Shown: in pieces, positions 1-64,000 of the stretch
How positions within the stretch are numbered: position 1 is the stretch's first letter
How the letters are laid out: each line of letters opens with the position of its first letter
NCBI GenBank assembly: GCA_016213785.1
Contig: JACQZQ010000071.1
Coordinates: 15,377 to 79,376 of the forward strand
DNA: 64,000 nucleotides
Direction: 5' to 3'
Source of the DNA: Acidobacteriota bacterium
GTDB taxonomy: Bacteria > Acidobacteriota > Blastocatellia > Chloracidobacteriales > JADJPF01
Made by a program: the position numbers and the translations under genes
The notes under the pieces: generated by a model
Told to the model about the DNA's origin: nothing
The model's input: the letters and a program-made list of their open reading frames with translations, nothing else
The model's database searches: none

Positions 1-1
1 A

Positions 2-2296
2 GAAAATACCAATCAAGTAAAACCCAAAGAAGAACTTAAGAATGTTGCTGAAGAGATTGAAAGAGATATATCCCCATCAAATAACCAGAGAGATACAAAT
101 AATATAAATAGATCTGCCATTAGCTGGCTACGTAGCTATAGCAATTACTTAACTCCTCGCTTAGGCGTTTCTGCTGATTTAGGAGCATTTCTAGCTACCT
201 ATGTTCGTAACTTAATACTTAATCTTATTACTATAGTTTCTGCTTTATCAGCAGTGCTTTTAATTCCTCGTATTATAGCCTTTTTTACTAAAGCAATTGA
301 TGAAGGACAGTTAAACGATATTTTTTTAGTGATAAGTTTAGTAGGTTTTCTAGTAAGTTTAGTATTTATTATATTTAACCTATATATTATGAAAGCATCT
401 TTTTCTGAAAATAGCAGGAAAAAATGGCTAAATAATTTTTTAACATCCTCTAGAGGTATAGTTTTTTTAATTCTTATTCCTATCCTAATAAGTAGCTGGT
501 CTCTTTGCCAATCAAAATGGCTTTTTGCCTTAAAACCTTTTTCTTATATTGATTATCCTGCTGACAAAAATACTTTTGGCTTTCCATTAGTTTTGGTCAG
601 TCTTTCACTATCAGGTATTTTATTTACTGGGCTGTTTAATAAAATTTTAAGACTAAGAGATGAACAAAGGGAATGGTTGGCTAGGCTTAATGGTCTAATA
701 TCTATTTGCAATTTAATATGGCTACTGTTTTTTGTAATGGCACTCTATAGCCCTATTATTATTGGTTTTTTAGGGTGCTGGGTTCAAACTGGTTTGGGAA
801 TAGGATGGATTGTTTCAACACTAAGTGGGCTTTTAGCTGGTAAAAGTGATAAGACTAGTGGAACAAACACTAGTAAAAGTTTTGCTTTAGAAATTGTAGC
901 TAAAATTGCTCCATATATTTTTATTATTGGGTTATTAGCAGTTTTATCTTTAGGAATACATTCATTTCTACTCAGGCTCTCTAATCTTAATGAACCTTTT
1001 TTTATTGAAAGTATATGTAGTGTTTCTAGTAATTTACCTGCTATTAGAAATACCTATCTAGGGCAAGTTTGGAGAACACTAAACATAGAATTTTTAGGAC
1101 TCGCATTTATTGCTTTTTCAACTATTGCCTTACTAGTTTCTTGGGCAATAAATATTAATGAGTTTTCTATACACCTACCTTATCGTAACAGGCTTGTAAG
1201 AGCTTATTTAGGTGCATCTAATAAAAATCGTAAATCAGGAGCTTATACTAATAAATTCACTGGATTTAACAAAACTGACGATATAAAACTCTTAGATATT
1301 ATTCCTAGCGATAGTGTTGGTTATCCTGGCCCCTATCATATTGTTAATGCTACATTAAATCTTGTTGCTGATACAGACCTAGCTTGGCAACAAAGAAAAG
1401 CAGCTTCCTTTGTTTTTACACCTAAGTATTCTGGATATATTATTAACCATGGTGCAGATAGCGATAAAAGCCCTAAGGAAGCTTATAGAAAAAATGCCGA
1501 TGGTTATGGAGGAGAAGTTACTTTAGGAACAGCTTTAGCAATTTCTGGGGCTGCGGCAAGCCCTAACATGGGTTTTTATAGTTCCCCTACCTTAGGTTTT
1601 TTAATGACTGTTTTTAACGTTCGCTTAGGTTGGTGGTTAGGTAATCCAAGTCAAGAAAAATGGCAGGAATCTTGTCCAACACTAGGGTTATTTTACTTAG
1701 CATTTGAACTATTAGGGCGAACAAATGCTAAAAGAAATTTTGTTTATCTCTCAGATGGAGGTCATTTTGAGAATTTAGGAATTTATGAGCTTGTTCGCCG
1801 TAGATGCCGTTATATAGTTGCTAGTGATGCTGAAGCTGATTTAGACTTAAATTTTAATTCTCTAGGAGAAGTAATTAGAAAATGCTACATAGATTTTGGT
1901 ATTGAGATTGAAATAGACTTAGACCAAATTCGTCGATCTAAAGAGACAGGTTATAGTACCAAGCATTGTGCAGTAGGAAGAATCCATTATGAAAAAGTTG
2001 ATGAAGGGCAAACTTCAGGGTTTTTAGTTTACCTAAAATCTTCTTTAGTTGGAAATGAGGAAGAAGATATACTTAATTACGCTAAGCTTAATCCTGATTT
2101 TCCACACCAATCAACCGCTGATCAATGGTTTGATGAAGCCCAGTTTGAAAGCTACCGCAAGTTAGGTTATAGAGTTGCAAAAGAACCTTTTGAAAATGTT
2201 GTTAAAGAACTTAAACATGATTCAAAGGAAAATAAATCTCAAAGTGTTAACCAAGAGTCTCTTTTTGCTGAACTTAAAAATATTTGTAAAAACTAG
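2..2296 (+). CDS. Membrane-embedded patatin/cPLA2-like phospholipase (5'-partial)
   Basis: Frame is open from base 2 (…WLRSYSNYLTPRLG… lies upstream of the ORF-track start at 254); many TM segments; C-terminal motifs YRNRLVRAYLGAS, SGAAASPNMG, LSDGGHFENLG, FPHQSTADQWFDEAQFESY. Confidence 0.75.
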   Translation, partial: ENTNQVKPKEELKNVAEEIERDISPSNNQRDTNNINRSAISWLRSYSNYLTPRLGVSADLGAFLATYVRNLILNLITIVSALSAVLLIPRIIAFFTKAIDEGQLNDIFLVISLVGFLVSLVFIIFNLYIMKASFSENSRKKWLNNFLTSSRGIVFLILIPILISSWSLCQSKWLFALKPFSYIDYPADKNTFGFPLVLVSLSLSGILFTGLFNKILRLRDEQREWLARLNGLISICNLIWLLFFVMALYSPIIIGFLGCWVQTGLGIGWIVSTLSGLLAGKSDKTSGTNTSKSFALEIVAKIAPYIFIIGLLAVLSLGIHSFLLRLSNLNEPFFIESICSVSSNLPAIRNTYLGQVWRTLNIEFLGLAFIAFSTIALLVSWAININEFSIHLPYRNRLVRAYLGASNKNRKSGAYTNKFTGFNKTDDIKLLDIIPSDSVGYPGPYHIVNATLNLVADTDLAWQQRKAASFVFTPKYSGYIINHGADSDKSPKEAYRKNADGYGGEVTLGTALAISGAAASPNMGFYSSPTLGFLMTVFNVRLGWWLGNPSQEKWQESCPTLGLFYLAFELLGRTNAKRNFVYLSDGGHFENLGIYELVRRRCRYIVASDAEADLDLNFNSLGEVIRKCYIDFGIEIEIDLDQIRRSKETGYSTKHCAVGRIHYEKVDEGQTSGFLVYLKSSLVGNEEEDILNYAKLNPDFPHQSTADQWFDEAQFESYRKLGYRVAKEPFENVVKELKHDSKENKSQSVNQESLFAELKNICKN

Positions 2297-3216
2297 ACTT
2301 GGCTACATGCCTTAGACAAAATAGGCGTATGATCAATATTTTCAATTGTTTTAGGAATTAAGTAATATTTTGATAGTTCATCCCAGTCTAGATTACGTAT
2401 AGTAACTATTTCATTTAGGAATATACTAACCCAAATATTTCCTATTCTTGAGCTAGATTCTTCTTGTTGTAATTTATGTGTGGCTATTTCTACGTAATCT
2501 AAATCAAGCTCAAAGGCTATAAAATTGCGTCCTAAACGTTTAGCCGCTAGAGCAGTTGTTCCTGTTCCAGAAAAAGGGTCTAAAACTATATCTGCTTGGT
2601 CTGTTGACATAAGAATTATTCGCTCAAGTAGATGTAAGGGTAGTTGACAAGGGTGTTTATCTCTATATTTATTATGTTTTATACGATGAATATCTGTCCA
2701 AACATCAGAAATTAGCGGCCCAAAAGGATGAAGCCCTGCTTTTTTACCACCATAATCTTTATGTAAATAATTACATTTACGGCATCTTTTATGCTGATAA
2801 CGGATTTCATAAAATTTATTTTGCTCTATATTTTTTGCATAGTATAAAATGCCATAGTGAGATGGTTGTAAGGTTTTACCCATAGGTAATGTTGGGGCAT
2901 CCCAAGAAATCCAATGCTTAAAGTAAGCGTTTTTATTTAAGAAATTGGTATAGTAGGTTAACCATTTTGGAATATTATGTACAAAAATTGAGCCAGTAGG
3001 TTTAGTAACTCGAACCATTTCTTTAAGCCATTTTTCACACCAACCTAGGTATTCTTTAAGCTCAAGACTATCGCTAGTACTATTATATTTCTTTTTTAGA
3101 TTAAATGGAGGGTCAGCAAAAGTAACATCAATACTGTTATCAGGTATATTTCTTAGTAAATCTAAACAGTCACCTTGAGTAATTTTATTTAAATATTTAT
3201 TAAGTGTTTTTTCCAA
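2293..3216 (-). CDS. Site-specific DNA methyltransferase (N6-A/N4-C, beta-class motif order)
   Basis: Catalytic DPPF motif near the N-terminus, HPCQLP, and SAM-binding VLDPFSGTGTT near the C-terminus. Confidence 0.9.
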   Translation of the reverse strand: MEKTLNKYLNKITQGDCLDLLRNIPDNSIDVTFADPPFNLKKKYNSTSDSLELKEYLGWCEKWLKEMVRVTKPTGSIFVHNIPKWLTYYTNFLNKNAYFKHWISWDAPTLPMGKTLQPSHYGILYYAKNIEQNKFYEIRYQHKRCRKCNYLHKDYGGKKAGLHPFGPLISDVWTDIHRIKHNKYRDKHPCQLPLHLLERIILMSTDQADIVLDPFSGTGTTALAAKRLGRNFIAFELDLDYVEIATHKLQQEESSSRIGNIWVSIFLNEIVTIRNLDWDELSKYYLIPKTIENIDHTPILSKACSQV

Positions 3217-3290
3217 GTTTCACCTGTAGAGAGTCTATTAACTATCAGCATTCTGCTTCCACTAGCACAAATTAATATTAACTGAGTGTT

Positions 3291-5039
3291 TTAATCGTCT
3301 TTACGTTTTTTATCTTTTTTGTCCCTATCTTTTTTATCTTCATCTTTTTTCTTACCAAGAAATCCTCCTAGTACTTTACCAACACCACTAGCCGCATCAA
3401 CAATAATATTTTTGCCTTCTTTTCTATTATCTTTATTGTCATTTTTATTATTATTTTTGTTTTCATTTTTATTAGCAACTTCTTCTGTATTTGCTTTAGG
3501 GCTAGCTTTAGGTTTAGCCACAATAGGCTTTTTGTCAGAAGTATTTGTTTTACTAGGGTCTTCATTTAAGTTAGTTTGAGTATCGGTATTATTTTTGTTT
3601 TCAGGGCTTTCTGGATCAGAAAATTTAACAACAGGGGTGGGAGTAGAATTATTTATTGCAGGCAACGGGCTAGCGCTATTTGTAGGAGTAAGAGAAGAAT
3701 TTGAGTTGCTATAAAGCATTCCACCTAAGGCGAAAACTATTCCTGCTGTAACCCCTATAGCAAGAGGTATTCGCTTAGTAGACCTACTAGTCTCTTGGTT
3801 TACCTTTATAGCAGAAGAAGCTGTTAAAGGGATAATGGCTTTTTCTGTAGGCTGATTTTCTATAGATATTGCTGCTAAAGTATTAGCTGATATTTGAGAG
3901 GTAACAGAGACTTTTGCTGTTCCAATATGATTAGCTTGAGTTTTTGCTGCTTCATTATCTAAAGTTTGTTGGGCTTCTGGGATTTCAGTAGACATTTTAG
4001 CTGTTTTAGGTATAAGTGTAACTGGCCCACTAGCTTGTTTCATTGTTGGAGTTAATTCTTGAGCATTTTTTGAAAATAGGCTTGGGTTTGGTAGAGCATC
4101 AAGACCCTCAGGAGCTAAGGATGGATTTTCAATTAATACATTTTTAAGTAAATTAGCAAATTCTGTTGCAGATGATAAGCGTTCGTTTCTTTTCTTTTTT
4201 AATGCTAGAGCTATAACAGGGTCAAAAGGCTGAAGACTTGGGTTATTATCAGCTAATGAGCGGGGTTCTTGAAATAGATGTGCTGCAATAATTTTTTCTA
4301 TTGTCCCATAAAAGGGCGGACGACCAGAAAGCATTTCATAGGCTATAATGCCTAAGGCATAAATATCAGCTTGATGGTCTACTAATTCGCCATCATAAAA
4401 TTCGGGCCCCATATAATAAGGTGTTCCAAATACCTCGCCAGTTTTTGTAATATTAGCTGCGTTACCTTCTTCATCTTTAATTATTTTAGCCAAACCAAAA
4501 TCAACTACTTTAATTATTGGCTCACCATCTCCAGATTGTTTAAGCATAATATTTTCTGGTTTTAAGTCTCTATGAATAATTCCTAGGGTATGAGCCATTG
4601 ATACAGCGCTACATATTTGCCCCATCCATTTTACTGTTTCTAAAGGAGAAACAGTTTTATTTTTGCTTAGAATATCTCTTAAGGAAACACCACTAATAAA
4701 TTCCATTACAATATAAGCAATATTTTCTTGCCAAACACCAAAATCATGGATTGTAACAGCGTTAGGGTGTTCAAGTTTAGCAGCAGTTTTAGCTTCACGC
4801 ATAAAACGAGATAAGGCTGATGCATCTTCAGCAAGTTCTGTTGACATAACTTTAATAGCAACAGGTTTTTCTAGTAAAAGATGTTTTCCTTCATAAACAG
4901 CACCCATTCCACCTCTACCAAGCAGCCGTTTAACTTCATATTTTTCTGCAATGGTTTGCCCAATAAGCTCATGTCTTAGGATTGCAGAACTATTATTAGT
5001 CCCAGTATTAGAAATATTTTGAGAATTTTCCATAACCAT
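3291..5039 (-). CDS. Hanks-type Ser/Thr protein kinase with one TM helix and low-complexity C-terminal tail
   Basis: LGRGGMGAVY, VAIK, HRDLKPEN, DFG, GTPYYMGPE; hydrophobic segment IPLAIGVTAGIVFALGGML; N/K/D-rich tail. Confidence 0.93.
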   Translation of the reverse strand: MVMENSQNISNTGTNNSSAILRHELIGQTIAEKYEVKRLLGRGGMGAVYEGKHLLLEKPVAIKVMSTELAEDASALSRFMREAKTAAKLEHPNAVTIHDFGVWQENIAYIVMEFISGVSLRDILSKNKTVSPLETVKWMGQICSAVSMAHTLGIIHRDLKPENIMLKQSGDGEPIIKVVDFGLAKIIKDEEGNAANITKTGEVFGTPYYMGPEFYDGELVDHQADIYALGIIAYEMLSGRPPFYGTIEKIIAAHLFQEPRSLADNNPSLQPFDPVIALALKKKRNERLSSATEFANLLKNVLIENPSLAPEGLDALPNPSLFSKNAQELTPTMKQASGPVTLIPKTAKMSTEIPEAQQTLDNEAAKTQANHIGTAKVSVTSQISANTLAAISIENQPTEKAIIPLTASSAIKVNQETSRSTKRIPLAIGVTAGIVFALGGMLYSNSNSSLTPTNSASPLPAINNSTPTPVVKFSDPESPENKNNTDTQTNLNEDPSKTNTSDKKPIVAKPKASPKANTEEVANKNENKNNNKNDNKDNRKEGKNIIVDAASGVGKVLGGFLGKKKDEDKKDRDKKDKKRKDD

Positions 5040-5314
5040 AACCTTATTTTTTGCTGCTAAATATTAAAAATTAAAAGTGTTTTCTTGGGATGATAATCTT
5101 TTATAATAGGTTGATTGTGTTTAGCTATCAACCTGTAAAAGTTATAAAAAATACTAATTCTTTATAAGATTTTTTATAATGCTTAAATATATCCTTAACC
5201 TCTTATTTAACAAAAGGTAAGTAAAGATTATAAAAATAAAAATTATCAAAATTAAGAATTTATTATTGGTTTCTAAAAAGTTAAAAGTCTATTGTGTCTA
5301 TTTAAGATAATGTT

Positions 5315-5354
5315 TATTAATAAAATGTTACCTTTAATTAACATTTTATTAATA
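5315..5354. promoter_or_regulatory. Perfect 16-bp inverted repeat in a divergent intergenic region (candidate operator)
   Basis: TATTAATAAAATGTTA-N8-TAACATTTTATTAATA between the divergent genes starting at 5039(-) and 5416(+). Confidence 0.4.
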
Positions 5355-5415
5355 TTTTCTTTAACCAATTTTGATAGCTTTGCTTTAGAAAATAAGGAAA
5401 GGAATAATTTCTAAA

Positions 5416-5703
5416 GTGAAAATAAATCGATTAATTTTTTTTACTGAGAAAATTAAACAACTTCAACATTCCCTTACTCAAGCTAAGACAATGGATCAAA
5501 ATATTGAAATTGTTAAAGATGCTATAAAGTGCTACCACATTTTAGCTCAATACCTTATTAATAATGCTGATAATGACAAAGATGATAATGATAAGGAAAT
5601 AGTAGAATTATGTAAAAAACTTCAAGAGATAGAAAATTCGGCAGTATTAAAATGTCAGTTCTTTAGTATTACTGGCTTTTATAAAACTAAAAGCTTGATT
5701 TAG
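5416..5703 (+). CDS. Hypothetical protein (95 aa, helical)
   Basis: GTG start preceded by AAGGAAAGGA; no family recognised. Confidence 0.55.
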   Translation: MKINRLIFFTEKIKQLQHSLTQAKTMDQNIEIVKDAIKCYHILAQYLINNADNDKDDNDKEIVELCKKLQEIENSAVLKCQFFSITGFYKTKSLI

Positions 5704-5716
5704 CCTTAATTATTTA

Positions 5717-6004
5717 TTAGTCTATTTCTGCTGTGACATCTACTTTAGGGTAGACTTTGACAGAATAAATAGCGTTAATCCAATATCGTTCAAACACCAT
5801 TCTAGCTTGTAGTTGGCCTCTAACAGAAGTTTGAGGAAAGACTAAAACATAGCGTTTTTCTTCAAATTCACCACAAAGTTCTTCATTATTTTCTGTCTTA
5901 AAGGTAATAGTCCAACTAGCAGGCATTCCTGCTGCAAAATTTGAAATTAGTGTTGTCCAAGTGTTTTTGGGGCAAAAGATCTTCTTTGTACCAAATAATC
6001 CCAT
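5717..6004 (-). CDS. Hypothetical protein (95 aa, beta-rich)
   Basis: ATG ORF with Trp/aromatic-rich, protein-like composition; co-oriented with the two upstream genes. Confidence 0.65.
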   Translation of the reverse strand: MGLFGTKKIFCPKNTWTTLISNFAAGMPASWTITFKTENNEELCGEFEEKRYVLVFPQTSVRGQLQARMVFERYWINAIYSVKVYPKVDVTAEID

Positions 6005-6058
6005 AATTTCTAAATTTTTCTAAATTTTTTTAGACTTTTACTCATCAATAATTCTAGA

Positions 6059-6424
6059 TTATTGATGGTATTTAATTATATTTTTCTCTTTTATTTTATT
6101 TGTTTGAGAAAACTTATTTGATAATAAGTCTTTATCTAGTAGCAGAATATCAGTTATATCTACAGCCCAAGGGCTGTAATTATCTGTTACTATTAGAATT
6201 GAGGTAAGAGAATTTGTCCCTACTACAAAATCATCAAACTCAGCAACAAATTCATAACCTTCTCTAACAATAGCTTTAGCGGCTGAGTCATCAGCCTCGC
6301 CTATGGTAAAACCTAAACCAGCTTGATTTGCTAATTGCCAAGAATTATAGAGCTTTTTTTGCCATAAACTAGGATTAGTTTTAAGCGATTTTACTATATG
6401 AGTCAATTTAGGTTGCTTTTGCAT
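6059..6424 (-). CDS. Hypothetical protein, paralog of 6569-6907
   Basis: Start moved to ATG 6424 (GGAGG RBS at 6434-6438, minus strand); shares MQxxPKLT, SWQLxxQAGxGFxIG, EGxExxAExD, GTN, PWAVDIT with its neighbour. Confidence 0.8.
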   Translation of the reverse strand: MQKQPKLTHIVKSLKTNPSLWQKKLYNSWQLANQAGLGFTIGEADDSAAKAIVREGYEFVAEFDDFVVGTNSLTSILIVTDNYSPWAVDITDILLLDKDLLSNKFSQTNKIKEKNIIKYHQ

Positions 6425-6568
6425 TTGGGTTAACCTCCAAAACAAAAATTTTAAGCTAACGAAAAATTTAAGTTAACTAAGAAGCAAGTTTTTTCCAAAA
6501 AGATGCAATTTTAAGAGAAAAGCTTTGCAACAAAACCCCGAAATAAACTCACTTTTGAAATTATGCTA

Positions 6569-6907
6569 TTAAGTTGTTAGGTTAAACAAGTTAAGCTTAC
6601 GAAATGTTGCATAATTGCCTTTAACTAGGTCTTCTGTGATGTCTACAGCCCAAGGGCCATAATAGAGTGTAACTACAACAATAGAAGTAATCCAATTTGT
6701 TCCTATAGAGATTCCATCAATTTCAGCAATTAATTCAAACCCTTCTTTAGTTAAAGCAATGCTAGGTAAATCATAATCATCCCCAATAGCAAACCCACGC
6801 CCAGCTTGATGACCTAATTGCCAAGAATGAAAGATTTTTTCTTTCCATAAATCCTTACTAAGCTTGATAGAATTTGCAATTTGGGTTAGTTTAGGCACAC
6901 TTTGCAT
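6569..6907 (-). CDS. Hypothetical protein, paralog of 6059-6424
   Basis: ATG with AAGGAAGG upstream; motif-level identity with the adjacent gene. Confidence 0.8.
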   Translation of the reverse strand: MQSVPKLTQIANSIKLSKDLWKEKIFHSWQLGHQAGRGFAIGDDYDLPSIALTKEGFELIAEIDGISIGTNWITSIVVVTLYYGPWAVDITEDLVKGNYATFRKLNLFNLTT

Positions 6908-7034
6908 TTTTTAATCCTTCCTTTATAGATATTTTAAACTGCTAAATACCAAAAAGGTTTTTAACTAAAAAATGTAAAGTAGCTGTCAAACCTATGTAAG
7001 AATTTTGTAAAGTGGGAGTTTTAGTGCAAATCTT

Positions 7035-8612
7035 ATGATACTTTCAGCTATAGATATAGGGTCTAACTCTATACATTTTGTTTTAGTAAAAGCCGACCCA
7101 GGGCAACACTTTGAACTAATTGCACAGGAAAAAGACATGGTGCGATTAGCTGCGGGTGCTCTAGGCTCTCATCATTTAACTAAAGAGAAAATGGAACAGG
7201 CTTTTTCTACCATTACACGTTATGTTAGTTTTGCTCGTGCTCGTGAGGCTGAACATATTTTAATTACAGCTACTAGCGCTGTTAGAGAAGCAAGTAATAA
7301 AGATTATTTTTTAAGTCGTGTAAAAGAATTAACAGGCGTAAAAGTAGAAATCCTTTCAGGCATAGAAGAAGCTAGACTTATTGCCTTAGCTGTTAGTTCA
7401 GCAATGAATCTTAATGGCCGACGTGCGCTAATTATTGATATTGGTGGAGGATCAACAGAATTTATAATCACAGATGGCTCTAAACCAGATTTTCTCTACT
7501 CAATTCGTCTAGGTGCAGTTAGACTTGCAGAAGCTTTTAAGTTAAGCGACCCAGTAAAGAAAAAAGAGCTATCTCAACTGCATAAATATCTTTCTTCGGC
7601 TCTTGCTCATACAGCACAAGAAGTTCGCTCTATTGGCTATAATTTTGTAATAGGAACTTCTGGAACAATTCTTAATCTAGTTAGTCTAGCTGCTCAAATT
7701 AGAGAAGACTCAGCTAGCCCAGAAAAAGGTTTTAACTCCTTTAGTCATCAATGTCGAGTAGAAGAGCTAAAAGAAGTAAATGAAAAACTAGCAAAAATTA
7801 CTGAAAAAGAACGAACCCGTTTTCCAGGGCTTGATCCTAAACGTGCTGATATTATTGTTGCAGGTGGACAACTCCTAGAGGCCATTTTAATGGCTGTAGG
7901 GGCAAAAGAAATTGTTACCTGCGATTGGTCATTAAGAGAAGGGGTTTTATTAAACTTTATTGAAGCGCTTAGACATCAATTTCCTGCTGATTTAGGAGAG
8001 ATTTCCTTAGATGAAAAAGCTTTAGATATTAAGGATAAAACCATTCTTTCAATAGCTAGACGCTATGAATATCAACCAACACATGCCCACCAAGTAGCAA
8101 AATTAGTAGGGTTAATTTTTGATAAATTTCGTCCCTATCATAGCTTAATTCAAGAAGATAGGGTTTTACTTCAATACTCGGCCATTCTTCATGATATTGG
8201 TTATCATATTTCACATGTGGAGCATCATAAACATGCATATTACCTAATACAACATGCTGAAATACCAGGTTTTAATACAAAAGAGATTGCAATAATAGCT
8301 AATGTTGTAAGGTTTCATCGTGGCCCTAAGCCAAATAATCAAAAATGTTTTCGCCGTTTAAGTAAACTAGATCGTAGTAGAGTTGAACAAATGTCTGCAC
8401 TTCTTCGCTTAGCTGATGGACTAGACCGTTCACACCGCTCTCTTGTTGAAGATTTGCAAGTTGAAATTCAAGGAAAAACGCTACAACTTAATGTAAAGGC
8501 TAGAGAAGATTGTGACTTAGAAATTTGGTATACAAACCATAATGCAAATTATTTTGAAGCTATTTTCCATAAAAAAATAGATATTGAAGTATCTAAGATT
8601 TTAAGTGATTAG
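7035..8612 (+). CDS. ppx: Exopolyphosphatase / pppGpp phosphohydrolase (Ppx/GppA) with C-terminal HD domain
   Basis: AIDIGSNS, ATSAVREA, EEARL, DIGGGSTE, LREG, LHDIG. Confidence 0.92.
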   Translation: MILSAIDIGSNSIHFVLVKADPGQHFELIAQEKDMVRLAAGALGSHHLTKEKMEQAFSTITRYVSFARAREAEHILITATSAVREASNKDYFLSRVKELTGVKVEILSGIEEARLIALAVSSAMNLNGRRALIIDIGGGSTEFIITDGSKPDFLYSIRLGAVRLAEAFKLSDPVKKKELSQLHKYLSSALAHTAQEVRSIGYNFVIGTSGTILNLVSLAAQIREDSASPEKGFNSFSHQCRVEELKEVNEKLAKITEKERTRFPGLDPKRADIIVAGGQLLEAILMAVGAKEIVTCDWSLREGVLLNFIEALRHQFPADLGEISLDEKALDIKDKTILSIARRYEYQPTHAHQVAKLVGLIFDKFRPYHSLIQEDRVLLQYSAILHDIGYHISHVEHHKHAYYLIQHAEIPGFNTKEIAIIANVVRFHRGPKPNNQKCFRRLSKLDRSRVEQMSALLRLADGLDRSHRSLVEDLQVEIQGKTLQLNVKAREDCDLEIWYTNHNANYFEAIFHKKIDIEVSKILSD

Positions 8613-8621
8613 GTATTAAAA

Positions 8622-9620
8622 CTAGGCTGTATTAAGTAGCACCTCAGATAAAAAATATTCAAGCTGTAATGAGGGTTTACCTAAAGAGTTTTTCATTGCA
8701 TTATCAACTTCTGAGATTTTTTTTACAGCAAAAACGATTTTATTTGTATCCCAACGTCTAACATGGGTTAGAAAATCTGTGATACGAAAAGGTGGTATAC
8801 CTGCTTCCTTAGCAATTTCATCGGCTGATACCTTTTGTTGCATTAAATCTTTAGCAATTAACATTTGTCTAAACACTCTAGCTACAACGGCTAAAAGCAA
8901 AATAGGGTCATTGTTATTTGAGAGTTGCCTAGTTAGAAGCCTCATTGTAGTTTTAGTTTCTCTAGCAAGAATTGCATCTGCTAACTCAAAATTACTATGT
9001 TCTTTAACAGGTGTAACTAAGTTTTCTACATCCTGAGGTGAAATCATTGCTGAACGACCTAAGTTTGCCATTAGTTTTTCTAGTTCATTACGTAAAGTAA
9101 AAAGATCTGTCCCAGTTAAACTAACTAATAACCCAGCAGTTGCTCCTGTAATTTGATATTTATTTCGACTTAAGTAATTTATTACCCAATCAATTGCTTC
9201 GCGCTCTTTTAAGGGATTAAGGTCTACTACCATACAAGTTTTAAGTAATGCTGTAGAAAAGCTACGTCGTTTATCAAGTTCCTGAGCTTGAAAAACTAAA
9301 ATTGTGGTTGGTAGAGGATTTTTAAGATAATCCTTTAATAAATCTAATTCTTCATCAGATGTTTTTTCAAAATCACGAGCAATTATAACTTGGCGTTCGC
9401 CAAACATTGGGTATTCACTTGCTGTAGTGATAACTGCTCTAAGTCCTTGGCTTGCAACAGAATATTCTTTCCAATTAAACATCCAAGCGCTTTCATCTAA
9501 TGCTGCTTTTCTTAGTTCTTTTATAGCTTCTTGGTGTAGAAAATTTTCTGTTCCTCGAAAAAGATAAAGAGGAACTATTTTCTTAGCCTTAAATTGTTGT
9601 AAAAGTTCATCTAATGTCAA
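8622..9620 (-). CDS. holA: DNA polymerase III delta subunit
   Basis: PLYLFxGxExFL, PMFGERQVI, LRNELEKL, FELADAI, DNAMK; typical length. Confidence 0.88.
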   Translation of the reverse strand: MTLDELLQQFKAKKIVPLYLFRGTENFLHQEAIKELRKAALDESAWMFNWKEYSVASQGLRAVITTASEYPMFGERQVIIARDFEKTSDEELDLLKDYLKNPLPTTILVFQAQELDKRRSFSTALLKTCMVVDLNPLKEREAIDWVINYLSRNKYQITGATAGLLVSLTGTDLFTLRNELEKLMANLGRSAMISPQDVENLVTPVKEHSNFELADAILARETKTTMRLLTRQLSNNNDPILLLAVVARVFRQMLIAKDLMQQKVSADEIAKEAGIPPFRITDFLTHVRRWDTNKIVFAVKKISEVDNAMKNSLGKPSLQLEYFLSEVLLNTA

Positions 9621-9650
9621 AGTTTTACCTCATTAGTTTCTAATTCTTAA

Positions 9651-10517
9651 TTAAATACTTAAATTTTTTAGATAGTTTTTTAAGTCTTCGGCAAACTCTT
9701 TACGTTTTAGAGCAAACTCAATAGTAGCAATTAGAAAACCTAATTTATCTCCTGCGTCATGGCGTTTACCTTTGAATTTACAAGCATAAAATGGCCTAGA
9801 AGCTAGTAATTTTTTCATTCCATCGGTTAGCTGAATTTCTCCGCCAGTACCTTTACCTGTTTCTGCTAGGATTGGAAAAAGATCGGGTGTCAAAATATAA
9901 CGACCAATAATAGCCATATTTGAAGGGGCTTCGGCATAAGGCGGTTTTTCTACCATATCAGTAATTCTATAGGTATACTCATCAATTTTTTCATGAGCAA
10001 TTACCCCAAAACGAGAAATTTCTGGGCCATTTATTTCTGTAACTGCAATAACTGGAGCTTGATACTTTTCATAAACTTCTATCATTTGCTTTAAGCAAGG
10101 CTCTTGTGCATCAACAACATCATCTGGTAAGACTACGGCAAAAGGTTCATCTCCTACTAAATCATGAGCTACTAAAACCGCATGGCCTAGGCCAAGAGCT
10201 TGTTTTTGGCGAATATAAGAAACCTGTGCTAGGTTATGGATTTTGTTTAACTCTTTTAGAATAGAATCTTTACCCCGTTCGGCTAAAGTTTGTGCTAGCT
10301 CAAAACTAATATCAAAATGATCTTCTAGAGCTTGTTTACCTCGACCTGTTACTATTATAACATTCTCAATTCCACTATTTACTGCCTCTTCAACCCCATA
10401 TTGAATTAAAGGCTTATCAACAAGTGTTAGCATTTCTTTAGGTATAACCTTAGTAGCAGGTAAAAACCTTGTCCCAAGACCAGCAGCAGGAAAAACAGCT
10501 TTACGAACTTTTTGCAT
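9651..10517 (-). CDS. galU: UTP-glucose-1-phosphate uridylyltransferase
   Basis: KAVFPAAGLGTRFLPATK, PKEML, LGLGHAV, VEKP, GEIQLTD. Confidence 0.96.
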   Translation of the reverse strand: MQKVRKAVFPAAGLGTRFLPATKVIPKEMLTLVDKPLIQYGVEEAVNSGIENVIIVTGRGKQALEDHFDISFELAQTLAERGKDSILKELNKIHNLAQVSYIRQKQALGLGHAVLVAHDLVGDEPFAVVLPDDVVDAQEPCLKQMIEVYEKYQAPVIAVTEINGPEISRFGVIAHEKIDEYTYRITDMVEKPPYAEAPSNMAIIGRYILTPDLFPILAETGKGTGGEIQLTDGMKKLLASRPFYACKFKGKRHDAGDKLGFLIATIEFALKRKEFAEDLKNYLKNLSI

Positions 10518-10964
10518 AAATATTTGCTCCTTAACAGAGATTTGTAAACTATTTTATTTATTCATATTTATAAAAACACATACAACTTGGTTAGGATTAA
10601 AAATTACTAGTTTAACATTTTTTATCTATTATTTTGAGTAGCTTTAATCTAAAGCTTTTTAGTAAAAAACATATATTTTAGAACATTGTATTAGAATTAA
10701 AATACTATTAAAATTTTCTAGTTATTTAGAAAAATATAGAATATAAAATTATATTTTGTAACTAACCTAACAATATTTGAAGTTTTGCTATTTATCATTT
10801 ATTTGTTATAGTATTTATTATAAAAACTTTATTTTTAGTTTACTTTCTTATGATTTTAGTAATTTTCTTATAGAATAAAAGTATTAAGATAAAAACTTCT
10901 ACTTTTCTAAAAAATTTTTTCTATTTTTTCTAAACTTAATTAGAACAATTTTGAGGCAATAATA

Positions 10965-13211
10965 ATGATAAATACAGATAATAACGAACTTAAAAATGAT
11001 AGGGTAATGAAACTTAAGGCTAGCATTTTATTTCGCACTTGTAACCAAGAAACCTTAAAAGAAATAGAAACAGAGCTTACAGATATTTTTTTAGAAAAAG
11101 ATAAAATTTTATTTAGAGAAGGAGATATTGGAGACTGTCTTTATGTTGTTATTAATGGAAAATTAGCAGTTTATACCACTGATAAAAGCGGTCAGAGAAT
11201 TGTTATAGATGAAAAATTTCCAGGCTCTTGTGTTGGTGAAATAGCACTCTTAACAGGCCAACTCCGTAGCGCTTCAGTTTATGCGCTAGAAAATACTAAT
11301 GTAATGGCTTTGTCAAAAGAAGGATTTGCTAAACTTGCAAATAAAATCCCTGGACTTGTAACTACAATTAGTAATGCAATTTTACCTAATCTACAAATGA
11401 GCTATTTAGCCCCTATCCTAGCAGAATTATTTAAGCTAAAAGATATAGTAGAACTGCAAAACCTAGAATCAGAAATAGAATGGAAAACTTTAGCTAAAGG
11501 TGAAGCCCTTTTTCATCAAGGAGATATAGCAGATGGAATGTATATTGTAGTTACAGGAAGACTACAAATATTTATTCAAGATGAAAACAAAGAAGAACAA
11601 CTCCATAGTGAAGTTGGTACTGGAGAAGTTATAGGTGAAATAGCCCTGCTTACAGAAGAAACCCGATCGGCTACAATTTATGCACTTAGGGAAACTAACG
11701 TAGTGAAACTTTCAGCAAGTACTTTTGAAAAACTGATTGATAAGTATCCAAAAATGATGGTGCAAATTACACGTATGATTGTAGCCCGCCAGCAACAAAT
11801 GCTAGCAAATAAAATAAGTAATATAAGATCATATAATTATGCTCTTATACCACTGAGTAAAGATATTTCTATAAAAGATTTATTAGTAGAGTTAGCAAAA
11901 GCAACTTCAGTGTTTGGAACAGTTATGATGCTAGATGCTAATAAATTTGATCAACTCTATGGAATAGAAAATGCGTCTAAAACTGACCTAGAATCTCCTC
12001 TTAGTTTTGTTATTAATAAATGCCTAACCGATTTAGCAGCACGTTATAAATACTTAATCTATGGTGCAGACTTTGACTGGACACCTTGGACACAACGTTG
12101 TATATCTCAAGCAGATAGAATTTTACTTGTAGCTAATGCTAAAGATGACCCATCACTTCGCAGAATTGAAGAAATTATCCAAGAACGTTTTAATAATGTT
12201 CAAACAGAACTAGTATTATTACATAGTCCAGAAATAAATCAGCCTAGTAATACAACCTCATGGCTTACACCCCGTAAAGTATTTTCTCATCACCACTTAC
12301 GTAAAAAAGATAGCCAGCATATTCGCAGATTAGCAAGGCATTTAACTAATAACACAATAGGTTTAGTTTTAAGTGGGGGAGGTGCAAGGGGTTTTGCTCA
12401 TGTTGGGGTTATTAAAGCCTTTTATGAGCTAGGGATAGAAATAGATAGTATTGCAGGTACAAGTATGGGGTCACTTGTAGCAGCAGCATATGCAACTAAA
12501 TTAGATGCTAAGGCTTTACTAGAAATATCAGCTAAATTTGCTTCAGCTAAGCAACTTTTTGACTTTACTTTGCCTATAGTTTCCTTAATGAGTTCAGGAA
12601 AAGTAACTCATGTAATGGAAGAACTTTTTGAAGATACTTTAATAGAAGATTTATGGAACCCTTTTTTCTGCGTTTCTAGTAATCTTTCTCATGCTGCACC
12701 TATTATCCATCGTCAAGGTTTACTACGTCGGGCAGTAAGAGCTAGCATTTCCATCCCTATGGTATTTTCTCCAGTGGTTTTTGATGGGGATGTTGTTGTA
12801 GATGGTGGGATTATGAATAATTTTCCTGTAGATATTATGAGAAAAATTTGTCAAGGAGGTACAGTTATTGGAGTAACCGTTGCTCCTCCATCTGATAAAG
12901 TTCGTACATTTGGATATGATGATAGTGTTTCAGGGTGGAAAATACTACTTAATAAACTTAATCCAATGAGTGAAAAAGAAGCTGTTCCTTCACTAGTTTG
13001 GACAATTTTGCGTTCAATGGAAGTTAATAATGTTTATTTACAAAATCAAATGGACAGATTAACAGATTTATTAATTCGTCCAAATGTGGGTAAGTTTGGA
13101 ATACTTGATTTTGGTTCGTTTGAACCCATAGTTCAAATTGGTTATGAAACAGCATTACCAAAATTAAAAGAATGGTTGCCTAAATATTTAATTCGTTACC
13201 ATTCTAAATAA
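10965..13211 (+). CDS. Cyclic-nucleotide-regulated patatin-like phospholipase (2x cNMP-binding + patatin, NTE-like)
   Basis: Two cNMP domains (GEIALLTGQLRSA, GEIALLTEETRSA); patatin motifs SGGGARG, GTSMG, DGG. Confidence 0.92.
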   Translation: MINTDNNELKNDRVMKLKASILFRTCNQETLKEIETELTDIFLEKDKILFREGDIGDCLYVVINGKLAVYTTDKSGQRIVIDEKFPGSCVGEIALLTGQLRSASVYALENTNVMALSKEGFAKLANKIPGLVTTISNAILPNLQMSYLAPILAELFKLKDIVELQNLESEIEWKTLAKGEALFHQGDIADGMYIVVTGRLQIFIQDENKEEQLHSEVGTGEVIGEIALLTEETRSATIYALRETNVVKLSASTFEKLIDKYPKMMVQITRMIVARQQQMLANKISNIRSYNYALIPLSKDISIKDLLVELAKATSVFGTVMMLDANKFDQLYGIENASKTDLESPLSFVINKCLTDLAARYKYLIYGADFDWTPWTQRCISQADRILLVANAKDDPSLRRIEEIIQERFNNVQTELVLLHSPEINQPSNTTSWLTPRKVFSHHHLRKKDSQHIRRLARHLTNNTIGLVLSGGGARGFAHVGVIKAFYELGIEIDSIAGTSMGSLVAAAYATKLDAKALLEISAKFASAKQLFDFTLPIVSLMSSGKVTHVMEELFEDTLIEDLWNPFFCVSSNLSHAAPIIHRQGLLRRAVRASISIPMVFSPVVFDGDVVVDGGIMNNFPVDIMRKICQGGTVIGVTVAPPSDKVRTFGYDDSVSGWKILLNKLNPMSEKEAVPSLVWTILRSMEVNNVYLQNQMDRLTDLLIRPNVGKFGILDFGSFEPIVQIGYETALPKLKEWLPKYLIRYHSK

Positions 13212-13400
13212 AGTTTTTTAGGATAAAACCCTGAAGAGCTAAAAAAGTTTGGTAGATTAAATTTTATTTTTTGGATTAAAATACCTAACACATTGTTTTG
13301 TTAGAACTTTTTGACTTAAGCCTAGGGATAATACTGTTAAATAGACTAAAATCTTTAATATAAATTATAAAAATTTCTTACTTATTGAGAGGTATAAATA

Positions 13401-14978
13401 ATGCTAGGACAATTTGATCGTAGGTTTTATATTGATTTTTTGCGAGATATTGACGAAGCCGAAATGAGCGGTATTTTACGTCTTCGCCAAAATCGTACAA
13501 TAAAAGCTCTTTTCTTTGAATCAGGTTGTTTAGTTTTTGGTATTAGCAATTTACCGGATGAAGAACTAGGACAACATTTAGTTAATCTAGGTGTGTTAGC
13601 TAGTGAGCATTTATCTTCTATTCAACCTAATGTAAATCGCACTCAACCCTTAACCTTTTTACTTCAAGCCTATAATTTAGTTACTCACGATCAACTAGTA
13701 AAAGCTGAATATGAATTAATAGAAGGAATGGCTGTGGCCTGTTTTCGTTGGGAGGGTGGAGAATATAGTTTTGATAGCAGTAAAACAGCAGATCATGAGT
13801 TTAAGATTCAAATTCGGGCATTAGATATTTTAGCTAATGGTATTCGTAATCTTACTGACGATAATTATATTCGTAGTGCTATAGGAGAATTATCACAATA
13901 TGTTTTGCCTGTTACAGACTTATTTAATCGTACTAAAAGAATAAATTTAACTCCTCAAGAAGGCTATGTTCTTTCAATGATTGATAATGCTAAAACAGTT
14001 TCCCAGTTAATTTCTGGAAGTGGACTTCCAGAAGAGCATGTTTTAAGAATCCTTTATACATTACTTACAACAGGCGTTTTAGACCCATTAGAGGAAGTTA
14101 TTGATATAAAAACTTCTGTAAGATTAGCTAATGCTAGTGGTAATGCTATTCGACCAGTTCCTGTTAGCGCTCCTACAGCTTCATCACCAAGAGCTTCAGG
14201 GGCTTATCGTAAACTTTCACCCTTAGATCAAACCTATAATACTTTACAAGCAACAGGGCCGCTTAGTTTACCGACCTCAGCAACAGGGCCACTTACCCTC
14301 CCACCCTCAGCGACTGGGGCGCTTACTCCGCCACCATCGGCAACAGGGCCGCTTAGTTTACCGACCTCAGCAACAGGGCCACTCACCCTCCCACCCTCAG
14401 CACAACCAGTATTTCAGGCTCAAGCCGTTCAAGCTGCTGAACCTTCACCAGCAATTACTAGACCTTTAGAGCACCCTAAACCTAGTAGCAGTAAAAAAAT
14501 TAATACAGCAAAACTAGAAGCCTTAGCAGGGGTGAAAATTCGTTCTTCTACAGGTGCTAAACAAGGTGAGGTTAATGAACAAGCTGAACAGGCTTTTATT
14601 CAAGGTAAACAACTTCTTCGCACTTCAGATGTTCGCAGAGCCGAGATAAGCTTTCGTCAAGCTGTTGAAATATCACCTGATACGCCTAAATACTTACTAG
14701 CTTTAGCTTTATTATTAATAAAACGAGGTGCTCGTAAAGATGCTGAAGGTTTATTAATAAGGTGTTGTGAACTTGAACCAACTGCAATTGAACCAAGACT
14801 GCAACTAGCTGGAATTTATGAGCAAAGTAATCTTACTGAAAAAGCTGAACAAATGTATAAAAGTGTACTTAATATAGATCCAGAACATCCTGTTGCAAAA
14901 GAGAAACTTAATAAAAAAGAAAGCTCTATTTGGAATGCAGATGTAGGTACATTCTTTTCTAAGATACTTAAAAAATAA
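13401..14978 (+). CDS. DUF4388-like N-terminal domain, Pro/Thr-rich linker and C-terminal TPRs
   Basis: SGILRL…LFFESGCLV…LGQHLV, FRWEGGEYSF, LTPQEGYVLSMID; C-terminal TPR-like helices; GAGAGG RBS. Confidence 0.75.
   Translation: MLGQFDRRFYIDFLRDIDEAEMSGILRLRQNRTIKALFFESGCLVFGISNLPDEELGQHLVNLGVLASEHLSSIQPNVNRTQPLTFLLQAYNLVTHDQLVKAEYELIEGMAVACFRWEGGEYSFDSSKTADHEFKIQIRALDILANGIRNLTDDNYIRSAIGELSQYVLPVTDLFNRTKRINLTPQEGYVLSMIDNAKTVSQLISGSGLPEEHVLRILYTLLTTGVLDPLEEVIDIKTSVRLANASGNAIRPVPVSAPTASSPRASGAYRKLSPLDQTYNTLQATGPLSLPTSATGPLTLPPSATGALTPPPSATGPLSLPTSATGPLTLPPSAQPVFQAQAVQAAEPSPAITRPLEHPKPSSSKKINTAKLEALAGVKIRSSTGAKQGEVNEQAEQAFIQGKQLLRTSDVRRAEISFRQAVEISPDTPKYLLALALLLIKRGARKDAEGLLIRCCELEPTAIEPRLQLAGIYEQSNLTEKAEQMYKSVLNIDPEHPVAKEKLNKKESSIWNADVGTFFSKILKK
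14250..14399 (+). repeat. Intragenic 30-bp tandem repeat x5 (10-aa ATGPL[S/T]LP[T/P]S units)
   Basis: Units at 14250, 14280, 14310, 14340, 14370 in A-B-C-A-B' order; GC-rich compared with the flanks. Confidence 0.92.
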
Positions 14979-14999
14979 CCTTAAATATCATATTCTTTT

Positions 15000-15034
15000 A
15001 TATCCACTACAAAAATAATTCTTGTAGTGGATAT
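15000..15034 (+). terminator. Stem-loop after the DUF4388 gene
   Basis: ATATCCACTACAA-N9-TTGTAGTGGATAT, perfect 13-bp stem; no clear U-tract. Confidence 0.6.
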
Positions 15035-15066
15035 GGAACTAAACTTTAGTATAAAAAATTAAGATA

Positions 15067-15309
15067 ATGGAAATTATTAATACACTAATAACTTTACTAG
15101 GCGGTATAACTCTTACGGTTGTTGGAGTAATGAAACTCTATGGAGTAAAAAATAAAATTCTTCGTAGTTCAACAAACACATTTGTAGAAAGTTTATGCGC
15201 TACTTGACCAAACTGGAATGGTCGTATTTTACGGCTTATTTATCCTTTTATTTTTCTTATTCCTGGTATAAGTTTTTTGGCTATTTTTATAGTGCAAATA
15301 TCAAAATAG
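15067..15309 (+). CDS. Small two-TM membrane protein with in-frame TGA (CxxU); candidate selenoprotein, alternatively a nonsense pseudogene
   Basis: MEIINTLITLLGGITLTVVGVMKLYGVKNKILRSSTNTFVESLCAT-[TGA 15205-15207]-PNWNGRILRLIYPFIFLIPGISFLAIFIVQISK-TAG; a hydrophobic helix on each side of the TGA. Confidence 0.6.
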
Positions 15310-15429
15310 GTTTTTAAGTCTAAAAATATTGCCGTAGATCTGAATAAGAGAGTATCGCATTTAAAGATTGTTGTGTTAAATTCTAACTCGCTAACTAGTT
15401 TGTATAGGAAATTATGAGGAAAATTTTGA

Positions 15430-15783
15430 GTGGAACAAGAAAAACCAATAATAAAAATAAACTTAGCAGACCTAAAAGCTCTAGCAGAAGTAATAATTCG
15501 CCAATCATCGGTTATTTTAGTGCAAAGAGATCCTAATGATGTAAAAATGGATGAAAGAAGCGCATTAATTCATAAACTTTGGCTTAGAGTCTCTGAAAGA
15601 GCACAACATCGTGCAGGTGCTTACCCTAATATCAAAGAACACCTTACACATGAACAAGTCCTAAATCTAAAATTAAAAGAATTACTTGATAAAATTTTAG
15701 AAACCCCATTAAGTTCTGAAGATTACGCTATTTTTCTTGATAACCTAATTGAAAGAGCATTAAAGACTTCAGAAAAAGGGTAG
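15430..15783 (+). CDS. Hypothetical protein (117 aa, helical)
   Basis: GTG start with GAGGA upstream; no family recognised. Confidence 0.65.
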   Translation: MEQEKPIIKINLADLKALAEVIIRQSSVILVQRDPNDVKMDERSALIHKLWLRVSERAQHRAGAYPNIKEHLTHEQVLNLKLKELLDKILETPLSSEDYAIFLDNLIERALKTSEKG

Positions 15784-16017
15784 GGCTGATGAAAAAAATA
15801 TTAGTAATAACTAAGCCTAATATTAATCATACATATTGTAACTGTAATTATTTATGTAATAGGCGCTACAGATATACCTTAGGCAAAATAGCAGAAGGAA
15901 TATAAAATTCCTTTAGCAATATTTAATAAATACCTTAGGGTAATTTCCAGATTATATAAAAAATGTAGGGCAAGAGTATTAAAATATAGGATTTTGCCTT
16001 AGATTATAGGGTATACA

Positions 16018-16710
16018 TTAATTTCCGCAGAATTTATAACCTACCCCAGGTTCATTTAAGATGTAGCGAGGTTTTTCTGGATTAGGTTCTATTTTATAAC
16101 GTAGTTGATTTATCAAAATTCTTAGCTGTTCGGTTTGTTCTAAAGATTGCGTTCCCCATAAAAGATAAACTAGGTGTTGACGGGTAATTAGTTTTTCTGC
16201 ATTGTTCATTAAATATATAAGCACATCATATTCTTTGGGGGTTAATTTTACTTCTTTTCCACTAACAAGTAAGACTTTTTTAGTACTAAAATCAATAGTA
16301 ACATCACCAACACTTAAAACACCCTGTTCTACTTCAATATTATTAAATCTTCTTAGTGCTGCTCTCATTCTTGCTAGTAAATCGTTTAAGTTAAAAGGTT
16401 TAGTAAGATAATCGGTTGCACCAAGATTTAGTGCAGAATTTTGTTCAGAATCCATCTGGGCAGATAAAATAATAATTGGTACTTGAGATGATTTGCGTAC
16501 TAATTTACATACATCTAAACCTGATAAACCAGGCATAATCAAATCCAAAATAATTAAATCAGGCATTTGTTCTTGGATTATTTGTAGTGCTTCATTACCA
16601 TTAGCCGCTACTACTACTTCACAGCCATGAGGCGGCAAACTAGCTTTTAACACACGTAATATTTGAGGCTCATCATCTACTACTAAAATTCTAGGTTTAT
16701 AAATAGCCAT
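16018..16710 (-). CDS. OmpR/KdpE-family response regulator (no adjacent kinase)
   Basis: ILVVDDE, LIILDLIMPG, DYLTKPF, LTPKEYD, IEPNPEKPRYILNEPGVGY. Confidence 0.9.
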   Translation of the reverse strand: MAIYKPRILVVDDEPQILRVLKASLPPHGCEVVVAANGNEALQIIQEQMPDLIILDLIMPGLSGLDVCKLVRKSSQVPIIILSAQMDSEQNSALNLGATDYLTKPFNLNDLLARMRAALRRFNNIEVEQGVLSVGDVTIDFSTKKVLLVSGKEVKLTPKEYDVLIYLMNNAEKLITRQHLVYLLWGTQSLEQTEQLRILINQLRYKIEPNPEKPRYILNEPGVGYKFCGN

Positions 16711-17018
16711 AACCCTTCCTTCTCTAAATACTTTAGGTAAAATAATAGATAAAGTGACTTAATATTTTATAGAAAATATTGTAAATAGATTATTGCTCAT
16801 AATCTTGTTAATTATCTATTAAATGTATGTTATTAAATAAAAAGTCGTTAAATTTTTATTAGTATAAAAGTAATATAAGGGCTTTTTATAGGTAAAAAAA
16901 TGGTCTTATATAGAAAAAAAAATAGTCTTTGGTGTAAACTTGTAAGAGGTTTTATTCGTTTGTTGGCTTTAATCAAACATAACTAAACAATAATGATTTA
17001 AATGGCAGGGAGAAAAAT

Positions 17019-17654
17019 ATGTTTTGTCCAAGTTGTGGTAAAGAAATTTTAACAGACCGTAACTTTTGTAGTATTTGTGGGATTAATCTTCAGGCTGTTC
17101 ACCAAGCTATAGCTAACCCTATAACACAACCACAGAACTTACAAACTCAGCAACCTTCTGAGATTTATTTAGAAGTCGAGAAAGCAAGACATAGCTTAAA
17201 AAAACTTGCCTTAATACTTATGGGTGCTGGCTTAAGTTTAAGTATATTGCTTATGATGATTTCTGAATTTCTTAGAAATTTTAGCGATAGAGCGAGTCAA
17301 ATATTAGAAAATTTAGCTCCACTAGGCGCTTTACTTATCTTAATAGGAATAATGACCTTAATATATCGTAGGTTAATGTATGGTGCTGCTAGTTCAAAAG
17401 TAGTAGTCTTACAGTCCCAACAATCTTTATCACAAACCCCACCCCTAAATTTATTACCAGCAGATTCAAATTACCAAAATCCTCCAGGTCGCCCACTTTT
17501 TCAAGATATGGCTTCACAAACTTCTAAACAACAACCCATTCCTGTTGCACGTCAAAACCATGATTCTAGCTATCCTTATCCACCTCCAACTATAACAGAA
17601 CATACAACAAAAGAACTAAAACCACCTCAAGGAAAACAAACTACTAGCTATTAG
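17019..17654 (+). CDS. Zinc-ribbon domain membrane protein
   Basis: MFCPSCG…FCSICG, two TM helices, Pro/Gln-rich tail ending TITEHTTKEL. Confidence 0.8.
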   Translation: MFCPSCGKEILTDRNFCSICGINLQAVHQAIANPITQPQNLQTQQPSEIYLEVEKARHSLKKLALILMGAGLSLSILLMMISEFLRNFSDRASQILENLAPLGALLILIGIMTLIYRRLMYGAASSKVVVLQSQQSLSQTPPLNLLPADSNYQNPPGRPLFQDMASQTSKQQPIPVARQNHDSSYPYPPPTITEHTTKELKPPQGKQTTSY

Positions 17655-17688
17655 AATTTTATAGAATATAAAGTAATTAGTATTAAGT

Positions 17689-18003
17689 ATGATGAATAGT
17701 AATTTTGATTATAAAGAAGATTTTTTTGAAGATGAGGTTATAGAACTACCAATAGAGGACACTATTGACCTACATAGTTTTTCCCCTAAAGAAATAAAAG
17801 CTGTTGTAGAAGAATATCTTTATCAAGCCCATCAAAAACATTTTCCTGTTGTAAGAATAATTCATGGAAAGGGTATTGGTGTACAAAGAGAAATTGTAAG
17901 AAAAATATTAAGTAGTAGCGTGTATGTAGAAAGCTTTTCTGATGGTGGTTTGACTGGAGGTAGTTGGGGTGCTACAGTAGCCTACTTAAAATATCAAGAC
18001 TAA
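17689..18003 (+). CDS. Smr/MutS2 C-terminal domain protein
   Basis: IDLHSF, VRIIHGKGIG, GSWGATV. Confidence 0.9.
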   Translation: MMNSNFDYKEDFFEDEVIELPIEDTIDLHSFSPKEIKAVVEEYLYQAHQKHFPVVRIIHGKGIGVQREIVRKILSSSVYVESFSDGGLTGGSWGATVAYLKYQD

Positions 18004-18017
18004 TCAAAAACAGTAGT

Positions 18018-18794
18018 ATGTTAAAAGCCGAAAACCTATATTTTAGCTATAAAACCCCAGTTATTGAAGATGTTTCACTCGCTTTAGAAAAGGGGAGTTT
18101 AAGCGTTTTAATTGGGCCTAATGGGTCAGGTAAATCTACGCTAATGAAAATGTTAGCATCGCTTTTAGTTCCTAACAAAGGGAAAATATTTTTACAAAAT
18201 AAATTATTTAAAGATATTTCTCGCCGTGAAATTGCCCAGCAAATAGCCTATGTAGCCCAAGAAACAAAGGTAGAATTTCCTCTAAGCGCTTTTGAATTTG
18301 TTTTACAAGGTCGTTTTGCTTATGGACAAGGGTTTGGATTTGAGCAAGAGAAAGATTTAGAACTTGCTAAAAAAATGATGCGACTAACTTTTACAGACGA
18401 TTTTTTTAACAGACAAATAAATGCTCTCTCTGGAGGTGAAAGACAAAGAGTTTTTTTAGCACGCGCTTTAGCTCAAGACCCAAAACTCCTTCTTTTAGAT
18501 GAACCTACCGCTAACTTAGATATTTCTCACCAAGTAACTACCTTTAAGTTATTAAAAGAATTAACTCACCAAGAAAACCTAACAGTTTTACTTATTACTC
18601 ATGAGTTAAACCTTACAGCGGAATTTGCTGATAAAATTTTTCTTCTAAAAAATGGGAAATTATTCTCTCAAGGAAGCCCAAAAGAAGTTTTGGTTCAGAG
18701 TAGTTTGGAAAAGGTATTTGAAACAAATTTACTAGTGGACAATAACCCTAAAAGTAATTCCCCTAGGGTTACTGTAGTAGGACATAATTATTAG
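18018..18794 (+). CDS. Iron-siderophore/cobalamin/heme ABC importer ATPase (FecE/BtuD-like)
   Basis: GPNGSGKS, LSGGERQRV, LLLDEPTANLD, THELN; likely start ATG 18018 rather than 17964. Confidence 0.88.
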   Translation: MLKAENLYFSYKTPVIEDVSLALEKGSLSVLIGPNGSGKSTLMKMLASLLVPNKGKIFLQNKLFKDISRREIAQQIAYVAQETKVEFPLSAFEFVLQGRFAYGQGFGFEQEKDLELAKKMMRLTFTDDFFNRQINALSGGERQRVFLARALAQDPKLLLLDEPTANLDISHQVTTFKLLKELTHQENLTVLLITHELNLTAEFADKIFLLKNGKLFSQGSPKEVLVQSSLEKVFETNLLVDNNPKSNSPRVTVVGHNY

Positions 18795-18797
18795 CCG

Positions 18798-20132
18798 TTA
18801 TTCTTTACTAGTAAGTCGAAAAATAAGCAGAATAGGTTTCCAATAAAAATCACAAACTATCTTAGATGTTTTTGATGGGCGAGCTTTCCAGAAATTAGCT
18901 TTTCTAGCAATTGCATCTGTCATATTTATACCACCAATATTTGCATCAACAAATTGTGCTTCAGCTACATTAGCACGCATTAATTTAGCAAAACGTAAAT
19001 CTGCCCCATTAAAACTAGCTTTATTAAGATTGGCCGCAGTTAAATTAATTCCTGTTAAGTCTGTTTTTTCTAAATTTGTTCCAATCAAAGTAGCTTTAGA
19101 TAAATTGGCCTGACGCATTACTGAGCCTGTTAATACAGAGTTATCCAAAATTGCGCTCTCTAAATTAGCATCAGAAAATTTAGCTGCAATTAAACTACAA
19201 CTTTTAAGCTTAATTCCTCGAAGTTCCATTCCTCTTATATCTATACCATTAAGATTAGAGGAAACAAATTCAGCACCAGGAAATTTTGCTACACGTAAAT
19301 CTATTCCTTGAAAATTAGCACTTTGAAAGCGGGTATTTTCAAACCAAGTATCTCTAATATTAGCAGAAGAAAAGGCTACTTTTTCTAAACGTGCTCCATT
19401 AAATTTAGCCATTTGCAGAGCAACATTATCAAATTTTACTTCAATTAATTCTGCTCCTTCAAAATCTGTACGTTGGAGATTTGCACCAGCAAAATCAGTT
19501 CCAATCATTTTGGCTCGACAAAATTTAGCAGAAGAAAGATCTGCATCTCTTAATTTAGTATATTTTAAGCTAGCTCCTGTGAGGTTAGCATTACGCATAT
19601 TTACTTTGTTTAAGTCCATATTATCTAGGACTACATTTTCTAAGTTTGTATTTTCAAATACTGACCCAGAAAGTCCTGTACCCTTAAAAGATGCATCTTT
19701 CATCATAGCACCAGAAAAATCAGATGCTTCTAGATTAGTTGCTTCAAATCTAGCGCCTTCTAGCATAGTTTCCTTTAGAGAAATTTTAGTTAGAGTGGCT
19801 CTATTTAATATACAAGATTTCATATTGGCACGATCTAGCTTTGCATCACGAAAATCAATACCTGTTAAATTAGCTCTTTCTAAAACAGCCCCAGTTAAAT
19901 TAGCTCCACGCATTATTGTGTCAGAAAAATTCGCTAGCTTAAAAATAGCCCCAGTTAAATTGCTCCCCTCCATATTAGCCCGAGAGAGATCAGCATTAGA
20001 AAGATCTCTACCAGAAAGATCCATATTTCTTAAATTGGCCCCAGTAAAATCTGGTGTGCCAATTTTATTAGCAGCACGCCAATCATTCCATTCAGGAGTA
20101 ACTAACATTTGCAAGTGAACATTATTCGCCAT
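18798..20132 (-). CDS. Pentapeptide repeat protein
   Basis: Almost entirely A[N/D]L/Fxx repeats after a WNDWR…PDF N-cap. Confidence 0.93.
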   Translation of the reverse strand: MANNVHLQMLVTPEWNDWRAANKIGTPDFTGANLRNMDLSGRDLSNADLSRANMEGSNLTGAIFKLANFSDTIMRGANLTGAVLERANLTGIDFRDAKLDRANMKSCILNRATLTKISLKETMLEGARFEATNLEASDFSGAMMKDASFKGTGLSGSVFENTNLENVVLDNMDLNKVNMRNANLTGASLKYTKLRDADLSSAKFCRAKMIGTDFAGANLQRTDFEGAELIEVKFDNVALQMAKFNGARLEKVAFSSANIRDTWFENTRFQSANFQGIDLRVAKFPGAEFVSSNLNGIDIRGMELRGIKLKSCSLIAAKFSDANLESAILDNSVLTGSVMRQANLSKATLIGTNLEKTDLTGINLTAANLNKASFNGADLRFAKLMRANVAEAQFVDANIGGINMTDAIARKANFWKARPSKTSKIVCDFYWKPILLIFRLTSKE

Positions 20133-20335
20133 AAACTATTTCTCATTTATTTTCTAAAATTAAGATGCTGTAAAAAGTCCCCTACCTTAACCTATTTAAG
20201 CAATTTAATATAGTAAAATACATTTAAGTTTACAAGGAGGATATTTTACTGGTGTTAAGGATTAGAGAAAGCATATTATAACCATAGATGCCAAGGAAAT
20301 AGAATCAAAAGTTGTCTATTTTCTTGCAAAAGAAA

Positions 20336-20367
20336 AATAGGAATAGAAGGTTAGTTCTATTCCTATT
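20336..20367 (-). terminator. Intrinsic terminator of the sigma/anti-sigma/OmpH operon
   Basis: AATAGGAATAGAA-N6-TTCTATTCCTATT with a T-rich run on the minus strand; a second hairpin at about 20292-20326. Confidence 0.65.
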
Positions 20368-20402
20368 AGGTAAGATGCTTTAGATTCTAAAAAATTTAAA
20401 AA

Positions 20403-20999
20403 CTATTTTTCAAGACTATGAAGATTGTAGTCCTTTATAAAATCCTCTGTAATATTATTTGAATCATCATAAAAAATTAGGTTATTTGAGTCAGGTAAGC
20501 TAAAAACAGCGATAATTCCCTTTTGTTTTGCATAAACTTGTAAGCTCTTGAAAACTTTATCTCTTATAGGCGCTAAATATTGTTCTAAACGTGCCTGAGA
20601 AGATTGTTTATAGTATTCTGCCTTAATGTCTAAATTTTTTTTAAGTGTTTGAAATAAATTAAGTTTATCTCTATAAATTTTTTCATTTAAGGCATTAGAC
20701 TTTAACTCTTCTTGCAATTTAACTAATTGCTCGTCTAAATTTTTTAACTCATTAAAGCTTGCTTGGAATTCTTGTTGTACTTTGTCATATTGTTTTTTTA
20801 TCTCTAAAATGTTTGTATCAAGCGTTTGTAAGTCTATAAATGCTACTTTACCTTCAACAAGTGCTTTATTTGATTTATCAGGCTTATCAGGTTTATTTTG
20901 GCTTATAAGTGGCTGGTTTAAGCCAGAAGAGTTTTGGGAAAAACTAGTACTAGTAAAACCTAGTACTAATACTAAAGCAAATAGAAAAAGCTTTATCAT
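20403..20999 (-). CDS. OmpH/Skp-family periplasmic chaperone
   Basis: Signal peptide, KVAFID, long coiled coil, YAKQKGIIAVF, NITEDFIKDYN; GGAGG RBS. Confidence 0.8.
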   Translation of the reverse strand: MIKLFLFALVLVLGFTSTSFSQNSSGLNQPLISQNKPDKPDKSNKALVEGKVAFIDLQTLDTNILEIKKQYDKVQQEFQASFNELKNLDEQLVKLQEELKSNALNEKIYRDKLNLFQTLKKNLDIKAEYYKQSSQARLEQYLAPIRDKVFKSLQVYAKQKGIIAVFSLPDSNNLIFYDDSNNITEDFIKDYNLHSLEK

Positions 21000-21065
21000 T
21001 AAGACCTCCTTTATAGATCATTTGTTTAAAGGATATTAAATTGATTTCTTAATTATTAAAAGTGA

Positions 21066-21881
21066 CTATTGAACTGACTTATTATTTATATTTAGTATTA
21101 ACTTAACTGGATATTTTTCTATATTAGATATTGATAAAGGAACATAATAATTATAATTTTCCATTACTGGAAAAACTAAGTTATTATTACAATTAGCCTG
21201 TTTATTTAGGCTTATATGGGGATGGTATTTAGAAGGTTTTTTATAATTAGATTCTAGTTCATCTAGACTTAGAGTTTGTTCTAACCAGCTATTAGAGAGT
21301 GGAACAAGCTGCTTTTCAAAATTAGAAGCTAATAAATATGGCCTTTGTAACCTAAATACATTACTAGAATCAGTTTGTATATTATTTTTGCTTTTATTAG
21401 AATTTGATTTTCTTAGTTGAGAATAGTTTTTTTTATTTTTAGTTATTGTAATAATTTCTTTACTAATATGTTTAGAAATAATATTTCTATTGTTAGAAAG
21501 CATATTATTATTTTCTTCAGAAATTTTAGTATACTGATTTTGGCGAGTTTCTATAATTTCTTTACTAATATAATTTATATTGTTATTAAGATTTGATGTT
21601 TGATTAGCTATAGAAAACCAAATAGTTATAAGAAATAATACTAATATACTTGCAGCTATTGGGAGAGGCACTTTAATAGAACTATGTATAAATTTATAAA
21701 AGAAGCTTTCCTTTTGCTTTTTATGAAAAGCGCTTAAAACCTTTTTGTCTAAAGCAGGCGATGGTTTAAGTGTTTTCCAAGAACTAAGAATAGTTTTTAA
21801 CTCTTTTTCTTCTATATTTAAGCTATCAAGATTAGAAAAATTTTCACAATTATCTAAATTATTTTTGGCTTCTTTTCTCAT
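21066..21881 (-). CDS. Putative single-TM anti-sigma factor
   Basis: Starts 3 nt after the ECF sigma stop; LKTILSSWK…PSPALD, then a TM helix (VPLPIAASILVLFLITIWF). Confidence 0.6.
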   Translation of the reverse strand: MRKEAKNNLDNCENFSNLDSLNIEEKELKTILSSWKTLKPSPALDKKVLSAFHKKQKESFFYKFIHSSIKVPLPIAASILVLFLITIWFSIANQTSNLNNNINYISKEIIETRQNQYTKISEENNNMLSNNRNIISKHISKEIITITKNKKNYSQLRKSNSNKSKNNIQTDSSNVFRLQRPYLLASNFEKQLVPLSNSWLEQTLSLDELESNYKKPSKYHPHISLNKQANCNNNLVFPVMENYNYYVPLSISNIEKYPVKLILNINNKSVQ

Positions 21882-21884
21882 CTT

Positions 21885-22466
21885 TTATATCTTTCTTACT
21901 AAAGTGAACGGATTATTATTAGAATAATATTCAAGTAACAATTTACGTAAATTTTCCCTTCCTCTATGAAGACGGGACTTAACTACTCCTATATTTGTTG
22001 TAGTTATTATTGCAATTTCTGAAAGACTTAATTCTTCATATTCTGTAAGTATTAAAACTTCTTTTTGATTAGAAGGTAATCGACTAAAAGCTTTTTCAAT
22101 TACTAAAGAAAGCTCTTTATCTAATACTTGTTTTAACTCAAGTGCTGGAGAAAAATAATAATCTTCTTCAAAATCTGAGACTGATAATTCATAATTATGA
22201 CTATTAAAACATTTAAGAGATAAATTTCTAGCTATAGAATAAATATAAGTAATAAAAGAGCTACGTTTAGAGTCAAACCGAGAAGGGTTTTTAATTAAAA
22301 ATAAAAAACAGTCTTGGGTTACATCTTCTGCTTTTTCTATAGAATTTAGCATTCTATAAGAAAAGCTAAATACTCTATTTTTATAACGTTCATAAAGGGC
22401 TATAAATGCGGCTTCTTCCCCTTTAGAGGCTTTTTTAAGCAATACTTCATCTGATTGATAGAGCAC
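21885..22466 (-). CDS. ECF RNA polymerase sigma factor
   Basis: SDEVLL…AFIALYERY, AEDVTQDCF, YIYSIARN, LSEIA…VKSRLHRGR. Confidence 0.92.
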   Translation of the reverse strand: MLYQSDEVLLKKASKGEEAAFIALYERYKNRVFSFSYRMLNSIEKAEDVTQDCFLFLIKNPSRFDSKRSSFITYIYSIARNLSLKCFNSHNYELSVSDFEEDYYFSPALELKQVLDKELSLVIEKAFSRLPSNQKEVLILTEYEELSLSEIAIITTTNIGVVKSRLHRGRENLRKLLLEYYSNNNPFTLVRKI

Positions 22467-22711
22467 TTTTAAGATCCAATCTTAGGAGTTGTTTTCTATA
22501 TAGAGTTATTACATTTGATTACAAAAAAGATACGCAAGAAAAAAAATTTTGCAGAAAAAAAATTTTACCTACTTAATAAAATCTTATGAATGACTTGCTT
22601 GACATTTGAGTATGCTTGACTTAATTTTGCCGTTTACACATATCTATTTCTAAAACTTAATATTTCTAAAACTTCTTAAAATCTTAATATAAAAATCAAG
22701 GGGATTTACTA

Positions 22712-23872
22712 ATGAAAATTCATGAATATCAAGCAAAAGCATTATTAGCTAAATATGGTGTAAAAGTACCAAAAAGCAAAATGGTTCGTAACTCGTCAGA
22801 TGTGGCAAGTATTGTTAAAGAATTAGGTCTTCCTGTTGTTGTAAAAGCTCAAATTCATGCAGGAGGACGTGGTAAAGGCGGAGGTGTTAAATTAGCCCGT
22901 AGTTTAGAAGAAGCTGAAAATTTAGCTAGTCAAATGCTAGGGATGAAATTAGTAACCCATCAAACCGGGCCAGAAGGTAGAGAAGTTCAAACCCTACTTA
23001 TTGAAGAAGGGTTAAAAATTAAACAGGAGTTCTACTTAAGCGTAGTCTTAGATCGCGTTACTTCTCAAATAGTTTTTATGGCCTCTAAAGCAGGCGGTAT
23101 GGATATAGAAGAAGTTGCTGCACATAGCCCTGAAGCAATTCTTAAGGAATATATTGATCCAGCCGTTGGAATGCAGGCTTTTCAAGCTCGTAAAATAGCT
23201 TTTGGCTTAGGTCTTTCTGCTGAGCTAGTTTCTTTAGCAACCAAATTTATTTTATCTCTTTATAGAGCTTTTGTAGAGCTTGATGCATCACTTTTAGAAA
23301 TAAATCCATTTTTACTTACTGAAGATGGAGAACTTTATGCTTTAGATGCTAAAGTAAATTTTGATGATAATGCACTATATCGTCATAAGGATTTTGCAGA
23401 ACTTAGAGACTTAAACGAAGAGGAACCTTTAGAAATAGAGGCTTCAAAATATGACCTTAACTATATAAAACTAGATGGCACAATAGGTTGTATGGTAAAT
23501 GGAGCAGGGCTAGCAATGGCTACTATGGATATTATTAAACTTGCTGGTGGAGAGCCTGCTAACTTTTTAGATGTTGGTGGTGGTGCTTCTCAAGCAAGAG
23601 TAGAAAACGCTTTTCGTATCCTTTTGGCTGATAAAAAAGTTCGTGCAGTTTTAATTAATATTTTTGGTGGAATTGTACGCTGTGATATGGTTGCTGCTGG
23701 AGTTATTGCAGCCGCAAAAAACCTTGGCATAGAAATTCCTGTTGTTGTTAGACTTGAAGGAACAAACGTAGAACGTGCCCGCGAACTACTTAATGAATCA
23801 GGACTTAATTTTACTACTGCCGCAGGTATGAAAGATGCCGCCGAAAAAGTAGTAGCTCTTGCAGGTCAATAA
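22712..23872 (+). CDS. sucC: Succinyl-CoA synthetase beta subunit
   Basis: [56 protein letters not shown]. Confidence 0.97.
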
Positions 23873-23902
23873 TTAATATAAGTAAGAGTTTTACTTATTA
23901 TC

Positions 23903-23939
23903 AAAAGCGTGTAACTAAAGGGGATTACACGCTTTTTTT
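23903..23939 (+). terminator. Intrinsic terminator after sucC
   Basis: AAAAGCGTGTAA-N10-TTACACGCTTTT followed by a T-run. Confidence 0.85.
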
Positions 23940-24094
23940 CTTTTAATTAGGCAACCAGTAAATCCATTTTTCCAAGTTTAAATCCATTTTTTTGTTAAAA
24001 AAATATTTACCTATGAAAAGATAGCTATAATAAAAAGTTAGTTAATTAATTTATAATTAACTAATTAACTCTCAAACTAAAAATAATTTTGTAC

Positions 24095-24110
24095 TGGCAT
24101 TGTAGTTGCA
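24095..24110 (+). promoter_or_regulatory. Sigma54 (RpoN) -24/-12 promoter
   Basis: TGGCAT-TGTAG-TTGCA against consensus TGGCAC-N5-TTGCW; GG (24096-97) and GC (24108-09) correctly spaced; intergenic and oriented toward 24387. Confidence 0.6.
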
Positions 24111-24138
24111 TTGATGGCAAAACAATACAAACTAAAAA

Positions 24139-24217
24139 TAGACATTATCGGAATAAGTATTTTGCTATTGATTTATAAGGACTTAAAAAAGATTTCTAGT
24201 ATTTCCGATAATGTCTA
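24139..24217. repeat. 15-bp perfect inverted repeat with 49-nt spacer
   Basis: TAGACATTATCGGAA (24139-24153) / TTCCGATAATGTCTA (24203-24217). Confidence 0.85.
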
Positions 24218-24386
24218 AGTGTTAATACTTGTACAATTTAATCTATAGGGCTTTTGCCATGTTAATTACAACCATCTAAACACACAAATAACCGCTTCAT
24301 AATTTCTAAATAAAACCAACAAACTTATTCTTTATATCTTATTAATTTTTATTAATTCTTATTAAGAAAAATAAGGCTAAACTCCT

Positions 24387-25289
24387 ATGTCTACAGTAAA
24401 TCCTGCAATTAATGGTGCAAAAGCTACTCTAGCTAACCTATTTAAGACTTATAGACGACAAATACTAGGCACATATTTTTTATTTAATTTAGAAAATTTG
24501 CTAGCCCTTACACAACCTCTTGCCTTAGGCTTAGCTATCAATAGTCTGCTATCTCAGACCTATTGGGGAATAACTATTTTGGCTATTCAGCACTTATCTC
24601 ACCTTTTAATTAGTTCCTTACGTCAAGCCTATGATAGTAGAATCTTTACTAGAATTTACACTGATTTGGTTACTCAAGTAGTGGTAGGGCAAAGAAAACA
24701 AGATATTTCTGTATCAAAAGTTGTTGCTAGATCTGCTTTGTCTAGAGAGTTTGTAGACTTTTTTGAGCATAATATCCCAATGATAGTCCGATCCTTATAT
24801 TCTATTATTGGTTCTTTATTAATGCTATTTTATTATGACTCAGTATTAGTCTTATATTGTTTGCTTTTAGTAATACCTGCAAGTATTGTAAATTACTTTT
24901 ATAGCCAAAAAACTTATCTTCTTAATGGAAAACTAAATGATCAGATTGAAAAAGAAGTCATAGTTATTGAAGAAGGTGTTTTTACAAATATTCAAGACCA
25001 TTATAGAGCAATTTCTAAATGGAAAATAAAATTGTCTGATCTAGGGGCTGTTAACTTTAGTTTAATGGAGTTATTTATACTTAGTCTTTTTATAGCTTCA
25101 TTAATACGCTACTGCCATATACCTAATGTTTCAACAGGAGATATATTTGCTACTTTTAATTATGTGATAACATTTGTTACTGGTTTAGACACAGTTCCTT
25201 TACTTGTTCAACAAATTACTAGATTATTGGATATAGGTCAAAGAATACAACTTCTTAATGATTTTGACCCTACTAACTCAGAACAATAA
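24387..25289 (+). CDS. Stand-alone ABC-exporter six-TM domain protein (no ATPase domain)
   Basis: About 6 hydrophobic segments; LENLL…PLALGLAIN, RQAYDSRIFTRIY, ARSALSREFVDFFE resemble the ABC_membrane_3-type family; no Walker motifs. Confidence 0.75.
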   Translation: MSTVNPAINGAKATLANLFKTYRRQILGTYFLFNLENLLALTQPLALGLAINSLLSQTYWGITILAIQHLSHLLISSLRQAYDSRIFTRIYTDLVTQVVVGQRKQDISVSKVVARSALSREFVDFFEHNIPMIVRSLYSIIGSLLMLFYYDSVLVLYCLLLVIPASIVNYFYSQKTYLLNGKLNDQIEKEVIVIEEGVFTNIQDHYRAISKWKIKLSDLGAVNFSLMELFILSLFIASLIRYCHIPNVSTGDIFATFNYVITFVTGLDTVPLLVQQITRLLDIGQRIQLLNDFDPTNSEQ

Positions 25290-25345
25290 AAACGGCATAG
25301 CAATAGAGGCATAATAATAAGTATTTGGGTTGTTGAAGACCTTGA

Positions 25346-26434
25346 TTGGCAATTATACTACATATGACAAAGGACAAAAATATCCTTAATACTTTTAACT
25401 TAATTGAACTGGAAAAAGAAGGCTATTCTAAGCTTGAAATAGGCTTAGCCTTATGTATGATAGGTAATTTTAATAGTGCCTCAGAATTTCTTTTAGCTCA
25501 TTGTCATAAAAATCGATCTAGAAAACAATCAAATAAACTTGATTATTTAATACCTATTAAAACTAATAAAGCAAGATTGCTTTATGATATTGAGCAGTTT
25601 TATTTCTTAAAAGAAAAGGGGTTGTTAAATTCAACTTGTGAGTGCTTAATTAAAGCTTATTTAGATGTTTTAGCCTCTGCTCCAGAAAACTCTAGTGAAG
25701 GCGAATTTTTTAATGTTTCTAAAAATGCGCCTAAAGAATTCTTAGAAAACTATAATCAGCTAATTTATTTTGATAAACCAACTACTGAATGTAAAAGAGC
25801 CATCAACCCTGAAATTGATTGGGCAAGAATTGATTTAGATTTTTGTGAGAACTCAAAAGACTTTGTTGTTTTAGATAATTTTCTTACAAAAGAAGCCCTT
25901 AATGAACTTTATAGGTTTTGTTTGCTATCTACTGTTTGGGAGCAAATAAACACAGTTAAAGACTTTTATGCCATTCTTTCTAATGGTTTGGCTTCTCCAA
26001 TAATCTTCCAAATAGCTTATGAATTTCGTTGTGCTTTGGCTAATTTACTAGCTGAACTTTATTTATTTGATGGTTGGGCAATTAAATACTGTGGAAAGGA
26101 AACAGAAGTCGGTATTCATGCTGATAGAGGAAAAATTACTCTCAATTTTTGGATTACTCCTGATAGTGCTAATTTAATACCAGGTACAGGAGGATTACGT
26201 ATTTGGAATAGGCATCTTCCAAATACGTATTTTGAACAGTATGAGCAAGAAAAAAAAGCATTTATAGAAAAAGCCCTAAGGGCACCTGATATTAAATCAA
26301 CTCTTGTTACTTATAAATGTAATCGGGCTATTATTTTTCGCTCAAGTTTAGCTCATGGAACAGAGCCATTTATGTTTTCTGATAATTATTCAGAACGTAG
26401 GATGAACATTACATTATTATTTGGCAAAATATAG
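25346..26434 (+). CDS. 2OG-Fe(II) oxygenase-fold protein with helical N-terminal region
   Basis: VVLDNFL, IHAD (HxD), LNFWITPDSANL…GGL, YKCNRAIIFRSSLAH (distal His), RMNITLLFG (2OG-binding Arg). Start may be ATG 25364. Confidence 0.78.
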   Translation: MAIILHMTKDKNILNTFNLIELEKEGYSKLEIGLALCMIGNFNSASEFLLAHCHKNRSRKQSNKLDYLIPIKTNKARLLYDIEQFYFLKEKGLLNSTCECLIKAYLDVLASAPENSSEGEFFNVSKNAPKEFLENYNQLIYFDKPTTECKRAINPEIDWARIDLDFCENSKDFVVLDNFLTKEALNELYRFCLLSTVWEQINTVKDFYAILSNGLASPIIFQIAYEFRCALANLLAELYLFDGWAIKYCGKETEVGIHADRGKITLNFWITPDSANLIPGTGGLRIWNRHLPNTYFEQYEQEKKAFIEKALRAPDIKSTLVTYKCNRAIIFRSSLAHGTEPFMFSDNYSERRMNITLLFGKI

Positions 26435-26522
26435 TCAGCCCAAGACCCCCGTTTTATTTAAGAATAAGTATAAAATTTACTATTTTGTATCCTATAATAT
26501 TAGCGTAATATTTTTTACTAGA

Positions 26523-26552
26523 TTGCTTTTTACAACAGTGATTTGTTACCAT
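26523..26552 (+). promoter_or_regulatory. Candidate sigma70 promoter for the small acidic peptide gene
   Basis: TTGCTT-N18-TACCAT with extended -10 TG at 26544-45. Confidence 0.4.
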
Positions 26553-26731
26553 TGCCATCGGCAGTTGGTTAGGTTGCTAAAGTAGTTTCTTAAATTACCT
26601 TACCTACTTTCATTTCGACAAATAATTTTCTAAGAAAATTATATTATTTGCGGCTTTTTTAAGCTGTGTACTAGTAGGATTTTCTTTAATCTTATTATTA
26701 TAATTAATTTAACTTAAGGAGAACAAATATT

Positions 26732-26872
26732 ATGCCAACCCCAAGAGGCGGAGTAGGATCAGAAAGATCTGTAGATGATGCACCAAAAGATGTACAAGAA
26801 TTAGCAGAAGACTTAGAATCAGCAGCAAAAGAACAAGAAGAGCAGTCAGACAGTAGTTCAGAAGAAAAATAG
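26732..26872 (+). CDS. 46-aa acidic peptide (unannotated; candidate precursor or substrate peptide)
   Basis: AAGGAG RBS at 26716-26721, ATG 26732; MPTPRGGVGSERSVDDAPKDVQELAEDLESAAKEQEEQSDSSSEEK-TAG. Confidence 0.78.
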   Translation: MPTPRGGVGSERSVDDAPKDVQELAEDLESAAKEQEEQSDSSSEEK

Positions 26873-26919
26873 ACCAATACATAAATTGATCTATACTCAA
26901 GTCTTTAGCAAAATTTCTT

Positions 26920-26960
26920 TACAAGAAGATCCTAAGTACTATACTTAGAGTCTTCTTGTA
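26920..26960 (+). terminator. Long stem-loop between the peptide gene and the second oxygenase
   Basis: TACAAGAAGA-tc-CTAAGTA-cta-TACTTAG-ag-TCTTCTTGTA; no U-tract, so possibly a transcript-stabilising or partial-readthrough hairpin. Confidence 0.6.
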
Positions 26961-26974
26961 GGTATATTAAATAG

Positions 26975-27598
26975 ATGTTAAGGAAAAAAAGTTTAATTTC
27001 ACAAAAATACCAAAATACAAATTTATTAACTAAGGAAGAAAGAGATTTTATAAAAAGGGATTTTCCTTGGACACACTATGTTCTAGATGGTTTTATAGAA
27101 GAAAAACCATTTAAAAGAATGCAAAAAACCTTCTTATCTAAAAAACACAAATTCTTGATAAAAGAAAATGATCCCTATTTTGTACAATATGCACTTTTAA
27201 GATACCTTCCTCTTGCAAAAGTTTTTTATTCTTTAGAGTTCAAAAATTTGCTAGAAACATTTTCAGGCTTTTCTCTTTCTCTTAACACTTCAAATTATGT
27301 TCAAGTAAGATATATGAACATAGATTCGCCAGAACTCCCTATACATATAGATACTCTTGAAGGTAGGGCAATTATAGCAATTTATTATTTGTCTCCTAAT
27401 TGGGTAGAAGATTCAGGTGGGGAACTTTGTCTTTATGATGAATTTGAAGAAAATATCCCTAAAACAATTATTAAGCCTGTAGAAAATAGGCTGCTGTTTT
27501 TTTCCTCAAGTATTACTACTTGGCATAGTATCAAAAAAGTTAATAATTGGGAAAGATATAGTGTTTTAAGTACTTGGAATGTTAAAAAACTTAAATAA
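26975..27598 (+). CDS. 2OG-Fe(II) oxygenase, prolyl-4-hydroxylase-like
   Basis: FPWTHYVLDGF, LPIHID (HxD), IYYLSPNW…GGELCLY, PVENRLLFF, TWHS, RYS. Confidence 0.85.
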   Translation: MLRKKSLISQKYQNTNLLTKEERDFIKRDFPWTHYVLDGFIEEKPFKRMQKTFLSKKHKFLIKENDPYFVQYALLRYLPLAKVFYSLEFKNLLETFSGFSLSLNTSNYVQVRYMNIDSPELPIHIDTLEGRAIIAIYYLSPNWVEDSGGELCLYDEFEENIPKTIIKPVENRLLFFSSSITTWHSIKKVNNWERYSVLSTWNVKKLK

Positions 27599-27646
27599 GA
27601 AATAATAGCTAAATATTGCTTGGAATATAGAAGTAATTTTTAGTAC

Positions 27647-30600
27647 TTACTCCTCCATTACTAATCTAAAACCAACAGCCATTTCACGAGCACTAGGTGT
27701 AGCAGAAGCCCTATCGGCTGACCTACAATTTGTAAACCAACTTCCTCCTCTAACAACTCGAGCATGCCCTGTATTGGGGCCTTTAGGATCTACAAGATGT
27801 TCTTTAGGATAATCACCATACCAATCTAAACAAAACTCCCAAACATTCCCATACATATCATATAAGCCCCAAGGGTTGGATTTTTTTAAGCCTACAACAT
27901 TAAGTTTATCCAAGGAATTGTTTACATACCAGGCCATCTCATCTAAATTTCCAGAGTGAGAGCCTTTAGTTCCAGCACGACAAGCATACTCCCATTCTGA
28001 CTCTGTAGGAAGACGGTATTTTTTTCCTGTAGCTTTTGATAGCCTAGCACAAAACTCTACAGCGTCTTCCCAGCTTATGTTATTTACTGGAAAATATTCT
28101 CCTTTTAAGAAAAAAGATGATGAGTTAAGAGATTTGTTAATTTTTGGTAATGCTACTACAGCTTTCCATTGTTCTTGGGTAATCTCATATTTGCCAATAT
28201 AAAACCCAGAAGAAATCGTTACTTTATGCAAGTTTTCATCTACATTGTGACCTTGCTCTTCTAAAGGTGAACCCATATCAAAAACTCCTGCCGAAATCTT
28301 AACCAGTTCTATTTTTATTCCACTACCTAAGTCTTCTACATATAAGTTATTATCTAAGTTGTTATCTAAGCTATTATTTAAGCTATTTTTTGAGATTTCG
28401 TTAGTTTCTATATTTTCAGGATTTACCGATTTTTTTAATTCAGGTATTATCAAACGACCTTCTTGCAAATACATATTAACTTTTTCTTTAACTACTTTTG
28501 AAACTTCTGAAGGAATGTGTGTTTCTGCTACTATTTGCCATATTTTTGCCTTTTTGTCTTCGCTTGCAGTTAGTATTTTTTCTCCTTTTCCAGAAAAGAT
28601 TCCACTATTTAAGCTTTCTTCATGTTCTGCTAAAGCAACAAGAAATCGACCGCTAGATTTTTCCCACATTCTTAAGGTTTTATCATAAGAACTAGTAATA
28701 ATAAATTTTCCATCAGGGCTAAACTCACCTTTTGCAATACCATCGTTATGGCCTTCTAGTATAGCTGTTAAAACCCCGCTAGTGTCCCAAAGACTAGCTT
28801 TTGTGTCAGTGCTTGTAACTAAGATATTTTTTCCATCTAAACTAAATTTAACATCAGTAATACCTGCTTGATGATTTTTTAATGTATGAAGTAATTTTCC
28901 TTCAGGTATTTGCCAGACTTTAGCTGTTTTATCAATGCTTCCTGTTATAAGGAGTTTTCCATCAGGGCTAAAATCAATGCTTACTATAGCACCCTGATGG
29001 CTGCTTAAAGTGTTTTTTAATTCCCCTGACTTGCTATCCCAAATCTTAGCAACTCTATCTGATGAAGCTGTAGCAATTAAACTGGAGTCTTTATTATAAG
29101 AAACCGCATTTATTGGGCTTTTATGATCTTCTAGGCTTTTTATTAGTCTCCCTGACCTGCTATCCCAAATCTTAGCCGTTTTATCATAACTAATTGTAAC
29201 TATTTGTTTTCCATCAGGACTAAATAGAGCTTTATTTAATCCATCTGTATGACCTGAGAGTGTAAAAAGTAAGCCACCATTAAAAACATCCCAAACCTTA
29301 GCCGTTTTATCAAGGCTTGCTGTTACTAAAAACTTTCCATCAGAGCTAAAGTTAACAGACGTTACTATATCTTCATGCCCTTTTAAGTTAAAAAGCTCTT
29401 TTCCATTCCAAACTTGCCAGAGCCTAGCCGTCTTATCTTTACTAGCAGTTGCTACTAAAGAATCATCAGGGCTAAACATAGCCATTGTAATAGCATCTGT
29501 ATGCTTATCTAATGTAACTGGAGGGCGATTTTCTACTTTTGCTAGTGCTACTGAAAGCATATACTTAAGTGCTAGGCTATCAGCCCCTTTACTATAAGCT
29601 TCGCTTAAGTAAACAGCAGCGCCTTCTAGATTGCCTCTAAGCATTTCCTGACGACCTTGCTCTTCATAAAGTTTTAAGGTTTCTAGGAGTTGTTGTTTAG
29701 TTTGATAACGTTGATAGAAGAGAACTGCTGAGCCTATTATTAATATTAGCATTGCTGCTATTATTAGGTTTCTTTTAATACGTTGGCTACGAGTAGCATC
29801 TAATATACTTGCTTGAGCAAATTCTTCTTCTAAATCGGTTAATTTGCCTTTGTAATGCGAGCGCCAAAGCTGATACTCAGCTAAGGCTTCATGTCGCCAA
29901 AGTAAGCCTTTAGGCCGACCTCGCTCTTCCCATTGACGAGCAGCAGAACGAAGTTGATCGCGAAGTCTAGCACCTTCAGCCATTTCTTGCCGCCATTTAA
30001 CTAAACGAGGCCAGGCCGAGAGTAGCGCTTCATGAATTATTTCTATACGCTCAACCCCTTTTTCTCCTTCAGTCGCAATAAGTAGTCTAGCAGAGATTAA
30101 TTTTTCTAATACTTTCTCGCTATCACTAGATTTTCCAAGTAGTTGTAAAAGTTCTGGACGAGTAAAAACGGCTCTGGTCCCTTCGCTTGTTACTAGATGG
30201 CGAAAAGCTTCTCTTACAAGCGATTGTTCTGCTTGGGTTAATTGCTGCATTAGCTCTTCAGCATGTTTAGCTAATGCCCCTACAACTCCACCCATAGCTT
30301 CGTAACTTCTTCGCCTAAGCTGCTTAAACTGTTTATCGCGTTGTTCCCAAAGTTTTGCTGTTGTAAAGGCAAGTAAGGGTAATGCACTAGGCTGCCCTAT
30401 TAGCTGATCTACTATCTCTAAAGGTAGGTTGGTGTCTTCAAATTCATAGCCTGCACGATAGGCTGGTTCTGTAAGTATCCTTAAAAGTTGTGTGGAATCA
30501 GGGGTTGTAAGAATTTCTAGCCCTTGAGAGAGTCTATCTTTTAGCCCGCGCAATTCTTTAGCTCTAACTAAAAAATCATCCCGCATAGTTAAAATTACCC

Positions 30601-33265
30601 TTACAGGGTCATCCTCTGAACGTGCTGCTGATATTATTGCTTCTACATAAAGCTTTTGTTCTTCTTTGTCTGAGCAAAGCGTTATTATTTCCTCAAATTG
30701 GTCTATTACTAATAAAAATTTACTATGCTGCCTTATAGCAAAACGGCGTAAGACTTTACCTAACGCATTTATATCTTTTTGTAGGTCTGTTTTTAGGTTA
30801 GATGAGTCTATGCCTAATTGTAATAGCTTTGAAAAAAGGGTTATAAGAGGAGAAAGCCCTGGACGGACTGTTAAAACTTGCCAGTTTTTATCAAGCCCAG
30901 CAATAACACCTGCTTGAATAAAAGAACTTTTTCCTGCTCCTGATGAACCAATTACTGTAAGTAAAGATTGAATACGTAAACGATTTAGAAAGCTTTCGGT
31001 TTCTTTCTCCCTACCAAAGAAAAGAGCCGAATCTTGTTTAGAAAAAGAGGTTAAGCCTAAATAAGGTGATTTTTCTAATAGAATATCTGCTTGGCTTTTA
31101 TCATCATCTGTAAAAAAATGGTTTTTTAACCATTCCCAAGGTGCTTCTGTTTCTATCTCAAAGCCTTCAGGAAAGGAAACAGATTTTGCTCCACTACGTC
31201 CTTTACGCTCAAGTAAAAATACCTCCTGTAATGCTTCTGGAGTTGGAGGGGCTATTTCTACTAAAGGCCAAAGTGATAAAACTAAATAACCATTAGAATC
31301 TACTAAAATGGCTTTATTTTTAACTAAATTAGTATTTTTTAAAGTAATCCTATTAAGTTCTTTAGATACACCCATCCATTTAGTTGCCTTCTGGTCTTCT
31401 GGTATAACTAAATAATAGTCTGCTAGCCATAGTGTAGCTCTAAGTAAAACATTAAGCTTATCTAAAAATTTAATTAAAAGGGTTAGTATTTTTTCTTCTT
31501 TTAATGAAGTTGTAGAAGCAACATCTCGTTGTAAATCTAGGAGTTGAGAAAAAGTCTCTGTTAAGGGGCTAAGTTGTTCACTTCCTGAAGCAAAAAATAG
31601 TGAGACAAGTTCAGGGATAGGAAAAGCATCTCTTTTATTAGCAAAAGCACGGCATAGCTCTCTAGATAGTTCTATCCACTGTGATTCATTTAGCCCTTCT
31701 TTACGTAATGTATTTATAAATTTATTGGTTGACTCATTATCTTGTTCTTGGCTATGGGTGCTACTAACATAACTGGCTAAAGCAAGTATGCCTAAGTAAC
31801 GTACTAAAACACGAAATACTAAAAGTAGGCGATCTCTAAATTGATAAGCATTACGAGAAGCTAGTAGGCTAGCAACCGTATCAGCTAAAGGTTTTGGGGC
31901 ATTAGTAAGTATATTTTCTTTTAATATTTCATCTAAAAGAGGTAAGGTTACTTTTTCATCATCAAAATTTGTTGCTTCACGAAAGGCTTTAGCAAAATCT
32001 AGGGTTGTTTGATAGCGTTCTTCAGGTTTTTTAGCCAAAGCTTTTTGTATTACTTGATTAAGTCTTGAAGGGAGATTTTCTTTAAGTTGTGGAACGGGTT
32101 TAGCGGCATGTGCTCCATAGAGTTCAAACCCTTGTTCCTTAAATGGAAGTTCACCCATTATAACTTGATAGGCTAAAACACCTAAAGAATAAATATCGCT
32201 ACGAACATCAACATTTGCCCCATTTTGCCATTGTTCAGGCGACATATATGGAGGTGAGCCTATAAATCCTTGTGTTTTAATAGTGTATTCTTCTATATTG
32301 GTTTGACCCTCAAAGCCTTTAGGATCAGTTGCTAGCTGTTTATTAGCATCAGTCTTTTTACTTAAAAAATCAGATTTTCCATTTTTATTAACTTCATTAT
32401 TAACTTCAATAACGGTTTCTTGCCCCTTAATAACATAGTCAATAATAAGAGTTTTCTCTCCAGTAAAAACATTTTCAATGACTGTGTTTTCATTATTATC
32501 ATTATTATCATTATTATCATTAATAGCACCATTACTAGACTCATCAAAAATGGTATTTTGGCTTTTACTCCCACTACCGTTACTTCCATTACTTGAAGTT
32601 AGTTTATTAATAATAGTAAGAGTTTCTTGGGCATTATGTTTTTTTATCTGCTCAGGCTCTTGTAATTCATTAGGTAAAATAGAGAAAATACTTTCACTAG
32701 AATGCTGTTTAGCTATAGCCTTATTAGGAGAAGTACTGGCAGGACTAACATTAAGACTTAAGCCTTTAGCAATGCCAAAGTCAAGAAGTTTAGGAAGTAG
32801 TCTACCAGCACGGGAAATAACCATAACATTTGCTGGTTTTAAGTCTCGATGAATTATTCCTCGTTCGTGTGCTGTATGGACAACTTCACAAATTTTATCA
32901 AGTAGAGGGACAAATTTTTCTAAAGGTAGTGGGCCTTGGGACTTAAGTATTTTATTGAGTGGAGTACCTTGGACAAGCTCCATTGCAATCCAAAGTAGTC
33001 CATCGCTTTCGGCTCCAAATGAATAGATATGAGCACAATAAGGGTGCTCAAGACGCGATGCTAACAAGGCTTCACGCTTAAAACGCTCTATTGTAACTTG
33101 GTTAGTTCTATGACGAGTATGTAGAATTTTTATTACGGCTTCACGAGCAAGAGTTATTTGAGTAGCTTTATAAACAGCACCAAACCCACCTTCTCCTAAT
33201 TTTTCTTTAACTAAAAAATCTCCTAATGTCCTCCCAATTATTGAGTCTACTCTATTGATAGCCAT
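27647..33265 (-). CDS. Multidomain Ser/Thr kinase - STAND-type NTPase - WD40 repeats - FGE/sulfatase-modifying-factor-like domain
   Basis: Kinase (LGEGGFGAVY, HRDLKPAN, DFG, YMSPEQ); SPYLGL…FFGRE, GSSGAGKSS, IDQFEE; one TM; about 8 WD40 repeats; RLPTESEWEYACRAG, NPWGLYDMYGNVWE, RGGSW, GFRLV. Confidence 0.92.
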   Translation of the reverse strand: MAINRVDSIIGRTLGDFLVKEKLGEGGFGAVYKATQITLAREAVIKILHTRHRTNQVTIERFKREALLASRLEHPYCAHIYSFGAESDGLLWIAMELVQGTPLNKILKSQGPLPLEKFVPLLDKICEVVHTAHERGIIHRDLKPANVMVISRAGRLLPKLLDFGIAKGLSLNVSPASTSPNKAIAKQHSSESIFSILPNELQEPEQIKKHNAQETLTIINKLTSSNGSNGSGSKSQNTIFDESSNGAINDNNDNNDNNENTVIENVFTGEKTLIIDYVIKGQETVIEVNNEVNKNGKSDFLSKKTDANKQLATDPKGFEGQTNIEEYTIKTQGFIGSPPYMSPEQWQNGANVDVRSDIYSLGVLAYQVIMGELPFKEQGFELYGAHAAKPVPQLKENLPSRLNQVIQKALAKKPEERYQTTLDFAKAFREATNFDDEKVTLPLLDEILKENILTNAPKPLADTVASLLASRNAYQFRDRLLLVFRVLVRYLGILALASYVSSTHSQEQDNESTNKFINTLRKEGLNESQWIELSRELCRAFANKRDAFPIPELVSLFFASGSEQLSPLTETFSQLLDLQRDVASTTSLKEEKILTLLIKFLDKLNVLLRATLWLADYYLVIPEDQKATKWMGVSKELNRITLKNTNLVKNKAILVDSNGYLVLSLWPLVEIAPPTPEALQEVFLLERKGRSGAKSVSFPEGFEIETEAPWEWLKNHFFTDDDKSQADILLEKSPYLGLTSFSKQDSALFFGREKETESFLNRLRIQSLLTVIGSSGAGKSSFIQAGVIAGLDKNWQVLTVRPGLSPLITLFSKLLQLGIDSSNLKTDLQKDINALGKVLRRFAIRQHSKFLLVIDQFEEIITLCSDKEEQKLYVEAIISAARSEDDPVRVILTMRDDFLVRAKELRGLKDRLSQGLEILTTPDSTQLLRILTEPAYRAGYEFEDTNLPLEIVDQLIGQPSALPLLAFTTAKLWEQRDKQFKQLRRRSYEAMGGVVGALAKHAEELMQQLTQAEQSLVREAFRHLVTSEGTRAVFTRPELLQLLGKSSDSEKVLEKLISARLLIATEGEKGVERIEIIHEALLSAWPRLVKWRQEMAEGARLRDQLRSAARQWEERGRPKGLLWRHEALAEYQLWRSHYKGKLTDLEEEFAQASILDATRSQRIKRNLIIAAMLILIIGSAVLFYQRYQTKQQLLETLKLYEEQGRQEMLRGNLEGAAVYLSEAYSKGADSLALKYMLSVALAKVENRPPVTLDKHTDAITMAMFSPDDSLVATASKDKTARLWQVWNGKELFNLKGHEDIVTSVNFSSDGKFLVTASLDKTAKVWDVFNGGLLFTLSGHTDGLNKALFSPDGKQIVTISYDKTAKIWDSRSGRLIKSLEDHKSPINAVSYNKDSSLIATASSDRVAKIWDSKSGELKNTLSSHQGAIVSIDFSPDGKLLITGSIDKTAKVWQIPEGKLLHTLKNHQAGITDVKFSLDGKNILVTSTDTKASLWDTSGVLTAILEGHNDGIAKGEFSPDGKFIITSSYDKTLRMWEKSSGRFLVALAEHEESLNSGIFSGKGEKILTASEDKKAKIWQIVAETHIPSEVSKVVKEKVNMYLQEGRLIIPELKKSVNPENIETNEISKNSLNNSLDNNLDNNLYVEDLGSGIKIELVKISAGVFDMGSPLEEQGHNVDENLHKVTISSGFYIGKYEITQEQWKAVVALPKINKSLNSSSFFLKGEYFPVNNISWEDAVEFCARLSKATGKKYRLPTESEWEYACRAGTKGSHSGNLDEMAWYVNNSLDKLNVVGLKKSNPWGLYDMYGNVWEFCLDWYGDYPKEHLVDPKGPNTGHARVVRGGSWFTNCRSADRASATPSAREMAVGFRLVMEE

Positions 33266-33606
33266 ATCTTTCTACTCACTTAGGTTTTTAGAAGAGTTTT
33301 TTATGAAGAAGCCTTAAACTTGATAGTTGTAATATACACTATATTGAAATTATTTTAACCCTGAGATGGCTTAATTTTTTTATTCTTACCTAAGTTAGAG
33401 CGCATAAGCGCTATTAACTAGATTTATATAGTTAGCAGCTGTACGAAATATATCTATTTTAAAAATTTTACTTAATAAATATATTAAGGAATCTATACTA
33501 ATCTAGTGATTTGTTGATGGGTGCTTATTGAAGCTAAGCAAGACCTCATGCTAAAGTTACACGCGTTTTTTACCCCTAAACTTTATAAATTATAAAAGTA
33601 AAAACT

Positions 33607-36045
33607 ATGAGAAAATATAATCACAGAGAAATAGAACCCAAATGGCAAGAGCGATGGGAAGGGGATGACCTTTATCGCCTTGATACTGATAGAAATAAAC
33701 CTAAGTGGTATTTTTTAACCATGTTTCCTTATCCTAGTGGTCGTCTTCATATAGGCCATTGGTTTATGTATGCCCCGCCTGATGCTAAAGCTCGTTATTT
33801 ACGGATGAAAGGGGTTAATGTTTTTTTCCCAATAGGCTTTGATTCCTTTGGGCTACCAGCAGAAAACGCAGCTATTAAGCGTGGTGTTGATCCTAGAGTT
33901 TGGACTTATGACAATATGGATTATATGCGCAAAGAGTTTCGCACAATGGGTGCAAGCTATAACCGCAATCACCACGAAGTAGTTACAAGTGATCCTGATT
34001 ATTATCGTTGGACTCAATGGTTATTTATTCAATTTTTTAAGCATAATTTAGCTTATCGTAAAAAAGCCCCTGTTGATTGGTGCCCTAGGTGCAATACTTC
34101 GCTTGCTCGTGAGCAAGTAAAAGGTGATGAGCGACGTTGTGATCGTTGCCAAGCTCAAGTAATAAAAAAAGATCTTGACCAATGGTTATTTAAGATTACT
34201 AATTATGCTGAAGAATTACTTGATTTTTCTGGTATTGAATGGCCTGAACGTGTCCAAACTCTTCAAACAGAATGGATTGGCCGAAGTGAAGGCGCAGAAA
34301 TAGAATTTAAGATAGAAAATTCTAATAGCTCAATTACCGTTTTTACAACCCGCCCAGATACGGTTTTTGGTGCTACTGCTTTAGTGCTTGCTCCAGAACA
34401 TCCTCTAGTCTCTGAGCTAACTACAAAAAATAAAGCCTCAATAGAGGATTATGTATTTCAAACTAAACGAGCCTCCGAAATAGAACGACTTGCAACTACA
34501 AGAGAAAAAACAGGGCTTTGGACAGGCTCTTATGCAATACATCCTTTTACTAAAGAACCTATCCAAATTTGGATTGCTGATTATGTTTTAATGAACTATG
34601 GAACAGGGGCAATTATGTCTGTTCCTGCACACGATGAAAGAGATTTTGCTTTTGCTAAAAAATATAATTTGCCTATTCCAGTTGTCATTAAACCTGCAAA
34701 TTGGGATGGTCAAACCTTACCAAATTTAGAATCAGGCGAGATGATTAATTCTGGTGAGTTTAATGGATTATCAAATGAAGAAGGCAAAAAGGCTATTACT
34801 GAGGCTTTAGTTAAAATGAACCAAGGTAGCGCTGCTATTAACTATAGGCTACATGACTGGTTAATTAGTCGCCAACGCTATTGGGGTGCGCCAATTCCAA
34901 TTATTCATTGTCAAAACTGTGGAATGCAGCCTGTTCCAGATAATCAACTACCTGTTTTGCTACCCAGTGGAGTTCAGTTTTTACCTACAGGAGAATCTCC
35001 ATTAAAGCTTAGTAGTGAATTTAAGAATACAACTTGTCCAAAATGCCAGGGCAAAGCAGAACGTGATACGGACACAATGGATACTTTTGTTGATTCAAGC
35101 TGGTATTGGTATAGATATATAAATCCTGATGTGCCAAATGCCTTTATGGATAAGGATAAAAGTCATTGGCTACCTGTAGATGAGTATGCAGGCGGTATTG
35201 AGCATGCAACTATGCATCTACTTTATGCAAGGTTTTTTGCAAAAGCCCTAAATGATATGGGATTAGTTGACCATCGAGAACCATTTAAGAAGCTCTTTAA
35301 TCAAGGTTTAATCTTAGGTGAAGATAATCAAAAAATGAGTAAATCTCGGGGTAATGTAATTGACCCCGATAAACTTGTAGAAGAATATGGTGCTGATACT
35401 ATTCGCACTTATTTAATGTTTATTGGGCCTTGGGAAGCAGGCGGGCCTTGGTCAAGTACTGGAATTGAAGGTATTGTAAGGTTTTATAGAAAGTTGTGGA
35501 ACCTAGTCCTAGAACCTTCTTCAACAAATGATGGCGTTGCTAGCGCTACAGAGATTAGATCGCTACAACGTATACTACATAAAACCATTAACAAAGTAGG
35601 CCACGACCTAGAACACTTTCAATTTAATACTGCTGTTTCTAGTCTAATGGAACTACTTAATTATTTAATTAAGGCTAAAGATACAGCAATTAGCCAAACT
35701 CCTGAATGGAAAGAAGCAATAAAAACTCTTATCCTTTTAATTGCACCACTTGCGCCACATATTAGCGAAGAATTATGGGAGGCTTTAGGAGAAAGTTATA
35801 GTGTCCATAAAGAGTCTTGGCCTAAATATAATGCAAGTCTTGCTGCTGATGAGGTATTTACCCTAATTGTGCAAATAAATGGGAAATTACGAGAAAGAAT
35901 TGAAGGGGTTTCCCTAAGTACTACTGATGAGGAAGTAAAAGAACTTGCCCTATCTAATCCAAATGTTGCGCCACAGCTTGCTGACAAAGAAATAAAAAAT
36001 GTAATTTATGTTGCTAAACGACTTGTTAACATTGTTGTGAAATAA
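33607..36045 (+). CDS. leuS: Leucine--tRNA ligase
   Basis: MFPYPSGRLHIGH, FDSFGLPAENAA, VFTTRPDT, GTGAIMSVPAHDERD, DWLISRQRYWG, KMSKS. Confidence 0.98.
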   Translation: MRKYNHREIEPKWQERWEGDDLYRLDTDRNKPKWYFLTMFPYPSGRLHIGHWFMYAPPDAKARYLRMKGVNVFFPIGFDSFGLPAENAAIKRGVDPRVWTYDNMDYMRKEFRTMGASYNRNHHEVVTSDPDYYRWTQWLFIQFFKHNLAYRKKAPVDWCPRCNTSLAREQVKGDERRCDRCQAQVIKKDLDQWLFKITNYAEELLDFSGIEWPERVQTLQTEWIGRSEGAEIEFKIENSNSSITVFTTRPDTVFGATALVLAPEHPLVSELTTKNKASIEDYVFQTKRASEIERLATTREKTGLWTGSYAIHPFTKEPIQIWIADYVLMNYGTGAIMSVPAHDERDFAFAKKYNLPIPVVIKPANWDGQTLPNLESGEMINSGEFNGLSNEEGKKAITEALVKMNQGSAAINYRLHDWLISRQRYWGAPIPIIHCQNCGMQPVPDNQLPVLLPSGVQFLPTGESPLKLSSEFKNTTCPKCQGKAERDTDTMDTFVDSSWYWYRYINPDVPNAFMDKDKSHWLPVDEYAGGIEHATMHLLYARFFAKALNDMGLVDHREPFKKLFNQGLILGEDNQKMSKSRGNVIDPDKLVEEYGADTIRTYLMFIGPWEAGGPWSSTGIEGIVRFYRKLWNLVLEPSSTNDGVASATEIRSLQRILHKTINKVGHDLEHFQFNTAVSSLMELLNYLIKAKDTAISQTPEWKEAIKTLILLIAPLAPHISEELWEALGESYSVHKESWPKYNASLAADEVFTLIVQINGKLRERIEGVSLSTTDEEVKELALSNPNVAPQLADKEIKNVIYVAKRLVNIVVK

Positions 36046-36047
36046 TT

Positions 36048-36090
36048 AGATGAAGAGATGAAGAGATGAAGAGATGAAGAGATGAAGAGA
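36048..36090 (+). repeat. 8-bp tandem repeat (AGATGAAG)x5
   Basis: Five perfect copies plus a partial copy, starting 3 nt after the leuS stop. Confidence 0.95.
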
Positions 36091-36116
36091 GGGCAGACAC
36101 GTAGGTCTGCCCCGAC
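36091..36116 (-). repeat. REP-like palindrome
   Basis: Minus strand GTCG-GGGCAGAC-CTACGT-GTCTGCCC; GC-rich hairpin with a GTAG-like 5' tetranucleotide, as in RAYT-associated REPs. Confidence 0.6.
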
Positions 36117-36118
36117 AT

Positions 36119-36272
36119 TTGAATTTGAGAGATTGAATTTGAGAGATTAAATTTGAGAAATTGAATTTGAGAAATTGAATTTGAGAGATTGAATTTGAGA
36201 GATTGAATTTGAGAGATTGAATTTAATATTGAATCTTATAAATTTAAGAGATTGAATTTAATATTGAATCTT
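36119..36272 (+). repeat. 14-bp tandem repeat (TTGAATTTGAGAGA)x7 with degenerate tail
   Basis: Seven units at 36119-36216 (units 3 and 4 variant), then two copies of TTGAATTTAATATTGAATCTTA. Confidence 0.93.
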
Positions 36273-36354
36273 AAGCCACGTAGTGGCTAGGGATAATAAC
36301 CTTGCCTTAAAGTAATTATTTTAATTTAAGAAATTTGAAATTCTATATAACCTT

Positions 36355-39093
36355 ATGAAAAAACTTATTTTATCTATAGCTCTTATTATGACTACTTTTA
36401 TTATTTCAGCTAATTCTCAAGCGCCTTTTAATAATGTTCGTTTTAACCCTGATGGCAAATATCTGTCAGATGTACCTAAGCCAGAAGATGTTATAGGCCA
36501 TCAAATAGGTGAATATTTTACCCATTATAGCGAGCTAGCAAGCTTTTATCGTCGTATTGCAGAAACCTCGTCTAGGGTAAAACTAATTGAGTATGGACGT
36601 ACCTATGAAAGGCGTAAATTACAATTAATAGTTATTAGCAGTCCAGAAAATTTAGCTAATATTGAAAACATAAAGAAAGATACTGCTAGGCTTAGTGATC
36701 CTAGAAAGCTTTCTAATTCAGAAATGGAAAAGCTTATAGCTAAGATGCCCGCTACAGTGTGGTTAAACTATAATGTACATGGTGATGAGTCTTGTTCAGC
36801 AGAAACAGCAATGGAAGTTGTTTATCATTTGGCTGCTGACCAAAGCGAAGAGACAAATAAACTCTTAAAAGAATTGGTAATTGTAATAGATCCCCTAGTT
36901 AATCCTGATGGACGGGAACGCTATGTTCATTTTTATGAGCAAGCTCAAGGAAAAGTAGCTAAAGCAGATAAAAATTCTTTAGAACATAACCAATCTTGGC
37001 CTGGAGGCCGCTTTAATCATTATCTGTTTGACTTAAACCGTGATTGGGCTTGGCTTACTCAGACAGAATCACAGTCTAGAGTAAAAACTTATCAAGAATG
37101 GTTGCCACAGGTTTTTGTAGATTTTCATGAAATGAATGTGGAATCTACTTATTTTTTCCCACCTTCAGCTAAACCTCAAAATGCTAATATTCCATCAATT
37201 ATTAATAATTGGCTAAAGATCTATGGACAAGGCAATACAGCCGCTTTTGATAAATATGGATTAAGCTTTTATACTAGTGAGGATTTTGACCTTCTCTATC
37301 CAAGTTATGGAGATTCTTGGCCTTCATTAAATGGTGCTGTTGGAATGACTTATGAACAGGGCGGGAGCGGTAGAGCAGGTTTAAGTATAAGGCTTGATGA
37401 TAGACAAAAAGTATTAACTCTACGTGAAAGAGCTTGGCACCATTTCTTGACATCAATTGCAACATTAAAAACTACGGCTGATAATAGAGTGGCTAGACTT
37501 AAGGATTACTATAAATTTAGAGAGCAGGCTATAGAGGCAGGGAAAAAAGAGACTATGAAATCCTTTGTTTTACTGCCAGGAAACGATCCTAGTCGTAGTG
37601 CAAAGCTAGTTAACTTACTAGTGACACAAGGGATTGAAGTAGAAAGAGTTAAGACTAGTTTCAAGGCTAAAAAAGCACATTCTTATCTTGGTGAAACTAT
37701 TGAAGAAAAAGAGTTTCCAGCAGGTGCTTATGTAATTAACCTAGCACAACCAGCAGGCTTTCTTGCTAAAGGCTTACTTGAACCTGAAGCCGTGTTAAAA
37801 GACCTATATTTTTATGATATTACTGGCTGGTCGCTTCCATTAGCTTATAATGTGCAAACCTATTGGCTAGAAGAATTAGTTAGTTCTAATACAGAAAAAA
37901 TTACCTCTACTCTTAGCCCTACAGGGCAAGTAATAGGTGGTCGTGCAACTTATGGGTATGTTTTTAGCTATGAGTCAAATGCTGCGGCTAAAACACTATC
38001 TCAACTACTTCAAGAGGATTTTGATGCATTTTTAGTCCTAAAACCTATTACTATTAATGGTAAAGACTTTCCTCTTGGGTCAATTGTTGTTCCTATAGAG
38101 TCTAATAAAGCTAATTTACATGAAAGAATTGCACAACTTGCTGCTAGCAATGGACATGATGTAATGGCTGCTAGTAGTGCTAGGAGTCAAAATGGAATAG
38201 ATTTAGGGTCAAACCGAGTTCGTTATATTCGTAAGCCAAAAGTAGTGGTGGTTATGGGGCCAGGAACTAATGTAACAAACTATGGTTCAATTTGGCATTT
38301 ATTAGATGAAAGATATGGGATACCCTTTATTGCTGTTTCAACACAACAATTAGGAGGGCTTGACCTAAGAGACTACAACACAATTATTTTACCTGATGAT
38401 GATGGAACAGGAAGAAGTTTTCTTGGGCTAATTGGGAAATCTACAGTAGATAAAATATCTCGTTGGGTACGTGATGGAGGAACTTTTGTAGGGATTAAAG
38501 GAGGTGCTGTATTTGCTACAGCAAAAATGTCTGGGCTAACTTCTGTTACTTATCGTCTAATTGATCGCCAAGAGGAAGAGGAGCGAATTGAGCGAGAAAA
38601 ACAACAAGAAAAACAAGATAAAGATTCTGCTCAACAAAATGTTTCTACTTTGCCTGCACTTGTAGCAAAAACTCCTGAAGAACAGCTAGCAGAAAAACTA
38701 GTTCCCTATGAAGAAAAAGAACGTAGACGTATGATGGAATCAATTCCAGGTACTTTAATGAAACTTAAACTAGATAACACTCATCCTTTAGGAATGGGCT
38801 ATGACAAAGATCTAGTTGTATTAAATAATACTAGCCCAGTCTTAAGTTTAACTACCAAAGGCGATAATATTATTTATTATCCTAAAGAGCAATTTAAGAT
38901 TAGCGGGTTTATTACCCCAGAAAATGAGAAAAAGCTTTCACATTCTGCATATTTGCTTAGAGAAAGAGCAGGACGAGGTAGTTTTATTCTTTATGCAGAT
39001 GATCCAGTTTTTCGTTCTTTTTGGGAAGGCACAACAAGACTTTTCTTAAACAGTATTTTGTTTGGTAGCCTTAGAGATCCAAATGTAGAATAA
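36355..39093 (+). CDS. Secreted M14-family zinc carboxypeptidase with C-terminal class-I-GATase-like domain
   Basis: Signal peptide, VHGDE (HxxE), NPDGRER, DLNRDW, DFHEM, YDITGWSLP. Confidence 0.88.
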   Translation: MKKLILSIALIMTTFIISANSQAPFNNVRFNPDGKYLSDVPKPEDVIGHQIGEYFTHYSELASFYRRIAETSSRVKLIEYGRTYERRKLQLIVISSPENLANIENIKKDTARLSDPRKLSNSEMEKLIAKMPATVWLNYNVHGDESCSAETAMEVVYHLAADQSEETNKLLKELVIVIDPLVNPDGRERYVHFYEQAQGKVAKADKNSLEHNQSWPGGRFNHYLFDLNRDWAWLTQTESQSRVKTYQEWLPQVFVDFHEMNVESTYFFPPSAKPQNANIPSIINNWLKIYGQGNTAAFDKYGLSFYTSEDFDLLYPSYGDSWPSLNGAVGMTYEQGGSGRAGLSIRLDDRQKVLTLRERAWHHFLTSIATLKTTADNRVARLKDYYKFREQAIEAGKKETMKSFVLLPGNDPSRSAKLVNLLVTQGIEVERVKTSFKAKKAHSYLGETIEEKEFPAGAYVINLAQPAGFLAKGLLEPEAVLKDLYFYDITGWSLPLAYNVQTYWLEELVSSNTEKITSTLSPTGQVIGGRATYGYVFSYESNAAAKTLSQLLQEDFDAFLVLKPITINGKDFPLGSIVVPIESNKANLHERIAQLAASNGHDVMAASSARSQNGIDLGSNRVRYIRKPKVVVVMGPGTNVTNYGSIWHLLDERYGIPFIAVSTQQLGGLDLRDYNTIILPDDDGTGRSFLGLIGKSTVDKISRWVRDGGTFVGIKGGAVFATAKMSGLTSVTYRLIDRQEEEERIEREKQQEKQDKDSAQQNVSTLPALVAKTPEEQLAEKLVPYEEKERRRMMESIPGTLMKLKLDNTHPLGMGYDKDLVVLNNTSPVLSLTTKGDNIIYYPKEQFKISGFITPENEKKLSHSAYLLRERAGRGSFILYADDPVFRSFWEGTTRLFLNSILFGSLRDPNVE

Positions 39094-39100
39094 CCCTAAA

Positions 39101-39145
39101 ATATTGGAAAGATTCTTAAAATAATATTTAGGGATCTTTTCAGTA
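39101..39145 (+). terminator. Possible hairpin after the M14 peptidase gene
   Basis: ATATTGGAAAGATTCTTAAA…TTTAGGGATCTTTTCAGTAT pairs with several G-U pairs. Confidence 0.4.
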
Positions 39146-39259
39146 TAGAATTCAATAGATGAGTTTAAAAGTAACTTTCCAATGAAGCTAGCAAAAATAA
39201 CTTTTGCTAAATATAATGTAAGGCTACAAAATTTTTATAAACTCCATATTAAAAATAAA

Positions 39260-39673
39260 ATGGCACGCCTAATTTTAATTGACGTAAAACTAGAAGCAGT
39301 TAATAGTACTCCTAATACACCTACAGAAGCTACTGTGGTACTTTCCTTAAAAGGCCAGCGTATTACAGGGACTCATATTAGTGAACCAAACCAAGAAGAC
39401 TTAGCGGTGATTGCTTGTGCTACCTTAAATGCTGTTCAACAAGCTTTACCTGTTTCTGTGGAATTTAGCTTACGTAATGCTATTAGGCTAAACCCTCAAT
39501 TTCTTGACACCCCTCTTTTAGTGGTAATTGCTGATTTATCCTATGGGCGTAGTAAATATGAGCTTACAGGGGCATGTCAATGTGAAGAGGTAGTGGCTCA
39601 TCGTGGTATTGCTCAAGCAGCCTTAGATGCAACTAACCGCTTAGTTCAATTTATACTCTCTGAAACTATGTAA
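39260..39673 (+). CDS. Hypothetical protein (internal duplication, possibly LeuA-regulatory-like fold)
   Basis: Repeated helix motifs IACATLNAV and IAQAALDATNR; likely start ATG 39260. Confidence 0.65.
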   Translation: MARLILIDVKLEAVNSTPNTPTEATVVLSLKGQRITGTHISEPNQEDLAVIACATLNAVQQALPVSVEFSLRNAIRLNPQFLDTPLLVVIADLSYGRSKYELTGACQCEEVVAHRGIAQAALDATNRLVQFILSETM

Positions 39674-39835
39674 TATTTCTATTATTGATATATTTTGTTT
39701 ATATACAATAAGTTAGATTGTTATTTTTAGAGGTTAATTAGTTCTTTTAATAATCCATATCCATAAATTCCTAAAATTCCTAGAATTCTTAAAGCCAGAG
39801 ATAAAATAAGTGTTGAAATTTTTTAACTATTGGAA

Positions 39836-42814
39836 TTACCAAAAATCTTCATCATCATCATCAGAATGATAGCTATAACGACTACGATAACAAGTTTCAC
39901 AGGTGGAATATTGATAAAGTGGGCCTAAGGCTTTTCCACATTGTTGACAAAGCCGACGGAGTCCTTTTTTACGAAGACTTCGCTCTATAAATTGATTTAC
40001 TATAACTCTTTGTTCATCACAGGCTTCGAGATCAGGAAAATTGCTTAGGAAACGATATGAAAGCCAAGCATAAGTAGTAAGTATTTTTGTTAGACGTTCT
40101 GCTTCTTCAAGCTCATTATGACTTTGAGCTACGCTATTTATACTAGTATATTTTCTAGGTAAATTAGTAAGTTTAGCTATTTGATTACGTTGGTAGCTAT
40201 TAAGCCAAGATTGCCAATATTTAATAATCTCAACATCTCGAATATCAACAGGGGCACAGGCAAAAACAAGTCTATCTGAAAGTAGCATATGAGAAAAAGA
40301 ATCAGTTCTTTCTGCTAAAGAAATAACTGCTTCCATTCTAGCAGAACAAAGTAGAGGGGATTTAACTAACATTTTATCTCTAAAAAACTTTAGGATTTTT
40401 GCTAAAGTGCTAGTTTCTAAGACATTAGCAATTTGTTCTACTAAAGCAATTCCAGGCATAACTTGGCAATGGGAAATTTGGCTGTTTATAGGGAGTTTTA
40501 GGCTTTCTGCTATTAATTTTAGACTCCATTGGTTAAAAGCTCCAATAAAAGCTTTTTCATACATACCATAACGACCAGCACGACCAGCTATTTGACGTAT
40601 TTCTTCGCTATGTAATTCTCTATGTTCTTGCCCATCCCATTTTTCTGTTGTCCAAAAAAGTAGAGTCTTAATAGGCAAATTTAGCCCCATTCCAATAGCA
40701 TCAGTAGCAACAACTACATCTGCTTCACCACTACGAAAACGCCTAGCCTCTTCTCTGCGAACCTCAGGGGATAAATTGCCATAGATTACAGAAATATTTT
40801 TTCCCATAGATTCTAGTTGAGCCTTTAGCCCAAGTACATCACGGCGAGAAAAGGCTATAAGAGCCGATGCAGGCTCTATATCATTTAACTTAGAAGGTTT
40901 AGAAAGCACTTGCATTTCTGTAAAACGTTCACAATAAACAATTTCTAGAGGCTCTTCTAAATGTTCGGCAATTTTTTCTATCATTTTTATACAGCTAGGA
41001 GCACCTGTTAAAACCACATGTTTTGCTGCAACACCAAATATAGCCGTAGTCCAAGCCCAACCTCGGTCTTTATCAAAAAGCATTTGTGCTTCATCAATTA
41101 CTGCAACCTCAACAATTTGATTAGTATCTATCATTTCAATTGTTGCAGCTAAATGAGTTGCTTGTAGTCGTATATCGCGCTCTTCTCCTGTTAAAAAGCT
41201 AGTTAAACAGCCTCGTTTTAAGAGTTCTTCTTGGCCTTCTAAGGCTAGGAGCCTTAAAGGAGCTAGATAGCAGCCTGTTTTAGCTTGAGCTAAGATATTT
41301 AATGCTTGATAAGTTTTACCGCTATTAGTTGGCCCAACATATAAAGTAAGTCGTCGTGAAAGACTTCTAGCTAGTTGAAAATGTTCTGGATAGCTACCAA
41401 TTCTAGTTATTCTCTCAGCCTCTTTAGCCTGTAAAATGCTTCTTGCTTGTTGGAAGGCTCGTTCTTTTATTTCATTAATTTGCTCTAAAACTTTTTTTAC
41501 TGAAACAGTTTTCTTACTACTAGTTACTTTATGAAAGAATTTTCCAAGACTATTTATTAAACTATTTTGATCAAAATAAGGTTTTAATTCATCACTTGGC
41601 TCTTCTATTTCCAAATTATTTAAGGCTGTAATCTCTCGGCTAAGTGAAGCTAAACAATTATTTTGAACATAAGAAAGAACTTTTTCAGCATATTCTTGAG
41701 GATTTTCTTGATAAAGCGGTAAGGCTATTCTCTCTTGCTTAGGTAATTCTAAAGGTAATCTTAAAGATAAACTACGACCTGCAAAAGTAAATTTATGGCT
41801 GGTTTTTACTGCTTTAATAGCTAGAGTATGTTTACTAAAATCTACTGTTAGACCTTGTTGTGATAGTAGTTTAGTAACACTAGATTTCCATTTATGTTTT
41901 AATTCTCCAAGTAGTCCCTGTAAATAGTTCTCTAGCTTTGGGTTATTAGCTTGAGAGAGTTTTTGGTTAAGATTAAGGACTTTTATAAGGTTTAAAACTT
42001 CTTCTTGGAGGTTAGTTAGTTGGTTTTGAGTTTGTTTTATCCAATTTTGAGTTTGTTCTTCTACCCAGTTATTTACTAAATCAAACTCTTTTTTTAGGAT
42101 ATTTGATTTTATATTTTCTGGAATTGAGATAGAAAAAGTTAAAAAACCACTAGAGTTTTCAAATACTTTTGCGCTTTCAATAGCTATTTGATAAGTACTT
42201 GTTTTCGCTTGAAAAATAATAGTTTTTCTATCATTAATAAATAGTTGGGCAAGGTGTTCAAAGACATAGTTTTCTATGTCTTGAAAAAGATCTTTTACAT
42301 TTGAATTTGACTCATTTAGTTTTGAGTAAAGCTTTTCTAAGTTGAGTGTTGATATATCTGAGTAGCGGCGAATTAGTTTTTCAATAGCCTCGGTTTTCCT
42401 CTTTTTTAGCACATCTTGGCGTTTATCTTTAGCTTCTTGTAACTGGGAAATTTGGTTAAAAATAGTGATTAGGTCATTGGGTAAAACCCATTGTCCAGGG
42501 ACAGTTGCCGCTCCTCCAGGCGCTTCGCGTAAACAAATATATCCAAGTTGCCAAGCTTGTTCTGAGCTAATTCTATTTTTATCTATTTTTTCAGCAATTT
42601 TGGAAAGAGTTGTGGTGTATTGAGAGAGTAATAATTTTTTCTTCCAAGGTTCAATTAAACCTCGTAAAAACTTAACAGTTTCTTTTCTCCTTTCTATTTC
42701 TATTTCAGAAAAAGGGGGTATTTGTTGTAGAAAGCTAAGTGCTTCTTGAGTATCTTTCATCAAATCGTTATTAATCGCTAACATCAGCAATACCTTTACA
42801 TTATAAGTCAGCAA
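39836..42814 (-). CDS. SUV3-like SF2 RNA helicase with C-terminal CxxC…CxxC and acidic tail
   Basis: GPTNSGKTY, YLAPLRLLA, IDEAQM…RGWAW, IYGNLSPEVR, ATDAIGMGLNL, QIAGRAGR; CQQC…CETC. True start may be slightly downstream. Confidence 0.9.
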   Translation of the reverse strand: MLTYNVKVLLMLAINNDLMKDTQEALSFLQQIPPFSEIEIERRKETVKFLRGLIEPWKKKLLLSQYTTTLSKIAEKIDKNRISSEQAWQLGYICLREAPGGAATVPGQWVLPNDLITIFNQISQLQEAKDKRQDVLKKRKTEAIEKLIRRYSDISTLNLEKLYSKLNESNSNVKDLFQDIENYVFEHLAQLFINDRKTIIFQAKTSTYQIAIESAKVFENSSGFLTFSISIPENIKSNILKKEFDLVNNWVEEQTQNWIKQTQNQLTNLQEEVLNLIKVLNLNQKLSQANNPKLENYLQGLLGELKHKWKSSVTKLLSQQGLTVDFSKHTLAIKAVKTSHKFTFAGRSLSLRLPLELPKQERIALPLYQENPQEYAEKVLSYVQNNCLASLSREITALNNLEIEEPSDELKPYFDQNSLINSLGKFFHKVTSSKKTVSVKKVLEQINEIKERAFQQARSILQAKEAERITRIGSYPEHFQLARSLSRRLTLYVGPTNSGKTYQALNILAQAKTGCYLAPLRLLALEGQEELLKRGCLTSFLTGEERDIRLQATHLAATIEMIDTNQIVEVAVIDEAQMLFDKDRGWAWTTAIFGVAAKHVVLTGAPSCIKMIEKIAEHLEEPLEIVYCERFTEMQVLSKPSKLNDIEPASALIAFSRRDVLGLKAQLESMGKNISVIYGNLSPEVRREEARRFRSGEADVVVATDAIGMGLNLPIKTLLFWTTEKWDGQEHRELHSEEIRQIAGRAGRYGMYEKAFIGAFNQWSLKLIAESLKLPINSQISHCQVMPGIALVEQIANVLETSTLAKILKFFRDKMLVKSPLLCSARMEAVISLAERTDSFSHMLLSDRLVFACAPVDIRDVEIIKYWQSWLNSYQRNQIAKLTNLPRKYTSINSVAQSHNELEEAERLTKILTTYAWLSYRFLSNFPDLEACDEQRVIVNQFIERSLRKKGLRRLCQQCGKALGPLYQYSTCETCYRSRYSYHSDDDDEDFW

Positions 42815-42917
42815 GAACTAAATCTTAACTATTAGGCCAACCGCTTTGATTATCCTACTACGCTAATTTCTACAAATCAATGTAGTTAAAAATAATAGAG
42901 AATAATAAAAGCCAGAA

Positions 42918-42950
42918 AAAGAGTATTTAGTTTTAAGTTAAATACTCTTT
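42918..42950 (-). terminator. Hairpin terminator downstream of the lipoprotein gene
   Basis: AAAGAGTATTTA-N9-TAAATACTCTTT. Confidence 0.55.
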
Positions 42951-43006
42951 CTAGGTTTATAAGAGACTGAAAATTAAGAGTTTAGGGTTAAAAATAACAA
43001 AGCGGC

Positions 43007-44380
43007 TTAGTCATCTCTGCCATGATGTTTATTATATTTTCTATCTTTGCGGTCACGCTTTTTCTCTTCTTTTATAGCCTGTTTTAAGGCGCGTCTTTCT
43101 TCTTTATCTAAAAACCTATCGTGTTTATGTTCATTTTTTTCATAGTAATAACCAGGGCGATCAAATTTTTTACCAAGTTTTTTAGCTTGCCCTGGAGCTA
43201 TTCTATCTTGCCCAGGCGGGATAAAGCCTTTATGTTTTTTTCCTTTATAATAATTATTATCATAATCATCGTAATCATCGTCATCATCTCTATCTCTAGT
43301 ATTTTGAAGAATTTCTTCACCTACTTTTGCAGCAATAGGAGCCGAAAGAATACGTCGGACAATTTTTACTCCAGAACGTTCTTCTAAAAAGCTTGTGCTT
43401 AAAGCATTGTTAACTAGTCTACCTTGGTAAGAATCAACTCCTCCATAATAAGTAGTGTTATTAACATAGGTATGTGACTCTTTAATTGGCTTACGTGATT
43501 TAGTATAGGTAGACTTGTCATTTGAATTAACCATTGCTACAAACTCACGGGTAGGTAAAAAGACCCAAGCATTACTAGGAGGACTAAAGCTTTTTTCTTT
43601 ATCATTTAAGCCAAAACCTGGAGGAATAGGAGACCAACCTACATATTCATCGTTAGCTCGCCAAGTTACCCAAGAAGGGGCATAATCATCATCTGGAACC
43701 CAAACCCAACCCAAAGGGCCAGCCTGCGCCCATCGTCCGTAATGAAAAACTCTTTTTCCCCAATCACGTTCAGATTCCCACTGCCAACCATCTTTTGTAG
43801 ATAGAAATTTTCCATCATTACAATAAGGTTGCCAATTATAACCAACCTCTTTAGGCCGCCAAACATTGCCATAATTAGGATGTTTAAGCCATTGTCCACT
43901 GTTAGCTAACTCTTTTTCAAAATCATTTTTAGGAGCATCATTACTTAACTGCTCAAGAGTTGAAACCATATCTAGATACCAACCCTTTTCATCTTTTACT
44001 AAAAAATGAGGAACAAAATTAGGCTCCATTTTCTGATAAACAAAAGCTGTATCTACACTAGCACTATTGCTATTAATTTTTTCACCTTGTACTAAAACAT
44101 TACTAAGTTCAGGGACAGCTAAACTATTATTACAATACTCCATAAAAGCTTGGAGGCTTTTATCTGGGTCTTGTTTTCCCTGTTGATCAAAAAAATTAAT
44201 GCTAGAAGTAGATAAATAGCCTTTTGCTAAATCATAAGAACCGCTTTTACAAGCTTGATAAAAAGCTGCAACTATTTGGCTTGGAGAAAAAGTTTGCTCA
44301 ATGGGAGCACTCTGGCAACTAGTTAAAAATACTAGAGGGGCTAGAAGAATACAAATCACAATGATAATTTGTTTTTTCAT
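43007..44380 (-). CDS. Lipoprotein with NTF2-like N-domain, DUF6600-like Trp-rich domain and charged tail
   Basis: Lipobox LTSC; YGNVWRP…WQPY…GWQW…FHYGRW…GWVWVP…PSWVTW…VGWSP; PPGQ…PGQAKK tail. Confidence 0.8.
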   Translation of the reverse strand: MKKQIIIVICILLAPLVFLTSCQSAPIEQTFSPSQIVAAFYQACKSGSYDLAKGYLSTSSINFFDQQGKQDPDKSLQAFMEYCNNSLAVPELSNVLVQGEKINSNSASVDTAFVYQKMEPNFVPHFLVKDEKGWYLDMVSTLEQLSNDAPKNDFEKELANSGQWLKHPNYGNVWRPKEVGYNWQPYCNDGKFLSTKDGWQWESERDWGKRVFHYGRWAQAGPLGWVWVPDDDYAPSWVTWRANDEYVGWSPIPPGFGLNDKEKSFSPPSNAWVFLPTREFVAMVNSNDKSTYTKSRKPIKESHTYVNNTTYYGGVDSYQGRLVNNALSTSFLEERSGVKIVRRILSAPIAAKVGEEILQNTRDRDDDDDYDDYDNNYYKGKKHKGFIPPGQDRIAPGQAKKLGKKFDRPGYYYEKNEHKHDRFLDKEERRALKQAIKEEKKRDRKDRKYNKHHGRDD

Positions 44381-44397
44381 AGTTAACTCCTAATTTT

Positions 44398-44859
44398 CTA
44401 ATCTTGCAAATCATCCTTAATTTCTAGCTTAAGGGCTTTTAGTGATAAGCTAATTTCCTTAATAAATAAAACTAGAGATAGAATTAAAGCTATTAAGCTT
44501 AAGATAAAGAAAAGAGTAATAAGACTGTTTATATTTAAGCTTAAATGATATGAGGCAAAGAGACTTATAACCAGTAGCGCAACAAAAAATATACTTGTGA
44601 TAGCAGAGCTAATGGAAAACATTAGTATTTTTGATCTTAGGTAAAGTACTTTTATTTGTTGCTTAATATTATTTTTATTAGAGCCATTGGAATTTTCAAT
44701 TTCTTTAGAGAGTGCTCTAGCCCTATCCGTTGTCCTAGCAAATCTATTAGTCATAGATAAAACAAGTAACCCTATGCCTGAAATTAAAACTACGGGAGAA
44801 ACAGATATTTGTAATACCTTAGTTACTTCATTTATCTCATTTGTTTGCATATAGTTCAA
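44398..44859 (-). CDS. DUF2721-family membrane protein
   Basis: ISVSPVVLISGIGLLVLSMTNRFARTTDRAR; three TM helices; C-terminal EISLS. Confidence 0.8.
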   Translation of the reverse strand: MNYMQTNEINEVTKVLQISVSPVVLISGIGLLVLSMTNRFARTTDRARALSKEIENSNGSNKNNIKQQIKVLYLRSKILMFSISSAITSIFFVALLVISLFASYHLSLNINSLITLFFILSLIALILSLVLFIKEISLSLKALKLEIKDDLQD

Positions 44860-44874
44860 CGTTTTCCTTATAAT

Positions 44875-44916
44875 TTAATAAGGCACAGAAAAACTAAATT
44901 TTCTGTGCCTTATTAA
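44875..44916. terminator. Strong hairpin terminator after the GDSL gene
   Basis: TTAATAAGGCACAGAAAA-N6-TTTTCTGTGCCTTATTAA, 18-bp perfect stem. Confidence 0.8.
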
Positions 44917-44932
44917 AATTAAATATCACTTG

Positions 44933-46312
44933 CTATTGATTATCGCTACTGCTACCAATTAATTTTTTAAGAGCCTCAGCCATTGCTTCAAATTCAGGCT
45001 TAGCTATTAACCAATCCATTTCTGTATTAGTAGACTCTATTTGAGCACCTGTAACAGGTTTTGGTACTTGAGGATCAGCCATTGCAATAGGAGCAACATC
45101 TATCATTGGAAAGCTCTTTTTATAAAACTTATTGATTTCATCAATAAAGATATTTGCTAATACAGCATTAGCTGTAATACTTAAATGTATTCCATCAAAG
45201 CTAGCAACACCACCAAAATATTTATTAGTTATAAATAAATTATTACCAACAGCAACCCCTTTATCTTTAGAGGCTAAGGATAAAAATTTATTTATGTCAA
45301 TAACTAAAAAGCCTTCTCGTTTACCAATTTTTTGAATGCCTTTATTATATTTTTTAATTGTTTTAGAGACTTGTTTAGCCATACTAGAGCGTAAAATTTG
45401 ATTTTCTGGAATTGGGCCATTACTACGGCCAAAGACTATATCAATTAATGAAGAAAATGCTCGTAGAGTAACAAAATCTTCTGGTTTTATACCAGTTTTT
45501 TGAGTAAATGACTCTCTTGGTATTGGAATAAAAGCCATTAAATCTTTAGCAGAAATAAAGCCTGCTGTTGTTACAACATCAGGTACAGTGACTAAAATCA
45601 TTTGTGCGCCTGTAGCTTTTGTACGACGTACAATTTCTTCATAATCGGTTAAAAATTTATCTGTTGGTGTTAGCAAAGAAAGATTAGAGTTAAAGGCTGC
45701 ACCTAAAGCATCATTACCACCTATTAGCAAAATTGCTAGAGTTGGCTTAGGGCTAATAGTTTCAACAAATTCCAATTGGCTACGTTTTATTGGAGGATTA
45801 TCAGAGAGCCAAGGAATTCCTAGAGAGGAAAAAACAGCATCATTAGGTCTACTGCTATCAGGTCTAGCATTAATAATATCAGTAACTTTTGCACCACCAA
45901 TTGCAAAATTATTTACTCTTACAGAAGGGTCAATACGTCCAGCATTTGTTGGGACTGGAGGTAAAGTAAGATTTAAGAAGGTATTAGCATTAAGAGGAAG
46001 AACTGGAAGATTAGGGTTTTTAAGAAAAAATCTGCTACCAAATCCCCCTTTCTCATCAATAATTCCTTGTCTTAGCTCAAAGCCTATTTGCTTACTTAAA
46101 AGGCTTAAGTAATTTTTATTTTGTGCATCTGCGTGTAATACTCCATCGTGATAGGAATGTGAAAGGCTATCACCCATTATAACTACTGAGGAAAAATCAA
46201 TAGGTTTAGGGGTTTGCTGAGCCAAAACACTAGTTGACGTGCTTATAAAAAATAAGAGTAATAAAAAAATTTGCAGTTTTAAGAAAACTCTGCGAGTCAT
46301 AAAACCCTCCAT
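44933..46312 (-). CDS. Secreted SGNH/GDSL hydrolase
   Basis: Signal peptide; MGDSL, NFAIGGA, IGGNDAL, DGIH. Confidence 0.88.
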   Translation of the reverse strand: MEGFMTRRVFLKLQIFLLLLFFISTSTSVLAQQTPKPIDFSSVVIMGDSLSHSYHDGVLHADAQNKNYLSLLSKQIGFELRQGIIDEKGGFGSRFFLKNPNLPVLPLNANTFLNLTLPPVPTNAGRIDPSVRVNNFAIGGAKVTDIINARPDSSRPNDAVFSSLGIPWLSDNPPIKRSQLEFVETISPKPTLAILLIGGNDALGAAFNSNLSLLTPTDKFLTDYEEIVRRTKATGAQMILVTVPDVVTTAGFISAKDLMAFIPIPRESFTQKTGIKPEDFVTLRAFSSLIDIVFGRSNGPIPENQILRSSMAKQVSKTIKKYNKGIQKIGKREGFLVIDINKFLSLASKDKGVAVGNNLFITNKYFGGVASFDGIHLSITANAVLANIFIDEINKFYKKSFPMIDVAPIAMADPQVPKPVTGAQIESTNTEMDWLIAKPEFEAMAEALKKLIGSSSDNQ

Positions 46313-46376
46313 TTAATAAATTGTAAAAAATTAGGTAAGATTAAGTGATGGGGTGATTTTAGCATAAAAAATAATA

Positions 46377-46403
46377 TAGCCTAGCATTTAAGGTACTAGG
46401 CTA
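46377..46403 (-). terminator. Hairpin downstream of the ROK kinase gene
   Basis: TAGCCTAG-N11-CTAGGCTA followed by a T-rich run on the minus strand. Confidence 0.5.
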
Positions 46404-46441
46404 GCCTAACAATTAAACTAATTAGTTTACAAGCAATTTTA

Positions 46442-47311
46442 TTAATAACGCCAAAGGGCTATTCCACCTAAAATACCTGCTTCATTACTTACAGTACTAA
46501 CATTAGTAGGTAAGTCACCTTGAAGTTTTTTAGCGTTACCCCCGCCAATATAAAGGGCGCGGTAGTTAATAATTCTAGCTAGTAGTTCAATGGCCTTTCT
46601 AACACGTTTATTCCATTTCTTTTTGCCTGCTTTATCTAAGGCAATACGTCCAAGTTGTTCTTCATAAGTACAGTCATTGCGGAAAGGATGGTGAGCAAGT
46701 TCTAGATTAGGAACTAAGCGACCATCAATAAAGAGTGCTGAACCAAGACCAGTACCTAGAGTTAATACAAGTTCTAGACCTTTTCCTTCAATTGCGCCAA
46801 AACCTTGAACATCAGCATCATTAGCTACACGAGTGGGTTTACCTAGGATTTGTGATAGAGTACCAGCTAAATCATAGCCTCGCCAATCTGGGTCTAGGTT
46901 TGGAGCCGTATAAACAACACCACCATGAACTACACCAGGAAAACCTACTGAAATACGGTCAAAGCCTACTGTTTGACTATTAGCCAAAGCTACAATTACA
47001 TCTACAATAGGTTGTGGTTTAGCTGGTTGAGGAGTATCTTGACGAGCACGTTCGGTTAGAGGTTTACCATTTTCATCTAACACCATTAATTTAACACCAC
47101 TGCCGCCAATATCTACAGATAAGGTTTTAGGGCCAGTTGTTTCTGTTGCAGTGCTTTCAGTGGCTGTTGCTGCACTTTCCGCAACTTCTGCTGGAGCGCT
47201 AGATATTGCTTCTGCATGGGCATTTTCAACAGTTTCACTAGGAGTTGCTTCTTGGGTAACATCTTCAACTGCTGGTGTTGGGGGAGTTTTCTTTGATTTT
47301 CTAATAGCCAT
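46442..47311 (-). CDS. ppgK: ROK-family sugar kinase, polyphosphate glucokinase-like, with Ala/Thr/Glu-rich N-extension
   Basis: VDIGGSGVK, TPQPAKP, VGFPGVV, NDADVQG, TLGTGLGSALF, PNLELAH, YIGGGN, NEAGILG. Confidence 0.72.
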   Translation of the reverse strand: MAIRKSKKTPPTPAVEDVTQEATPSETVENAHAEAISSAPAEVAESAATATESTATETTGPKTLSVDIGGSGVKLMVLDENGKPLTERARQDTPQPAKPQPIVDVIVALANSQTVGFDRISVGFPGVVHGGVVYTAPNLDPDWRGYDLAGTLSQILGKPTRVANDADVQGFGAIEGKGLELVLTLGTGLGSALFIDGRLVPNLELAHHPFRNDCTYEEQLGRIALDKAGKKKWNKRVRKAIELLARIINYRALYIGGGNAKKLQGDLPTNVSTVSNEAGILGGIALWRY

Positions 47312-47507
47312 ATTTGTCTGCCTTTCAAAGTGTTGTGATTTGTTAATTAAAGTCCGTTAAAAGATATGAGAGAAAATTCTCTTTATTTGTTAGGAATGGA
47401 AATCTGAAAATCACATTTTAATGCAAAAATATACTTAGTCCAGAGAAAATATAGGATTTTGTCAAAAAATCACCATAATTTGCTATAGCAGATTAAAAAA
47501 CAAATAT

Positions 47508-47759
47508 TTAGAGCTTTTGAGGTGCTAATAAAGATCCTGATTTACTAGCATGTAGATGATCTTGCTCGGGCATTGTATAAAGAGCCAAACATCGTCTACA
47601 CCGATATATAGAGTGTTTGGCTGGAATTTGTTTTTTCAATTCTTCTGTAGCAGTTAAATATTCTTTTAAGTGACCAGCACACATAACACCTTTTTCATTT
47701 TTAACAATACAATTTGTAATTGCTTTTTCCTGCTTAAGTATTTCTATAGCCATTTCCAT
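47508..47759 (-). CDS. Small putative zinc-binding protein
   Basis: C…CAGHLK…YRCRRC pattern; GAGG RBS. Confidence 0.7.
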   Translation of the reverse strand: MEMAIEILKQEKAITNCIVKNEKGVMCAGHLKEYLTATEELKKQIPAKHSIYRCRRCLALYTMPEQDHLHASKSGSLLAPQKL

Positions 47760-47779
47760 AACCTCTAAAATTTTAATTT

Positions 47780-48640
47780 TTAGTGTAAAGCACGACGTTT
47801 TACAATTCCGCCGCTAGTATCGCTAATTGGATGGATAACTAAAAATGCATTTTCATCTATATTATCAACAATATTTCTTAACCCAGGAATTTCTAGTCTT
47901 GTTACAACACAAAACAGTATATTTTGCTCAACTTCTGTCATTCCACCATAGCCTTTGTAGACAGTAACGCCTCGCTCTAATTCGTTTAATATAGCTTGTC
48001 TAATTTCATTGCTTTTAGAAGAAATAATAATAATCCCGTTATATTCTTCAATTCCATTTAAGACAAAATCTAGCATTTTAGAAGCAGAAAAATAAGTGAG
48101 CATTGAATATAAGGCTGTTTCTACTCCCAAAACAAAAGTAGCAAAGGAAAAAATTAATATATTAAGTACTAAGATAATATCGCCTACTGTAGCACCTATT
48201 TTTTTACTTAAAATTAGTGCCATTACCTCTGTGCCATCTAATACACATCCACCTCGAATAGAAAGACCGATGCCTGCACCAAGAAACACACCTCCAAATA
48301 CCGAAGCAAGCAATTTATCCGTAATTGCAACTGGATAAGGCAAAAAAGCTAAACATAGAGATAAACCTAAAATAGCTATTGCACTTTTAATTGCAAAGCT
48401 TTTTCCAATTTGACGATAACCTATAGCAATAAAAGGAATATTAAGAACTACGACTAATAGAGGTAGAGGAATAAAAGATAAAGTAGCAACTAAAATAGAG
48501 ACACCAGTTACTCCTCCATCGATAAAACGGCTAGGAAGTAAAAAGCCTTTTAACCCTAAACCAGCAGATAAAATTCCTAGGAAAATAAAGATTATGCTAG
48601 TTAAATATTTTGTCATAGATTTTTTGCTATCTAAAAACAC
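47780..48640 (-). CDS. YitT/DUF161-family membrane protein
   Basis: FIDGGVTG, LNIPF, GGCVLDGTE, RGVTVYKGYGG, VVTRLE, IDENAF. Confidence 0.9.
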   Translation of the reverse strand: MFLDSKKSMTKYLTSIIFIFLGILSAGLGLKGFLLPSRFIDGGVTGVSILVATLSFIPLPLLVVVLNIPFIAIGYRQIGKSFAIKSAIAILGLSLCLAFLPYPVAITDKLLASVFGGVFLGAGIGLSIRGGCVLDGTEVMALILSKKIGATVGDIILVLNILIFSFATFVLGVETALYSMLTYFSASKMLDFVLNGIEEYNGIIIISSKSNEIRQAILNELERGVTVYKGYGGMTEVEQNILFCVVTRLEIPGLRNIVDNIDENAFLVIHPISDTSGGIVKRRALH

Positions 48641-48745
48641 TATAAAAATTGTCTTAACTAAGACTTTTATATAAAGCTTTTAGCAACGTTACTGCCACAC
48701 CATAGGCGTTTTAAGAGTTAATAATTTTTAATTTATTCTTAGGTC

Positions 48746-50083
48746 TTATAAACCTAACACTTGCTTGATAGTATTTTTTTCTGCCGCTACTTGAACAGGT
48801 CGATTAGCAAAATTTGCCAGAATTTTATCTTGTTGAGAAATTATCTCTATTTTTGTTTGTGATTTTTGGTAAAGCGAATCTAGATGATAATTTACTGTAT
48901 AATCAGGATCTTTAAGTAAGTTACCTGTTAAAATTGCTACTACTCTTTCTTCTTTATCAATTATTCCAGAGCTAACTAGATTGCGAATTCCAGCTAGAGT
49001 AACTGCTGAAGCAGGCTCAGAGCCAATTCCATCACTACCAATTATAGCTTTAGCATCAGCAATTTCTTGCTCAGAAACTTGATGACAACCCCCACCCTTA
49101 CACCAATCTAAAGCACGTAAGGCTTTTTGCCAGGAAACAGGATTACCAATTTTTATTGCAGTTGCTAGAGTTGAGGCTTTTTCCACCATTAAAAGCTTAT
49201 CGCGCTCGCCTTTTGACCACATTTGTGCAAGTGGATTTGCTCCTTCGGCTTGAATAATATGCATTTTAGGCATTCGATCAATTAAACCTAATTGGTAGCA
49301 TTCAGCTAAAGCCTTACCAATAGCTGAACTATTACCTAAATTTCCTCCTGGAACTACAATTCTATCAGGAACTTGCCATGCACATTGTTCCAAAAGCTCG
49401 ATTGCTATGGTTTTCTGGCCTTCTAAGCGAAATGGGTTTATTGAATTAAGTAAATAAAGCTCTGATTCTTGGCTTAGCTCAAGGACAAGCTGCATTGCTA
49501 GATCAAAATCACCGTCAATTTGTAGGGTTTTTGCACCATAATCTAAACTTTGCGAAAGCTTACCATAAGCTATTTGTCCACTAGGAATAAAAACGGCTGC
49601 AAGCATTCCTGCCCTAGCTGCATAAGCAGCCATTGATGCAGAAGTATTCCCGGTGCTAGCACAAGCTACAGCTTTTGCCCCTAAACTCTTAGCCTGTGCA
49701 ATACCTGTAGCCATCCCATTATCCTTAAATGATCCTGTAGGATTTAAGCCTTGATGTTTTAGCAGTAACTTCTTTAACCCTGCATAGCTAGCCGATTTAG
49801 GTGCATCATAAACCGGGGTATTGCCTTCAAATAAAGTTACAATATTTCGCTCATCATTAAGAAAAGGAATTAATTCACGAAAACGCCAAACACCACTTTG
49901 ATCAATTGGAATAAAAGAGCTACGGCGCTCACGGAAGCGATTTTTTAACTCTTGAGCTTCTAGCTTAGGGAAATCATAATTAACATCAAGTAGCCCGTCA
50001 CATTTAGGACAATGGTAGATTTTATTGTTTATTGGGAATTTTTCCTGACAATTTTTATTTATACATTGTAAGTAAGCAGACAT
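48746..50083 (-). CDS. thrC: Threonine synthase
   Basis: EGNTP, NPTGSFKDNG, CASTGNTSAS, NSINPFRLEGQKT, PGGNLGN, ATAIKIGNP. Confidence 0.95.
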   Translation of the reverse strand: MSAYLQCINKNCQEKFPINNKIYHCPKCDGLLDVNYDFPKLEAQELKNRFRERRSSFIPIDQSGVWRFRELIPFLNDERNIVTLFEGNTPVYDAPKSASYAGLKKLLLKHQGLNPTGSFKDNGMATGIAQAKSLGAKAVACASTGNTSASMAAYAARAGMLAAVFIPSGQIAYGKLSQSLDYGAKTLQIDGDFDLAMQLVLELSQESELYLLNSINPFRLEGQKTIAIELLEQCAWQVPDRIVVPGGNLGNSSAIGKALAECYQLGLIDRMPKMHIIQAEGANPLAQMWSKGERDKLLMVEKASTLATAIKIGNPVSWQKALRALDWCKGGGCHQVSEQEIADAKAIIGSDGIGSEPASAVTLAGIRNLVSSGIIDKEERVVAILTGNLLKDPDYTVNYHLDSLYQKSQTKIEIISQQDKILANFANRPVQVAAEKNTIKQVLGL

Positions 50084-50181
50084 AGTTTTTCTTTCTTGTT
50101 TTATCTGAAAATTTATTGCTTGCTATCTTAACAAAAACTTTAATTTTTAATCAAAATTACACCCCTTTTTTAGGAGTAATT

Positions 50182-53100
50182 ATGTTTCCTTTATCAACTT
50201 CGTTTATAAAAAAAATAGCTATTTTCCCTATATTAGTTTTAGTCTTAGTAGCTTATTTACAACAAAATACAAAAGAACCCTTTAATCAAGTAACTTTTCA
50301 ACAAAATTTAACTGGAGAAAATCTACTTTCAAAATCAAACCTTGATAAACTCTATGGTCAACTGCCTTTAGCTTTTGAAGTAAATAAAGGTCAAACAGAC
50401 TCTAGTATTAAATTTATTTCTCATGGCTTTGATTACAACTTACAACTTACTAACAGTACAGTAGCTTTAGTCTCTAACCATAAAAATAATGCTATATTAT
50501 CGTTAGAATTTGTTGGAGCAAATGATAAAGTTAAAGTATTTGGAAAAAATGAGTTAGCTACTAAAACTAATTATTTGTTAGGACAAGATAAAACCCAATG
50601 GCAAAAGGAAATTCCCAGTTATGCCCAAGTTAATTATCAAGAACTCTACCAGGGAATAGACCTACTTTTTTATGGTAATAAAAAGCATTTAGAATATGAT
50701 TTTATTATTGCTCCTAAGATAAATCCTGACGTAATCAAGCTTAAATTTAATGGATTAAAACAAGCCATAAAAATAAACCAAGAAGGTGATTTAGTTTTAG
50801 AAATGGAAAGCGGAACTATTTATCAGCATAAGCCTTTTATTTACCAAGAAATAGCAGGAAATAAAGTTCCTGTTTTGGGAAATTACAAAATAATTGAAAA
50901 CAACCTAGTAGGTTTTTCCTTAGGCGAATACAATGAAAACCAACCTTTAGTTATAGATCCAGAGATTTCTTACTCTAGCTATTTAGGAGGGAGTTTGACC
51001 GATCAGGCTAGTGCAATTGCTGTTGATGAAGCAGGAAATGCCTATATTGTTGGGTCAACAAGCTCTACTAATTTTCCTACTTCAAGCCCCTTACAACGCA
51101 GTTTTGGAGGAGGGCCATTTGATGTTTTTGTAGCTAAATTTAACCCTAAGGCTACAAGTCTTATTTATGCTACTTATTTTGGCGGTAGTAGCATTGATCA
51201 AGGTTTTGATATTGCAGTTGATTCTTCAGGGAGTGTTTATATCACAGGTTTAACTGTATCTAGCAATTTCCCTAATCAAAACGCTATACAACCTAAAAAA
51301 GGAGGTGGAGTGTTTGACGCATTTATAACTAAGCTAAATCCAGCAGGCAATAATTTAGTCTACTCTACTTATTTAGGCGGAAATGACGATGATCAAGCCT
51401 TTTCACTTGCTATTAATAGTAGTGGAGCAGTTTTTGTTACTGGAAGTACAAGCTCTCGTAATTTTCCTGGAATTCAAGGTACAAGCTTAAGTGGTGCGTC
51501 TGATAGCTTTATCACTCAAATTAATTCTCAAGGAAATCAGATTATATATTCACGTTTTCTAGGGGGCAGCGATGAAGAAGAAGGATCAGGAATTGTTGTA
51601 GATTCTAGTAATAACGCTTATGTTATTGGTGATACTTTTTCTAATAATTTTCCTGTTCAAATGCCTGTTCAAACCGCTTTATCAGGTGGGCAAGATGCTT
51701 TTTTAGCAAAATTAAATCCTAATGGAGCTATTCTTTATTCTACTTATTTTGGTGGTAGTAATAATGATGCAGGAATAGATATTGCGGTTGATAAAGATGG
51801 AAATGCTTATCTAACAGGAACAACTAATTCCACTAATTTGCTGGCTAAATCGGCATTGCAAAGAAATCTTGCTGGGGCTACAGATAGTTTTATAGCTAAA
51901 ATTGACGCTACAGGAGCTAATCTTGTCTATTCTACTTATTTAGGTGGAAAAGCAGATGATACAGTTTCAGCTATTGGGTTAGATCCTTTAGGTAATGTTT
52001 ATGTGACAGGAACAACTTTTTCTACAGATTTTCCTACTGTTAAGCCACTTCAAGATAAAAATAGAGGGATGAATGATATTTTTGTATCGGTTCTTGATTC
52101 AACAGGAGGTAATTTTCTCTATTCTACTTATTTAGGTGGAAATGCTCAAGACGTAAGTTTAGCAATGACAGTAGATAAAGATGGGACTGTTTATTTAGCA
52201 GGTTCATCAATTTCAACTAATTTTCCAACAACTGACGCATTCCAAAGAGTTTCTGGGGGAAATTCGGATGCTTTTATAACAAAAATTACTAATGATATAT
52301 CTACACCTCCTGCGCCAGATTTTTCTCTTTCAATTACACCAAACTTGCAAACCATAAGCCCAGGTATGGCTACAAGTTTTACTATTAACTCTAGGGCAAT
52401 TAATGGGTTTAATCAGCCTATTAGCTTAAGTGCTGCAACTAGCCCTAGTAATAATGCTTTAAGTACTTCTTTTTCTAACAACACAATAATGCCTGGAAAT
52501 AGTGCAACGCTTACAGTTAGTACAGCAAATAATGTTAATGCCGCTACATTTAATATCACAATTACAGCTACATCAGGTCAACTTACTCGCACAATTACAG
52601 CAGTAGTAAACATAGTTATACCAGATTTTTCAATTAGTGTTGAACCTTCTACACAAAGTGTTGTGGCTGGAAATCAGGCTACTTTTACGGTTAGAACAAA
52701 GTCTATTAATGGATTTAATAAACCTATTACTTTGGCTGCAAGTGCAAGTCCTAGTGATAGTAGTTTAACTAGTAGTTTTTCTAGTGACACAATTTCTGCC
52801 GATGGAAATGCAATGCTAAAAATAAGTACAACTTCTAGCACGCAACTTACTAGTTTTACTATAACTATAGTAGCAATTGCAGATCAGCTTGTAAAAACGA
52901 CTACAGTAACTTTAGAGGTAACTAGTTCTGCTCCAATGTCAGATTTTAGCTTAAGTCTTAACCCTAGCCAGTTAAATGTATTACGTAAGCAAAGCGGCTC
53001 TTTTAATATAATGATTGTTAGGACAGGAGATTTTTCTGGGAATGTTATGGTTTTAGCTCCTGATACAAAAGCAGCAAAAGTTATTTTAACTCCTACAACA

Positions 53101-53241
53101 CAAAGTACTTCTGGAAATATTGCTAGTTTTAGTTTTAAGATAAAGAGAAAAGCACCTAAAGGAAGTCAAATGCTTACTTTTATTGGACGTGATGATTTGG
53201 GACGTAGCAGATCCGTAACTTTAACATTAAACATACAATAA
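50182..53241 (+). CDS. Exported SBBP beta-propeller repeat protein with C-terminal Ig-like repeats
   Basis: LPLAFEVNKGQ…LEYDF…LVIDP, about 7 YS(T/S)Y(L/F)GG…IAVD…G+T+S+NFP repeats, three DFS(L/I)S Ig-like modules; start ATG 50182 with AGGAG. Confidence 0.88.
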   Translation: MFPLSTSFIKKIAIFPILVLVLVAYLQQNTKEPFNQVTFQQNLTGENLLSKSNLDKLYGQLPLAFEVNKGQTDSSIKFISHGFDYNLQLTNSTVALVSNHKNNAILSLEFVGANDKVKVFGKNELATKTNYLLGQDKTQWQKEIPSYAQVNYQELYQGIDLLFYGNKKHLEYDFIIAPKINPDVIKLKFNGLKQAIKINQEGDLVLEMESGTIYQHKPFIYQEIAGNKVPVLGNYKIIENNLVGFSLGEYNENQPLVIDPEISYSSYLGGSLTDQASAIAVDEAGNAYIVGSTSSTNFPTSSPLQRSFGGGPFDVFVAKFNPKATSLIYATYFGGSSIDQGFDIAVDSSGSVYITGLTVSSNFPNQNAIQPKKGGGVFDAFITKLNPAGNNLVYSTYLGGNDDDQAFSLAINSSGAVFVTGSTSSRNFPGIQGTSLSGASDSFITQINSQGNQIIYSRFLGGSDEEEGSGIVVDSSNNAYVIGDTFSNNFPVQMPVQTALSGGQDAFLAKLNPNGAILYSTYFGGSNNDAGIDIAVDKDGNAYLTGTTNSTNLLAKSALQRNLAGATDSFIAKIDATGANLVYSTYLGGKADDTVSAIGLDPLGNVYVTGTTFSTDFPTVKPLQDKNRGMNDIFVSVLDSTGGNFLYSTYLGGNAQDVSLAMTVDKDGTVYLAGSSISTNFPTTDAFQRVSGGNSDAFITKITNDISTPPAPDFSLSITPNLQTISPGMATSFTINSRAINGFNQPISLSAATSPSNNALSTSFSNNTIMPGNSATLTVSTANNVNAATFNITITATSGQLTRTITAVVNIVIPDFSISVEPSTQSVVAGNQATFTVRTKSINGFNKPITLAASASPSDSSLTSSFSSDTISADGNAMLKISTTSSTQLTSFTITIVAIADQLVKTTTVTLEVTSSAPMSDFSLSLNPSQLNVLRKQSGSFNIMIVRTGDFSGNVMVLAPDTKAAKVILTPTTQSTSGNIASFSFKIKRKAPKGSQMLTFIGRDDLGRSRSVTLTLNIQ

Positions 53242-53359
53242 GGGTTAGCTATTAGAATTTAAGTTTTACAAAAGACATTAGTTTTTTGACCTTGTTAAAT
53301 TATGCCTTTTCAGATAAATTTTCCCTTAAAATAGCAAGCACTTAAAATATATTTAATCT

Positions 53360-55471
53360 ATGTCTAAAGAACAAACACCCCACCCAGGGACATTACTAGA
53401 ATTTACCAGACTGATAAATACATCACTAGATCTAGAAGAAATGCTTAAACATCTTCTTCGTAGCGTATTGGGTTATTTATTGGTAAGCAAAGGGCTAATA
53501 GCAATACAGAGAGAAGATGGAGAATATTCTATATCTCTAGTTCGTGGATTAAAGGAAGTAAAAGCAGGAGATAGATTTGACAAGGATTTAGTAGCTAAGT
53601 TTGGTATTTGCAAAATTTACCCAATAGGCAAAGAAACAAACCCTATAGGATATCTTGGTGTAAGTTCTCGGCTTAGAGGAGAAATGACTTTTGATCAAGA
53701 AGAAATGATATCTGCACTACTAGGAGTTGCTGCTGGTAATATAACTAATGCTATTACACATAAACAAGTTCAAATCCTTAATCAGGAATTAAGACAGAAA
53801 AATCAAGAATTAAGAGCAATTTTAGAGTTTTCCCAAGAATTATCATTAAGTATTGAGCCTGAAAATATTTTAGGGCTTTTAGCTTTAACTTTATGTGGGC
53901 AATGGGCAGTAAAAAGATATTCTGTTATAACTTGGAGAGATCCTTATCAACCTATTTTACGCCAAAAAGGTATTAATATAAAAAATATAAATATCTTAAA
54001 ACAATATCTAGTTGGGCTACCAAAAGTTATTTTTGTTTTAGATCTACCTACTTCAGAACTAAAAGCTACTCTTTTAGAACAAGGAGGAAACATAATTTTT
54101 CCTATAGTAAGTCATAATGCTAAAACTGAAGGTAGCTATGCTACTGAACTTTTGGGAGTAATAATTTTAGGTCAGCGAGCTAAAAAGTCTTATACAAATT
54201 TAGAGTTAGAATTTGGAATTAGTTTAGTTGCACAGGCTTCTGTAGCTTTACAACAAGCTTGGCATGTAAAAGAAATAGTAGATAAAAAACAAAGTGCAGC
54301 TAAACAACTTGGACAAAAACAAGCAGATAAAGTGTTTTCTGCCCTTGTAGATGTTTTACCAGGTACAGTTTTAGATGATAAATATAAATTAGAAAATAAA
54401 ATTGGCTCAGGTGGTTTTGGTGCAATCTATCAAGCTACTCATTTAGGCTTAAATAGCCCTGTTGCTGTTAAAATCCTACGGCCAATGGCTGGAAATAAAA
54501 ATCTAGAACAACTTGCTAGATTTCACCAAGAAGCTATTACAGCTTGTAAATTAAACCATCCTAATGCTGTAAAAATCTTAGACTGCTCTATTTCTAAACA
54601 AGGTATAGCTTATCTAGTAATGGAATTACTCTCTGGGTGTTCTTTATCAGATTTTCTTAAAACTCATGGAGTTTTATCAATAGAGTACTGCGCTAGAATA
54701 ATTTATCCAGTATGTAATGTATTATCACACGCTCACTCTATGTCTATGGTGCATAGAGACATAAAGCCAGAAAATATATTTCTACACCAAAGCCTTGAAG
54801 GTGAAATAATTAAAATCGTAGATTTTGGTTTAGCTAAAATTTATTCAGATAATTCTCTTGAAGAAACTAGAAATTTAACCCAATATGGGGAAATACTAGG
54901 AACACCAGCTTATATTTCTCCTGAAAGAGTAAGAGGAGAAAGATGTGATGGACAAACAGATGTATATAGCTTAGGTATTGTAATTTATGAGATTTTAACT
55001 GGTAAATTGCCTTTTCATTTTAGAGAAAATACCTTTTTCTCTATGGCAATGTCTCATATAACTGATGCTCCTACTCCACTTAGACAGTTTAACCCCAACA
55101 TAGATGAAGATGTTGAAAATATAGTAATGCAAACCTTAAATAAAGAACCTTTTGAACGCCCTACAGCTAAGGACTTAGCTAAATTTTTCCTTCAAATTAT
55201 TGCTAAATCTACAAATCATATTTTTGAGTCTAATAATATTTTAATGACTCCAGACAATCACCTTTTAACTAAAGAGATAAGGAAAGAGACTAGTAGTATT
55301 TATCAGAAAGATACCCAACTCTATGATACTGAAAAATCTACAGAAAATATCCCTGAACAGGTTAAAACTGTAAAAGCTGTTTTTCAAGAAGATTGGTCAA
55401 ATAAAACAAAAATAGATGATAATATTTTAAGTGTTTTAAAAAATGTAAAAAGCAAATCATCTACAGAATAA
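53360..55471 (+). CDS. Tandem GAF-like sensor fused to a Hanks-type Ser/Thr kinase
   Basis: INTSLDLEEML, coiled coil, LGVIILG…AQASVAL; IGSGGFGAIY, VAVK, HRDIKPEN, DFG, GTPAYISPE. Confidence 0.88.
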   Translation: MSKEQTPHPGTLLEFTRLINTSLDLEEMLKHLLRSVLGYLLVSKGLIAIQREDGEYSISLVRGLKEVKAGDRFDKDLVAKFGICKIYPIGKETNPIGYLGVSSRLRGEMTFDQEEMISALLGVAAGNITNAITHKQVQILNQELRQKNQELRAILEFSQELSLSIEPENILGLLALTLCGQWAVKRYSVITWRDPYQPILRQKGINIKNINILKQYLVGLPKVIFVLDLPTSELKATLLEQGGNIIFPIVSHNAKTEGSYATELLGVIILGQRAKKSYTNLELEFGISLVAQASVALQQAWHVKEIVDKKQSAAKQLGQKQADKVFSALVDVLPGTVLDDKYKLENKIGSGGFGAIYQATHLGLNSPVAVKILRPMAGNKNLEQLARFHQEAITACKLNHPNAVKILDCSISKQGIAYLVMELLSGCSLSDFLKTHGVLSIEYCARIIYPVCNVLSHAHSMSMVHRDIKPENIFLHQSLEGEIIKIVDFGLAKIYSDNSLEETRNLTQYGEILGTPAYISPERVRGERCDGQTDVYSLGIVIYEILTGKLPFHFRENTFFSMAMSHITDAPTPLRQFNPNIDEDVENIVMQTLNKEPFERPTAKDLAKFFLQIIAKSTNHIFESNNILMTPDNHLLTKEIRKETSSIYQKDTQLYDTEKSTENIPEQVKTVKAVFQEDWSNKTKIDDNILSVLKNVKSKSSTE

Positions 55472-55512
55472 AGCTTATCATATTACAACATAGATAATTT
55501 CCTAGGCATTGT

Positions 55513-56484
55513 TTATTTACGTCTAAAATAAGTTAAATCATACTCTATAGCCCAACTGTTACCATTGTCGCTAGAAATTTCACCTAATTGTCGTACTTGG
55601 TCAGAAGAGATAGGATAAAAAGTTAATTTACGTAATATTTTTTTACCATCAGATGTTGTGTTTTCTGCCTGAAATTTCATTGAGTTATCCTTAAACTCAC
55701 CAGAAAAATTAATCACATTTCCTTTATCATCTACCCAAGTTTGATGCCATTTTTTAGTTTGATTATTATAGAAATTAAAGCTTTTACCTGTACCACCACT
55801 AGAATTAGTCCAATTTTCTATTAAGGCGCAATCGCCTACTACACGTTGAATTGTATTAGTACCAGCTAGACTACCATCTTGAGTTTTAACATCCCATTCT
55901 CCAACCCAAAAATCAAAAAGCCTTGCCTCTAGACTATAAAGACAGGGGTAGGATGCTTTTTCTACTTTCTTTACTACTTCAGTAAATCTTGTTTCAGAGT
56001 GAAGAGAAATAAAATTCTTATCATTTTTTAGCTGATTAAGCTGATTAAAACCCTTTTCTACAGAGCTTTCAAGCCATTCAATAGCTTTAGTTTTATTTCC
56101 AAGTTGAGCATAAGAACATGCTAAGTTATACATTGCTACAGGGTTATTATTAATTTCTACAGCCCTAGTATAAGCCTCAATAGCCTTTTCATATTTACCT
56201 AAAGCATGATAGCTAAAACCTAACCTATACCAAACTCTACCATCTTTAGAGTCAATATTAGTAATACTTAAGTATGTCTCAATTGAAGCTTGCCAGTCCT
56301 GTTTCTGGAAATGTTGGTTTGCCGTTTGAAGTAAGGTTTGTTTTTTATCAGAATTACTTGAGCTAGTATTTTGTGTATTGCTACTTTGAGCAGTTACTTC
56401 AACTATAGCTAGACTTGTTACTAAGCATATTGTTAAGAGTAAGTTATAAAGTTTCCCTGTTTTATTAGCCTTATAATTTTCCAT
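55513..56484 (-). CDS. Exported TPR protein with C-terminal beta-barrel (DUF1579-like) domain
   Basis: Signal peptide, TPRs (WYRLG, YNLACSYA), FDFWVGEWDV, WHQTWVDD, SSDNGNSW. Confidence 0.8.
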   Translation of the reverse strand: MENYKANKTGKLYNLLLTICLVTSLAIVEVTAQSSNTQNTSSSNSDKKQTLLQTANQHFQKQDWQASIETYLSITNIDSKDGRVWYRLGFSYHALGKYEKAIEAYTRAVEINNNPVAMYNLACSYAQLGNKTKAIEWLESSVEKGFNQLNQLKNDKNFISLHSETRFTEVVKKVEKASYPCLYSLEARLFDFWVGEWDVKTQDGSLAGTNTIQRVVGDCALIENWTNSSGGTGKSFNFYNNQTKKWHQTWVDDKGNVINFSGEFKDNSMKFQAENTTSDGKKILRKLTFYPISSDQVRQLGEISSDNGNSWAIEYDLTYFRRK

Positions 56485-56705
56485 TATTATTTCCCCTAAA
56501 TAAAATACTTAATATAATAAATGCAAACTCAAGGCCAAATAAAAATTAGTTAATTTATCTTGCTAACTCACAAAATATAAAGAGCTTATAAAAATATACT
56601 GTATAAAACCTTATTATTTTATGTTCTATTTTGGGACGAAATTGTTTTAGAATTGGGACTAAAGATATAACTTAAGCTAAGAATATATATGACTTAATAT
56701 TACTT

Positions 56706-57869
56706 ATGAATGAAAAACTAAGAAAGCTATTATTTAGAGAAGAGAATAAAAATGACCTAGACCCACAGCCACAACAAAGCGCCGAGAGTCATTTAGTTAT
56801 TCATAAAACAAGCTCTGCTCAAAGGTGTGAAATTTGCCATCAATCAGACTTATTTAATCCACAAACAGGAGAATGTAGCCGGTGTGGAGTAATGCCTAAA
56901 ACTACTGTTAAAGAATCCCAACAGGTTACTGAACAAATAGCTGAACAAATAATAGCAAGTAATAGGATTAGATTAATAAGTTTTATTGCAATACTAGCTC
57001 TTGGGAGTATTTTATATAAATTTCTAGTTTGGGGGCGCTTAGACCAAACAGCAGCGTTATTTATTGGGCTACCAACCATTTTAGCCATTTTAGCTGCTTT
57101 TATTCCTAAACAAAAAACTTTTACTGGAACAATTCTTAAAGGTCTAACATTGTCTTTACTAATGGCTGCAATTTTTTCTGCTGCGTTTTTAGGAGAAGGC
57201 GTTATATGTATTTTTATGGCTGCACCTCTTTTTTATGTAGTTGGAATTATAATAGGCGTAATACTTGATATTATTAATAAAAACCCTGAAGATCTTCCTC
57301 CTAGAAATAATAAAAGACCGTTATCAGCAATTGTTTTTATCCCTTTTTTAATAATGAGTTTAGAAGGTTTAACAGAAAATCTTTCTTTTTCTCGTAATGA
57401 AATAGTTAGCGTGGAAAAAGTAGTTTTAGCTAATAGTCAAATGGTAGAAAAAACTCTAGCAAATTTTCCTCAGTTTACTACTGAATTACCCTTTTATTTA
57501 ACTCTACAATTTCCTCGCCCAGAAGTTGCTTATGGTAATGGGCTTAAGCTTGGCGATACTCGCACAATACTTTTTGCTGGAGGAGAAGGCTTACCAGGAA
57601 CACTAGTTTTAAGAGTTGTTAGTTCTGAGTCTAATCGTGTAGTTTTTCAAGCTATTTCAGATAAAAGTGAAATTAACAAATGGCTTTCTTGGCAAGAATC
57701 AATAGTTGAGTGGCAAGAAATAGACCCTAACCACACTAAAGTACGTTGGACAATTAAATATAAACGTAACCTAGACCCTTCTTGGTATTTTGCTCCTTGG
57801 CAACGTTATGCAGTAGGTTTATCAGCAGAATACCTAATTGATAATCTAGCAACACCTAAAGAAAAATAA
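56706..57869 (+). CDS. Membrane protein with N-terminal CxxC/CxxC and C-terminal SRPBCC/START-like domain
   Basis: CEIC…CSRC; about 5 TMs including EGVICIFMAAP; C-terminal PRP…YKRNLDPSWYFAP. Confidence 0.7.
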   Translation: MNEKLRKLLFREENKNDLDPQPQQSAESHLVIHKTSSAQRCEICHQSDLFNPQTGECSRCGVMPKTTVKESQQVTEQIAEQIIASNRIRLISFIAILALGSILYKFLVWGRLDQTAALFIGLPTILAILAAFIPKQKTFTGTILKGLTLSLLMAAIFSAAFLGEGVICIFMAAPLFYVVGIIIGVILDIINKNPEDLPPRNNKRPLSAIVFIPFLIMSLEGLTENLSFSRNEIVSVEKVVLANSQMVEKTLANFPQFTTELPFYLTLQFPRPEVAYGNGLKLGDTRTILFAGGEGLPGTLVLRVVSSESNRVVFQAISDKSEINKWLSWQESIVEWQEIDPNHTKVRWTIKYKRNLDPSWYFAPWQRYAVGLSAEYLIDNLATPKEK

Positions 57870-57902
57870 AGTTGTTTTAAGACTTTTATAGGAGAGCGGA
57901 AA

Positions 57903-58271
57903 ATGTTAGTTAAAGTTATTCTAAATACACTTGGGACGCTATTTTTAATACTTGGAATACTAGGGATAATCTTACCGCTACTTCCTGCCACTCCTTTTTT
58001 ACTTTTAGCCTCAGCTTGTTACTTAAGAGGCTCAAGCAGCTTACATAACTGGCTAATGAGCCATAAATACCTAGGCCCTTATATAACTAATATTAAAGAT
58101 AAACGAGCTATGCCGCTTAAAGCTAAAATTATTACAATATTTTTCTTATGGCTATCACTGCTATTTTCTATATACCGAATAAACCATTTAGCCTTAGATT
58201 TAGTCTTGCTAACAGTTGGCCTAGGCGTTACAACGCTTATTCTAAAACTCAAAACTTTACAAGATAATTAA
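57903..58271 (+). CDS. ybaN: YbaN/DUF454-family membrane protein
   Basis: LGIILPLLPATPFLLLASACY, HKYLGPYI, MPLKAK. Confidence 0.85.
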   Translation: MLVKVILNTLGTLFLILGILGIILPLLPATPFLLLASACYLRGSSSLHNWLMSHKYLGPYITNIKDKRAMPLKAKIITIFFLWLSLLFSIYRINHLALDLVLLTVGLGVTTLILKLKTLQDN

Positions 58272-58312
58272 TATTTTTATTAACATCTTAGTGTGTTTTA
58301 CTAGCGGCTAAT

Positions 58313-59632
58313 ATGGTTTTACTACCTAGTCAAATTAATCCTACCTTAATCCGTACTTTCTCTTTGTTTCTACCTATAGCATTTTCTATTGCTCTATGTT
58401 TTTTACGTAAGGCTAATAGAAAGTTAATTGTAGGAGCAATGTTAGCATCTTTATGGAGTTTAGTTTCTTTAGTAGCATTAGAAAGTTTAGTTAATTATTT
58501 TAATTGGTGGCATTTTCAGGCTATTGGAGGTCTTTTATATGGTATTCCCCTAGATTTATTGATTGGTTGGTCACTACTTTGGGGAGCTATTCCTATTTTT
58601 ATTTCAAAAAACTTAAGGCTACCAATTTGGCTAGTAGTAATGCTAGTATTTGATCTATTTTTTATGCCGTTATATACTCCAGTACTTGAGCTTAATCAAA
58701 ACTGGATTTTAGGGGAAATTGTCCTTTTATTAGCGAGTTTTATTCCTGCTCAATTACTAGGGCGATGGACAATAGAAGGCCGTCAATTATTTGCTCGTAC
58801 TTTTCTACAAGTTGTTTGTTTTAGTATTTTGTCTCTATTTATTTTACCTTTAGTTATTTTTGAACAAGTTGGAGGTGATTGGAAAATACTTTTTACCCGT
58901 CCTAATTGGCTTAATAGCCTAAACATACAGCTTTTAGCCCTTCCTGCTTTATTAGGAGTAAGTGCTGTTCAAGAGTTTGTTTTACGTGGGTATGGAACAC
59001 CTATTCCATATGATCCACCTAAACGTCTTGTTACAAGCGGCTTTTACCGATATGTCGCTAATCCAATGCAACTATCAATGGCCTTAGTTTTATTTGGGTA
59101 TGGAATGATGCTAAAGCATTTTTGGCTTTCCTTCTCTGGGCTAGTAGCTTTTGCTTATGGTGCTGGAATTGCTAATTGGGATGAAAAGCAAGATTTATAT
59201 TCCAGATTTGGGCAAGACTGGATTAATTACCGTAAAGAAGTAAAAAACTGGCTCCCTCGTTGGAAACCTTGGCACCTTGCTAGAGCAGTAGATGAGCCTA
59301 CTATATCAAGTGCAAAACTCTATTTTGATGAGGATTGTAATCAATGTAGTGAATTAGCTAACTGGTTTAAGATACGTAGTCCAATAGGATTAGTTTTAGT
59401 TCCTGCTCAAGACCACCCAAGACAAGATCTTAAACGATTAACTTATGATCCTTGTGATGGAACAACAGAAGAGGAAGGTATTTGCGCCTTTGCTAGAGCC
59501 TTAGAGCACATAAATTTTGCGTATGCTTTTATAGGGGCTTTTATGCGGCTACCTTTAGTTAATCAATTTATTCAACTGATTTCTGATGCAAGTGGAGGCG
59601 AGCCAAGAAAAGTTTGCCGTAGAAAAACCTAG
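58313..59632 (+). CDS. Multi-TM ICMT/PEMT-family methyltransferase fused to a DCC1-like (DUF393) thiol-disulfide domain
   Basis: GTPIPYDPPKRLVTSGFYRYVANPMQ, RFGQDWINYRKEV…WLP; C-terminal YFDEDCNQC. Confidence 0.75.
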   Translation: MVLLPSQINPTLIRTFSLFLPIAFSIALCFLRKANRKLIVGAMLASLWSLVSLVALESLVNYFNWWHFQAIGGLLYGIPLDLLIGWSLLWGAIPIFISKNLRLPIWLVVMLVFDLFFMPLYTPVLELNQNWILGEIVLLLASFIPAQLLGRWTIEGRQLFARTFLQVVCFSILSLFILPLVIFEQVGGDWKILFTRPNWLNSLNIQLLALPALLGVSAVQEFVLRGYGTPIPYDPPKRLVTSGFYRYVANPMQLSMALVLFGYGMMLKHFWLSFSGLVAFAYGAGIANWDEKQDLYSRFGQDWINYRKEVKNWLPRWKPWHLARAVDEPTISSAKLYFDEDCNQCSELANWFKIRSPIGLVLVPAQDHPRQDLKRLTYDPCDGTTEEEGICAFARALEHINFAYAFIGAFMRLPLVNQFIQLISDASGGEPRKVCRRKT

Positions 59633-59652
59633 TATATTTAATTTGTAAATTA

Positions 59653-59687
59653 AAAAAACGATAGCAGAAGAATTGCTATCGTTTTTT
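59653..59687. terminator. Bidirectional intrinsic terminator
   Basis: AAAAAACGATAGCA-N7-TGCTATCGTTTTTT between convergent genes. Confidence 0.88.
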
Positions 59688-59716
59688 ATTGGTAACTACT
59701 AGTTAATTACCTATAT

Positions 59717-60208
59717 TTATTGTCTTTCAGCAGTTCCAGAAACTACCGCTCCAGGAACGCCTCCAATTAAGGTTAGCTTTAATTCTTTACGTTTGTCAGC
59801 AAGTACAAAAAAGAATGTATCTGTACGACCAGCAGGCCCAGTAATAGCATCTACAACTTGACAAACTAATTTACCAGTTCCATTAGATGCAACATCAGTT
59901 ATTTGACAATTAAAAGTGCCTCCAGGAATTGGCCCTACTCCACCAACTACTAAAGTTCTTGAACCTGTAACTCTTGCTTGGTTATCTACATCAAATTGTC
60001 CAACTATTGAAATAGTAGAAAAGGTTGAATTTGTTCCAGGAACAACACCATTTAATTGCAAAGCATAGCTTCCTTGTAATGGGTTACTACTTTGTGCTTC
60101 TGTTTTTAATAGCGACTTGCTAGAACTAAATATTAGTAAAAAAGAAAATACCAAAACTATAAATGCGATGACAGAGAATTTATAAACCTTTGTCATTTTA
60201 CCCTCCAA
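59717..60208 (-). CDS. Exported hypothetical beta-barrel protein
   Basis: N-terminal hydrophobic signal, LQGSYAL…, C-terminal VVSGTAERQ; true start probably the ATG at MTKV. Confidence 0.75.
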   Translation of the reverse strand: MEGKMTKVYKFSVIAFIVLVFSFLLIFSSSKSLLKTEAQSSNPLQGSYALQLNGVVPGTNSTFSTISIVGQFDVDNQARVTGSRTLVVGGVGPIPGGTFNCQITDVASNGTGKLVCQVVDAITGPAGRTDTFFFVLADKRKELKLTLIGGVPGAVVSGTAERQ

Positions 60209-60480
60209 AATAATATGAATAAAGTAGAGTTAATTATCTACAAATTTCTTCTCTCATCAATAGGCAACTACATATAGCTACCGGTACAAACCTCTATACC
60301 TATCTACTTTATATAAAATTACTGTACTTGTGTTTTAATTTTTTTCTAAAACATATCTCTATCGGAAAAATTTCTGCCCTACTAAGTAACAAATAGTAAT
60401 CATTAGGCATCCAACCATTTAGTGCCCTAAAACTAACTTCTTGTTAAACTTTTAACTCCTAAATCTAAAGAGGTATAACT

Positions 60481-61368
60481 GTGAATATAAACTCTCACTC
60501 TAGTAAACTTCTTATATCAAGAAGAGAGCTATTAAAATCTATTGGAGCAATAACCCTAAGTACACTAATTAGACCTTCTTCACTAGTCACAGCAACTCCT
60601 GTAAAAAGGGAGTTTCGGTTCATTGTCTTAGGCGATTGGGGTTGTGGTAGCCCTGAGCAAATGAGAGTAGCTAAACAAATGTTTCTTGCTCATCAAAATA
60701 AACCCATAGACTTTATTCTAACTGTTGGTGATAACATTTATAGGACAGGAAATAAAAAATACTACCCTGATTTCTTTGAAAAAACTTATGATAATCTGCT
60801 TAAGGAAGATGTAAAGTTTTTTGCTACCCTAGGCAATCATGATGTTATTGATGGTCGTTATGATCAAATCAATTATTCTTTATTTAATATGGGTGGAAAG
60901 CAATTCTATACAATAAAAAGAGGCCAAGGACTAGTAGAATTTTTTATGTTAGATGCAACTAGTATGGATAACCAGCAATTAGCTTGGTTTGAAAATTCAC
61001 TTAAAGCTAGTGATGCATTCTGGAAAATAGCTTTATTCCATTTCCCTATTTACTCTTCTGGTAAACATCATGGCTCAGACCTTGATTTAAGAAAGAAACT
61101 AGAACCTTTACTAGTTAAATATAATGTTAGAGCCGCATTTACTGGGCATGAACATATTTATGAAAGAACCCACCTACAAAAAGGTGTGCAGCATTTTGTT
61201 ACTGGTGGAGGCGGAGCATCACTCTATGATATAGAATCAAAAAGCCCTCTTACTGCCGCTAGCTATGTAGGGTGGCATTTTATGTTAGTTGAAATTGATG
61301 ATAAAGCTATTAAGTTTCAAACAATTAATGATAACGGGGTTATAGTTGATAGCGGCACTTTTAAGTAA
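60481..61368 (+). CDS. Calcineurin-like metallophosphoesterase (purple acid phosphatase-like) with Tat-type signal
   Basis: SRRELLK; LGDWG, VGDNIY, LGNHD, GHEHIYER. Confidence 0.9.
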   Translation: MNINSHSSKLLISRRELLKSIGAITLSTLIRPSSLVTATPVKREFRFIVLGDWGCGSPEQMRVAKQMFLAHQNKPIDFILTVGDNIYRTGNKKYYPDFFEKTYDNLLKEDVKFFATLGNHDVIDGRYDQINYSLFNMGGKQFYTIKRGQGLVEFFMLDATSMDNQQLAWFENSLKASDAFWKIALFHFPIYSSGKHHGSDLDLRKKLEPLLVKYNVRAAFTGHEHIYERTHLQKGVQHFVTGGGGASLYDIESKSPLTAASYVGWHFMLVEIDDKAIKFQTINDNGVIVDSGTFK

Positions 61369-61450
61369 TTATCTACTATCCAAAATCAGTAAGAAAACTA
61401 GTAAGAGCTAGTAAAAACCAGTAAGAATAAAGCAAAGGTTTCTACTAGAT

Positions 61451-62464
61451 TTAGAGACTAGCTATTTGGTTTATTCTACTACGTAGTGCTAGGACAAATT
61501 TTTGTGCTTGGTCAGGAGAGTAATTAGCAGCACGAAAAGCATCATTTAATTGTTTATCAGAGAGCTTAGAAAGTAGTTCGCCTATCCATCTAACATTCTC
61601 TCTAGGAACTCCTTTTGCTATTTTGCCTGCTTTAGAACGCTCAAAATAATAGGATGGATAGAAAATAAGAAAAATTAATGGCCTTGTATGAAATGAAAAG
61701 TCCACTTTATCTATACTTACTTTCTTAACAAATTTTGAATTACTAAAATCCTTAATATTATTTTTTGAGCGCCCAAACATCTCAATACCCGTTTTTCCAA
61801 AAGAGGCACCTAAATCTGCCACATAGTATTTTGACTTACCTTTATTTTCTAGAATAACATTGTTTTCTTGTTTTAGATCCCAGTTGTTAATTAACATCAT
61901 CATTACTTTTAAGCCATCAAACTCTTTTGTCCCAATAAAAGGGTTTTTATGCCATTTCCAACGATCTATCTTTTTTTCCTTTCTAACTAACTCCATTCTT
62001 GCGCCATAAAAGGTTTTTGTTGAAAAAATTTTTGTACCTTTTGAATTCTCGTCAAAAACTCCTTCAACTTGAATTTCAGGCAAATAATATGTCATATCTG
62101 TGTAATAGCCTGCTGCCCATAAGAGCCGAACTGCTACAGTTTCACACTGTGACTCTTCGCCAACTTTAACTTTCCACTTTATCCCATGTGCATCTTCAAC
62201 TGTAAATTTCTTTTGTGAGCCACTAGTATCTTTTTTTAAGTACTTAAAAGGTGCTATTGGCAGATTTTGACTGCCACCTTCTCCAAAATAAAGATCTAGC
62301 TCTGATATATTTAATGGCTCTTTCCATAATGATTCAATGCTAGGAATATTACTTTGCTCTTTATTAAAATTATTTGGCTTAGGTTGTGCAAGTAAAGTAC
62401 TTGTTAGGACTAAGATAAAGAGTAAAGAATAGAATATTCTAGTTTTAAGAGTATTGTTAGACAT
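61451..62464 (-). CDS. Exported protein with atypical kinase-like motifs
   Basis: Signal peptide; SGSQKKF, WKVKVGEE…ETVA, NWDLKQENN, ADLGASFG; start overlaps the upstream ABC gene stop by 8 nt. Confidence 0.7.
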   Translation of the reverse strand: MSNNTLKTRIFYSLLFILVLTSTLLAQPKPNNFNKEQSNIPSIESLWKEPLNISELDLYFGEGGSQNLPIAPFKYLKKDTSGSQKKFTVEDAHGIKWKVKVGEESQCETVAVRLLWAAGYYTDMTYYLPEIQVEGVFDENSKGTKIFSTKTFYGARMELVRKEKKIDRWKWHKNPFIGTKEFDGLKVMMMLINNWDLKQENNVILENKGKSKYYVADLGASFGKTGIEMFGRSKNNIKDFSNSKFVKKVSIDKVDFSFHTRPLIFLIFYPSYYFERSKAGKIAKGVPRENVRWIGELLSKLSDKQLNDAFRAANYSPDQAQKFVLALRSRINQIASL

Positions 62465-63998
62465 GAACTACTTCCTCCTTTTTATTAATGGAGTACAAGC
62501 CTTTATAAGTTTTTTCTATTTCTTCTTCTTGATTTTGTATTTCATACAAATGTGTATATAACTTATTTTGGGCTAAGAGTTCTTCATGAGTGCCTGATTC
62601 AACAATCTCACCTTGGTTTAGAACAAAAATATTATCCGCCTGCTTAATAGTAGAAAGCCTATGTGCAATAACAATAGTTGTTCTACCTTCCATAAGCCGT
62701 GCTAATGCATCAAGGACAACCTCTTCTGACGCAGCATCAAGCCCTGAAGTCGGTTCATCAAGAATTAGTATTGGAGCATCCCTAATAATAGCGCGAGCAA
62801 TTGCAAGTCTTTGACGTTGACCACAAGATAAAGTAACCCCTCTTTCTCCTATAATTGTATCAAAACCCTTAGGCATTTTTTCGATAAATTCAGTAGCATT
62901 AGCAAGTTTGGCAGCACGGCGAATATCTTCACAAGTTGCATTTGGCTTACCATAAGCAATATTTTGCCAAATAGGAGCATGGAAAAGATATGGATCTTGT
63001 AGTACAAAGCTTACCTGATTACGTAAAGAATCTGTTGTATAGTCTTTAGTATCTTTTTCATCTATAAGGATTTTACCGCAAAGAGGATCATAAAACCTAG
63101 GTATTAAGCTTATGATTGTTGACTTACCACTGCCAGTTGGGCCAACAAAAGCCACAAATTGTCCAGGTTTGATATTAAAATTAATGTCTTTTAGTACAAG
63201 CTGATTCTGATCATAACTAAAGTGAATGTTCTTAAACTCTATTTCGCCCTTTACTTTTTCAACAGCAATTGCATTTGGATTTTCTGGTATTTGGTTTTCT
63301 ATTTTCATTATTTCAATAATGCGTTCCAATGCAATTTGTGCCTTTGAAGTTGTGTCTATCATTTTAGAAAGCTCTCGCATAGGTTTATACATCATTCTTA
63401 AATAAAGTAAGAAAATGATTAAATCCCCTGCTGAGAAATTACTCCTAAGAACCAAACCAGCGCCATACCAAAGCACAATACAAGTACCAAGAGCAATAAT
63501 TATATCTACAGTTGGCGAGAGTCTTGCTTTTAAGCTACGAGCAAGTAGTGTTAGCCTTATACTTTCCTCAGTTTCTTTTCTTAATCTTTCGACTTCATAA
63601 TTTTCTCTAGCAAATGCTTTAACAATCCGAATTGAAGAGATTGCTTCTTGTACTAAAGAAATAATATCGCTTTCTTTTTTTCTTACTTCACGAGAAGCTT
63701 TTTTGATACTACGAGTAAGCCGATAGACTTGAAAAAAGAGTAAAGGTGTTATTGAAAGAGCTATTAAGGTAAAATGCCAATTGAGATAAGACATTATCCC
63801 AATCATCCCAATTAACATAAAAATATTAATAACCATGCCAAGCAAAGCACTTGTAACAAAGCTTTGAACTGAATCAATATCATTTGTTACTCTGCTAAGA
63901 AGGTCGCCTGTTTTAGCTTGATCAAAGTAGGAAAGAGAAAGTTTTTGAAGATGATTATAGAGTTTTTGCCTTAAATCAAGCATTATCCATTGACCAGC
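62457..63998 (-). CDS. ABC exporter, fused permease/ATPase (MsbA-like; 5'-partial)
   Basis: TGDLLSRVTND, GPTGSGKS, LSCGQRQR, ILDEPTSGLD, IAHRLST; frame open to the window edge. Confidence 0.93.
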   Translation of the reverse strand, partial: AGQWIMLDLRQKLYNHLQKLSLSYFDQAKTGDLLSRVTNDIDSVQSFVTSALLGMVINIFMLIGMIGIMSYLNWHFTLIALSITPLLFFQVYRLTRSIKKASREVRKKESDIISLVQEAISSIRIVKAFARENYEVERLRKETEESIRLTLLARSLKARLSPTVDIIIALGTCIVLWYGAGLVLRSNFSAGDLIIFLLYLRMMYKPMRELSKMIDTTSKAQIALERIIEIMKIENQIPENPNAIAVEKVKGEIEFKNIHFSYDQNQLVLKDINFNIKPGQFVAFVGPTGSGKSTIISLIPRFYDPLCGKILIDEKDTKDYTTDSLRNQVSFVLQDPYLFHAPIWQNIAYGKPNATCEDIRRAAKLANATEFIEKMPKGFDTIIGERGVTLSCGQRQRLAIARAIIRDAPILILDEPTSGLDAASEEVVLDALARLMEGRTTIVIAHRLSTIKQADNIFVLNQGEIVESGTHEELLAQNKLYTHLYEIQNQEEEIEKTYKGLYSINKKEEVVHV

Positions 63999-64000
63999 CT

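Follow-up and report, generated by a model that had tools for sequence, protein, structure and literature searches.

The window, by which we mean the whole 64,000-nucleotide stretch that was analysed, contains a run of four + strand ORFs encoding proteins of 300, 362, 46 and 207 residues, respectively. A first-pass annotation had placed four co-oriented genes here, and the ORFs confirm their positions and shared strand. The features of the locus and its surroundings are:

22712-23872, sucC (Pfam ATP-grasp_2 and Ligase_CoA)
~23906..23939, + strand, sucC terminator, a hairpin and T-run read directly; left boundary, outside the module
24387..25289, + strand, six-helix ABC_membrane_3 (PF13748) protein without an NBD, 300 aa (Pfam E 2.2e-51); accessory neighbour
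25364..26434, + strand, Oxy1, a PHD-like 2OG-Fe(II) oxygenase (listed ORF 25346-26434, 362 aa), assigned by motif, AF2 and Foldseek
26615..26700, + strand, promoter-like block and 5' leader upstream of the peptide gene, conserved among 10 aligned copies
26732..26872, + strand, peptide gene, 46 aa, conserved in its N-terminal segment (G6, G9, R12), which is followed by an amphipathic helix (L24) and a hydrophilic tail that varies
26919..26961, + strand, strong hairpin without a T-run in the interval between the peptide gene and Oxy2, from fold energy against shuffles
26975..27598, + strand, Oxy2, an OGFOD1/PHD-like 2OG-Fe(II) oxygenase (207 aa; PF13640/PF13661), the conserved partner of the peptide
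27647-33265, minus strand, convergent gene for a 1872-aa Pkinase, nSTAND1, WD40 and FGE-sulfatase protein; right boundary

Both boundaries, the sucC terminator and the convergent kinase gene, had been proposed previously and are supported by sequence and Pfam. The terminator consists of a 9-bp GC-rich hairpin followed by a T-run, and its 10-nt loop accounts for its having been missed by a consensus terminator scan. The neighbours of the four-gene locus are housekeeping genes, and the ABC_membrane_3 gene is itself flanked by sucC and Oxy1. The same four-gene order is found at ~98% identity in an independent freshwater metagenome contig, which covers 24267-27539. Profile searches of the locus genes with Pfam and NCBIfam revealed no protease, PCAT or RRE, bearing out the earlier remark that no protease or RRE was visible, and the genes between 17 and 40 kb of the window include neither a leader or follower protease nor a dedicated exporter (a PCAT or an ABC protein with an NBD). 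A lone ABC ATPase is located ~6 kb upstream, not adjacent to the locus, and an M14 carboxypeptidase ~9 kb away, past leuS.

The 46-residue peptide has Pro at positions 2, 4 and 18 and a net charge of -9, and AAGGAG is found ~10 nt before its ATG. Comparison of 10 homologous peptide genes revealed that the sense frame, and no other, stays open in all of them (10/10) and that a GGAG-type ribosome-binding site precedes each of them (10/10). This is more than a chance ORF would give; thus, from sequence comparison, the short ORF is a real gene, as the first-pass annotation had supposed. Its description as unannotated does not extend to the family, as public MAG records already list homologues under the name "hypothetical protein". 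The family is tiny, comprising about 12 clusters in 1.84 billion representatives, and we found no published description of it. This genome encodes a single copy among 70,186 six-frame ORFs.

Alignment of the copies showed that the conserved part of the peptide is its N-terminal ~30 residues (G9, R12, L24) and not the acidic tail. The tails cannot be aligned, and the net charge of the whole peptide spans -9 to +5 across the 10 copies; hence the Asp/Glu/Ser-rich composition noted in the first pass does not characterize the family. Residues 4-14 follow the motif [KR]-G-x-x-G-x-x-R, in which R12 is the sole invariant side chain. P4 and K/R5 are common but not invariant: two copies have T or V in place of P4, and this genome has S in place of P13. 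The alignment contains no invariant Asp or Glu column, nor any invariant residue of a kind typical for known hydroxylation targets. Over codons 2-27 dN/dS is ~1 (pooled pS 0.36, pN 0.34), and the peptide appears weakly constrained apart from a few columns. Upstream, the 10 aligned copies share conserved blocks 40-110 nt before the ATG. A -35/-10-like site is located at 26615-26642, although such sites are not enriched over shuffles, and the peptide gene seems to carry a promoter-like region of its own. The hairpin at 26919..26961 (centroid -21.7 kcal/mol, z -3.76, 0/200 shuffles equally good) may act as an attenuator or stabiliser; by eye, hairpins with T-runs are present downstream of the peptide gene in several other copies.

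Oxy2 matches PF13640 (49.1 bits) and PF13661 (49.6 bits) above the cut-off of 27, and its H124-I-D126, H184 and R194 residues are invariant in 14 sequences. The AF2 model (pLDDT 85.9) adopts a DSBH fold, and Foldseek returned 356 PDB matches with E <= 0.001, with OGFOD1, PolD, Tpa1 and PHD2 at the head of the matches listed. The model aligns best with OGFOD1 (4nhx) over the catalytic jelly-roll, at a Foldseek E of 1.2e-9 with 29% identity and a profile E of 1.3e-12, ahead of Tpa1 and PHD2. The iron triad, the basic residue for the 2OG C5-carboxylate, the DSBH fold and the family score all place Oxy2 in the 2OG-Fe(II) oxygenase superfamily. It consists of the catalytic domain alone, without the two-domain architecture of OGFOD1 and Tpa1 (TM 0.67 on query, 0.33 on target). 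From sequence and model, Oxy2 is predicted to be catalytically competent and most similar to OGFOD1, Tpa1 and PHD2, which are protein prolyl hydroxylases. It also gives a weak full-length match of 37.4 bits to the YhhC model NF041706, which does not reach the curated equivalog cut-off of 150 bits.

To ascertain which genes belong together, we compared 9 intact Oxy2 genes with flanks from a single Blastocatellia-like genus, represented by 7 distinct genomes or contigs, namely this genome (G000), five congeners (G001-G005) and a metagenome contig (L031). A peptide gene is located within 470 nt of all nine (9/9), upstream on the same strand in eight and divergent in G001, and one Oxy2 gene in L031 is flanked by peptide genes on both sides. 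The peptide-Oxy2 module is duplicated in G004 and L031, and in some genomes two or three diversified peptide copies are found beside duplicated enzymes. The pair is kept while its flanks differ: the kinase gene is the neighbour in G000, G001, G002, G004 and L031, and another gene in G003 and G005. Moreover, peptide and Oxy2 identities correlate (Mantel r 0.82, p 0.0003, 9 pairs), indicating that the two are inherited as a unit. Oxy2 was found in G000 and 5/5 congeners and in 0/35 other relatives. In a different acidobacterial family (G189), a decayed pair adjoins an IS and retains a peptide-like ORF (hhalign probability 91%) and an Oxy2-like gene split in two ORFs. As the family comprises only about a dozen clusters, these counts of linkage are drawn from closely related genomes and are not independent of one another. 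The conserved unit, as judged from gene neighbourhoods, is the peptide together with Oxy2. Thus, the proposed tie between the peptide and a tailoring-type 2OG oxygenase holds for Oxy2 (9/9), and a short ORF beside this enzyme is conserved, but the four genes as a unit are not, Oxy1 and ABC_membrane_3 not having been found throughout the group.

Oxy1 is likewise a 2OG-Fe(II) oxygenase by its iron triad, 2OG-binding Arg and DSBH fold. An alignment of 23 sequences shows H258-A-D260, H337 and R352 without variation, and the top Foldseek match of its AF2 model (pLDDT 88.8) is PHD2 (E 2e-8, TM 0.59 on target). The two different oxygenases reported from the first pass, with HAD…H…R and HID…H…R motifs, are therefore both present with their motifs intact. 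No Pfam or NCBIfam model matches Oxy1 at E <= 1, which places it in an uncurated branch. Members of its family usually have TPR repeats fused at the N terminus (36/48 homologues carry TPR Pfam domains, counted from the match table), and these repeats are reduced here. Its start is more likely ATG 25364 than TTG 25346, as the copy in the database is 356 aa long and the base at 25346 is C in a second strain. With this query, an Oxy1 homologue was found in G000 only (1/41 genomes) and in 0/40 others, including the five congeners that have the peptide and Oxy2.

The PF13748 match of the ABC_membrane_3 protein spans the whole model (3-237 of 237) and is the sole match in that protein. The six-TM ABC domain without an NBD at 24387-25289 thus stands as first described, with no NBD in the protein or adjacent to it, and the TMD plus NBD of an ABC exporter is not seen. 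Of the six genus genomes, G000, G004 and G005 carry ABC_membrane_3, in G005 on another contig, and it was not found in G001-G003; its homologues adjoin peptide/Oxy2 in G004 and L031. PF13748 genes occur in 7/301 genomes of the phylum, G000 included, and the 7 PF13748 loci in the 6 other genomes show no oxygenase or peptide within 1.5-kb flanks. The window protein resembles these 7 other stand-alone acidobacterial copies (~280-340 aa, without an NBD) but differs in that oxygenase and peptide neighbours are found only in this group. We found no functional study of PF13748 ABC_membrane_3; of the 4 papers in which the family is mentioned, the 3 listed do not deal with its function. Both ABC_membrane_3 and Oxy1 are best described as lineage-specific accessories of the module, not core parts.

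Co-folding of the peptide with Oxy2, a check suggested by the first-pass annotation, predicted binding with an ipSAE of 0.87 (runs 0.85, 0.88 and 0.87), compared to 0.00 for the best of 3 controls. The ipSAE mark is reached by 58/80 solved complexes and 2/110 mismatched pairs, a calibration that is rough here, with custom alignments. At least 91% of the contacts, of which there are ~85-90, are shared between the runs, and the partner pLDDT is at least 76. In the predicted complex, the peptide docks on Oxy2 as an amphipathic helix, with residues 4-14 over the HxD iron motif. On the peptide side the interface comprises residues 4-14, 17-18, 20-21, 24-25, 27-29, 31-32 and 35, and on the Oxy2 side 121-128 (which holds H124 and D126), 132, 134, 157, 178, 180, 198, 200 and scattered residues in 61-110. 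The predicted contact positions coincide with the conserved peptide columns G6, G9, R12, hydrophobic 14/17/21 and L24. The co-fold score is the model's own confidence and cannot separate a substrate from an inhibitor. The arrangement common to RiPP systems, a short precursor gene beside the gene for an enzyme to which its product binds, is supported by the 9/9 linkage and by prediction.

Based on the reality of the gene, its linkage, the catalytic motifs and folds, and the controlled co-fold prediction, we propose that the functional unit is probably a small protein of ~46-60 residues with a dedicated OGFOD1/PHD-like oxygenase, Oxy2, of which the peptide is the substrate. We infer catalysis on the peptide as follows. 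The helical subdomain of Oxy2 (~74-110) would grip the hydrophobic face of the peptide helix (~residues 14-35, around the invariant L24). Docking would place the N-terminal segment (residues 4-14) over the H124-x-D126...H184 iron site, spanning the open end of the jelly-roll, and one side chain there would be hydroxylated with O2 and 2-oxoglutarate. As R12 is the only invariant side chain in this segment, R12 or an adjoining residue is the most likely target. The hydrophilic tail would be free to vary, and ABC_membrane_3 and Oxy1 would have been added beside the module in this genome. Either a minimal RiPP or a modified small protein that stays inside the cell could be the product.

The first-pass annotation had favoured one four-gene RiPP cluster, in which both oxygenases hydroxylate Asp, Glu or Pro, the six-helix protein exports the product and the product chelates metals. 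The genes are indeed co-oriented and contiguous, with their order preserved in the freshwater contig, and ABC_membrane_3 adjoins peptide/Oxy2 in 3/4 of the group genomes or contigs that have it (G000, G004, L031). Relatives of Oxy1 (67% identity) and Oxy2 (80%) recorded on 58,574-base contigs, and of Oxy1 and the peptide (69%) on 21,473-base contigs, may point to linkage in one more species. 2OG-class RiPP Asp beta-hydroxylases also exist (YhhC, CinX/DurX, CanE and SmaO, according to an excerpt of PMC12186529), and Oxy2 weakly matches the YhhC model over its full length. We nonetheless consider the four-gene cluster quite unlikely. With this query Oxy1 was not found in congeners that keep the other pair, nor was ABC_membrane_3 found in half of the genus genomes (3/6), so that the four genes do not form a conserved unit; the YhhC score is far under its cut-off, and protease, PCAT and RRE are absent among housekeeping neighbours. 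Export by the six-TM protein is suggested by nothing beyond the adjacency of an NBD-less membrane protein, and the 7 PF13748 loci in other genomes of the phylum lack these partners within their 1.5-kb flanks. The unalignable tails and the charge range of -9 to +5 make a beta-hydroxy-Asp metal chelator unlikely as the family function; the conserved acidic ligand sites of a hydroxy-Asp metallophore are not found, there being no invariant Asp or Glu.

A smaller RiPP-like or signalling system would have Oxy2 as its sole class-defining enzyme, an N-terminal core, a helical follower and release by a housekeeping protease, with the product acting outside the cell or as a signal. The precursor-like layout (a monocistronic small gene with a strong ribosome-binding site and a hairpin before the enzyme gene), the diversified peptide copies, the co-fold in which the helix is recognised separately from the segment at the active site and the recurrence of ABC_membrane_3 are all compatible with it. 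We judge it unlikely, as there is no protease, NBD transporter, signal or double-glycine leader or immunity gene, what varies is a tail of low complexity and not a defined core, and cleavage of the peptide or its exit from the cell lacks support. Alternatively, the peptide could regulate Oxy2 as a pseudo-substrate, inhibitor or adaptor that gates action on another protein. The large, helix-driven interface, the lack of an invariant classical target residue and the large cellular proteins on which OGFOD1, Tpa1 and PHD2 act would suit such a role; the substrate-like placement of the conserved N-terminal segment at the HxD motif argues against it, as does the general experience from RiPP systems that modules of a tailoring oxygenase and a small adjacent gene are usually an enzyme and its substrate. 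A regulator is therefore improbable. Finally, the adjacency could be meaningless and reflect synteny among close relatives, as the clear cases all come from one genus-level group and dN/dS is ~1. This reading was already disfavoured and is highly unlikely: the pair is kept with differing flanks and duplicated as a unit, the peptide gene is upstream, divergent or downstream but always beside Oxy2, the remote decayed copy retains both parts and the co-fold controls scored 0.00.

The two-gene module with the peptide as substrate has partial counterparts among known systems. OGFOD1/Tpa1/Ofd1 are ribosomal-protein prolyl hydroxylases and PHD2 (EGLN1) is that of HIF; both hydroxylate a residue in an extended protein segment, and Oxy2 shares their catalytic jelly-roll, HxD...H triad and 2OG Arg. 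By contrast, Oxy2 has one domain of 207 aa and lacks the second one found in OGFOD1/Tpa1, and its presumed substrate is a dedicated adjacent mini-protein, in which Pro is not invariant, instead of uS12 or HIF. The RiPP hydroxylases YhhC (triceptides), CinX/DurX (lanthipeptides), CanE and SmaO resemble it in having a 2OG oxygenase gene beside a short ribosomal peptide, according to the same excerpt (PMC12186529). However, those are secondary tailoring enzymes, mostly Asp beta-hydroxylases, encoded together with a class-defining enzyme, a protease for the leader and, in most cases, a PCAT exporter, whereas Oxy2 is alone with a peptide that has no invariant Asp, and its YhhC score is 37.4 against 150. 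Bottromycin-type precursors carry an N-terminal core and a C-terminal follower peptide. The predicted complex, with an N-terminal segment at the active site and a C-terminal recognition helix, is analogous in layout only, as chemistry and enzymes differ entirely and the present locus lacks processing enzymes.

Protein- and peptide-hydroxylating 2OG oxygenases are well known, and RiPP hydroxylases are accessory enzymes in larger clusters. To our knowledge, few bacterial 2OG hydroxylases have an identified dedicated substrate, and here the genome itself points to a likely one through a compact pair of ~50 aa and 207 aa; the neighbouring genes in the window should not be read as one cluster with it. 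We tentatively raise the possibility, less probable than not, of an undescribed minimal system in which a stand-alone PHD/OGFOD1-like protein, as the sole class-defining enzyme, reads a C-terminal helix of its own mini-protein and hydroxylates the conserved N-terminal G-x-x-R segment, possibly at Arg. Its product would be either a new class of RiPP, with its core at the N terminus and a follower helix, or a bacterial oxygen-, 2OG- or iron-sensing switch akin to PHD-HIF, which would report O2 status through the hydroxylation of a dedicated small protein. If the module is as proposed, it would represent a new peptide family and a new recognition mode, a helix docking on a PHD-like enzyme, could add a new type of hydroxylation site and would provide a function for a branch of "Tpa1-like proline hydroxylase" annotations.

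Four co-oriented genes lie in the window, where the first-pass annotation had read them as a candidate RiPP-like cluster making an acidic, hydroxylated and exported peptide, and both the ORF listing and direct reading of the sequence confirmed this arrangement. The genes and their immediate surroundings are as follows.

22712-23872, sucC, left neighbour (Pfam ATP-grasp_2 and Ligase_CoA)
about 23906-23939, hairpin with T-run 3' of sucC (sucC terminator)
24387-25289, gene 1, ABC_membrane_3 (PF13748 matched end to end, E 2.2e-51)
listed ORF from 25346, probable start 25364, gene 2, Oxy1, PHD-like 2OG-Fe(II) oxygenase
26732-26872, gene 3, peptide, a 46-aa ORF with AAGGAG before its start
26919-26961, strong hairpin without a T-run, 3' of the peptide gene (z -3.76)
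26975-27598, gene 4, Oxy2 (PF13640/PF13661)
27647-33265, minus strand, convergent gene of 1872 aa (Pkinase, nSTAND1 NTPase, WD40, FGE-sulfatase)

The usual operon layout is sucCD; here sucC, which with its own terminator occupies 22712-23939, is followed by the ABC_membrane_3 gene and not by sucD. The convergent gene encodes a giant signalling protein whose WD40 part is a propeller and whose FGE-sulfatase domain is C-terminal. The wider surroundings are housekeeping in nature (an ECF sigma factor, OmpH, a pentapeptide-repeat protein, leuS and, ~9 kb away, an M14 peptidase), and an Rfam search over 23800-27800 gave nothing near the gathering score, with two weak matches at E of about 0.25. The four-gene order is not an assembly artefact, as an independent freshwater metagenome contig of 3278 nt preserves that of 24267-27539 at ~98% identity. 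Contigs from two other metagenomes (X2 and X4) carry a 5-base insertion, AAAAG, at 26879, just past the peptide stop; the spacer ahead of the hairpin varies between strains.

The four genes do not form a conserved set. Among 41 genomes, Oxy1 (window query) was found in G000, the genome of the window, only, and ABC_membrane_3 in three, namely G000 and the congeners G004 and G005. Oxy2 was found in G000 and all five congeners (G001-G005) and in none of 35 other relatives drawn from the family, order and class. The proposed link between a small ORF and an oxygenase was upheld for Oxy2: a homologous small ORF adjoins it in every congener, and a peptide gene lies within 470 nt of each of the nine intact Oxy2 genes in the distinct genomes and contigs G000-G005 and L031 (a metagenome contig). 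At eight of the nine the peptide gene is upstream on the same strand, while in G001 it is divergent. G000 has a single peptide copy (70,186 six-frame ORFs scanned). G004 holds two peptide-Oxy2 pairs with an opposite-strand ABC_membrane_3 gene between them, and L031 holds two Oxy2 genes, one with a second, downstream peptide gene, together with three peptide genes in all and one ABC_membrane_3 gene. The flanks of the module vary, with the kinase gene at five loci and another gene in G003 and G005; the 3' end of the kinase gene points at the module in G000, G001, G002, G004 and L031. The nearest relatives of Oxy1, Oxy2 and the peptide are recorded on contigs whose lengths coincide (58,574 and 21,473 bases), which suggests that the three may occur together in one further species. 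Peptide and Oxy2 identities are correlated over nine pairs (Mantel r 0.82, p 0.0003), as would be expected of co-inherited modules and without amounting to proof of co-evolution. No peptide gene was found at the locus of a 41% identical Oxy2 relative (L033), which begins 112 nt from the contig end with its upstream side cut short.

ABC_membrane_3 adjoins the peptide and Oxy2 genes in G000, G004 and L031, was not found in G001-G003, and in G005 lies on another contig beside homologues of the genes that flank the G003 module. Across the phylum, 7 of 301 genomes (G000 counted) carry PF13748, as do none of 14 control genomes, and the 1.5-kb flanks of the seven PF13748 loci in the six other genomes contained no Oxy1-, Oxy2- or peptide-like ORF. 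A literature search at the level of titles and abstracts found no published account of its function.

In all ten copies of the peptide gene the sense frame is open and preceded by a GGAG-type ribosome-binding site, each other frame is interrupted by stops in one copy or more, and copies that differ in length do so by whole codons. Coding status was judged from frame openness because dN/dS, about 1 over codons 2-27, did not decide it. The ORF is a real gene and is tied to Oxy2, not to ABC_membrane_3 or Oxy1; few of its columns are under constraint. M1, G6, G9, R12 and L24 are invariant across the ten aligned copies; of these only G9, R12 and L24 survive, along with the helix pattern, once the more distant members P0076-P0081 are added. 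P4 is replaced by T or V in two copies and P13 is S in the window. Residue 2 is P, A or G in all copies, so that removal of the initiator Met would be expected by the standard rule. Tails beyond about residue 35 are unalignable. Acidity, which the first-pass annotation had noted, is not a family trait, since net charge runs from -9 (window) to +5, with six of the ten copies acidic, two neutral and two basic. The tails are rich in Ser and Thr, and their phosphorylation is conceivable, the neighbour being a Pkinase-domain protein.

A word-based search of 5.8 billion clusters returned 11 peptide clusters, and running the profile exhaustively against 1.84 billion representatives returned 13 matches, including one spurious repeat protein. 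The latter, P0075 (795 aa), matches columns 10-31 only, nineteen times over, and was judged unrelated to the peptide. Its ~19 repeat units are about 30-35 residues long and all end in GKR, the matched stretch of the profile being the helix, and the protein looks like a eukaryotic kexin-type multi-copy peptide precursor. P0084, a 592-aa sequence within one of the peptide clusters, appears to be an ORF in the wrong frame. Public TPA records of two congener contigs (L014 and L017) are titled 'uncultured Clostridia bacterium'; genome taxonomy groups them with Blastocatellia MAGs, and the titles are likely mislabels. Oxy2 yielded 15 clusters, 14 of them close. Near-full-length-like Oxy2 was confined, among 401 acidobacterial genomes, to G000 and G189, an acidobacterium of a different family; nine other matches were partial, none beginning before profile position 31 and most beginning at 120-200, in open frames of 220-317 aa (eight) and 430 aa (one). 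Pattern scans for Oxy2 gave only close relatives, at four loci in genomes and three in metagenomes.

The G189 locus (L019, G189:C23, 1483-2335, minus strand; L038, 5020-6024), from this high-GC organism, comprises a 56-aa peptide-like ORF (hhalign probability 91%) upstream of an Oxy2-like gene split into ORFs of 68 and 131 aa. The pair directly adjoins an IS-type transposase-like gene of 334 aa. The locus represents a decayed copy of the module, perhaps acquired by transfer.

By motif and predicted fold, both enzymes are real 2OG-Fe(II) oxygenases. In Oxy2, H124-x-D126, H184 and R194 are invariant in a 14-sequence alignment, and the AF2 model (mean pLDDT 85.9) best matches OGFOD1 (E 1.2e-9), PolD, Tpa1 and PHD2. 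Comparison of the Oxy2 profile with PDB sequences agrees (OGFOD1, 1.3e-12; HIF prolyl hydroxylase, 8.3e-12). In Oxy1, which has no match among Pfam or NCBIfam models, H258-x-D260, H337 and R352 are invariant in a 23-sequence alignment, and the model (pLDDT 88.8) best matches PHD2 (E 2e-8). In the Atlas it resembles clusters of the 'Fe2OG dioxygenase' and TPR-P4H-like kinds. Oxy1 probably starts at ATG 25364, the listed TTG 25346 probably being wrong; in a second strain (X2) position 25346 is a C, and the protein held in the database is 356 aa long, counted from ATG 25364. N-terminal TPR Pfam domains occur in 36 of 48 detected Oxy1 homologues (counted from the table), while the corresponding part of the window protein is a short helical region only. 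In a phylum-wide search with the Oxy1 alignment (four candidates per genome scored), every match listed outside G000 was confined to roughly the N-terminal 185 positions of the 436-position profile. These TPR-swamped matches, in or beside the TPR-bearing N-terminal part, were set aside as uninformative on the distribution of the catalytic domain. One Oxy1 relative (P0003; 504 aa, 59% identity, on a 2176-base metagenome contig) has an N-terminal RidA/YjgF domain (PF01042) instead of TPR, either a different fusion partner for the family or a gene-calling fusion.

Co-folding of the peptide (10-row alignment) with Oxy2 (14-row alignment) gave ipSAE values of 0.85, 0.88 and 0.87 (median 0.87) against 0.00 for the best of three controls. 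Of the solved complexes in the tool's calibration, 58 of 80 attain the mark, as do 2 of 110 mismatched pairs; these counts are only roughly valid here because our own alignments were used. The runs share at least 91% of contacts, with partner pLDDT of at least 76. Predicted error is lowest for contacts between peptide residues 18-32 (V21, L24, A25, L28 and neighbours) and Oxy2 74-90 and 103-109; peptide residues 4-14 contact Oxy2 121-128, which holds H124 and D126, as well as 132, 134, 157, 178, 180, 198 and 200. The contacting peptide residues match its conserved columns. The models support binding of the peptide by Oxy2 in a substrate-like pose, which does not imply catalysis.

Conserved upstream blocks with -35/-10-like hexamers are found at the ten peptide genes (window site 26615-26642), and, by eye, other copies have hairpins with T-runs 3' of the peptide gene. 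Single promoter or terminator sites are weak evidence because the scan showed no enrichment (19 promoter-like sites versus 18.5 expected; 2 terminator-like versus 1.6). The signals would fit a small gene that is expressed separately and strongly and from which read-through to the enzyme gene is reduced.

The best-supported explanation, which we consider probable, is that Oxy2 and the peptide are a dedicated hydroxylase-substrate pair. Oxy2 would dock on the peptide helix and modify the conserved N-terminal segment, in which no side chain but that of R12 is invariant. The product could be a minimal RiPP or a signal, which we regard as unlikely, and still less likely is a peptide that regulates Oxy2 rather than serving as its substrate. 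Equally improbable is the full four-gene metallophore proposed by the first-pass annotation: close relatives do without two of its genes, conservation does not extend to the acidic tail, no protease is present, and export would have to proceed without a nucleotide-binding domain, which gene 1 lacks both within it and beside it.

The dedicated pair can be set against known systems. In fold and motifs the modelled Oxy2 resembles OGFOD1, Tpa1 and PHD2, which hydroxylate prolines in proteins, but it is without their second domain and their substrates. The RiPP hydroxylases YhhC, CinX/DurX, CanE and SmaO are encoded beside their peptide (PMC12186529), and the Oxy2 gene likewise sits by its peptide gene; unlike them, Oxy2 has no class-defining enzyme alongside, and it matches the YhhC model only weakly, scoring 37.4 bits where the cut-off is 150 bits. 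No published description of the peptide-Oxy2 module was found in a literature search of titles and abstracts, and the distribution of the module is narrow.
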